A stretch of 35,843 nt of DNA from Clostridia bacterium (GCA_045578225.1 JAZNJV010000030.1:1-35843); one strand, 5' to 3'. Shown: positions 1-35,843, counted from the stretch's first letter. Numbers and translations are program-made. The notes: generated by a model not told the origin, from the sequence alone.

Positions 1-357
1 GCCGCGAATGCCTTTTTCGCGAATCTTTTCTGCGCTGATTTTACCACTGCAACCAACGCCGATGATATAAATCTTATCGCGCAAGATGCGGTGTTCTTTT
101 AAAAGCTGGTTTGTGCTGTACGTGTCGCACGGCTTTAAGAATACCAGCGTCTTCCCTTCCTTTTTGGAAGCTTCAATTAAATATTTTGATAAATTTGCGC
201 CGCAAAAGGCATCGTATACAAACTCTGCGAGTGCGTCTTCGCTTTCAAAAAAGGCCGGCTCGGGGTTTATGCCGAGGTCGCCATTTTTCCAGCCGAGTAC
301 GCGCTGGACAGTGCCATCTGAAAGAAGCTCTTTTGCGCGACTAATTAGTTTTTGCAT
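1..357 (-). CDS. Partial CDS (N-terminal 119 codons, continues past the left edge); Hdr/Flx-operon protein, possibly a FlxC-like Fe-S subunit
   Basis: My own minus-strand translation from ATG 357 to position 1 has no stop (MQKLISRAKELLSDGTVQRVLGWKNGD...LKPCDTYS...IIGVGCSGK). A GGGGGA SD lies 6 nt upstream. The ATG overlaps the mvhD stop by 13 nt. It is absent from the ORF track because the window edge truncates it. The product call is only an inference from the hdrCBA-flxDCBA gene order reported for Firmicutes. Confidence 0.55.
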   Translation of the reverse strand, partial: MQKLISRAKELLSDGTVQRVLGWKNGDLGINPEPAFFESEDALAEFVYDAFCGANLSKYLIEASKKEGKTLVFLKPCDTYSTNQLLKEHRILRDKIYIIGVGCSGKISAEKIREKGIRG

Positions 358-782
358 CGTAAATCCCCCAATCTTACATTTTCGCCGAGGGAACGGATTT
401 TTTCTACAAATTCGTTCATGGTCTCTGAGAACTTCACGCCCTCTGCCGCAGATACCCATTCTACACGGGTGCGGCCTTCCTCTACGCCGAGATAGTCGAG
501 AAGAGAGAAGAGAAGCGTCATTCTTCTTCTGGCGTAATAGTTACCGGTGGAATAGTGGCAGTCACCCGGGTGGCAACCGCAAAGGATTACACCGTCGGCC
601 CCTTTTTCGAACGCGCGCAAAATGAACATGGGGTTTACGCGGCACGAGCAGGGCACGCGAATGATTTTTACATCTGCAGGGTAGGCAAGGCGGCTGCTGC
701 CGGCAAGGTCTGCGCCTGCATAGCTGCACCAGTTACAGCAGAAAGCAACGATTTTGGGTCTAAATTCTTTTTCTACCGACAT
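345..782 (-). CDS. mvhD: MvhD/FlxD-like hydrogenase delta-subunit-type Fe-S protein
   Basis: This is the frame of ORF 345..851. I moved the start to ATG 782 (MSVEKEF), which has a GGAGGTG SD 8 nt upstream. The Cys pattern FCCNWCSYAGADLAG...VPCSCRV...CGCHPGDCHY is typical of MvhD. The gene overlaps the hdrA stop by 10 nt. Confidence 0.85.
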   Translation of the reverse strand: MSVEKEFRPKIVAFCCNWCSYAGADLAGSSRLAYPADVKIIRVPCSCRVNPMFILRAFEKGADGVILCGCHPGDCHYSTGNYYARRRMTLLFSLLDYLGVEEGRTRVEWVSAAEGVKFSETMNEFVEKIRSLGENVRLGDLRCKN

Positions 783-2761
783 ATCGCATCCACCTCCGCA
801 AGAATTTGTCTGTTCGAGAAGCCTTGAAGATCCATCGCACCGGACGGGCAAGCTACGGTACAGGCGCCGCAGCCCTGGCAGAGCGCGCCGTTTACAACCG
901 CAACACGTCTCGTTTCACGGATGCCGTGGTCATTTACTTCCTTCTCTTCATAGCTGATGGCCCCGTAGGGACATACATTCTGGCAAACCGAGCAACCGTT
1001 ACAAAGGAGAATATCCGACTTTGCGGTGCAGGGGTTTGTGAGGAGTTTATCCTTCGCCAAAAGACCGATAACCTTTACAGCCGCGGCACCTGCCTGCGAA
1101 ACCGTTTCCGGAATATCCTTCGGGCCCTGACATACGCCGGAGAGGAATACGCCGGCTGTCGGCGATTCTACAGGGCGCAGCTTCGGGTGGGCCTCTGTTA
1201 AGAAGTTATTTGTATCAATGCTTGCGGTAAGCTGTGTGGCAATCTTACGAACCGATGCATTCGGCTCAATGGCCGTTGCAAGCACAACCATATCCGCGCG
1301 CATTTTAATCTGGCGGTTATCGAGAAGGTCAGAGCCTTGTACAAGAAGGCTTCCGTCCGGCTGGGGCACAACCTTGCCGACCTGACCCTTGATATAATTT
1401 ACACCGTATTCCTCCACGGCGCGGCGATAAAACTCATCAAAGTTTTTGCCGGGGGTACGCACGGCGATATAAAATACCGTTACATTTACATCCGGATACT
1501 TATCGCGGATGAGCATGGCGTGCTTTGCCGTGTACATACAGCAAATTTTAGAGCAGTAGGGCTTACCTCTATGGTCATCACAGCGGCTGCCTACGCACTG
1601 AATAAATACGATTTCGTGGGGGTGCTTACCGTCAGAAAGACGTTCGAGATGTCCCTTTGTAGGCCCTGCCGCATTCATAATGCGTTCGAGTTCCAAAGAT
1701 GTGATAACATCGGGGCTTTCATTGTAGGCATATTCCCCGTAATTATCGAGCTTAATCGTGTCAAAGCCGGTGGCAACTACAATCGCGCCGTACTTTTCGG
1801 AGAAAATTTCATCCTGCTGGGTATAATCAATAGCGCCGGCCTGACAAATCTTTTCGCAAAGACCGCACTTACCGGTTTTGAATTTTACACAGCTTTCACG
1901 GTCAATGACAGGTACATTCGGAATCGCCTGGGCAAACGGCGTGTAAATGGCGCTTCTTGTGCCGAGGCCCTGGTTAAATTCGCTCTTTGCCTTTTTGGAA
2001 GGACATTTTTCCTGACAAAGACCGCAGCCTGTACATTTATTGATATCTACACTTCTGGCTTTTTTGCGAATGTCTACTGTAAAATCGCCCACAAAGCCGG
2101 AAACCTTTTCCACTTCGCTATAGGTGTAAATTGTGATATTGGGATGTGCGGCCGCTTCCACCATTTTCGGGGTGAGAATACAGGCGGAGCAGTCCAGCGT
2201 CGGGAACGTCTTATCCAGCTGACTCATTCTGCCGCCGATGGAAGGCGTCTTTTCTACAATATCTACTTTATAGCCGGCTTCGGCAATATCGAGTGCCGTT
2301 TGAATACCGGCAATACCGCCGCCGATAACGAGGGCACGCTTTGTAACGAGGCTCTCGCCCGGGGTAAGATGTGCATTTAAATGCACCTTGGCAATGGCGG
2401 CACGGGCCAGAATAACTGCCTTTTCCGTTGCCTCTTCCATGTCCTTATGAATCCAGGAGCAATGCTCGCGGATATTTGCGATTTCGACCATGTAGGGATT
2501 CAGCCCTGCACGCTCTGCCGCTTTTCTAAAGGTTGCTTCATGCATACGCGGCGAGCAGGAGCATACTACCATACCGGTAAGTTTCTTTTCGGCAATCGCG
2601 GCGGCAATCAGCGCTTGCCCTGCTTCCGAGCACATATACGGATAATCCTCCGCATGCACAACGCCCTGTTCCTTCTTTACTTCTTCTACTACACGTTTCA
2701 CGTCTACCGTTGCGGCAATGTTACTGCCACAATGACAAACAAATACGCCAACTCTCTGCAC
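773..2761 (-). CDS. hdrA: Heterodisulfide reductase subunit A-like flavoprotein (HdrA)
   Basis: 662 aa with a GTG start behind AGGAGGTGA. It has an N-terminal VCHCGSNI cluster, a VIGGGIAGIQ FAD-binding fold, and ferredoxin-type motifs CTGCGLCQEKCP, CNGCSVCQNVCP and CQGCGACTVACP. Confidence 0.9.
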   Translation of the reverse strand: MQRVGVFVCHCGSNIAATVDVKRVVEEVKKEQGVVHAEDYPYMCSEAGQALIAAAIAEKKLTGMVVCSCSPRMHEATFRKAAERAGLNPYMVEIANIREHCSWIHKDMEEATEKAVILARAAIAKVHLNAHLTPGESLVTKRALVIGGGIAGIQTALDIAEAGYKVDIVEKTPSIGGRMSQLDKTFPTLDCSACILTPKMVEAAAHPNITIYTYSEVEKVSGFVGDFTVDIRKKARSVDINKCTGCGLCQEKCPSKKAKSEFNQGLGTRSAIYTPFAQAIPNVPVIDRESCVKFKTGKCGLCEKICQAGAIDYTQQDEIFSEKYGAIVVATGFDTIKLDNYGEYAYNESPDVITSLELERIMNAAGPTKGHLERLSDGKHPHEIVFIQCVGSRCDDHRGKPYCSKICCMYTAKHAMLIRDKYPDVNVTVFYIAVRTPGKNFDEFYRRAVEEYGVNYIKGQVGKVVPQPDGSLLVQGSDLLDNRQIKMRADMVVLATAIEPNASVRKIATQLTASIDTNNFLTEAHPKLRPVESPTAGVFLSGVCQGPKDIPETVSQAGAAAVKVIGLLAKDKLLTNPCTAKSDILLCNGCSVCQNVCPYGAISYEEKEVNDHGIRETRRVAVVNGALCQGCGACTVACPSGAMDLQGFSNRQILAEVDAICR

Positions 2762-2767
2762 CTTACC

Positions 2768-3157
2768 TCACCTCCTGTATCTTCTGAAGGCACTCACAAG
2801 TAGCTGCTGTGGTGTCTTTTCGTCTAAAAGTGCGGGAATTTCGTCGGGCGAAAGACCTTCCTCGCCCCTTGCGCGCACCACCATCTGGCGTGCGGCATCG
2901 ATAAGCTTTGCCGGCTCTACATTTCTGGGGCAGCGTTCTACGCAGGCAAAGCAGGAAAGGCAATGCCAATGCGATTTTGACGCTGCAAGCGCCTCAATGT
3001 CGCCGCGAAGCGTATACGAAACAAACTGATGCGGCTTTATATCCATTTCGTCATAGGACGGACAAGTGGCCGAGCACTTGCCGCACTTCATGCACTTATA
3101 CGGATTTACACCGCTGATTTCGCGAATTCTTTCTACCTGTTTTTCCGTCTTGTTCAT
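2768..3157 (-). CDS. hdrC: HdrC-like 2x[4Fe-4S] subunit
   Basis: 129 aa with CMKCGKCSATCP and CLSCFACVERCP motifs. There is an ATGA start/stop overlap with hdrB, and the gene ends 6 nt before the hdrA start. Confidence 0.85.
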   Translation of the reverse strand: MNKTEKQVERIREISGVNPYKCMKCGKCSATCPSYDEMDIKPHQFVSYTLRGDIEALAASKSHWHCLSCFACVERCPRNVEPAKLIDAARQMVVRARGEEGLSPDEIPALLDEKTPQQLLVSAFRRYRR

Positions 3158-3942
3158 GCAAGCGCCGCCTCCTTTACGCCGAGCGCCTCCGCAAGTAGCT
3201 CGGTAAAGTAATATACCGGAAGGCGGTCGGACCGATTTAAGTTATACATGCAAAGCGGGCAGGCGGTAATGAGCATTTCGGCACCAAACCCTGCCGCGTT
3301 TTCCATAATCGTTTCGCACATATCTTTTGCGCGCTCGCCGTCACGAAGGGAAATGTAGCCGCCACAGCATTCGTTGCGCATGCTGTAGGTAACGGGCGTA
3401 GCGCCAATAGCGCGAATGAAATCTTCAATAATTGTGGGGTTCTCCGGATTGTCAAACTGCAAAATCTGACCGGGGCGAAGGAGAAGGCAACCGTAATAGG
3501 CACCGATTTTCTTGCCCGTCAAGGGATTTACTACCTTTTTCGCAAGTTCGTCAAACCCAATCTTGTCGCGAAGGACTTCGAGAAAATGGAGTACCTCGGT
3601 TTCGCCCGTGTACGGCTCTTCCAGACCCATATAGCTATTGGCAGCGTCACGAATTTTCGGCACGTTCTTCATGTCGTCATTCACGCGCACGAGCACATGA
3701 TGGCAAGCAGAGCAAAGCGTAACAAGCGCTTCCTTTTTGTCGCGAGCTGCGGCGAGTGCACGTACAGACGAAAGCTTCGAGGCAATTTCGTCTGTGCCCA
3801 GCGGGTATACGCCGCCACAGCACTGCCAGTCTTCAATTTCTTCCAGAGTAAACCCTAAGGCCTCTGCCGATTTTCTTGCATACGCGTCAAGGTCTTTCGC
3901 CTTGGTGCGCAGCGTACAACCGGGATAATAGCTGTATTTCAT
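3154..3942 (-). CDS. hdrB: HdrB-like CCG-domain subunit
   Basis: 262 aa with two CCG motifs (DWQCCGG and NECCGG) plus conserved Cys (YYPGCT, LCSAC, YYGC, ACPLC). A GAGAGGGTGAAG SD region precedes ATG 3942. Confidence 0.85.
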   Translation of the reverse strand: MKYSYYPGCTLRTKAKDLDAYARKSAEALGFTLEEIEDWQCCGGVYPLGTDEIASKLSSVRALAAARDKKEALVTLCSACHHVLVRVNDDMKNVPKIRDAANSYMGLEEPYTGETEVLHFLEVLRDKIGFDELAKKVVNPLTGKKIGAYYGCLLLRPGQILQFDNPENPTIIEDFIRAIGATPVTYSMRNECCGGYISLRDGERAKDMCETIMENAAGFGAEMLITACPLCMYNLNRSDRLPVYYFTELLAEALGVKEAALA

Positions 3943-3963
3943 CTTTCTTCACCCTCTCTTCTT

Positions 3964-4911
3964 TTAGGAAAGATCCAGTTGACTAATTACATTCTTCAGC
4001 GCATTTGCACTGTGGTGGAGTTTTTGATACTCTTCCTCGGAAAGCGGAATGGGCAAGCGACCAATCACGCCGCCGCGCCCTACGCGTGTGAGCACGCTGA
4101 GGCAAACATCCTCTAAATCATATTCGCCGTGCATCATGGTAGATACGGTGGCAATAGAGCTCTTTTCTGCGCCGATAACGCTGCAGAGACGGCATACGCT
4201 CATCGCAACCGCATAATACGTGGCGCCTTTGCCTTCAATAATCTTACCGCCGGATTTGCGAACGCGTTCTTCCATCGCCGCGGTGTCAAGCGGGGGAATA
4301 TCATCCCCGCAAGCACGGGCAAGTGCTGCGTATTCTTCAACACCCGTAACGGAAATGCGTGCGTTCGACCACGGTACAAACGCCGTATCGCCGTGTTCAC
4401 CGAACACATAGGCATGCACACCTCTTTGTGCTACGCCGAAATGCTCGGAAAGTGCGTGGCGGAGACGCGACGTATCCAGCATCGTACCGGAGCCTAAAAT
4501 CTGGCGCTCCGGAAGGCCGGATTTCTTCATAAATACATATGTGATGATATCTACCGGATTGCTTACGATAATGTACGTAGCATCCGGTGCGGCTGCCGCA
4601 ATCTGCGGTGCAATCTCTTTGATAATGTTTACGTTCGTCTGCGCAAGGTCAATACGGGTCTGCCCCGGTTTTCTGGCAATACCCGAAGTGATGATTACAA
4701 TGTCAGACCCTTTGGCATCTGCATAATCGCCCGAAGTAATGGAAATAGAATCGCGGAAGCTTGTGCCCTGCATAATGTCAAGCACTTCGCCGCCCGCCTT
4801 CTTTTTATTGATGTCAATAAGCACAATTTCTGACGCAAGGTTTTCGGTAGAAATTGTGTACGCAATGGTGGCGCCGACGCTTCCGGCCCCGATAATGGTA
4901 ATCTTACTCAT
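3964..4911 (-). CDS. ldh: NAD-dependent L-lactate dehydrogenase
   Basis: 315 aa with IIGAGSVGA Rossmann motif, IVSNPVD and FGEHGD (catalytic His region). The stop is only 21 nt upstream of the hdrB start, with no hairpin between. Confidence 0.9.
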   Translation of the reverse strand: MSKITIIGAGSVGATIAYTISTENLASEIVLIDINKKKAGGEVLDIMQGTSFRDSISITSGDYADAKGSDIVIITSGIARKPGQTRIDLAQTNVNIIKEIAPQIAAAAPDATYIIVSNPVDIITYVFMKKSGLPERQILGSGTMLDTSRLRHALSEHFGVAQRGVHAYVFGEHGDTAFVPWSNARISVTGVEEYAALARACGDDIPPLDTAAMEERVRKSGGKIIEGKGATYYAVAMSVCRLCSVIGAEKSSIATVSTMMHGEYDLEDVCLSVLTRVGRGGVIGRLPIPLSEEEYQKLHHSANALKNVISQLDLS

Positions 4912-4964
4912 ATTTCTCGCCCTTTCTTTGTTGAGTCACACAAAAACCCTATTTTGCTATATAC

Positions 4965-4993
4965 GTTATACCACATTGTCAAAAATTTATCAA
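4965..4993 (-). promoter_or_regulatory. Candidate promoter of the ldh-hdr operon
   Basis: Minus-strand reading: -35 TTGATA (4988..4993), 17-nt spacer, TG-extended -10 TGGTATAAC (hexamer 4965..4970). It sits in an AT-rich gap about 55 nt upstream of the ldh ATG. Confidence 0.5.
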
Positions 4994-5091
4994 GTGTTTT
5001 TTACAAGAAAATCAATTTTTTTTGCAAAAACGACAAAATGTTTAAAAAAGCCGCATTCTTTCCCCTTTTTTTAGCAATTTTTATACGCTGA

Positions 5092-5126
5092 AAGCCACCG
5101 CAACGCCTTAAAGGCGTGCGTTGGCT
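5092..5126 (-). terminator. Imperfect hairpin downstream of the NSS transporter gene
   Basis: agccaccgcaacgcctt / aaggcgtgcgttggct can pair with a bulge and a mismatch. The trailing U-tract on the minus strand is weak (TTTCAG), so this is a modest call. Confidence 0.35.
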
Positions 5127-5132
5127 TCTCTA

Positions 5133-6488
5133 CTAAATTACAAAGAGACCAAGACCTTCCAAAACGGAAGAAATCAAAATAAGTACAATGCAAATCGGGG
5201 CAATATATCGAATGATTACGGTATACAGCTTTTTAGAGCGGAAAGGTGCCGTAGCCTCCAGCTCCGAGATAACACTTTTCGGTTTTAAGACATAGCCGAC
5301 GAAAAGGCACGTCAAAAGTGCCACAATCGGCATGATCACACTGTTGGAAATGAAATCGAAGAAATCGAGGAAGCTCTTCCCTAAAACTGTGATACCGCTC
5401 CATGCGCCGTTTCCGAGCGAGGCCGGCACGCCCAATACAATCGATCCTAAAAATACTGCGAGACATGCCGTGCCGCGGCGCCAGCGGAGTTTATCCCTAA
5501 GAAGAGAAACGACTGTTTCCATAAGAGAAATAGAAGAAGTAAGCGCCGCAAAAAATACGAGGAGGAAGAAAAGCGCCCCTAAAATGTTGCCGCCTTCAAT
5601 CCCGCGGAAAACGCCGGGCAGTGTGCCGAACATAAGGCCGGGGCCTTTGTTTACGCCCTCAGCACCCGAAAGCGCATACGTGGCCGGCACAATCATAAGG
5701 CCTGCCAAAAAGGCAATGCCCGTATCGAAAAGTTCAATCTGGTGTACCGATTTTTCGATGTTTACATCCTTTTTCATGTAGGAGCCATATGTAATCATAA
5801 TGCCCATAGCGATAGACATCGAATAGAAAAGCTGGCCCATTGCGCCAAGCACAAGGGAAACAGAGAACTTCGAAAAGTCCGGCAAAAGATAATATTTAAG
5901 GCCTTCGCCGGCGCCCGGAAGCGTCATCGTGTAGATGGCAAGTCCGATAGAAAGCGCCACGAGCACAGGCATCATAATTTTGCTGACCTTTTCTACGCCC
6001 TTTTCCACCCCGAGTGCAACGACTATCGCCGTAATACCAAGGAAAACACCAAACCAAAGGAGCGGCTCCCACGCGCCCGATACAAACGTGTTGAAATAAC
6101 CGATCCCTTTTTCCATCGCCTCACCGGGGCCTGTTAAAAACAAATAAAAATACTTGGTGACCCAGCCGCCGATTACGGAATAGTACGGCAAAATGATGAC
6201 CGGCACAAGTGCCCCGAGCCAGCCGATAAAGGCATACTTTTCATTTAATTTCTTATAGGCACCTATGGCGCTAAGACCCGTTTTTCTGCCGATGGCAATT
6301 TCGGTGAGCATAAGAGAAAACCCGAACGTTACGGTCAAAATCAAATATACGAGTAGGAATATACCCCCGCCGTATTTTGCGGCAAGATAGGGAAAACGCC
6401 AGATGTTTCCGAGGCCCACCGCGCTGCCCGCAGCCGCCAGAACAAACCCGAGCTTCCCTGTAAAATTACTTCTTTTTTCGTTATGCAT
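5133..6488 (-). CDS. Sodium-dependent transporter, neurotransmitter:sodium symporter (NSS/SNF) family
   Basis: GSAVGLGNIWRFPYLAAKYGGG is the NSS signature, and the protein is polytopic. The start is set at ATG 6488 (MHNEKRS) behind a perfect AAGGAGG SD; the track start at 6512 lacks an SD. Confidence 0.9.
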   Translation of the reverse strand: MHNEKRSNFTGKLGFVLAAAGSAVGLGNIWRFPYLAAKYGGGIFLLVYLILTVTFGFSLMLTEIAIGRKTGLSAIGAYKKLNEKYAFIGWLGALVPVIILPYYSVIGGWVTKYFYLFLTGPGEAMEKGIGYFNTFVSGAWEPLLWFGVFLGITAIVVALGVEKGVEKVSKIMMPVLVALSIGLAIYTMTLPGAGEGLKYYLLPDFSKFSVSLVLGAMGQLFYSMSIAMGIMITYGSYMKKDVNIEKSVHQIELFDTGIAFLAGLMIVPATYALSGAEGVNKGPGLMFGTLPGVFRGIEGGNILGALFFLLVFFAALTSSISLMETVVSLLRDKLRWRRGTACLAVFLGSIVLGVPASLGNGAWSGITVLGKSFLDFFDFISNSVIMPIVALLTCLFVGYVLKPKSVISELEATAPFRSKKLYTVIIRYIAPICIVLILISSVLEGLGLFVI

Positions 6489-6530
6489 ATTTTTCCTCCT
6501 TGTAAGCGCCAAAGAAAAGTCTTTCTATAT

Positions 6531-6559
6531 AGTATGCCATATTTTTCCGCAGATTGCAA
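6531..6559 (-). promoter_or_regulatory. Candidate promoter of the NSS transporter gene
   Basis: Minus-strand reading: -35 TTGCAA (6554..6559), 17-nt spacer, TG-extended -10 TGGCATACT (hexamer 6531..6536). Confidence 0.45.
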
Positions 6560-6583
6560 TCCCTAAAACGAATTTTTCCATAG

Positions 6584-6619
6584 AAAAAAGCGAAGAGAGA
6601 CGTGTCTCTTCGCTTTTTC
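6584..6619 (-). terminator. Rho-independent terminator (bidirectional shape) after the LysM-CAP gene
   Basis: 9-bp perfect stem GCGAAGAGA/TCTCTTCGC (6590..6613) with a 6-nt loop. It is flanked by an A-run and a T-run; on the minus strand the hairpin is followed by TTTTTTCT. Confidence 0.8.
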
Positions 6620-6622
6620 ACG

Positions 6623-7225
6623 TCAGCCAATGAACATTTGCGTCCAGTACCGTCCGTCCGGTACATATCCGACCCCAATCTTTTTATATGATGCGTTTAA
6701 AATATTGGCCCGATGCCCCTCTGAATGCATCCACGCATTCACCACTTCCTCTGGCGTCCGTTGGCCGCGGGCGATGTTCTCCCCGGCGCTTCGATAGGAA
6801 AGGCCAAAATTTTTAATCATCGTAAAAGGCGAGCCGTATACGGGACTTGTGTGTGAAAAATACCCGTTATCCCGCATGTCCTGCGACTTATAACGCGCCA
6901 CGCGCGCAAGCTCCCAGTCATACGAAAGGGCAGAAAGGCCGTTTTCCGCGCGAATTTCGTTTACCAGACGAATCACTTCACTTTCATACTGCAAAGCGGC
7001 ATTGTCCTTCCCGGGGAGCTGAATGCTCTGCCCCGGATAAATGAGATCGAAGTTCTCGATTTGGGGGTTTGCACTTTTCAGTTCCTGTATGCCCACCTCA
7101 TATCGCACCGCGATTTTCCAAAGGCTTTCGCCCGAGCGGACAATATGTACAGCACTATCGGCAGCGTATGCCGGCATCGCCAGCATTTGCGAAAGCAAAA
7201 GGACGGCCGCAATTTGTTTTTTCAT
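6623..7225 (-). CDS. Secreted LysM + CAP/SCP (YkwD-like) domain protein
   Basis: The start is set at ATG 7225 (MKKQIAAVLLL..AYA signal peptide) behind AAAGGTGGGA. There is a LysM module (HIVRSGESLWKIAVRY...IYPGQSIQLPG) and a CAP motif (GENIARGQ...WMHSEGHRANIL). Confidence 0.85.
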   Translation of the reverse strand: MKKQIAAVLLLSQMLAMPAYAADSAVHIVRSGESLWKIAVRYEVGIQELKSANPQIENFDLIYPGQSIQLPGKDNAALQYESEVIRLVNEIRAENGLSALSYDWELARVARYKSQDMRDNGYFSHTSPVYGSPFTMIKNFGLSYRSAGENIARGQRTPEEVVNAWMHSEGHRANILNASYKKIGVGYVPDGRYWTQMFIG

Positions 7226-7326
7226 GGTATATCCCACCTTTTTGAAAAGCGTCACCTATATGGGTGCTCTTTCAGTATACCATGCGGCCGTTTGCCGTTT
7301 CAAATGTAATTTCTGCCAGCTTGGCA

Positions 7327-8280
7327 CTACGCCAAATCCACGCGGTTTCGCACCTTTCCTTCAAAAAAGGCCTCCATGTTGCGAAGCATTTCGCCAAAGC
7401 AGCGCTCGCGCGCTTCTATCGTGCCCCATGCCATATGCGGCGTTAAAATGACGTTATCCTCTGCGGCGATGCGTGCGAAGAGACTGTCTTTTTCAAACGG
7501 TTCCTTCGAATATACGTCCGTACCGAAGCCGCCGAGTCTTCCCTCGAGGATGGCCTCGCATACGGCCGCCTCATCGGTCACCGCGCCACGGGCGGTGTTT
7601 ACCAAAATGGCGGTTTTCTTCATTTTGGCAAGACGCTCGCGGCTTATAAGGCCGCGTGTTTCGTTGGAAAGCGGAATATGCACCGAAACAATGTCGCTCC
7701 TTTTAAGGAGTGTGTCAATATCCGTGCACTCTACCCCTTCCACGGGTGTTCTCTTATATGCCAGCACGTGGCAACCGAGCGCTTTTGCAATTTCGCCAAC
7801 GCGCGCGCCAATGCCGCCATAGCCTACAATGCCCCATGTTTTGCCGAGCAGTTCGTGGTAAACGGGCGTTAAAATATTGGCGGAGCCGCCTTTTGTATAC
7901 GTGCCGTCTTTGGTGTAGCTTGTATATTCCGCGAATCGGTTTACAAGAGAAAGTACCATGCCCACCGTCACCTGTGCCACGCTGTATACCGAGTAGCCCG
8001 GCACGTTGCAGGCGGCAATGCCGCGCGCACGGCAATACGCAAGGTCAATATTATCGTACCCCGTCGCCGCTTCGCAAATCAGCTTTAGGTTTTTCGCTTC
8101 CCCGAGGTTTTCCGCCCCGAGCTTTACTTTGTTTACAAAAACCACATCGGCATCGGCGATGCGCGAGGCGACCTCCTCGGGTGCGGTCGTATCATACGAA
8201 ATAACCGTGCCGAATTTCTCGGCCGCCGATATATCTAAATCTTCTCCAAGCGTGAGCCTGTCCAGTACTACGATTTTCAC
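7327..8280 (-). CDS. D-isomer-specific 2-hydroxyacid dehydrogenase (glycerate dehydrogenase / hydroxypyruvate reductase-like)
   Basis: 317 aa with a GTG start 8280 behind GGAGGGGAAAGA. It has the NAD fold GIVGYGGIGARVG and a C-terminal ILTPHMAWGT motif typical of this family. Confidence 0.85.
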   Translation of the reverse strand: MKIVVLDRLTLGEDLDISAAEKFGTVISYDTTAPEEVASRIADADVVFVNKVKLGAENLGEAKNLKLICEAATGYDNIDLAYCRARGIAACNVPGYSVYSVAQVTVGMVLSLVNRFAEYTSYTKDGTYTKGGSANILTPVYHELLGKTWGIVGYGGIGARVGEIAKALGCHVLAYKRTPVEGVECTDIDTLLKRSDIVSVHIPLSNETRGLISRERLAKMKKTAILVNTARGAVTDEAAVCEAILEGRLGGFGTDVYSKEPFEKDSLFARIAAEDNVILTPHMAWGTIEARERCFGEMLRNMEAFFEGKVRNRVDLA

Positions 8281-8311
8281 TCTTTCCCCTCCAAAAAACA
8301 GAATTTTCTAT

Positions 8312-8341
8312 ATTTTACCATAGTAAGGGCAATCCCGTCAA
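8312..8341 (-). promoter_or_regulatory. Candidate promoter of the 2-hydroxyacid dehydrogenase gene
   Basis: Minus-strand reading: -35 TTGACG (8336..8341), 18-nt spacer, TG-extended -10 TGGTAAAAT (hexamer 8312..8317). Confidence 0.45.
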
Positions 8342-8343
8342 GC

Positions 8344-8373
8344 GAAAAAGAACGGCGTTATTCGCCGTTCTTT
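8344..8373 (-). terminator. Rho-independent terminator of the GH116-lacI operon
   Basis: 8-bp stem GAACGGCG/CGCCGTTC (8350..8370) enclosing the lacI stop codon. On the minus strand it is followed by TTTTTCGCTT. Confidence 0.7.
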
Positions 8374-9275
8374 GCATGAGGCACAATGCGGTGCGCCACC
8401 CATATATCTTTTTTCTCGCCTTCCGTAAGCACTCGAAGGGCACCACGGGCAATTTCGGCCGTTTCATATCCCACAGAATCCACGGAAATCTTATAGTTTG
8501 CAAGGGCACGAATATTGTCAAACCCCGTAATATGCGCGCCGCGCGTTTTAAAGTAGACTCGGAGGGCGTAATAGTCGGTAGAGCAAATGATATGCGTGCC
8601 CTCGGGGTATTCCGCAGAAAGCGCATCGGCCGAAGTGATCACCTCGTATGGCATCCCATCTGCCGCCGCAAGAAAGCCTTCGTAGCGCTTCTTTTGCGCT
8701 GCGGCATCCGAATACAAAAGTGCGGGTGAAAAATAGAGGAGCTTTTTGGGGTTTTTCGAAAGCACGTGCTCCGTCATATCCCGCATGGCGGCAAAATCAT
8801 CTATCCCTACATACGGGCGCCCCGAAATGGGATTGCCAACCGCGACAATCGGAATATCCAAAAGCTCCAGATATTTCGAAAAGGCCGCATCTGTCTGCAC
8901 CGCGCAAAGCACGATGCCCAAAACGCCCATATTGTAAAGATTTCGAATACATTCTATTTCTCTTTCCTTATCGTAGTGGCTGAGCATAATGGTGGCGCCG
9001 AGGCCCTTTGCCCAGAGCGCAGACTCAAGCTCCGAAATTAGCTCTGTAAAGTATTCATTCTCGAGATTGAAAACCACAATACCGATTTGTCCGATGATTT
9101 TTTCCGGGGCGGCGGAAAGCTTTTGGCGCCAACCGTACTGCCGTGCCACCGCTAAAATTTTCTCTTTCGTTTCGGCTTTGATATCGGGACGGTCGTTTAG
9201 CGCACGGTCCACCGTACCTTGTGAAACGCCGCAGATATGCGCAATTTCCGCCGTGGTGATTTTCAGCGTTTTCAT
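8358..9275 (-). CDS. LacI-family transcriptional regulator
   Basis: N-terminal HTH (TTAEIAHICGVSQGTVDRALN) plus a periplasmic-binding-protein-like sugar-binding fold. There is an ATGA overlap with the GH116 stop, indicating translational coupling. Confidence 0.9.
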   Translation of the reverse strand: MKTLKITTAEIAHICGVSQGTVDRALNDRPDIKAETKEKILAVARQYGWRQKLSAAPEKIIGQIGIVVFNLENEYFTELISELESALWAKGLGATIMLSHYDKEREIECIRNLYNMGVLGIVLCAVQTDAAFSKYLELLDIPIVAVGNPISGRPYVGIDDFAAMRDMTEHVLSKNPKKLLYFSPALLYSDAAAQKKRYEGFLAAADGMPYEVITSADALSAEYPEGTHIICSTDYYALRVYFKTRGAHITGFDNIRALANYKISVDSVGYETAEIARGALRVLTEGEKKDIWVAHRIVPHAKNGE

Positions 9276-11788
9276 AGTGTAATCTCCAAGCTTTCCGAAA
9301 TATCGGTTTTGGCAAAACGGATGGTGCCGTCTATATACGTATATGCCGTTTCCGCTCCGTCAATTTTGAAGGCGGAAACCGTTTTCAAAAACGGGAGGCC
9401 GAGCGAGGAAAGCGAAAGGCTTCCTTCTAAAATCTCTACCTTGGCGGTCTTTCCCGAAAGCGTGAAGGTTCCCCATGCGCTATCGAGGCTCCAGATGGCG
9501 GAAAAATTGTCCGTCTTATAAGGGGAGAAGCCTATGTGCCCTTTCGGCATATCGAAGGAGAAGCCGCTTAAAATCGGAATGAGCGCATAGCTTGCCATCG
9601 AGCGGGCATAGTTACTGCCGCACTCAAATTCGTTCCACGGATTTCTCTTCTCGCCGTCAAACCGCTCGCGCACGGCACGCGCCACGCGTGCCCCGTCTTC
9701 TACTTTGCCGCGCGCACAGAGTAGGCCAGAAAACGCATATTCAAACCCCGTCATCGTTTCCTCGCAGTAGGGAATCGGGATTTTCGGTTTTTCGGCATCC
9801 TGCGGATAGTCGCAAATTACGGTGCCTGCTTCGTCATTCAAAGAGAAAATGCGCCACGGATTTGCAAAGCCGCGCATGGAAGGTTTGAAATTATGTTCCA
9901 TCATGTGCGAAAGCGCCATGGAAAGCTGCTCGCCGTCAAAAATATCGCCAAGGCCTAAAATGTCGGCATGCCACTGGGCGAGCACCTGGTCAATCGACGA
10001 GCCTTCGCCGATTTGGTACTTAATCTGCCCCACTTCCTCGTTCCAGTATGCAGCGGAAGCCTCGAATTTATCGGTCATATTTTTATCGGAAAGGTCAACC
10101 TTCTGGATAAAATAACGGCCGTTAAAAAGATTTTCACGCGTCCATTTCTTGCCCTTTTCATACAAATCGCGGTATTCGGCGGCCTTTTCTTCCTCCCCGA
10201 GTGCTTCCGCCATTTCCGAGGCAGTCAAAAGCGCCAAAAGATACATACCTTCAAGCCACGAGGAGGGGCCAAAGAGCTCCATATCGAGCGTGTGGTGCTG
10301 GCGGCCTTCGAGCACACCGTCACGGTTTCTGTCCCACTCGTCAGGGTTTTTCTCGCTCCACGCGTATTCCAAAACCTTTTTTATGTTTTCCCAATTTTCG
10401 CGAAGCCATGCAGTGTCACCCGAAATTTTCCACTCGCGGTAGCATTTGATGACGGCACCCATCTGCCCGTCAAGGCAGGCGCGAAATTCGGTCATCGGTA
10501 CGCCGAGGGGAAGCTGGATGCGAAAACCCATGCGGCCGTTTTCATCGGTACTGTACTGAAACTCCATTTCACGAATCGACCGTTCAAGCTCGGGGAACAA
10601 AAAGCAGAGTGCATACGCATAGTTCCAGACGTGCTGGCACGTGCCCTCGCACGACCCCTCTCGCTCATGCACGCCCTCCCAGCCGTAAAACGACCCGTCG
10701 GAAAGTCGCAAAACGGTGGGCGATTTCAAGACGGAAAGGTTTGCCGCCGCCGCCTCTAAAAGGCCTTCGGGCAATGTGGTGGTATAGAGTGCCTTTTTGA
10801 ATTTTTCCGTGCGGGAATACAGCATGTCCCAGTTTTCAAGGGCATACTGTGCCGTTTCCTTGGAGTTTTCAAAAACGGTGGCGTAATAATTTTTCCACGG
10901 TGTTTGTCTATGTTCTTCTTTTGTCCAGTAGGCGAAATTGTTCGGCACGTTCCACGAAAATACAAAGCGAACCTTCTTCTTCTCGCCCGCAGGGACGCAT
11001 ACTGACGCTACAAGCGTGCCCGTGTCGCAATCGCCCGTGGTGTCATACTGACGGTCGCGAAGGCACACTTCGCCCGAAAAATCATTCCAGAAAGAAACAA
11101 TACTGTCGCGCCACTTGCCGCGGTACCAGTACGTTTGTACCTGTGTTTCCTCACTGTCGGTGGCAATCGTCATATCGCCGTATTCTGTGCTTTCGGTGTC
11201 TACTCCGCCATTATACAAAAAGAGCGTTTTTATTTTTCCGCTTCTATCCGACACGTGCCGTGCCGCCTTATACGGGTTATTCACGGAAAGCGCAATCTCA
11301 TAACGAATTTCCTCTTTTTCCGTATTCTCCACCTCAAATTCAAAAAAGGCGGCAGGGAGCGAGGAATTTTTCGCATCGCGCGGGATGAAGGGGTTAAAGG
11401 CTGTCATCCGAACGGCCGCGGGGAACGCTTCGTCCGCAAAATGCAGAGTGGCCATGGGGAACTCCCCGTCAAAAACCACGTCGCGAAAATGCGGGAAGCC
11501 GCACATGGTATCGCCGTCGGGTCCAAAGCCGAAGCCTGCGAAAGTGCGCTTTTCATACTGTCCCATGTATTCCCGCGTCATATCCCCATTCAAAACGGCG
11601 GCGGTGATGCGCTCGCCGCGAATGGCGCGAATGGCAAAATGAGAATACCGATTGATGCTTCCCTTTGCAGGGCGATTGAAAATTTCCCAATCGATAAGCC
11701 GCCCGTCACCTGCGAGGCCGATACTCCCCGTACCGATGCCGCCGAGCGGGAAAGAAATTGCGTTTTGTTTTGCACCTTCGTACCGCAT
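9272..11788 (-). CDS. GH116-family glycoside hydrolase (GBA2-type beta-glucosidase / glucosylceramidase homolog)
   Basis: 838 aa. The N-terminal FPLGGIGTGSIGLAGDGRLIDWEIFNRP motif is characteristic of the GH116 N-domain, and the large (alpha/alpha)6-type C-terminal part fits. There is no signal peptide. An AGGAGTG SD precedes ATG 11788. Confidence 0.85.
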   Translation of the reverse strand: MRYEGAKQNAISFPLGGIGTGSIGLAGDGRLIDWEIFNRPAKGSINRYSHFAIRAIRGERITAAVLNGDMTREYMGQYEKRTFAGFGFGPDGDTMCGFPHFRDVVFDGEFPMATLHFADEAFPAAVRMTAFNPFIPRDAKNSSLPAAFFEFEVENTEKEEIRYEIALSVNNPYKAARHVSDRSGKIKTLFLYNGGVDTESTEYGDMTIATDSEETQVQTYWYRGKWRDSIVSFWNDFSGEVCLRDRQYDTTGDCDTGTLVASVCVPAGEKKKVRFVFSWNVPNNFAYWTKEEHRQTPWKNYYATVFENSKETAQYALENWDMLYSRTEKFKKALYTTTLPEGLLEAAAANLSVLKSPTVLRLSDGSFYGWEGVHEREGSCEGTCQHVWNYAYALCFLFPELERSIREMEFQYSTDENGRMGFRIQLPLGVPMTEFRACLDGQMGAVIKCYREWKISGDTAWLRENWENIKKVLEYAWSEKNPDEWDRNRDGVLEGRQHHTLDMELFGPSSWLEGMYLLALLTASEMAEALGEEEKAAEYRDLYEKGKKWTRENLFNGRYFIQKVDLSDKNMTDKFEASAAYWNEEVGQIKYQIGEGSSIDQVLAQWHADILGLGDIFDGEQLSMALSHMMEHNFKPSMRGFANPWRIFSLNDEAGTVICDYPQDAEKPKIPIPYCEETMTGFEYAFSGLLCARGKVEDGARVARAVRERFDGEKRNPWNEFECGSNYARSMASYALIPILSGFSFDMPKGHIGFSPYKTDNFSAIWSLDSAWGTFTLSGKTAKVEILEGSLSLSSLGLPFLKTVSAFKIDGAETAYTYIDGTIRFAKTDISESLEITL

Positions 11789-11822
11789 ATAAAAACACTC
11801 CTAAAAAGCTTTATTTACTTTA

Positions 11823-11850
11823 ATTATACCATTTTGGGTCGGCGTGTCAA
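11823..11850 (-). promoter_or_regulatory. Candidate promoter of the GH116-lacI operon
   Basis: Minus-strand reading: -35 TTGACA (11845..11850), 16-nt spacer, TG-extended -10 TGGTATAAT (hexamer 11823..11828). Confidence 0.6.
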
Positions 11851-11902
11851 GCTACACGGGAAAATTTAAAAAGCGAAACTTTTTCGACTTCCCGCGCATC
11901 TC

Positions 11903-11931
11903 TTGACTTCCTCTTTTCTTCATGCTATAAA
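11903..11931 (+). promoter_or_regulatory. Candidate promoter of the nagA-like / ceramidase-like operon
   Basis: -35 TTGACT (11903..11908), 17-nt spacer, -10 TATAAA (11926..11931). It lies 33 nt upstream of the ATG and is divergent from the GH116 promoter. Confidence 0.55.
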
Positions 11932-11963
11932 TAGAGTAGTATCCTTTATAAAGGAGTGAAACT

Positions 11964-13115
11964 ATGGCAAAAATCAAAGCAATACAAAACGCACAGCTCG
12001 TACTGCCTACCGGCATTTTGTGGGACGGTGTGCTTCTCGTAGAAGGCGAACGGATTGCAGCCTTCGGCTCGGCGCGCGACATGGAAATCCCCGTAGGTGC
12101 CGAAAGGATAGACGCCCGCGGCGCCTATGTAGGCCCCGGCTTTGTGGATATTCATGTACACGGCGGCGGCGGTTTTGAAACATACGAAAAGCCGCGCGAG
12201 GCGGCCGAGTTTTTCCTCCGGCACGGCGCTACCTCCATTCTCGCCTCGCCTCTTTACAGCTTGCCCCTTTCTGCATTTATGGAGGGCATTCGCGTCATTC
12301 GCGAGGCGATGCCAAACGTAAAATCCATTCGCGGCATGTATATGGAAGGGCCGTACACGAACCCGAAATACGGCGCAAATTATGATACAAACCCCTGGCG
12401 GCATGGGATACTCCCCGAAGAGTATATGGCGCTTTGCGATGCGGCAGGGCGGGATGCCCTTGTTTGGACCATTGCACCCGAACGCGAAGGTCTTTTGCCG
12501 TTTCTCGAATATGCGCGCCGCGTAAATCCCGATGTGCGCTTTGCCCTCGGGCACAGCGAAGCCTCGCCCGACGAGGTGCGTGCGCTTGGCGAATATACCC
12601 CCACCATTTTAACACACGCCATGGATGCGACGGGGCGGAAGCCTTTATACGGCGGCACGCGCGGCGTAGGGCCCGATGAATACTGCATGACGGCGCCTTC
12701 TATGTACGCCGAGCTTATAAGCGACTCGTGCGCCATTCATGTGCATCCTGATCTTCAAAGGCTTCTCCTTCATACAAAAGGCGTGGGCCGCATGATTCTT
12801 ATCACGGACAGCACGAACTACCCCTTTGCGCCGCCCGAAAATCTTGCCCACGTTACGGATTTGAATTTTGACCATCTGGGCGGTATTGCAGGCAGCAAGC
12901 TTACGATGGATATGGCTTGCCGCAATGTGATGGCGGCCACCACTTGCGGTATTGCCGAAGCTTTCCTTATGGCCTCCACAAACCCTGCCGAGGCTGTAGG
13001 GCTCGGCAAAGAGCTCGGCAGCATTTCTGTGGGCAAAAAAGCCGCACTCGTATTTACGGACGATAAATTCAATGTACAATCTGTCATGCTTGACGGCGAG
13101 CTGTGCAAATTTTAA
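11964..13115 (+). CDS. nagA: N-acetylglucosamine-6-phosphate deacetylase family amidohydrolase (NagA-like, somewhat divergent)
   Basis: 383 aa with AAAGGAG SD. The metal-binding GFVDIHVHGGGGF motif and ITDS are typical of NagA. The usual HLFNAM region reads ILTHAMDA, so the substrate may differ. Confidence 0.75.
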   Translation: MAKIKAIQNAQLVLPTGILWDGVLLVEGERIAAFGSARDMEIPVGAERIDARGAYVGPGFVDIHVHGGGGFETYEKPREAAEFFLRHGATSILASPLYSLPLSAFMEGIRVIREAMPNVKSIRGMYMEGPYTNPKYGANYDTNPWRHGILPEEYMALCDAAGRDALVWTIAPEREGLLPFLEYARRVNPDVRFALGHSEASPDEVRALGEYTPTILTHAMDATGRKPLYGGTRGVGPDEYCMTAPSMYAELISDSCAIHVHPDLQRLLLHTKGVGRMILITDSTNYPFAPPENLAHVTDLNFDHLGGIAGSKLTMDMACRNVMAATTCGIAEAFLMASTNPAEAVGLGKELGSISVGKKAALVFTDDKFNVQSVMLDGELCKF

Positions 13116-13129
13116 AGGAGCGAACGAAT

Positions 13130-14485
13130 ATGACAAATTTTAAAGTAGGCTATGCATCCGTAAACGTCAATCCCCCGCTCGGCATTGCCATGCACGGCTA
13201 TTATGTGCCGCGCTTTGCGAAGGGGTTTTTAGATGACCTTGCGGCATCCGCACTTGCCATTTCAAAAAACGGCACAGATATTCTTCTCATGAGCGTTGAC
13301 CAATGCCTTATACAAACCGAGCTTTGCGACCGTTACCTTGCCGCGATTTCCAAAGCCACGGGTACCCCAAAAGAAAACATTTTCCTTTCCTGCACGCATA
13401 CGCATACAGGGCCAAACATCACGCCCGATGCGATGTTTGAAGCGGACGAGGCCCCGATTCGTTGGCATGCGGACTTTTTAAAGCAGAGACTCTGTGACGT
13501 GGCAACGCTTGCACTCGCCGACAGAAAGAACGCCAAGATGGCGTTTATCGAAGGGGAAGCGCCATCTCGCATTGCCTACATTCGGCGCTACCGCATGAAG
13601 GACGGCTCGGTGATGACCTGCCCGCCTGTAGGGGACGAAAATATCGACCACCCCATTGGTACGCTTGACCAGCGCGTAAACATCCTTCGCTTTGACAGAG
13701 AAGGTGCGGAAAGCATTGTCCTTTTAAACTACGGCATTCACGCCGACACGATTGGCGGCGAGCTGATCTCCTCCGACTTTGTGGGGCATCTTCGCCGCAC
13801 GGTGGAAAAGGCGCTCGACGGCACAAAATGCATGTTCTTCCCCGGTGCGCAAGGGGACGTGGGCAGCACGCATGTGTTCCCCGAAGGGGGCGACATGAAT
13901 GACACGGAAATCAGCTTTGACAACGAAATGAAGAGCCCCGGCATGGCGCGATTTGTAGGGCGCGCGCTCGCGGGCGTGGTGCTCGAGGTGTATGACAAGG
14001 CAGAATACGTGGATGTGGACGAAATCAAAATGCTCCACGAGGATGTGGCAGTACCCGCTAATCTCCCAAAGCCCGAAGAGCTGCCGCTGGCGCGCAAATA
14101 TAAAGAACTGCATGACAGAGGCCGCGACGATGAAATTCCGTATTCCGCCATGGAGCTTACCACGGTGGTAGCGGAAGCTGTTCGTATGTGCGAGCTTGCA
14201 AACGGTCCCGACGAATTCCATCTTCCAATGTGCGGCGTAAAAATAGGCCCTGTGGCGCTTATCGGCATTCCGGGCGAGCCGTTTACGGATATCGGCGTCG
14301 GCATCAAGGATACCGCCGGCCATCGCATGATTTTGCCGTGTGCCCTTGTAAACGGCTCGGGCGGCTACTTCCCGATGGAATCGGCCTTTTTAGAGGGCGG
14401 CTACGAGGCGCGCTCCTCGCGGTATACTGCGGGCGTTGCCGAACGCCTAATCGAAGGCGGCAAGAAGCTTTTAGCAAAATTATAA
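13130..14485 (+). CDS. Neutral/alkaline ceramidase N-terminal-domain-like hydrolase
   Basis: The start is moved to ATG 13130 (MTNFKVGYASV) behind AAAGGAG. VGYASVNVNPPLGIAMHGY and SCTHTHTGPN match the nCDase N-domain pattern (..DITP..G..M.GY.. and GTHTHSGP). There is no signal peptide. At 451 aa it is shorter than classical ceramidases. Confidence 0.65.
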   Translation: MTNFKVGYASVNVNPPLGIAMHGYYVPRFAKGFLDDLAASALAISKNGTDILLMSVDQCLIQTELCDRYLAAISKATGTPKENIFLSCTHTHTGPNITPDAMFEADEAPIRWHADFLKQRLCDVATLALADRKNAKMAFIEGEAPSRIAYIRRYRMKDGSVMTCPPVGDENIDHPIGTLDQRVNILRFDREGAESIVLLNYGIHADTIGGELISSDFVGHLRRTVEKALDGTKCMFFPGAQGDVGSTHVFPEGGDMNDTEISFDNEMKSPGMARFVGRALAGVVLEVYDKAEYVDVDEIKMLHEDVAVPANLPKPEELPLARKYKELHDRGRDDEIPYSAMELTTVVAEAVRMCELANGPDEFHLPMCGVKIGPVALIGIPGEPFTDIGVGIKDTAGHRMILPCALVNGSGGYFPMESAFLEGGYEARSSRYTAGVAERLIEGGKKLLAKL

Positions 14486-14490
14486 AGACA

Positions 14491-14516
14491 AAAACACCTC
14501 TCGCGAGGTGTTTTTT
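14491..14516 (+). terminator. Rho-independent terminator after the ceramidase-like gene
   Basis: AAAACACCTC tcgc GAGGTGTTTT followed by TT/ATGC. The stem is about 8-10 bp and starts 6 nt after the stop codon. Confidence 0.85.
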
Positions 14517-14532
14517 ATGCTTTATTTTCTTA

Positions 14533-14561
14533 TTGAAATGGCGCCCCCTTTATGGTATACT
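14533..14561 (+). promoter_or_regulatory. Candidate promoter of the add operon
   Basis: -35 TTGAAA (14533..14538), 17-nt spacer, TG-extended -10 TGGTATACT (hexamer 14556..14561). Confidence 0.6.
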
Positions 14562-14583
14562 ACTCGTATGAGGGGGTGCCGAT

Positions 14584-15600
14584 ATGTACGACAGTATGGC
14601 AAAAGCTGCATATCTGAAAGAAAAACGTTGCCTTTTGGATTTGCACATCCATCTTGACGGGTCACTTTCGCCAAAAACGGCAAAAAAGCTCGCTGCGATG
14701 CAAGGCATCGAAATTCCTCCGTCCGAGGCGGCTCTTTCCAGGTTGCTTTCGGTCTCGCCCTCTTGCCGCGATTTAAACACATATCTTGAAAAGTTCGCCT
14801 TTCCGGCGCGGCTTTTGCAGACGGAAAAGGCGATAACCACGGCCGTTTCCATGCTTCTTTCAGAGCTTTGGGAAGAAGGCGTTTGCTATGCGGAAATCCG
14901 CTTTGCGCCCGGAAAGCATACAGAAAAAGGCCTCTCGCAAAGAGAGGTCATCCGCGCCGCCATACGTGGCCTTTCGGGGCAAAAATGCGGCGGCGGGCTC
15001 ATTTTATGCTGTATGCGCGGGGAAGACACCAAAGAGGCAAACCTTGAAACGGTGCGCGCCGCGGCCGAGTTTTTGGGGGCGGGCGTCGTAGCCTGCGACC
15101 TTGCAGGCGCGGAAGGGTTGTATCCCACAGAAAATTTTGCTGCGGAATTTGCGCTGGCAAAGGCGCTTTCCGTGCCCTTTACCCTGCACGCGGGCGAGGC
15201 CGATGGGCCCGAGAGCGTTCGCACAGCGCTTTCGTTTGGCGCCGCGAGAATCGGCCACGGCGTGCGAAGTGCGGAGGACCCTTCGCTTTTAGAGCTTCTT
15301 AAAGAAAGCGGCACCGTACTCGAAATTTGCCCGACGAGTAATCTCCAAACGAGGGTGTTCCCCTCACTTTCAGATTTTCCCATACGCACGTTTTTGGACG
15401 CGGGCGTAAAATTTACAATTAACACCGATAACACAGCCGTTTCCGCCACTTCTCTCTGTGCGGAATGGGCACACGTGCTTTCTGCATTTCCGCTTTCAGA
15501 CGCGGAAATTTGCCATATTCTTCTTTCTGCGGCCGATGCCGCTTTTTGTACACGGGAGAAAAAAGAACAGCTTCGCGCACACATCCGTGCGGCGTTTTAG
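14584..15600 (+). CDS. add: Adenosine deaminase
   Basis: 338 aa with DLHIHLDGS, FTLHAGEADGP and INTDNTAVS motifs of the adenosine/AMP deaminase family, at housekeeping size. A GAGGGGG SD is present. Confidence 0.9.
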   Translation: MYDSMAKAAYLKEKRCLLDLHIHLDGSLSPKTAKKLAAMQGIEIPPSEAALSRLLSVSPSCRDLNTYLEKFAFPARLLQTEKAITTAVSMLLSELWEEGVCYAEIRFAPGKHTEKGLSQREVIRAAIRGLSGQKCGGGLILCCMRGEDTKEANLETVRAAAEFLGAGVVACDLAGAEGLYPTENFAAEFALAKALSVPFTLHAGEADGPESVRTALSFGAARIGHGVRSAEDPSLLELLKESGTVLEICPTSNLQTRVFPSLSDFPIRTFLDAGVKFTINTDNTAVSATSLCAEWAHVLSAFPLSDAEICHILLSAADAAFCTREKKEQLRAHIRAAF

Positions 15601-15620
15601 AACGGAAAGGAACTACCATC

Positions 15621-18206
15621 ATGAAAAAACTTTTATCTCTTATCCTTATATTTACCCTTCTTTTAGGCGTTTCGGGGGCGGCCGCGCCGCTGTATACCTA
15701 TGAAGAAGTGATTCCGATTTCGGAAAGCATCACCCTTCGCAAGGTGGAGGCTTTCTATTCGGGGCATAACCTTGCCTACTCGGTCATCCGTGCGGACCTT
15801 TCGGATGAAAACACATCGCTCCGCCTTTTAAAAAGCGACAAGGGCGCAACCACGCTCGACACCGTAGGCAATCTTGCAAAAACCGAGGAAAATGTGGTGG
15901 CGGCGCTCAATGCCGACTTTTTCTCGTTCCATAAAGGAAACCAAGGGTTTTCTCTCGGCATCGAGGTCGAGGACGGAACTCTTTTAGCCTCGCCCATAAA
16001 CCCTTCTACCATGGCGACCGTTTCGTATATGGACGATATCCTTTCGATGTCGTACCTTGATTTTCATTGTATGGTTGTCGCCCCGAACTGGCAATATAGC
16101 GAGGTGCGCCACATGAATAAGCACACGGCCTACTACGGCGATATTCTTCTTTATACGAGCGACTTTGCAGACGGCATGTCCCCCGCGCCGGGCGGCGAGG
16201 TGCTTGAAGTTGTGGTAGAGGACGGCAAAATCCGCGAATTTCGCCGAAATATGCCGCCTGTTGCAATTCCGGAAAACGGGTGCGTACTCGTGGTGTCGGA
16301 AGGCGTGAACATGTTCTTTGCCAATAATTTTGCGGTGGGTGACCCCATCCGCTTTGACTACTACATTACCCCGAATGTAAAAGAGGCAGACGTCGCGTTT
16401 GGCGGCGGCGCCATGCTTGTAGAAAACGGGCAGGCGCGCACCACCTTTTCACACACCGTGGACGGGTATAACCCGAGAAGCGCCATCGGCACCGACAAAA
16501 GCGGAAAAACGCTCTACCTTGTCGCAGTGGACGGGCGCCAAAAGGGGAGCCGCGGCATGACGATGGCGGAGCTGGCCCGTCTTATGCAGTCGCTCGGGTG
16601 CCATACGGCGGTAAATCTTGACGGCGGCGGCTCGACGCGTATGCTCGCCTCCACCGTATGGGAAGAGGACATGCACGCCGTGCATGCTCCCACAGAAAAT
16701 CGCCCTGTTATAAACGCCGTGGGTCTTACGTATACGGCCGAGAAAAGCGCGTGCGCCGGTATTCTTTTGGAAAGCGATAAAGCAGCGGTAGGGAAAGGCG
16801 GCTCTGTCGAAATTTCCGCCGCAGCCTATGATGCAAATATGCGCCCCGTAGAAGATGCAGTAACGCTTTCTTCGAAAGATGGGCAAATAGAAAACGGCGT
16901 ATTTACGCCTTCGCACGGGGGCGCGTGCACTGTCGAAGCGACGTGCGGCGGCGTGCGCGAGGAAATTGAAATTTTTGTAGTGGACGAGATTTGCGGCATG
17001 GAAGCGCCGCGCTACCTTCGCCTTTTAAAAGGCGAAACAGCCACGCTCGATTTAGAAGTATATGACAAGGACGGCCACTTCGTGCCGTGCGAAAGCCTTT
17101 TGGGCTTTACCGTTTCTTCTTCCAATCCTTCTGTTGCCTCGTTTGACGGCGAGAAGGTAGTCGCAAACGGAAACGGCACCGCCATTTTATCGGTTTCGAA
17201 GGACGGCGCGATAAGCTATGTCTCCATCGCGGTCGGCCATTATGAAGAGACGGAAACGATGCCCCTTGCCCTTTTAGAGGAAGGTCGGCTCGCCTATGCC
17301 TTTAGCGAAGAAACAGAAAGCGCGCAGCTTTCGCTTTCGAAAACGGCCGTACTCGCAAAAGACGCCAACGTGGTTTCCGTTTCCTTCCGTACGGAAGCAG
17401 ACTTTGCGCACGCCATACACCTTGCACTCACCGATAAAAACGGCGAGGCGCTCCTCGTGCCTTTTACTGGCTCTTTCGAAAAAGGCACATGGCAACAGCT
17501 TTCGGCCTCTATCCCAAAAGAGGCGGCGCGGCCGCTTCGGATAGACGGCATTTGCATTTCGCGCAAAGAAGGGGGAATAGATAGTGGCGAGATTTATTTG
17601 GATGCCCTCACCTACCCCGTAGACACAGCTTTTGCCTTTCCCACAGCGCCGCAAAACGTGTACGCGGTGCCTGCGTCTCTTCCCAAAACAGATTTTGCTG
17701 TGGCCACGAAGGAGGATGGTACTGCGCTTCTGGCAGGCCTTGTAAACGATAAAACCGAAAAAACGCTTTCCGCTTTTGCCGAGCGTGCACTTTTGGAAAG
17801 CGGCCTGCCCTTCTCCGTGCGTGAAGGCGAGAATGCGCTTTATATCACGGCAAATACCGATAAGGGCAGCATTCGCGCAACCGACAAAAACGCCTGGGAC
17901 AAGATAGCAGATGCCATAGAAAAAACAACGAAGCCGAATGTTTTTCTCCTTTGCACTGCGTCTCCCTTTGGGGACGATGCGTTTGAAAATCGCGTCCTTT
18001 GTGATTACCTTGCCTCACTTTCTAAAAATGTGTTTGTCATTTCGCGCGGCGATGGGAATACGGTGAAAAACATCGGCGGCGTATACTACTTTACGGTGGG
18101 CACTTCTTCCCAAGAATCGCTTTCCGCCGCACATATAAAAAGCAAACAGGTGCTTGCCTTTTCGCTCGGCGAAACCCCCTCGTTTGCGTTTCAAAATCTC
18201 TATTAA
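15621..18206 (+). CDS. Secreted phosphodiester glycosidase (NAGPA / uncovering-enzyme-like domain) with Ig-like Big_2 repeats and an unassigned C-terminal region
   Basis: The start is moved to ATG 15621 (MKKLLSLILIFTLLLG signal peptide) behind GGAAAGGAA. RSAIGTDKSGKTLYLVAVDGRQ...MTMAELARLMQSLGCHTAVNLDGGGST is the PF09992-type motif. Big_2-like segments follow (TVSSSNPSVASFDG...GNGTAILSV). Confidence 0.8.
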   Translation: MKKLLSLILIFTLLLGVSGAAAPLYTYEEVIPISESITLRKVEAFYSGHNLAYSVIRADLSDENTSLRLLKSDKGATTLDTVGNLAKTEENVVAALNADFFSFHKGNQGFSLGIEVEDGTLLASPINPSTMATVSYMDDILSMSYLDFHCMVVAPNWQYSEVRHMNKHTAYYGDILLYTSDFADGMSPAPGGEVLEVVVEDGKIREFRRNMPPVAIPENGCVLVVSEGVNMFFANNFAVGDPIRFDYYITPNVKEADVAFGGGAMLVENGQARTTFSHTVDGYNPRSAIGTDKSGKTLYLVAVDGRQKGSRGMTMAELARLMQSLGCHTAVNLDGGGSTRMLASTVWEEDMHAVHAPTENRPVINAVGLTYTAEKSACAGILLESDKAAVGKGGSVEISAAAYDANMRPVEDAVTLSSKDGQIENGVFTPSHGGACTVEATCGGVREEIEIFVVDEICGMEAPRYLRLLKGETATLDLEVYDKDGHFVPCESLLGFTVSSSNPSVASFDGEKVVANGNGTAILSVSKDGAISYVSIAVGHYEETETMPLALLEEGRLAYAFSEETESAQLSLSKTAVLAKDANVVSVSFRTEADFAHAIHLALTDKNGEALLVPFTGSFEKGTWQQLSASIPKEAARPLRIDGICISRKEGGIDSGEIYLDALTYPVDTAFAFPTAPQNVYAVPASLPKTDFAVATKEDGTALLAGLVNDKTEKTLSAFAERALLESGLPFSVREGENALYITANTDKGSIRATDKNAWDKIADAIEKTTKPNVFLLCTASPFGDDAFENRVLCDYLASLSKNVFVISRGDGNTVKNIGGVYYFTVGTSSQESLSAAHIKSKQVLAFSLGETPSFAFQNLY

Positions 18207-18227
18207 AAGAAAAGAGGCGAATATAGA

Positions 18228-19271
18228 ATGCGAAAAAGAAAAACGGAACTTTCTATTTTAAATGTCACGTTTTGTTTTCTCGTCATTTTTATCCACGCCA
18301 TTTCCTATGCCGTGGGTGCGTTCCCCGAAGGCTCCGTGCGCGAGGCGCTTGTCCTTTTGCCATGGCGGCTTTCTTCCTTTGTGGTGCCCGGCTTTTTGCT
18401 TCTTTCCGGCGTAAAGCTGACGCTCACGGGGAAAGATACCGTTTCGTATCCAAAATATATTTGGGGGCGTGTGCGCGGTATTCTTTTGCCGTACACAGCG
18501 GCGTTTTGCCTCTATTTTCTGGCGTTTTTCCTCTTTTACGGCTATCCGCTTTCGCCGCTTTTCATCTTAAAACATTTTGTGCTTGGAAGTCTTTGCTACC
18601 ATCTTTATTTCATTCCCGTGCTTTGTCAGTTTGACCTTCTTTTGCCGCTTTGGAAGCGCCTCCTTCGGGTATCGCCCGCACTCGTCGTACCCGCGGTGCT
18701 TATCCTTACCTGTATTTTCGAAAGCTTTTTGCCGAATATGCTTTCCACAGCGTTCGGCATATCCTTTGTGTATAACGACCGCATTTTTACTTCGTATCTC
18801 GCCTTTTTTGTCATCGGTCTTTACATCGGTAAATTCTACGATGTATTTTGTGATATACTGCGCAAAAATTTCGCGGCTCTCTCCGCGTTCTTTGCGGTGC
18901 TTTGCCTCTTTACGGGGTACGCAAGCCTTCTCGCCTATGGCGGCCGCGCGGCCGTGCCGTATATGAACATACTGCACTTTGTATATTCTCTCTATGCGAT
19001 TTTGTTCCTGTTTGCCCTCTCCCTTGTCCTGCCCGAGGGTATTTTCGAAAAAGTGCCGCTACTTCGGAAAATCGACAGCGCAAGCTACCACATTTATCTC
19101 TACCATGTTTTGTGCCTCTATGCGGTGGATTTTCTCCTCAAGCGTCTCGGCATTGTAGCTGCACTTCCCGCTTTTCTCCTTCGCTTTGGCATTACCGCCT
19201 CGGTCGTCCCTGCGCTTTGTATTTTTTATCTTTCGCTGAAAAAGAAAGTAACAAAAAGCACTTCCAAATAG
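18228..19271 (+). CDS. Membrane acyltransferase, Acyltransferase_3 family (O-acyltransferase-like)
   Basis: 347 aa with about 10 predicted TM helices. The N-terminal LNVTFCFLVIFIHAISY (conserved His) is typical of PF01757. An AAGAGG SD is present. The gene starts 21 nt after the upstream gene. Confidence 0.7.
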   Translation: MRKRKTELSILNVTFCFLVIFIHAISYAVGAFPEGSVREALVLLPWRLSSFVVPGFLLLSGVKLTLTGKDTVSYPKYIWGRVRGILLPYTAAFCLYFLAFFLFYGYPLSPLFILKHFVLGSLCYHLYFIPVLCQFDLLLPLWKRLLRVSPALVVPAVLILTCIFESFLPNMLSTAFGISFVYNDRIFTSYLAFFVIGLYIGKFYDVFCDILRKNFAALSAFFAVLCLFTGYASLLAYGGRAAVPYMNILHFVYSLYAILFLFALSLVLPEGIFEKVPLLRKIDSASYHIYLYHVLCLYAVDFLLKRLGIVAALPAFLLRFGITASVVPALCIFYLSLKKKVTKSTSK

Positions 19272-19285
19272 GAAGTGCTTTTTTC
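19253..19285. terminator. Bidirectional rho-independent terminator shared by the convergent acyltransferase and Cys-rich membrane protein genes
   Basis: 9-bp stem AGCACTTCC/GGAAGTGCT (19257..19279) with loop AAATA. It has an A5 run upstream and a T5 run downstream. It overlaps the acyltransferase stop codon. Confidence 0.85.
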
Positions 19286-19295
19286 ACATCTGTTA

Positions 19296-19715
19296 CTATT
19301 CGAGACTATCGTACCCTTGACAGCCCGCCGCACACAGCGCGAGGCATGCTGCCGTTGTCACAATGAGTGCCAAAAATGCAAGCAGAGCACCTGAAAAGAT
19401 TGCGCCCAAAACGCTGCCTACGGCAAAGGGAATGCCGAGAAGGATAATGGACACGAGGATCGCGCCCAAAATCCCGATGAGAAAAATAGGCAACCCTGCG
19501 CAAACGCAGGCGCGCCATCCGCCCCCGCGCGATGAAAGCGCGGAGAAAAGCGTTAGCGCAAGGTACACCACCGCCACCCCTAAAACAACCCACAAAAATG
19601 CAGGTGTTATGGTAATGACCGCCGTAAACTGCAAAAATGCCGTAATAATGCCAACAATGAGACTTGCTACAATAGCGAGACCGGTGCAACCGGGTCTACA
19701 TCCACAGTTCGTCAT
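19296..19715 (-). CDS. Small Cys-rich 4-TM membrane protein of unknown function
   Basis: The start is moved to ATG 19715 (MTNCGCRPGC) behind GGAGGTGA with 5-6 nt spacing. It is 139 aa with four hydrophobic helices and eight Cys in three clusters (C4/C6/C10, C70/C72, C124/C128/C132). I recognise no family. Confidence 0.7.
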   Translation of the reverse strand: MTNCGCRPGCTGLAIVASLIVGIITAFLQFTAVITITPAFLWVVLGVAVVYLALTLFSALSSRGGGWRACVCAGLPIFLIGILGAILVSIILLGIPFAVGSVLGAIFSGALLAFLALIVTTAACLALCAAGCQGYDSLE

Positions 19716-19813
19716 AATCTTCACCTCCAATGACAATATATGACAAGATTTCAGAAATTGTGACTTTGACCTTCCATTTCTTTGGGAAGAGGGATAGGAA
19801 AAACAGGACAAAG

Positions 19814-19860
19814 AAAAACTGCCCCAGAAGGCAGACCTTCTGGGGCAGTTTTTCTTTTTT
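19814..19860 (-). terminator. Strong rho-independent terminator (bidirectional shape)
   Basis: Perfect 13-bp stem CTGCCCCAGAAGG/CCTTCTGGGGCAG (19819..19848) with a 4-nt loop, flanked by an A-run and a long T-run. It begins immediately after the stop of ORF 19862..20167. Confidence 0.9.
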
Positions 19861-19861
19861 G

Positions 19862-20167
19862 TTATCGTGCTAAATACTTGTCATAAAAAGTCAAATACGG
19901 CGCACCGTTTGTCCCGTCCATACGCAAATACTGTGGAGCATCCTTTTCAAAAACCACTTGCTCCATTACGGGCAAATATACGGCGTTCATGATAAGCCGT
20001 GCAATGTCACGCCGTTTTGCATAGTCTGTACTCACAAAGCTGACAGCCCGTGTCAGCCCGATATCCTCGGCCACCTTCAAATAGCCTCCCGGATATCCCC
20101 CCGTTTCTTCTGCCAAGGGTGCATATCCCAAAGCCGAAACAAGCACAGCGTTTTTAAGCCAATACAT
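19862..20167 (-). pseudogene. 101-codon ORF resembling the tail of an SLH / cell-wall-binding-type protein; possible gene remnant
   Basis: ALGYAPLAEETGGYPGGYLKVAEDIGLTRAV...AKRRDIARLIMNAVYLP resembles an SLH-type repeat. No SD precedes the ATG, and an in-frame TAA lies about 10 codons upstream. Its GC matches the flanking chromosome rather than the adjacent AT-rich cassette. Confidence 0.35.
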
Positions 20168-20259
20168 ACATTCAAAATTATTCCGCGAACAATTTTAGTA
20201 TAGTATGTTGTAGATTGTGTAAGGCTTCGCATGGGTTTTTGTTTTCACTTTGCTACTGC

Positions 20260-21213
20260 TTAATTAACATCTTCTACACTTAGCAGTTTCCCATTTAGCA
20301 TATCTATGTGCACCAGAACATTTTTTCCGCCGGCAACACAGTGAATATGCAAAACACCGTTTTCGTCAAGCCTTGGGGGAATATCTGCAACGGTTGTATC
20401 CATTCCGGTTATGGTTTTTCTGTTTAAGAAAAAATCTGCACCCGTAAGAGGAATGCTATATTTTTTCTCCGCCTCGCCTCTCGCCTTATACCGAAACTCA
20501 AAAAAATAGCTATGTGTAGCAAGCGGATATCCCGCATATGCATTTTCGGAATACACATATTCCAGATTGTTAAGCCCGCGTGTGGGATCAAGATACCCCA
20601 GTTTCTCGCTCTGTTCCTTATCAATAACCGGGCGATTGGGGTTCGTTGTGTCGATTGAAAGCCCTTTTTCTTCTGAAAAATCAAGCTTCCAATCCAGCAT
20701 TTCGCAAGCAATATCATAGGACATTGGCAAATACAAAACATTTCTGAAATTAACTACCGGATACGTCCTCGCGGTATTTTTTATATCGTCCACCGTATGG
20801 GTTTTGTTAACCAGGATTATTTCTGGATGAATGACTGCGGTGCTTTTTTTCTGTAACGGGTTTTGCACAGGGTATTCTGCATAGGTGTCCGCATTTCTAT
20901 GGGCAATTCCAATATAGATCTTATTGAAATGCGTTGCATTTTGCGTTCTTCTCTCCTCATAAAACTCTACTCGAAGCCCGGTAAAACAGTTGAGATTATA
21001 GGTAGTTGGGATGTATACTATATTTTTATGAAATAAAAGCGGATATTCTTCGTTTTTTTCCATTTTTATCCCATTAATTGTAACCGGAAATGGTACACCG
21101 GTCACCTCGGCCAGGTTCACCTCTGCACGTGCCGCAAGTGTTACGACCGCAAATGCGCAAGCCGCAATCGCCGAGCCATACTTCAAAATGGCACTTTTAA
21201 GAAATTGTTTCAT
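20260..21213 (-). CDS. Secreted 317-aa protein with two copies of a YP-x3-F-[KR]-N-[IV]-x-Y-[IL]-P module; unknown function
   Basis: ATG 21213 lies behind a perfect AAAGGAG SD (9-nt spacing) inside the last 17 nt of agrB. It has a signal peptide MKQFLKSAILKYGSAIAACAFAVVTLAARA/EV, an intact frame, and AT-rich codon usage like the kinase gene. Confidence 0.8.
   Translation of the reverse strand: MKQFLKSAILKYGSAIAACAFAVVTLAARAEVNLAEVTGVPFPVTINGIKMEKNEEYPLLFHKNIVYIPTTYNLNCFTGLRVEFYEERRTQNATHFNKIYIGIAHRNADTYAEYPVQNPLQKKSTAVIHPEIILVNKTHTVDDIKNTARTYPVVNFRNVLYLPMSYDIACEMLDWKLDFSEEKGLSIDTTNPNRPVIDKEQSEKLGYLDPTRGLNNLEYVYSENAYAGYPLATHSYFFEFRYKARGEAEKKYSIPLTGADFFLNRKTITGMDTTVADIPPRLDENGVLHIHCVAGGKNVLVHIDMLNGKLLSVEDVN
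20677..21084 (-). repeat. Intragenic duplicated ~45-aa module (aa 44-84 and aa 132-179 of the 317-aa protein)
   Basis: YPLLFHKNIVYIPTTYNLNCFTGLRVEF aligns by eye with YPVVNFRNVLYLPMSYDIACEMLDWKLDF. Each copy is preceded by an (I/V)-x-(I/V)-N-(G/K) strand. Confidence 0.6.
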
Positions 21214-21802
21214 CCGTTTCAGCTCCTTTCACTTTATTTTTTACAAAAGCCGCCAGCATAGAACCTGCCGCAGCAAATTGCCCGAGAGAGAGTGCAAATA
21301 TGTAACAGTTTTCCCATTTCCAACCCATTCCGATCAGTACTATCAATGCCTCTGTCCACATTATTTTTATGCTTATTCTTCGGTAAGCTTTCTTCTCTTC
21401 CGAGTTCACGGTTTTGTTTTTATGAATAATGGGTGCAAGCTTCCAAACCATACACATTGTAAATATGAGTGAAATAACTTCCACCGCGATATAGAATGCA
21501 CTGGGTACAAATTCCAGAACCGCCGTGAACACGCCATATACAAAGAGTAAAATCAAATAACATCGTGTGCGCGAATCCGCATGATATCCCCCGGCATAAA
21601 TTCGAAGCGGAAGAAACGCTGTTAAAAAGAGAAGCGTATGGAGAAAATTTCCTACAAAAACTGCAAAAATTAAAACACTTGCAAACTCCAGTCCTGCCAA
21701 AAGCATAAGTTCCAGTCCGTAACTACAAACTTCCGCTTCCTTTGTTTCGATAATACCGCCCTTCGCTAATGCCGCAGAAAACGCATCTGTAATTTTTTTC
21801 AC
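21197..21802 (-). CDS. agrB: AgrB-family accessory gene regulator B (cyclic-peptide autoinducer processing endopeptidase)
   Basis: 201 aa polytopic protein with a GTG start behind AAGGTGAGGAA. The hallmark RIYAGGYHADSRTRC motif has His74 and Cys81 seven residues apart, the same spacing as the catalytic H77/C84 of S. aureus AgrB. Confidence 0.85.
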   Translation of the reverse strand: MKKITDAFSAALAKGGIIETKEAEVCSYGLELMLLAGLEFASVLIFAVFVGNFLHTLLFLTAFLPLRIYAGGYHADSRTRCYLILLFVYGVFTAVLEFVPSAFYIAVEVISLIFTMCMVWKLAPIIHKNKTVNSEEKKAYRRISIKIMWTEALIVLIGMGWKWENCYIFALSLGQFAAAGSMLAAFVKNKVKGAETDETIS

Positions 21803-21825
21803 TTCCTCACCTTCTTTTCAATGGG

Positions 21826-21834
21826 AGTATACCA
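21826..21834 (-). promoter_or_regulatory. TG-extended -10 of the agrB promoter (no recognisable -35)
   Basis: Minus-strand TGGTATACT, 24 nt upstream of the GTG start. The -35 position reads CCCTTT/TCCCTT, which suggests dependence on an activator. Confidence 0.55.
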
Positions 21835-21860
21835 TAAAAAGGAGATAAAAGGGACGTTTT

Positions 21861-21891
21861 GGCACGAAATGCACGCTGCGCGGCACAAAAT
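21861..21891 (-). promoter_or_regulatory. Pair of 10-nt direct repeats with 21-nt periodicity; candidate LytTR response-regulator binding site
   Basis: Minus-strand ATTTTGTGCC (21882..21891) and ATTTCGTGCC (21861..21870) are 9/10 identical, in the same orientation, with starts 21 nt apart. The proximal repeat ends 29 nt upstream of the -10 hexamer. Confidence 0.6.
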
Positions 21892-21895
21892 GCAA

Positions 21896-21936
21896 TAGAA
21901 AAAGCCCGAAGAGTACCTTTCGAAGTACCTTCGAGC
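21896..21936 (-). terminator. Rho-independent terminator after the kinase gene
   Basis: Minus-strand GCTCGAAG-GTAC-ttcgaaag-GTAC-t-CTTCGGGC (12 bp including one G-U pair and one bulge) followed by TTTTTCT. It lies 22 nt after the kinase stop. Confidence 0.65.
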
Positions 21937-21957
21937 CTTGAAAATCAAGAGTTTTGT

Positions 21958-23259
21958 TTAATTTTCAAAGATTTGGAAGAAAAATGTAAACTCTTCTTCC
22001 GTTTGACTAAAACGATGTACATTTTTATAATTAGAAAGTGCCGCTTCTATGTTTTTGACACCAAAACCATGGTTAGCTTTATCCATTTTTGCCGTTTGCA
22101 GAAACTTGGCCTTTTCTTTATTTGCTGAATTTACAATCTTACAAAGCAATGCTCCTTCGGTATAAGCCATTGTTATGCAAATTCTTTTTTCTCTATTCTC
22201 TACCTGTTCACAAGCCTCTATGCAATTATCCAATGCATTCCCAAAAATAACACAACTATCTATGGCATCTATAAATACATTTTCGGGTATTTGCAGTTGC
22301 GCCTCGAAAATTATTCCTTTACTTATAGCAATGCTTCTTTTTGTGTTTAAAATAGCATCTAAAGCTATATTCCCCGTTTCTATCACATCTTTAGACAATC
22401 CAGTTATACTACGCATATTTTGCAGATATTTAAGGCCACCTTCAAAATCCTGGTTTTCAAAATATCCCCTTAGGGAAATATCGTGATTCTTTAAATCATG
22501 ACGAAGTTTTTTCATTTCTTTTTGCGTAATCAAAATTTCATCCACATGCTTAGCCTGCGCCTTAATTTGTTGCCTAAGTATTTCTTGATTTTGTTCCTCA
22601 ACCGCTTGTTCTATTGTTTTTTCATAGAGGTACAGAGAAAAAAACATTGTATAGAGAAGACCCACTGCACATCCCACAGCCAAATAATTATAAATATCTG
22701 GCGCTGTACTGTAATACTGTAATGTGTATAACAGATAAATCGCAAGAGTCGAAGTTGCAAATATTGAAAAGAATAATACCCAATAGGATGTTTTCATTGC
22801 AAACCCTTGATTGGCTTTTTGTTTTACGCTTATGCCTTTTATAATTATAAACGCAAATGCTTTTGAAAGAATCGTTCCCAATATGCTGTATATTTCTACA
22901 TTGGTTACTTCCATTACTGTTGCGTCCAAAAGAATCGTTAAACCAAACAAAGTGGCAACCTCTGTTATAGCAAAAATTGTTGTTAAAATTACAGCGATCA
23001 TAACACTGGTCTTAAAGCGTTTGCAAAACAGCAATGCAACCATAAAATTAAATATCGTAAGTAGTACAACATTAAAATATCCAAGATGGAACAACCAATT
23101 ACTAAAACCTATTAATCCTGCCAAAACAAAAACAGAAATCACATGTACATAAACCGCTCGTTTTCTGCCGTTTTCTTCTGCATATGTACTTGCGAACATT
23201 ACGGTAATAATTGCTTCAAAAATTGTAGTTAAATATTTTACTGCCACCTCCATTGTCAT
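21958..23259 (-). CDS. AgrC-like sensor histidine kinase (6-7 TM sensor + HPK10/GHKL ATPase)
   Basis: 433 aa. The N-terminal half is polytopic. It has an H-box LRHDLKNH, an N-box NALDNCIEA and a G-box NHGFGVKNI. There is an ATGA overlap with the regulator gene. The sequence is very AT-rich. Confidence 0.85.
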   Translation of the reverse strand: MTMEVAVKYLTTIFEAIITVMFASTYAEENGRKRAVYVHVISVFVLAGLIGFSNWLFHLGYFNVVLLTIFNFMVALLFCKRFKTSVMIAVILTTIFAITEVATLFGLTILLDATVMEVTNVEIYSILGTILSKAFAFIIIKGISVKQKANQGFAMKTSYWVLFFSIFATSTLAIYLLYTLQYYSTAPDIYNYLAVGCAVGLLYTMFFSLYLYEKTIEQAVEEQNQEILRQQIKAQAKHVDEILITQKEMKKLRHDLKNHDISLRGYFENQDFEGGLKYLQNMRSITGLSKDVIETGNIALDAILNTKRSIAISKGIIFEAQLQIPENVFIDAIDSCVIFGNALDNCIEACEQVENREKRICITMAYTEGALLCKIVNSANKEKAKFLQTAKMDKANHGFGVKNIEAALSNYKNVHRFSQTEEEFTFFFQIFEN

Positions 23260-23972
23260 AAGAGATACTTCCTTTCTCCGAAATTAGCAAAACTGTCTAA
23301 AAATTCTTTTTTATACATTCGACTTATGGGTAGCGGCTTATCGTATCCATGTAATATAAGTTCTGTATTTCCAACTTGATACACAAAATTCATATTAATT
23401 ACAAACGCACGATGGACACGGCAAAACCGGTTTTTATCTATACTCTCCAAAAGTGCATCCATGGTTTTGCGAATTTTGTGTGTGCCGCCATCCTTCTTAT
23501 GTATAAGCACCCAATGTCCCCGGCTTTCAAAGAAGAGAATATCGTCGCAAAAAAGCCTGATGCGCACCTTGTTTTCATGAAACAAAAAGGCGCCCGGCGC
23601 ATCCGAAAGCTTAATGCAAATTTCCTTGTATACCGTTTGAAGTGCCTCTTCCGTTACGGGTTTTACCAAAAAACGAAAGGGCTGACAGACAAAGCTTCGT
23701 TGCATATGCCTTGTATGATTCGTAACGAATATAATTAACACTTGGGTATCCGTTGCACGAATTTGATTTGCAACTTCTATACCATCCATCCCCTCCATCT
23801 CAATATCCAGAAAAACGGCATCAAAACCTCCATTCCCTCGTGCATATACCGAGAGAAGTGCTTCTCCACTTTGAAAGGTTTCTATTCTATCGTTTTCGCC
23901 TTGCTTTTTGTGTAATCCCCGTTCCAAAATCTCCAAACATTCCCTATTGTCATCACATATTGCAATTCTCAT
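23256..23972 (-). CDS. LytTR-family response regulator (AgrA-like)
   Basis: The start is moved to ATG 23972 (MRIAICDDN). The receiver domain has DAVFLDIEMEGMDG. The C-terminal LytTR domain has ILFFESRGHWVLIH...FCRVHRAFVINMNFV. Confidence 0.9.
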   Translation of the reverse strand: MRIAICDDNRECLEILERGLHKKQGENDRIETFQSGEALLSVYARGNGGFDAVFLDIEMEGMDGIEVANQIRATDTQVLIIFVTNHTRHMQRSFVCQPFRFLVKPVTEEALQTVYKEICIKLSDAPGAFLFHENKVRIRLFCDDILFFESRGHWVLIHKKDGGTHKIRKTMDALLESIDKNRFCRVHRAFVINMNFVYQVGNTELILHGYDKPLPISRMYKKEFLDSFANFGERKYLL

Positions 23973-24169
23973 GTTGTCACCTGCTTTCACCGGAAGTATT
24001 ACGCATGGCATGCACAAACTACACCCTGTTTTTAACTAAATGCTTGTAAATAAAAATCATCCTGCTATCTTGCCTTTATTGCCATTGCGGAACATCTGTT
24101 TCCTACAGTCTCCACCCATCGCGGATAAAGTCAGAGCACGCAACCTAGGGGCGCCTTTTTGATGAGGTC

Positions 24170-24198
24170 ATTATACCAAAAAATCCCGTAAAAAGCAA
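24170..24198 (-). promoter_or_regulatory. Candidate promoter of the regulator-kinase operon
   Basis: Minus-strand reading: -35 TTGCTT (24193..24198), 17-nt spacer, TG-extended -10 TGGTATAAT (hexamer 24170..24175). This implies a leader of about 190 nt before ATG 23972. Confidence 0.5.
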
Positions 24199-24199
24199 C

Positions 24200-24254
24200 A
24201 ATAAATCCCCCGTGAAATGAACTGCACCAGTTTGTACAGTTCATTTCACTGGGG
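24200..24254 (-). terminator. Rho-independent terminator of uxaC
   Basis: 13-bp perfect stem GTGAAATGAACTG/CAGTTCATTTCAC (24212..24249), extendable by CCCC/GGGG, with a 12-nt loop. The downstream tract on the minus strand is T-rich (ATTTATTGTTGCTTTTT). Confidence 0.75.
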
Positions 24255-24268
24255 ATATTTATTACTTC

Positions 24269-25663
24269 TTAGAAGTTAAAAAAGTTTTTGGCGTTGTGGT
24301 AACAAATACCCGTGATAATTTCGCCGAGTGCTTCATAATCTTCCGGATACTCGCCGTTTTCTACCCATTTACCGATGAGGTTACAGAGAATACGGCGGAA
24401 GTATTCATGGCGCGGGTAGGACATGAAGCTGCGCGAGTCCGTAAGCATACCTACGAAGCGGCCGAGAAGACCGAGGTTTGCAAGGGCGCGCATTTGCTGT
24501 TCCATACCGTCACGCTGGTCATTGAACCACCAGCCCGAGCCGAACTGGATTTTGCTCGGTGCCTCGGCGGACTGGAAGTTCCCGAGCATGGTGCCGAGCA
24601 CGTAATTATCCTTCGGGTTTAGTGTGTAGAGAATCGTTTTCGGGAGTTTTTCGTTCTCTTCACAGGCATTTAAAAGCGCGGCAAGCGGTGCGGCAATGCT
24701 CTTATCGTCGATAGAGTCAAACCCTGTATCGGGGCCGAGCTTTTTGTACATACGGCTGTTGTTGTTGCGAAGGGCGCCGATGTGCAGCTGCATCGTCCAG
24801 CCTCTCTTATGGTATTCGGCGGCGAAGAAGAGGAGCATGTATGTCTTGAAGGCATTGACTTCGTCCTCTGTCAGTTCTGCGCCCGAAAGAGCCTTCAGGA
24901 ATGCGGCATTTGCCTCTTCCTTATTCGTCTTCTTATACGGAACGCCGGCGAGGGCATGGTCCGAAAGGCGGCAGCCTACGCTATCGAAAAATTCGATTCT
25001 CTCACGAAGGGCATCAAGGAGTGCATCAATATCGGTAAATTCCTTACCCACAAGTGCGGAGAGGTCCTTCATATACGGCACAAAGGTTTCCTGTTCACAA
25101 TTTACCGCCTTGTCGGGACGGAAGGTGGGCAGAACCTTTACCTTGTTTTGCTTTTGGAGTTCGATGTGGTATTCGAGCGTATCAATCGGGTCATCCGTGG
25201 TGCAGATGATTTCTACATTCGAGCGCTCGATAAGGCGCTGTGCGGAAAAATCGGCAGAGGCAATCATCGCGTTCGCTCTGTCATAAATAGAGCGGGCCGA
25301 CTTTTCATTTAAAATTTCTGTGATGCCGAAAAAGCGCTGAAGCTCTAAATGCGTCCAGTGATATAAGGGGTTACCCACGGCATATTTCAGCGTTTTGGCA
25401 AAGGCTTCGAACTTTTCAAAGTCCGATTTGTCCCCCGTCATATAGTCTTCCGGAATGCCGTTTGAGCGCATGGCGCGCCACTTATAATGGTCACCGCCGA
25501 GCATAATCTCGGTAATCGAAGAAAAACGTCTGTCCTCACAGATTTCCTTCGGGTTTAAGTGACAGTGATAGTCAATAATCGGCATCTTGGCCGCGTAATC
25601 GTGATAGAGCTTTTTTGCGACCTCAGTTTCGAGCATAAAGTCTTTATCCATAAATGCTTTCAT
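24269..25663 (-). CDS. uxaC: Glucuronate isomerase
   Basis: 464 aa. MPIIDYHCHLNPKEI and the overall size and sequence are typical of UxaC. An AAAGGGGA SD is present. Confidence 0.9.
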   Translation of the reverse strand: MKAFMDKDFMLETEVAKKLYHDYAAKMPIIDYHCHLNPKEICEDRRFSSITEIMLGGDHYKWRAMRSNGIPEDYMTGDKSDFEKFEAFAKTLKYAVGNPLYHWTHLELQRFFGITEILNEKSARSIYDRANAMIASADFSAQRLIERSNVEIICTTDDPIDTLEYHIELQKQNKVKVLPTFRPDKAVNCEQETFVPYMKDLSALVGKEFTDIDALLDALRERIEFFDSVGCRLSDHALAGVPYKKTNKEEANAAFLKALSGAELTEDEVNAFKTYMLLFFAAEYHKRGWTMQLHIGALRNNNSRMYKKLGPDTGFDSIDDKSIAAPLAALLNACEENEKLPKTILYTLNPKDNYVLGTMLGNFQSAEAPSKIQFGSGWWFNDQRDGMEQQMRALANLGLLGRFVGMLTDSRSFMSYPRHEYFRRILCNLIGKWVENGEYPEDYEALGEIITGICYHNAKNFFNF

Positions 25664-25729
25664 AGTCGTATCCCCTTTCGTTTCTTTTCTTCATTATACT
25701 AAAGCCTGGGCGAAAAGTAAAGGAAATTT

Positions 25730-27106
25730 TTACTTTTCCATCTTCGGAAGTTTCGAAAGTGCCTTTTCGATTTCTTCGTCGGACGGAATGTAGTTTTCCA
25801 TCTGCCCATCGTTGAACTTGCCGTAGGCTACCATATCGAAGTAGCCTGTGCCCGTAAGGCCGAACACAATCGTCTTTTCTTCGCCCGTTTCGCGGCAACG
25901 GATGGCTTCGTCCATCGCCACGCGGATGGCGTGGCTGCTTTCAGGGGCAGGCAAAATGCCTTCCACTCTTGCAAATTCCTGTGCGGCTTCAAATACACTC
26001 GTCTGTGTAACAGAGGTGGCCTCAATAAGACCATCAGCATACAGCTGCGAAAGCGTGGAGTTCATGCCGTGGTAGCGAAGCCCGCCTGCGTGGTTTGCTG
26101 CCGGAATATACGAGGAGCCAAGTGTGTACATCTTCGAAAGCGGGCAAACCTTACCCGTATCGCAGTAGTCATATGCATATTTGCCGCGCGTAAGGCTCGG
26201 ACAGGAGGCAGGCTCTACGGCAATAATGCGGTAATCCGCCTCACCGCGAAGCTTTTCACCCACAAACGGCGCCACAAGGCCGCCGAGGTTTGAGCCGCCG
26301 CCGGCGCAGCCGATGATAATGTCGGGTTTAATATCATATTTATCAAGGGCAGCTTTAGTTTCAAGACCGATTACGGTCTGGTGCAAAAGCACTTGATTGA
26401 GTACACTACCGAGTACATAGCGGTACCCCGGAAGCTTTGACGCGACTTCTACCGCTTCGCTGATGGCGCAGCCAAGGCTTCCCGTAGTGCCGGGATGCTC
26501 TTCTAAAATGCGGCGCCCGACCTCGGTATCCATCGACGGGGAGGGCGTGACAGAGGCGCCGTATGTACGCATAACCTCACGGCGGAACGGCTTTTGTTCA
26601 TACGAAACCTTTACCATGTATACCTTGCAGTCAAGGCCGAAGTAGGCACTCGCCATCGAAAGCGCGGTGCCCCACTGGCCTGCGCCCGTTTCCGTGGTCA
26701 CGCCCGAAAGGCCCTGCTCTTTTGCATAATAGGCCTGCGCAATCGCGGAGTTGAGCTTATGGCTGCCGCTTGTGTTATTGCCTTCAAATTTATAATAGAT
26801 TTTCGCCGGTGTGCCGAGCTTTTTCTCAAGACAGTACGCACGCACCAAGGGGGACGGGCGATACATCTTATAAAAATCGCGGATTTCTTCGGGAATTTCG
26901 AAATACGGCGTGGTATCATCCAATTCCTGCCGTACGAGCTCCTCGCAGAACACTTCGGAAAGTGCTTCCGCGGTCATCGGCTCGTGCGTTACGGGGTCTA
27001 AAAGCGGCGCCGGCTTGTTTTTCATATCAGCACGAACATTATACCATGCGCGCGGCATTTCCTTTTCTTCGAGATAGATTTTGTAGGGAATTTTTTCGTT
27101 TGCCAT
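25730..27106 (-). CDS. trpB: TrpB2-class tryptophan synthase beta-like PLP enzyme
   Basis: The start is moved to ATG 27106 (MANEKIPYKIY) behind AAAGGAGAAGGG. The long N-terminal extension and the NNTSGSHKLNSA PLP-lysine motif are typical of TrpB2 rather than TrpB1. No other trp genes lie nearby. Confidence 0.85.
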   Translation of the reverse strand: MANEKIPYKIYLEEKEMPRAWYNVRADMKNKPAPLLDPVTHEPMTAEALSEVFCEELVRQELDDTTPYFEIPEEIRDFYKMYRPSPLVRAYCLEKKLGTPAKIYYKFEGNNTSGSHKLNSAIAQAYYAKEQGLSGVTTETGAGQWGTALSMASAYFGLDCKVYMVKVSYEQKPFRREVMRTYGASVTPSPSMDTEVGRRILEEHPGTTGSLGCAISEAVEVASKLPGYRYVLGSVLNQVLLHQTVIGLETKAALDKYDIKPDIIIGCAGGGSNLGGLVAPFVGEKLRGEADYRIIAVEPASCPSLTRGKYAYDYCDTGKVCPLSKMYTLGSSYIPAANHAGGLRYHGMNSTLSQLYADGLIEATSVTQTSVFEAAQEFARVEGILPAPESSHAIRVAMDEAIRCRETGEEKTIVFGLTGTGYFDMVAYGKFNDGQMENYIPSDEEIEKALSKLPKMEK

Positions 27107-27124
27107 GTTCCCTTCTCCTTTCAA

Positions 27125-27415
27125 AAAATACTACCCGGGGACAAAAACAAAAAACTCCTGTCCCCAAATGCCGGGACAGGAGATATTCCTGCGGTGCCAC
27201 CCTGCTTGACGCTTTCACGCCCACTTTACGCATACTGACATATGCAGACCTTTTTTAACGGAGGATCATACTCCGGCGCCCATACTCCGAAAAATCGTTT
27301 CTGTTTGCCCTCGGAAGTCCATTCGGTTTTATGTTTCCTGCCGCAATCCCACCGCCTGCGGCTCTCTCCTAGGAAAGGGATAAAACGTACTTACTCTCCC
27401 TCAACGGTTTCTTTT
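27125..27415 (-). promoter_or_regulatory. T-box leader (tRNA-Trp, specifier UGG) with intrinsic terminator
   Basis: Minus-strand features: stem I GA/AGAGA-GTA motifs (TTGAGGGAGAGTAAG, AGGAGAGAGCC); distal GGTGGGA; specifier context GAA-UGG-A (codon at 27319..27321); T-box sequence AGCAGGGTGGCACCGCAGG (27188..27206); terminator CTCCTGTCCC-ggcattt-GGGGACAGGAG plus T6 (27149..27182). Confidence 0.85.
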
Positions 27416-27444
27416 ATTATACGCTCCCCTTCGAAAAATGTCAA
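27416..27444 (-). promoter_or_regulatory. Consensus promoter of the T-box/trpB2 unit
   Basis: Minus-strand reading: -35 TTGACA (27439..27444), 17-nt spacer, -10 TATAAT (27416..27421). Confidence 0.75.
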
Positions 27445-27462
27445 GTTTTTTTGGAATTTTTT

Positions 27463-28764
27463 CTAGCCGATGGTCGGGCGCCCTTTTCGAATGGTGTACG
27501 CCGCGCCCAAAAACGCCCAGTTTTGACGGAAGGGGCGCATAATCGTCCAGTACCCGCTGCCGAGTAAATTAAATTCGTCGATAAGGTCATATTTTTGTGC
27601 GATGCTTCGTATGTCTTCAAACCAAACGATGTGGCGCGCGCCGCGCCCGTCTCGATACTCGAAGAAGGGAGAGGCTGCCGCCGCATCAAACTGAATTTCC
27701 GCGCCACGCTCACGGGCGAGGCGTACGGCAGCCTGATTTCCCAAGTTTTGCGCGCGGTCGCCCTTTTCATAGGGAAGCGTCCAGTCATACCCGTAGTTTG
27801 GAATGCCCATTAAGATTTTGCGCCGCGGAATTTCCGTGACGGCATATTCCACCACGCGGCGAACGCGGTCGAGGGGCGCTACAGGAAGCGGCGGCCCATA
27901 GGCGTACCCCCATTCGTACGTCATAAGAAGCACCGTATCCACAATGGCGCCAATGGCGCCGTAATTATGTGCCTCGTATAAAAGCCCCGGCTGTTCGGCG
28001 TACGTTTTCGGCGCAAGGTCCACATGCGTGGGGTACCCTGCGGCGTGGAGCTTTTCGGTTGCATTTTCTAAAAACTCCAAAAACCCTTCGGCATCCTCGG
28101 GTTCGATGTACTCAAAGTCGATATCAAGACCCTGATACCCTTTTCGCTGCATCGTTTCGATAATTGCCTCGATTACGCGGTTTTGAAGCGCGCGCGAGCG
28201 AAAAAGAACAGAGGCGCGCTCGCCGCTGAAATTTCCGTCCTCGGTAATCGAAGAAAGCAGCATATACGGCGCTACATTTTCCGCGCGTGCGGCTTCAAGT
28301 AAGGGCGTATCGTTTATCGTGATGAGATTGCCGCCTTCGGTAAAGCCGTACCCGAAAACAGTAAGACGCGATAGATACGGAAGGGTTGTCGAGAGCGTCG
28401 TACGGTTAATATTCGGGTACGCATAGCCATTTGAAACTACGGTGCGGCGTTTTTCCTCGCGGAAGGAAACGGCAATTTGCTGTCCCGGCACGATGCGGGG
28501 GTTTAAGATGAGCTCAGGGTTATTCCGCCTTAGTTCATCGACGCTTGTGCCATACTCTGCGGCGATAGAAAAGAGCGAATCGCCCACTCGCACCGTATGT
28601 ATCACCTCGGGAAACAAGATGAGAAGCGCCTGCCCCACCACGAGCGTGTCGCTCGCCAAAAGGCCGTTGTCGGATAAAATACGCTGATAGGAAACGCCGT
28701 ACCTTCGGGCGATTGAGCGCACCGTATCGCCCCGTCTCACTACATAGATTTCCAAAAACTTCAC
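27463..28764 (-). CDS. LysM x2 + GH18 glycoside hydrolase (YaaH/SleL-like spore cortex-lytic-type enzyme)
   Basis: 433 aa with a GTG start. It has two LysM modules (YVVRRGDTVRSIARRY..., HTVRVGDSLFSIAAEY...) and the GH18 catalytic motif GLDIDFEY. Confidence 0.85.
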   Translation of the reverse strand: MKFLEIYVVRRGDTVRSIARRYGVSYQRILSDNGLLASDTLVVGQALLILFPEVIHTVRVGDSLFSIAAEYGTSVDELRRNNPELILNPRIVPGQQIAVSFREEKRRTVVSNGYAYPNINRTTLSTTLPYLSRLTVFGYGFTEGGNLITINDTPLLEAARAENVAPYMLLSSITEDGNFSGERASVLFRSRALQNRVIEAIIETMQRKGYQGLDIDFEYIEPEDAEGFLEFLENATEKLHAAGYPTHVDLAPKTYAEQPGLLYEAHNYGAIGAIVDTVLLMTYEWGYAYGPPLPVAPLDRVRRVVEYAVTEIPRRKILMGIPNYGYDWTLPYEKGDRAQNLGNQAAVRLARERGAEIQFDAAAASPFFEYRDGRGARHIVWFEDIRSIAQKYDLIDEFNLLGSGYWTIMRPFRQNWAFLGAAYTIRKGRPTIG

Positions 28765-28810
28765 CTCGCCTTTTTTCTTTCATACTATGCAAAGGGCGAG
28801 GAAAGCGTGA

Positions 28811-28848
28811 AAATAAAAGAGGCCCCACGGGGGAGCCTCTTTTGGTTT
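28811..28848 (-). terminator. Rho-independent terminator of glnA
   Basis: AAGAGGC-CCC-acg-GGG-ga-GCCTCTT hairpin (28817..28841). On the minus strand it is followed by TTTTATTTT. Confidence 0.7.
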
Positions 28849-28852
28849 TGCC

Positions 28853-30277
28853 TTACAGATTATAATATTTATCAAATTCTGCGGGGTGTGGTATAGCTGC
28901 CATCTCGCGGCACTCCGCGCGCTTTGCGGCGATGAATTTCGTAAGCATTTCCTTCGGGAATACGCCGCCGGCGGTGAGGTAGTCGTGATCTTTTTCGTGC
29001 GCATCGAGCGCTTCGGGAAGAGATGTGGGGAGCTGGCGAAGCTTCGCCTTTTCTTCCTCGGGGAGATTGTAAAGATTTACATCGTACGGGCCCCAGCCGT
29101 ATTCGTGGGGGTCGATTTTGTTTACTACGCCGTCGATACCCGCCATCAAAATGGCCGCAAAGCAGAAGTACGGGTTTGCCGTGGCATCGGGATTTCGAAG
29201 CTCAAAGCGGCGCAGATTTTCCGTTTTTGCATATGCCGGAATACGGATAACGGCGCTACGATTTGAGGTGGCGTATCCCACGGTGACGGGTGCTTCAAAG
29301 CCGGGCACAAGGCGCTTGAAGGAGTTGGTGCTCGGGTTTGTGAGGGCGCAGAGAGAGTCGATGTGCTTTAAAAGGCCACCCATGAAGTAATGCGCCGTTT
29401 TGGAAAGATGCGCGTAGCCGTTATCGTCAGAAAACACAGGCACACCGTCCTTCATAAGAAGCATATGGACGTGCATGCCGCTTCCGGCTTCGCCCATAAC
29501 AGGCTTCGGCATAAACGTAGCGGAAAGGCCGTACTTTCTCGCTGTATTATGAATGATATATTTTATAAGCATGGCGTTATCTGCCATACGCGACATTTCG
29601 CCGAGATGCGGCTCAATTTCAAACTGCCCGGCCGCGCCCACTTCGGGATGGTGGTAGTTAAGACGTATGCCTGCTTCTTCCATATGCATGCACATTTCGC
29701 TTCTCGCTTCATAAGAAACATCAAAAGGCTTTGCAATATGGTAGTTTTTCTGCTTCGGGACGATGCAGCCGCTGCCCTCTTCGCCCGTGTTCCAGTGCGC
29801 TTGCACGGCATCGAGCGAGACGCCGATATTGTGGGGTGCGACGTTCCAGCCGATCTCGTCAAAAAGATAAAATTCAAATTCAGGAAGCACGAGCATCGTG
29901 TCAGCAATGCCCTTGTCGCGCATATATTTTTCCGCCGCAAGTACAATATTTCTCGGGTACTGCGGAAGGGGACGGTTTTCAGGGGTATCAATAATCATGG
30001 CGTTGCCCGTCATCGAAAGGGTGGGGATGGCGCAAAACGGGTCTACCATTGCGGTATCGGGGTCGGGGATAAAGACCATATCGCTCTTTTCAACCACGGC
30101 GTAGCCGTAGTTCGAAGCATCAAAGCCGATGCCGTTTGTAAGCACCTCTTCTGAAAAATTTCCTGCAGGAATGGTAACGTGCCGAAATTGCCCGTTTACA
30201 TCCACCATTTTGAAATCGACCATTTTAATGTCTTTTTCGCGAATGAGATTTAAAATATCCTGTACCGTTTTTCCCAT
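28853..30277 (-). CDS. glnA: Type I glutamine synthetase
   Basis: 474 aa with GS beta-grasp and catalytic regions (DPFCAIPTLSM, GSGMHVHM, NPSTNSFKRLVPGFEAP, RIPA...RFELRNPDA). Confidence 0.9.
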   Translation of the reverse strand: MGKTVQDILNLIREKDIKMVDFKMVDVNGQFRHVTIPAGNFSEEVLTNGIGFDASNYGYAVVEKSDMVFIPDPDTAMVDPFCAIPTLSMTGNAMIIDTPENRPLPQYPRNIVLAAEKYMRDKGIADTMLVLPEFEFYLFDEIGWNVAPHNIGVSLDAVQAHWNTGEEGSGCIVPKQKNYHIAKPFDVSYEARSEMCMHMEEAGIRLNYHHPEVGAAGQFEIEPHLGEMSRMADNAMLIKYIIHNTARKYGLSATFMPKPVMGEAGSGMHVHMLLMKDGVPVFSDDNGYAHLSKTAHYFMGGLLKHIDSLCALTNPSTNSFKRLVPGFEAPVTVGYATSNRSAVIRIPAYAKTENLRRFELRNPDATANPYFCFAAILMAGIDGVVNKIDPHEYGWGPYDVNLYNLPEEEKAKLRQLPTSLPEALDAHEKDHDYLTAGGVFPKEMLTKFIAAKRAECREMAAIPHPAEFDKYYNL

Positions 30278-30309
30278 TTTGGCACCTCTTTCCTAAAGTT
30301 TATACTTTC

Positions 30310-30338
30310 AGTATACGGAATTTCCGCGGGTTTGTCAA
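30310..30338 (-). promoter_or_regulatory. Candidate promoter of glnA
   Basis: Minus-strand reading: -35 TTGACA (30333..30338), 17-nt spacer, -10 TATACT (30310..30315). Confidence 0.65.
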
Positions 30339-30340
30339 GA

Positions 30341-30372
30341 AAAAGCGAAAAGGACGCAAAATGCGTCCTTTG
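30341..30372 (-). terminator. Rho-independent terminator of the beta-propeller GH-like gene
   Basis: AAGGACGCA/TGCGTCCTT stem (30350..30370). On the minus strand it is followed by TTCGCTTTTTC. It starts 3 nt after the stop codon. Confidence 0.75.
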
Positions 30373-30374
30373 TT

Positions 30375-31757
30375 TTAAAATCCTATGGCAAATATTTCGG
30401 CATCCTGCATTTCCATTTCAATGGTCACTTCTCTTCCTTCGAAAACGGAAAGCGGCGTGTCGAACAGCACCTCGCGGCGGACGTTGTTGCCAAATACGTC
30501 ACAGCTCCGAGCCACGGTTTCGCCGTCCGTAATTTTGATGCGAATGGTGCCTGCGGCGCTTGTGCGGAAATTCAGGAAGAACTTGTCGCTTCCCAAAAGG
30601 AGCGGTTTTGTGACGAGCATAGCTTTTTCCCAGCCGCTCTTAAACGAGGCAAACCCATCGCGACGAATCGCGTAGCGCACAACGCCCGTATAGTCCCCGT
30701 CCCACGAGGAATCACACCCGAACATGCTGATTTCCGTCTCGTCCACAATATAGCCTTGGCTAAAATACCCGTCGCCGTATTTCCACGTAAGCGGTGCTTC
30801 GTAGTCACCGTCGGATACTGCTTCGTTAAATTTATGCCAGTGCAGCCCGTCGCGCGAGGTCATAAAGAGCGTATCGGTAAGCGTGGTACCAAAGCGCGGA
30901 TGCATTTCAAACCGCCACTTTCGGGATTCTAAATCCGGCAGCACATCAAACGAAGGGGACCAAATTTCGGCGCGGTCATTATACCGCACGGGAAGCCCCG
31001 TAAAAATATGCGGCGCGCCGGGGTATCTTTGCACATTGTTCGTGTAAAGGGCAAACTTTTCTTCATCATCAAACTGAATAAAGCCGTGCTTTTCCCAGTG
31101 TTTATAGTCTTTCGAGGTCATAAGCTTTATGTGCCTTCTGCCTTCGTCAAAGTCGCGGTAGAAAAGCTTATACTCGCGGTCAATTTCATCCCAGTACACG
31201 GTATTCAGAGAGTCAAACTTGCCCGGCTCCTTGGCGATGTTTTCCACTCTTTTAAAGTGGATGCCATCGGGGCTTACGAAGGAAGCAAGCGTGCCACCTT
31301 CTACGAATACCTTGCAGCCGTCCTCCACGCGCATGATGCCCTTGTAGCGGCTCTCAGGCGGGCAGGCGGGATTATCGTCACGAAAGACGCAAAGGCCGCC
31401 GCCGTACGGCTCGGTGGGGTGCGAGAGGATAATATTGTTATCCCCGTAGATGCCGAGAGACGGGAAGTCCCACTTCTTTCCGTCGCGACTCTCGGCGTAG
31501 CAGGTTACGGTGTGGCTTTCGTTAAATTTTCCGGTTTCGGGGTCCTTAAAGCGGTGCCCCGTGCCGTAATACATGCGGTAAATCTCGCCGTCTTTGAAGA
31601 TAACGGGGTAGAATACTTCGCGGCCGTGCGGCATTTTATGTTCAAAAATGGTTTCCTTCTTCTCGATTCGGTTTGCAGAAAGGCGCGCTGTGGTTTTTTC
31701 TTTGTCAATCAGCGAATAGTCCCAAAGCGGCTCTGTTTTTTGACAGGTGTATGCCAT
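30375..31757 (-). CDS. Cytoplasmic beta-propeller glycoside-hydrolase-like protein (Asp-box motifs) with a C-terminal beta-sandwich; family not resolved
   Basis: The start is moved to ATG 31757 (MAYTCQK) behind GAGGAGGAAG; the track start at 31829 lies upstream of the predicted promoter. SRDGKKW and SRDGLHW Asp-box-like motifs and the YYG/FYRD pattern suggest a GH32/43/130-like fold. Confidence 0.7.
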   Translation of the reverse strand: MAYTCQKTEPLWDYSLIDKEKTTARLSANRIEKKETIFEHKMPHGREVFYPVIFKDGEIYRMYYGTGHRFKDPETGKFNESHTVTCYAESRDGKKWDFPSLGIYGDNNIILSHPTEPYGGGLCVFRDDNPACPPESRYKGIMRVEDGCKVFVEGGTLASFVSPDGIHFKRVENIAKEPGKFDSLNTVYWDEIDREYKLFYRDFDEGRRHIKLMTSKDYKHWEKHGFIQFDDEEKFALYTNNVQRYPGAPHIFTGLPVRYNDRAEIWSPSFDVLPDLESRKWRFEMHPRFGTTLTDTLFMTSRDGLHWHKFNEAVSDGDYEAPLTWKYGDGYFSQGYIVDETEISMFGCDSSWDGDYTGVVRYAIRRDGFASFKSGWEKAMLVTKPLLLGSDKFFLNFRTSAAGTIRIKITDGETVARSCDVFGNNVRREVLFDTPLSVFEGREVTIEMEMQDAEIFAIGF

Positions 31758-31800
31758 GTTTACTTCCTCCTCTGTGATTCTTGCAAAGAGTTCTATGTTT

Positions 31801-31829
31801 ATTGTACCCGCCGCGGCCTCCATTTGCAA
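31801..31829 (-). promoter_or_regulatory. Candidate promoter of the beta-propeller GH-like gene
   Basis: Minus-strand reading: -35 TTGCAA (31824..31829), 17-nt spacer, -10 TACAAT (31801..31806). Confidence 0.5.
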
Positions 31830-31941
31830 TAGGAGAAAAGGACATGTTTACAAAAAAATGACCTTTTTCAAAATATACTCCAACAGGACATTACAAAACA
31901 TGACGAAAACTTTCGCTTTTCGGCGTTTTTGCGTTTTTTTC

Positions 31942-31970
31942 TTGCAAAAGCATGTCTTTTATGCTATAGT
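31942..31970 (+). promoter_or_regulatory. Candidate promoter of the AraC-family regulator gene
   Basis: -35 TTGCAA (31942..31947), 17-nt spacer, -10 TATAGT (31965..31970). Confidence 0.55.
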
Positions 31971-31991
31971 GGGGACAAAGGAGATGTCATC

Positions 31992-32834
31992 ATGCAAACC
32001 CCTGAACCGAAAGGCTTTACCTTTTATATTGAAAATACAGAATTCAAGCTTTTTTCCGAGGCGTTTCGCGGCGGCGTACAAAAGTTTGCGCTTGACCATT
32101 CGCACGCCTTTTATGAGCTTTTCTTTGTGGTGCGCGGCAATCTTACGGTGGTTACGGAAACAGAGTCTAAAACGCTTTCACCGGGAGAATTTATCATCAT
32201 CCCGCCGAAAATGCGGCACCGCACGGTATATGAGCCGGGCGCGGTGGCCCTTTATGTTTTAAACTTTTCCTTCCGCAAAACGGCGCTACTCACCCCTTCC
32301 GATTTATTCGGGAAGCTTTCGAAAACGCTCTCTTCGGTATGTATGCGCCCCGTGGCGGATGCGGCGCTTTTTGCGGCGCTGCAGAAGTGCCACTCGTATA
32401 TGCTTCTGGGGGACCGTTCTCTCGTTTCCGTTGCCTTTCACGAATTTGCAGTGCTTCTCTATCGTTTTACCGACGAAGATAAAAAGGATTTTTCGCCCGA
32501 AGCGCCCTTTTTTGATAGCGACGCGGGGCGAATTCATAAAATCAACGCCTTTATTGACACGCGCTACGCGGAAAATATCCGCATAGAAGAAATTGCAGAG
32601 GCACTCCACTTAAGCGTGCGGCAGGTAAGCCGCATTATACGAAACTATTATGGCACAACGTACCGCGAGCTTGTGCGCCAGCAGCGCATGCGCGTGGCCG
32701 CCGAAGCCCTTCGTACCACGGAGATGACGGTGGAGGAAATTGCAACGCTTGTCGGCTACGGCTCTTTTTGCAGTTTCTACACGGCGTTTAAACAGCAGTA
32801 CGGCGTATCGCCGAGTGTGTTTCGAAAACCGTAA
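31992..32834 (+). CDS. AraC-family transcriptional regulator (cupin sensor + HTH_AraC)
   Basis: The start is moved to ATG 31992 (MQTPEPKGF) behind AAAGGAG. It has a cupin-like N-domain (HSHAFYELFFVVRG) and a C-terminal HTH (IEEIAEALHLSVRQVSRI...VEEIATLVGYGSFCSFYTAFKQQYGVSPS). Confidence 0.9.
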   Translation: MQTPEPKGFTFYIENTEFKLFSEAFRGGVQKFALDHSHAFYELFFVVRGNLTVVTETESKTLSPGEFIIIPPKMRHRTVYEPGAVALYVLNFSFRKTALLTPSDLFGKLSKTLSSVCMRPVADAALFAALQKCHSYMLLGDRSLVSVAFHEFAVLLYRFTDEDKKDFSPEAPFFDSDAGRIHKINAFIDTRYAENIRIEEIAEALHLSVRQVSRIIRNYYGTTYRELVRQQRMRVAAEALRTTEMTVEEIATLVGYGSFCSFYTAFKQQYGVSPSVFRKP

Positions 32835-32982
32835 AAAGGAGAAAAAGTATGTTTACTCTCCAAAATACAAAGTAATCGTTTTTTGCGGTGCTCTTGGCAT
32901 CACGCCTTCTTCGCTTTCGGGTGCGCGTGTGCGCGCCTATATGGAAACACTTGGACACGAGCTATAGGAGAAAGAACACATA

Positions 32983-33810
32983 ATGAAAAAATTTGAAAAT
33001 ATACTCTTTGTGACCGACCTTGACGGTACGCTTTTAAAAGACGATAAAACAATTTCGAAGGAAAACCTGGAGGCTATCGACTATTTTAAAGACGAAGGCG
33101 GCCTTTTCACGTTTATAACGGGGCGCATTCCCTCGGGCATGGCAGACATTCTCGATATGGTAACACCGAACGCCCCCTACGGCTGTATTAACGGCGGCGG
33201 CATCTACGATGCAGAAAAGAAAAAGTATCTTTGGCACAACACTCTCCCGCGCGAGGCGCTCGAGCTTGTGGAGTTTGCCGACCGCATGGTGCCTTCCATG
33301 GGCATACAAATCAACACGCCTGACCTTGCATATTTTTGCAAGGACAATGCTTCGCTCGTAAAATTTCGTAAGCTCTCGTGGTTTCCCGATTTATTTGCCC
33401 CGTATAGCGACATCAAGGAGCCGTTTGTGAAGGTTTTATTTGCGGACGAGGATGAAGAAGCGCTCCTTCGCCTTATTTCCCTTCTCGAGGCGCATCCGCG
33501 CGCGAAGGATTTCTTGCTCGTGCGGTCTACGAAAGAATATTATGAAATTTTGCCGAAAGACAGCGGGAAAGGCTCGGTGCTTCCGCGCCTTGCCTCACTT
33601 TTAGGGGTAGATATGCGGCGCACGATTGCCGCGGGCGACAATGATAACGATGTTTGTCTGCTTCGCGCGGCGGCCGTAGGCGTTGCGGTGGAAAACGCTA
33701 CCGAAAATGCCAAAAAGGCTGCAAACTACCATACGGTCAGCAACGAAGACCACGCCATCGCAAAAATTATTTCGGATTTAGATACAGGAAAGCTTTGTTT
33801 TCCGTGCTAG
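32983..33810 (+). CDS. Cof-type HAD-IIB phosphatase (sugar-phosphate phosphatase-like)
   Basis: 275 aa with motif I FVTDLDGTLL, motif III/IV GKG...AAGDNDNDVCL, and a Cof-type cap region. Confidence 0.85.
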   Translation: MKKFENILFVTDLDGTLLKDDKTISKENLEAIDYFKDEGGLFTFITGRIPSGMADILDMVTPNAPYGCINGGGIYDAEKKKYLWHNTLPREALELVEFADRMVPSMGIQINTPDLAYFCKDNASLVKFRKLSWFPDLFAPYSDIKEPFVKVLFADEDEEALLRLISLLEAHPRAKDFLLVRSTKEYYEILPKDSGKGSVLPRLASLLGVDMRRTIAAGDNDNDVCLLRAAAVGVAVENATENAKKAANYHTVSNEDHAIAKIISDLDTGKLCFPC

Positions 33811-33825
33811 AAAGGAGAATTGAAC

Positions 33826-35787
33826 ATGAAAAAGTGGGTAAGTCTCTTGCTCGTGTGCCTTCTTCTGCCGCCGTTACCCTCGCTTGCAAGTAGCGTCGCG
33901 GTCTATATCGACGGCGCGGCCGTAGCTTTTACACAGGAAAGCGGTGCCCCTTTCATCGAAGGCGGGCGCACGCTTGTCCCCCTGCGCGCCACCATGGAAG
34001 CCTTCGGTGCCTCGGTGGACTGGGAGGCCAGTTCGCAAACGGCCATTGTGCGCAAAGATACCACCACGGTGCGTTGCCGCATTGGGGAAAACTGTATTTA
34101 CAGAAATAATGTACGCATCGAAAACGATGCCGCCGCCAAAATTGTGGCGGGTCGCACGTATCTGCCGATTCGCGCGGTGCTGGAGGCGTTCGGTGCCACC
34201 GTTTCTTGGGATGGCGCGGTGCACGCCATGGGCGGTACGGCCACCTTTATCGCGGAAATTGAAAACACGCCCTCCGTCACCACGAATTTCTGGGGGCTTT
34301 GGAGCGAAGCGCTCGCCGCAAAGGATAGCGGCAATTTTGCGGGCGCTATCGAAAAAATCCAAAGTGTGGCAAATGCGTTCCTCGTCGAAAATACCTCGGC
34401 AAGCGACGCAATGCTATTTAAGCATCTCGGCGAATGCTATGCAAATATAAAGGCATACGATAAGGCCTCGGCCTGTTTCGAGCGCGAAGCCTATTACTGG
34501 AGCCGGACCCCCGGCATGGAAGAAAGCCGCATAGACGCCGCAAGACGTGCGCGCCTTATTCGAACCGGTGCACAAATCTATGTCAAAAACCAAAATCCCG
34601 AAATGGGCGCTCTGCTACAGTTTGGTGCGCCGCACGAGCCCCGGGGCGGGGTACTTCTCGGCGCGTATGCCGAAGGGGATACGAATATTTATAACCCCTA
34701 TGACCCGAATCGTTTTTATATGGACACCTTCCCCACGCTTTGCGGGAAAGACATGCGCGGCTATCTTCTCTATCTACCGTATGGAAGAAGCGTCACGCTC
34801 TATCAAAGCCATATACAAAAAGCGGCAGAAAAAGGGAAATATCTTCAAATTGCGCTGGAGCCCCACGGCGGCATAGGGCAGGTCAATGCCTATGACGGCT
34901 ATCTTACTACCCTTGCCAAAGAAATGGAAGCGGCGCCTTGCCCCATGCTTCTCCGCTTTGCAGGGGAGATGAATGATATGTCCACCTCGTGGTACTCGCC
35001 CGACCCCGCGCCGTACATCGCGGCATTTCGCACGGTGGCGGAAATTTTCCACGAGCATGCGCCGAGTGTGCCTGTTATTTGGGCGCCGAATTTCTATCCG
35101 CCCGACACGATTTCCGCGTACTATCCGGGCGACGAATATGTAGACTATGTGGGCCTTTCTTCCTACATGATGCACCAGCCGATTACAGACCCGCTTGGAA
35201 AAGGCATTGACCGAAGCCGCTGGAGTAACCAGCTTGACACCATCTACTCTCTCTACGGGCACAAAAAACCGATTATCGTCGTCGAGGGTGGCGCCTCGTA
35301 CATGGATTATGACACGTACGCCGATATTACCCCGTTTGCCGCGCGGCAAATCGAGGATTTTTACACATATCTCCCGATTAAGTACCCGAACGTAAAGTTC
35401 TGCTTTGTGTTTGATGCTGACCGCGAAAGGCAAAAGTTCGCGCTTTCGAATAACCCGACGTACCTCAAAGGCTATCAAAACGGCATCGGGAATCCGCTTT
35501 ACGGAGATGGCGCGTATTTCTATGACTATTATGAGCTTGGGAACAATGTACGGGTGGCTCCTGAAAAAACAGAGCTTTGCGCCTACATTACGACGCCCGA
35601 AAGCACGGCGGCGTATGTCCTCTATTCTATCGGTGACACGGATATCGGCACGGCATACGGCGCGCCGTATGCGGTACCTGTGGACTTTTCGCCCTACACC
35701 GGGCAAACCGTTCCCGTCACTGTGCGCGCGTTTGATGCTTCGCACGCCCCCCTACTGCGCTACACCGTAAATATTCGAGTGTTATAA
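33826..35787 (+). CDS. Secreted protein: copper-amine-oxidase-N-terminal-like (stalk) domain + helical linker + GH26-like glycoside hydrolase domain
   Basis: The start is set at ATG 33826 (MKKWVSLLLVCLLL signal peptide), 8 nt after AAAGGAG. Stalk repeats: GRTLVPLRATMEAFGASVDW and GRTYLPIRAVLEAFGATVSW. GH26-like motifs: RFAGEMNDMSTSWY, YYPGDEYVDYVGLSSY, IIVVEGGAS. Confidence 0.8.
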   Translation: MKKWVSLLLVCLLLPPLPSLASSVAVYIDGAAVAFTQESGAPFIEGGRTLVPLRATMEAFGASVDWEASSQTAIVRKDTTTVRCRIGENCIYRNNVRIENDAAAKIVAGRTYLPIRAVLEAFGATVSWDGAVHAMGGTATFIAEIENTPSVTTNFWGLWSEALAAKDSGNFAGAIEKIQSVANAFLVENTSASDAMLFKHLGECYANIKAYDKASACFEREAYYWSRTPGMEESRIDAARRARLIRTGAQIYVKNQNPEMGALLQFGAPHEPRGGVLLGAYAEGDTNIYNPYDPNRFYMDTFPTLCGKDMRGYLLYLPYGRSVTLYQSHIQKAAEKGKYLQIALEPHGGIGQVNAYDGYLTTLAKEMEAAPCPMLLRFAGEMNDMSTSWYSPDPAPYIAAFRTVAEIFHEHAPSVPVIWAPNFYPPDTISAYYPGDEYVDYVGLSSYMMHQPITDPLGKGIDRSRWSNQLDTIYSLYGHKKPIIVVEGGASYMDYDTYADITPFAARQIEDFYTYLPIKYPNVKFCFVFDADRERQKFALSNNPTYLKGYQNGIGNPLYGDGAYFYDYYELGNNVRVAPEKTELCAYITTPESTAAYVLYSIGDTDIGTAYGAPYAVPVDFSPYTGQTVPVTVRAFDASHAPLLRYTVNIRVL

Positions 35788-35796
35788 ACAGAAATC

Positions 35797-35827
35797 AAAA
35801 AGGACTGCACCTTGCAGTCCTTTTTTC
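35797..35827 (+). terminator. Rho-independent terminator after the GH26-like gene
   Basis: AAAAGGACTGCA cct TGCAGTCCTTTTTT: a 10-12-bp stem followed by a T-run, about 10 nt after the stop codon. Confidence 0.85.
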
Positions 35828-35843
35828 TTATTCGTTTAGAAGT

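Follow-up and report, generated by a model that had tools for sequence, protein, structure and literature searches.

An agr-type quorum-sensing locus of an uncultured member of the Clostridia raises the question of what has become of its pheromone gene. Directly behind an apparently normal agrB, where a short agrD would be expected, lies an open reading frame (ORF) of 317 codons. An earlier note on this DNA had described the predicted product as a secreted protein that does not resemble AgrD, and proposed either that the precursor peptide is encoded elsewhere or that AgrB has acquired a non-canonical partner. We analysed the locus within a stretch of 35,843 nucleotides (hereafter, the window; Table 1). 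We conclude, with a probability of about 0.85, that the core of agrD was replaced by a DNA rearrangement that fused its leader in frame to an unrelated secreted protein.

The sensory genes and AgrB of the cassette are intact

The genes for the regulator and the kinase are joined by an ATGA overlap, and domain searches bear out how the earlier note had assigned them. The regulator combines a receiver with a LytTR domain, and the polytopic kinase carries an HATPase_c_5 domain and a weak match to the NCBIfam AgrC model (E 1.7e-10, residues 44-415), which lies below the equivalog cut-off. The two proteins are 81.5% and 65% identical, respectively, to their counterparts in L004, the closest syntenic relative, and the kinase has the same length and position as in the relatives. 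AgrB matches PF04647 and retains every position that is invariant in a set of 31 homologs, including R67, G71-G72, Y73, H74, C81, P124 and K130. The spacing of R67, G72, H74 and C81 equals that of R70, G75, H77 and C84 in Staphylococcus aureus AgrB (PMC10196373), in agreement with the previous identification of H74 and C81, seven residues apart, as the catalytic pair. The description of the locus as an Agr-type cassette with an intact AgrB is thus upheld.

Table 1 Features of the agr locus and of the adjoining DNA (window coordinates)
Feature	Position	Strand	Evidence
AgrA-like response regulator, receiver and LytTR domains, 238 aa	23256..23972	-	Pfam Response_reg E 4.5e-18, LytTR E 3.7e-15
AgrC-like polytopic histidine kinase, 433 aa	21958..23259	-	Pfam HATPase_c_5 E 8e-22
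Intrinsic terminator 3' of the kinase gene	21897..21936 (hairpin 21904-21936, then T-run)	-	Folding
Pair of direct repeats, GCATTT(T/C)GTGCC, with starts 21 bp apart	21861..21893	-	Exact matches 21882-21893, 21861-21872
Extended -10 element TGgTATACT, agrB promoter	21826..21834	-	Read from sequence
Intact AgrB, GTG start, 201 aa	21197..21802	-	PF04647 E 2.5e-35
Chimeric ORF, 317 aa: agrD leader and secreted-protein domain	20260..21213	-	Homology, alignment
agrD remnant: start codon and leader codons 1-28 (MKQFLKSAILKYGSAIAACAFAVVTLAA), now the N terminus of the 317-aa ORF	21130..21213	-	Homology
Foreign 984-bp segment: 5'-truncated gene (residues 29-317) and 114 nt of 3' untranslated DNA	20146..21129	-	Homology
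SLH-domain surface-protein gene, 3' remnant, last 94 codons	19862..20145	-	Homology to L004
Perfect 22-bp inverted repeat, bidirectional terminator common to L004	19810..19857	.	Repeat search, alignment

The signals between the kinase gene and agrB are likewise shared with the relatives. The hairpin that had been noted behind the kinase gene folds with a dG of -21.4 kcal/mol (z -4.97), none of 200 shuffled sequences folding as well, and relatives have a hairpin at the same site, with different stem sequences. A separate promoter for agrB, also part of the earlier account, is indicated by the extended -10 element and by the TATGGTATACT block of this promoter, which is kept in relatives; a simple promoter scan did not have this element among its listed promoters. 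Both 12-bp direct repeats are found upstream of the extended -10 element in L002, L003 and L004 and thus at four loci including the one studied here. They are candidate LytTR (AgrA-type) boxes of the agrB-agrD promoter, to which the regulator may bind. We propose that the regulator and kinase genes would form one operon, followed by the terminator and then by a LytTR-box promoter that would drive agrB and agrD. Regulator and kinase genes likewise precede agrBD as a separate unit in the relatives, in contrast to the agrBDCA operon of S. aureus. With the canonical agr systems of Clostridia and Staphylococcus the locus has in common an AgrB with the catalytic His/Cys and Arg/Gly positions, a polytopic kinase of the AgrC type with its HATPase_c_5 domain, a regulator with a LytTR domain, a pair of direct repeats ahead of the agrB promoter and a start of agrD that is coupled to agrB. 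In 11 contigs of close relatives we see the same order of genes and all the same signals, and in our view the locus is highly likely to be a rearranged form of the canonical clostridial agr cassette.

The long reading frame begins as agrD

The relatives show what would normally stand behind agrB. For the six closest AgrB homologs (52-64% identity), all 11 contigs that we looked up carry a 53-aa ORF directly past agrB, overlapping it by 17 nt in L002, L004, L101 and L102; one such AgrD reads MKKFLKNAILKYGSAIAACAFAFVTLAS-NSSCWAAYY-EPEEPVGLDKFKKFNR. AgrD of the same type (51-57 aa) is encoded at about 17 more genome loci and 10 metagenome loci (about 27 together), and none of these is fused. A normal small AgrD is therefore present in all of the approximately 38 related agr contigs and loci.

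The 317-codon ORF starts at an ATG 17 nt inside agrB, behind the AAAGGAG that the earlier note had pointed out, and its start position, Shine-Dalgarno sequence (SD) and overlap are identical to those of agrD in the relatives. Conservation with them extends to the terminator, the direct repeats, the extended -10 element, the SD and the start codon. Over residues 1-28, the ORF product shows 79-86% identity to the leader in the 53-aa AgrD proteins of L002-L004 and L103, the corresponding codons show 88% nucleotide identity, and tblastn gives E 1.5e-11. By homology, the first 28 codons are an agrD leader. What had been taken for a cleavable-looking signal peptide is therefore the leader of agrD, and the view that the protein bears no resemblance to AgrD does not hold for this part. 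The leaders of this clade are themselves signal-peptide-like, so an ordinary signal peptide might have come to look like one by chance; we regard this as extremely improbable given the extent of the identity over 28 codons, its continuity with the homologous 3' end of agrB, SD and start codon, and the fact that the signal peptides of true members of the protein family described below are unrelated in sequence to this leader.

DNA homology to agrD ends abruptly past codon 28, at 21130|21129. The ORF continues with RAEVNLAEVTGVPF..., whereas the relatives have NS(S/A)Cxxx(F/Y)YEPEEPxGLxKFKKFN, and the 317-aa product has neither the Cys ring nor the EEPxGLxKFKKFN follower. A canonical AgrD, encoded next to agrB, comprises a leader, a core that contains the ring Cys or Ser, and a follower that is acidic and includes Pro, but here only the 28-codon leader is left; the ORF as a whole has neither the length of an AgrD (40-60 aa), nor a ring Cys or Ser five residues before a cleavage site, nor an acidic follower. 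Pfam and NCBIfam AgrD models (E <= 10) matched none of the 56 ORFs of 20-100 aa in 19800-24400 and nothing in the first 50 residues of the 317-aa ORF, as expected from the earlier note, which had found no small agrD by eye in the non-coding gaps of the cassette. We found no remnant of an agrD core or tail, no second agrD and no second agrB within the window. The lone weak agrD match in the window is antisense to a 484-aa gene.

The remainder belongs to a family of secreted proteins

A profile search placed residues 36-317 (E 4.8e-166) in an uncharacterised family of secreted proteins of Firmicutes that comprises 815 representatives at E <= 1e-3 and has no Pfam or NCBIfam model. Typical members are about 310 aa long and have a signal peptide of their own, followed by V.VP.F.VT.NG. 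Residues ~36-317 constitute the full-length mature domain of this family: they align end to end with P0123, P0124 and P0002 at 39-47% identity and share with them V.VP.F.V.ING and twin YP..Y.P.TY motifs. The cleavage region of the family aligns with 'ARA|EVNLAEVTGVPF' of the 317-aa protein. The two copies of an internal module that had been noticed before correspond to YP..(I/V)Y.P..Y at residues ~57-85 and 151-179, and a confident structure model (pLDDT 90.5) repeats the same strand-strand-helix-strand unit at both; the model has no fold match in the PDB. The copper amine oxidase N-terminal domain (PF07833) was considered for these repeats and rejected, with no Pfam match at E <= 0.1 in the 317-aa protein or in 27 other family members.

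Other members of the family differ from the chimera in having an ordinary signal peptide of the MKK-hydrophobic-AxA type and in lying away from agr genes. None of the five that we located (L001, L085, L086, L087 and a plasmid copy) adjoins agrB, and the linkage between the two genes that the earlier note had suggested looking for is thus not seen.

Both junctions point to replacement of the agrD core

The 984-bp segment that encodes this domain has no homology that we could find to the agr loci of the relatives. Beyond it, homology to L004 starts sharply at 20145 and continues through the shared terminator, whose inverted repeat also forms the lower edge of a low-GC island in the GC profile. 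The stretch in between, which lies within a spurious 101-aa ORF (19862-20167), is 86% identical in amino acids and 82-88% in nucleotides to the end of a 351-aa SLH gene of L004 (L004:10391-10672). Compared with L004, ~3.7 kb would have been replaced by 984 bp of foreign DNA. The DNA lost would comprise agrD codons 29-53 (the core of the autoinducing peptide (AIP) and the follower), one SLH gene, codons 1-257 of another SLH gene and two small genes; the DNA gained would be the gene for an uncharacterised secreted protein, truncated at its 5' end. The left junction falls exactly at the boundary between the leader and the core of agrD, in frame. The resulting chimera would consist of the agrD leader (residues 1-28), 'RA|EV...' and the mature secreted protein, and the right junction would lead into a dead 3' stub of the SLH gene. 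We found neither repeats nor mobile-element genes at the junctions.

We found the fusion of the leader to the secreted protein in one contig only in public collections, and its interest is therefore modest. The contig was probably assembled from a metagenome, as were those of the closest relatives, and an assembly chimera might conceal a normal agrD in the real genome. We consider this unlikely: two false joins, 984 bp apart, would each have had to lead back to the same locus, neither junction has repeats, GC content (~41%) is continuous across both, and the left join preserves the reading frame and restores the layout of a signal peptide.

Further observations bear on the proposal that the 317-aa protein is a substrate of AgrB, or a co-evolved output that has replaced AgrD by design. 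Its ORF fills the agrD slot and is coupled in translation to agrB, whose product is intact, but the coupling and the perfect SD, which had been read as signs of a partnership, are inherited from agrD. The C-terminal follower is what AgrB recognises, and the enzyme also depends on the ring Cys (PMC8251862, PMC10196373); the chimera has neither the ring Cys nor the acidic EEP follower for recognition and cleavage. The fusion is unique among the ~38 related contigs and loci, the other family members lie apart from agrB, and the truncated SLH gene at the far end is a sign of accidental replacement. We judge such a partnership very unlikely.

Predicted consequences for signalling and export

Replacement of the agrD core, the reading that we favour, leaves a cassette without an AIP-coding sequence or follower. 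Because the part of agrD that encodes the signal itself has been removed, the locus probably makes no pheromone of its own, and AgrB would have no substrate encoded there. The kinase and regulator would be expected to respond only to AIP that derives from an agrD elsewhere, whether in this genome or in cells nearby. To this extent the earlier note is vindicated: the cassette has no functional agrD, and the precursor of any AIP that is sensed must be encoded elsewhere. In a system that died long ago one would not expect AgrB, kinase and regulator to be fully intact; their state is compatible with a recent event or with the system remaining in use through a different agrD.

We predict that the agrBD promoter drives transcription of the gene for the secreted protein and that its translation is coupled to that of agrB; promoter, ribosome-binding site and signal-like leader would all be those of agrD. 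This leader has a net charge of +3 in its first 12 residues and a 12-residue hydrophobic core (mean Kyte-Doolittle 2.5), the structure model has a helix over residues 2-27, and small residues (A-R-A|E) lie at the junction with the secreted protein. Judged from these features, the agrD leader, being Sec-signal-like, probably directs export of the chimera, with A-R-A|E as signal-peptidase site.

An AgrB enzyme generally works only on its cognate AgrD, as in the agr groups of S. aureus. This, together with the lack of a second agrD or agrB in the window, counts against a further suggestion, which would extend the favoured explanation and does not exclude it. The cassette may be kept functional by a second agrD, in the same genome or in kin, that supplies the AIP; this AgrB would process that second precursor, and the chimera would be a quorum-controlled secreted protein. 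The intact state of AgrB, kinase, regulator and promoter boxes speaks for it, as does an in-frame fusion with a good A-x-A site. Clostridia can carry several agrBD pairs in one genome; Ruminiclostridium cellulolyticum has four (PMC8251862). We regard such a listening locus as possible, though less likely than not. It is likewise possible, though doubtful, that the chimera is functional, with the AgrD leader co-opted as an export signal and the protein as an output of the agr promoter in a non-producer cell that listens to AIP from kin or a second locus. If true, one recombination event would have rewired quorum sensing in nature, and the AgrD leaders of this clade would be shown directly to be true Sec-type signal peptides.

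The fusion resembles signal-peptide swapping or gene fusion by illegitimate recombination, in which n- and h-regions are replaced by those of another export leader and the c-region and cleavage site are kept. It differs in the source of the leader, a ribosomally synthesised pheromone precursor; we found no description of an AgrD leader as donor in the literature searched. Naturally occurring agr-defective or signal-negative variants are well known in S. aureus. As in those variants, one agr gene is lesioned here and the rest are intact, and the cell is a predicted non-producer that may still respond; the lesion, however, is an in-frame fusion by replacement rather than a point mutation, frameshift or IS insertion.

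The agr cassette and its missing AgrD

We found the four minus-strand genes of the cassette where the earlier note had placed them, and the hairpin that it had described downstream of the kinase has a folding energy of -21.4 kcal/mol (z -5.0). The locus contains an AgrB, an AgrC-like kinase and an AgrA-like regulator, and it lacks an AgrD. In an alignment of 31 homologs, the window AgrB retains all invariant positions, including R67, G72, H74 and C81. Their spacing is that of R70, G75, H77 and C84 in S. aureus AgrB, residues that are functionally required there (PMC10196373), which bears out the description of this AgrB as intact with a catalytic His/Cys pair.

Features of the agr cassette and of the kinase-agrB intergenic region
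Feature	Position	Strand	Remarks
Regulator, receiver + LytTR, 238 aa	23256-23972	-	Assigned by domain content
Polytopic kinase, 433 aa	21958-23259	-	HATPase_c_5 domain; ATGA overlap with regulator
AgrB, 201 aa	21197-21802	-	PF04647, E 2.5e-35
317-codon ORF	20260-21213	-	ATG 17 nt inside agrB, AAAGGAG upstream
Terminator hairpin	Kinase-agrB intergenic	-	Stem sequences differ among relatives
Two direct repeats GCATTT(T/C)GTGCC	21882-21893, 21861-21872	-	21 bp start to start
Extended -10 element TATGGTATACT	Kinase-agrB intergenic	-	Conserved with relatives

Searches of Pfam and NCBIfam with 56 ORFs of 20-100 aa from 19800-24400, together with the first 50 residues of the 317-aa ORF, returned no AgrD match at E <= 10, in agreement with a previous hand scan that had seen no small agrD ORF in the gaps of the cassette. 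A 49-aa ORF between the kinase gene and agrB (21799-21948) spans the terminator and promoter, has neither a Shine-Dalgarno (SD) sequence nor an AgrD profile match, and was rejected. Neither a remnant of a core or follower nor another agrD is present in the window; the best extra match and the sole weak one (30480-30599, E 0.033) lies on the strand opposite a 484-aa gene and was attributed to chance.

An agrD leader at the start of the 317-aa ORF

We viewed the AgrB homologs P0004, P0007 and P0010 in their genomic context, plus P0008, P0009 and P0005 in eight further contigs. All contigs looked up for the closest AgrB homologs (52-64% identity) share the order regulator-kinase-AgrB, and in each a 53-aa ORF lies directly 3' of agrB. 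Its start lies 17 nt inside agrB in the related contigs L002, L004, L101 and L102, exactly as in the window. These ORFs encode textbook AgrDs, for example MKKFLKNAILKYGSAIAACAFAFVTLAS-NSSCWAAYY-EPEEPVGLDKFKKFNR. The 317-aa ORF begins with MKQFLKSAILKYGSAIAACAFAVVTLAA, which is 79-86% identical to the AgrD leaders of the related loci L002-L004 and L103; the earlier statement that the long ORF does not resemble AgrD is thus wrong for its N-terminus. In a DNA alignment, homology runs unbroken from the agrB 3' end across the SD and start codon as far as codon 28 and ends abruptly between 21130 and 21129. After codon 28, the relatives read AAYTCTKCKTGT (N-S-x-C) and the window reads CGTGCAGAGGTG.

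A wider survey covered about 17 more genome loci of the same AgrB clade and 10 metagenome loci, the latter found by the leader alone. All encode an AgrD of 51-57 aa, and none is fused. Their consensus comprises a leader (...KYGxxIAxCAFAFVxIxA), a core (N-S/T-S-C-x-x-P-F/Y, preceded by A) and a strongly conserved follower (YEPEEPxGLxxFKKFN), giving a clear alignment for a type of AgrD that occurs in MAGs of uncultured Clostridia, at least some of them from human gut metagenomes (L002-L023, L088-L103). Profile models missed the leader in the window, so the AgrD profiles are too weak for this clade; the called AgrD ORFs in the annotated loci of two of the closest relatives, L003 and L004, have no recorded Pfam match. 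Such cases can be recognised if the N-terminus of the ORF 3' of agrB is compared with AgrD leaders from relatives.

The leader/core boundary of the relatives reads V/L-A-A before the boundary and N after it, which is plausible as a signal-peptidase site, and the junction of the chimera coincides with this boundary. Judged from its sequence, this clade's leader resembles a Sec signal peptide, with a net charge of +3 and a 12-residue core of mean Kyte-Doolittle 2.5. In contrast, the S. aureus AgrD leader is amphipathic (helical moment 1.7, net charge -1).

Three loci of the same AgrB clade have no obvious 50-57-aa AgrD directly 3' of agrB: only a 33-aa ORF follows agrB in L012, an 846-aa ORF free of AgrD-like sequence follows it in L017, and a response regulator lies immediately 3' of it in L020. 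All three could be degenerate agr loci too, or loci with a different organisation.

A replaced segment with two sharp breakpoints

Downstream of the chimera, a 101-aa ORF (19862-20167) has no family match. Over residues 8-101 it shares 86% identity with the C-terminal 94 residues of a 351-aa SLH surface protein, whose gene lies 3.7 kb 3' of agrD in L004, the closest syntenic relative; the same gene is present in L003 and L101, further 3' of agrD. DNA homology to L004 begins sharply at 20145 and runs through the stop codon and the shared terminator at 19810-19857. Between the window and L004, identity is 86% in both the leader and the SLH stub, 81.5% in the regulator, 65% in the kinase and 52% in AgrB, and we conclude that the window locus is of the L004 type. 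In place of about 3.7 kb of the L004 arrangement, the window has 984 bp (21129-20146). What was lost is agrD codons 29-53, genes of 162 and 189 aa, an SLH gene of 435 aa and, from the 351-aa SLH gene, codons 1-257. The 984 bp brought in a gene that lacks a promoter, ribosome-binding site and start codon of its own as well as most of the signal peptide, along with 114 nt of 3' sequence.

We consider an assembly chimera very unlikely, as the two breakpoints lie 984 bp apart within one syntenic locus, neither junction carries repeats and GC content is unbroken across both. A 22-nt repeat pair (D1, 77% identical) was discarded as a junction repeat; both copies are internal to the segments and away from the junctions, and they probably match by chance. 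Against L004, the SLH stub has a dN/dS of 0.26 at a dS of 0.33 over 94 codons, a stretch too short and a divergence too old for the replacement to be dated in this way.

The inserted domain belongs to a family without agr linkage

As a whole, the 317-aa product is not an AgrD. Residues ~36-317 (window 20260-21096) belong to an unnamed and uncharacterised family of secreted Firmicutes proteins of ~310 aa, for which a profile search of 1.8 billion representatives returned 815 members at E <= 1e-3 (representatives counted at 50% clustering) and 24 at E <= 1e-30. A typical member has 300-320 aa, with its own classical signal peptide, then V.VP.F.V.ING within about 10 residues, and two YP...Y.P.TY modules, which correspond to the two copies of an internal module noticed previously in the 317-aa protein. 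The cleavage region of the family's signal peptides aligns with A-R-A followed by EVNLAEVTGVPF in the window; the chimera therefore retains the family c-region and mature N-terminus, with agrD supplying just the n- and h-regions.

An AlphaFold model of the chimera built from 28 sequences reached a pLDDT of 90.5 and a pTM of 0.82 (an earlier model from two sequences, at pLDDT 38.5, was useless). Residues 2-27 are modelled as a helix and the body from residue 34 as beta-rich, with two strand-strand-helix-strand modules that carry the motif YP..(I/V)Y.P.TY. No fold in the PDB matched this model (best E 0.04, TM ~0.2), no Pfam model matched any of the 28 family members and the family has no NCBIfam model. 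Kinship with the Cu_amine_oxidN1 domain was dropped, having no Pfam support.

Agr genes adjoin none of the other family members in the five contexts examined (L001, L085, L086, L087 and a copy on a Tepidibacter plasmid), so that no recurrence of 317-aa homologs downstream of agrB was seen there, and the family is not an Agr accessory. The L085 context has a 711-aa family member that contains WG_beta_rep repeats; encoded nearby are an ECF sigma/anti-sigma pair and a Cu_amine_oxidN1 protein. A simple deletion, by which the domain would derive from a gene already 3' of agrD, was rejected, as no relative locus has a family member; a 290-aa gene in the related locus L098 is unrelated to the inserted domain. 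A search for a mobile origin of the insert gave one weak plasmid match and no phage match.

As one of two alternatives, the earlier note had proposed that AgrB has a non-canonical partner or substrate, with the 317-aa protein as the sensed signal or regulated output. Against this stand a family that is not agr-linked in five contexts, a leader that is that of agrD, the stop of homology between 21130 and 21129 and the truncation of an SLH gene at the other end. What had looked like an AgrB lacking its AgrD, with a large protein taking the place of AgrD, is explained here by a rearrangement and not by a new kind of AgrB partnership.

Regulatory elements

The kinase-agrB intergenic region is conserved in relatives. 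LytTR/AgrA sites usually consist of paired direct repeats about two helical turns apart, and by analogy the direct repeats upstream of agrB are candidate LytTR/AgrA sites at which we infer binding. A third exact copy of the promoter box (13820-13831) is unpaired, lies within coding sequence and was set aside. By eye, we read an extended -10-like element, TGGTATAAT, near 24180 (within 23973-24268, minus strand), which is absent from the list of a simple promoter scan; it would imply a ~190-nt 5' leader for the regulator-kinase operon, without GCATTTYGTGCC boxes. This suggests that the operon may have its own promoter without paired boxes. No Rfam family matched in the window.

Consequences for signalling

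The cassette encodes neither AIP core nor follower, and the chimera inherits the promoter, SD, start codon and leader of agrD. The C-terminal follower is what AgrB recognises, and the core Cys is required as well (PMC8251862); in S. aureus, cleavage cannot do without the tail residues D33 and E34 (PMC10196373). Because of the need for follower and core Cys, AgrB cannot process the chimera canonically. The locus would then be a pheromone non-producer, its kinase and regulator would respond only to AIP from another source, and the secreted protein, probably exported through the agrD leader, would become an output of the agrBD promoter. In how it works, the locus resembles an agr locus whose agrD carries a null lesion. 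Staphylococci are well known for natural agr-defective variants, and the window offers a candidate natural signal-negative variant in a non-pathogen, of limited significance as a single, sequence-based occurrence.

That agrB and the genes for the kinase and regulator are intact is compatible with a recent event or with their continued use. A reading in which the pheromone leader has been functionally co-opted as a signal peptide, in a cell that acts as a 'listener', is tentative and less likely than not. Export of the chimera would mean that the AgrD leader by itself suffices for secretion of a 30-kDa protein, which would bear on how AgrD intermediates cross the membrane; a natural fusion could thereby inform the function of the leader. 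We found no description of an AgrD-leader::protein fusion in the literature, itself weak evidence of absence; in looking for the fusion elsewhere, we obtained no relatives from metagenome contigs and only 1-3 homologs from word-indexed protein searches. The fusion was seen once, in a degenerate or rewired agr locus.

The genomic neighbourhood

The genes that flank the cassette in the window differ from those in every relative, and the genomic location of the cassette therefore varies among related genomes. Together with the chimeric gene and the SLH stub, the agr block as a whole makes up a low-GC island (19850-24250; 32-44% GC, kinase ~34%) between flanks of 47-55%, with a strong terminator at either edge (19810-19857 and ~24200-24260). 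The degree of identity to L004 varies along the locus, being high in the regulator, leader and SLH stub and lowest in AgrB (52%), and in this it resembles the staphylococcal hypervariable agrB-agrD-agrC segment that defines agr specificity groups. The best AgrB match (64%) is in another genome, L002, whose regulator is only 61% identical.

Just past the island terminator, a 171-aa ORF (19296-19811, minus strand) has no family match and is very hydrophobic and Cys/Gly-rich (...CGCRPGCTGLAIVASLIVGIITAF...AACLALCAAGCQGYD). Beyond it, 15465-19271 on the plus strand encodes a secreted protein of 913 aa that bears a NAGPA phosphodiester-glycosidase domain and then an Acyl_transf_3 membrane acyltransferase, cell-envelope genes that adjoin the island.
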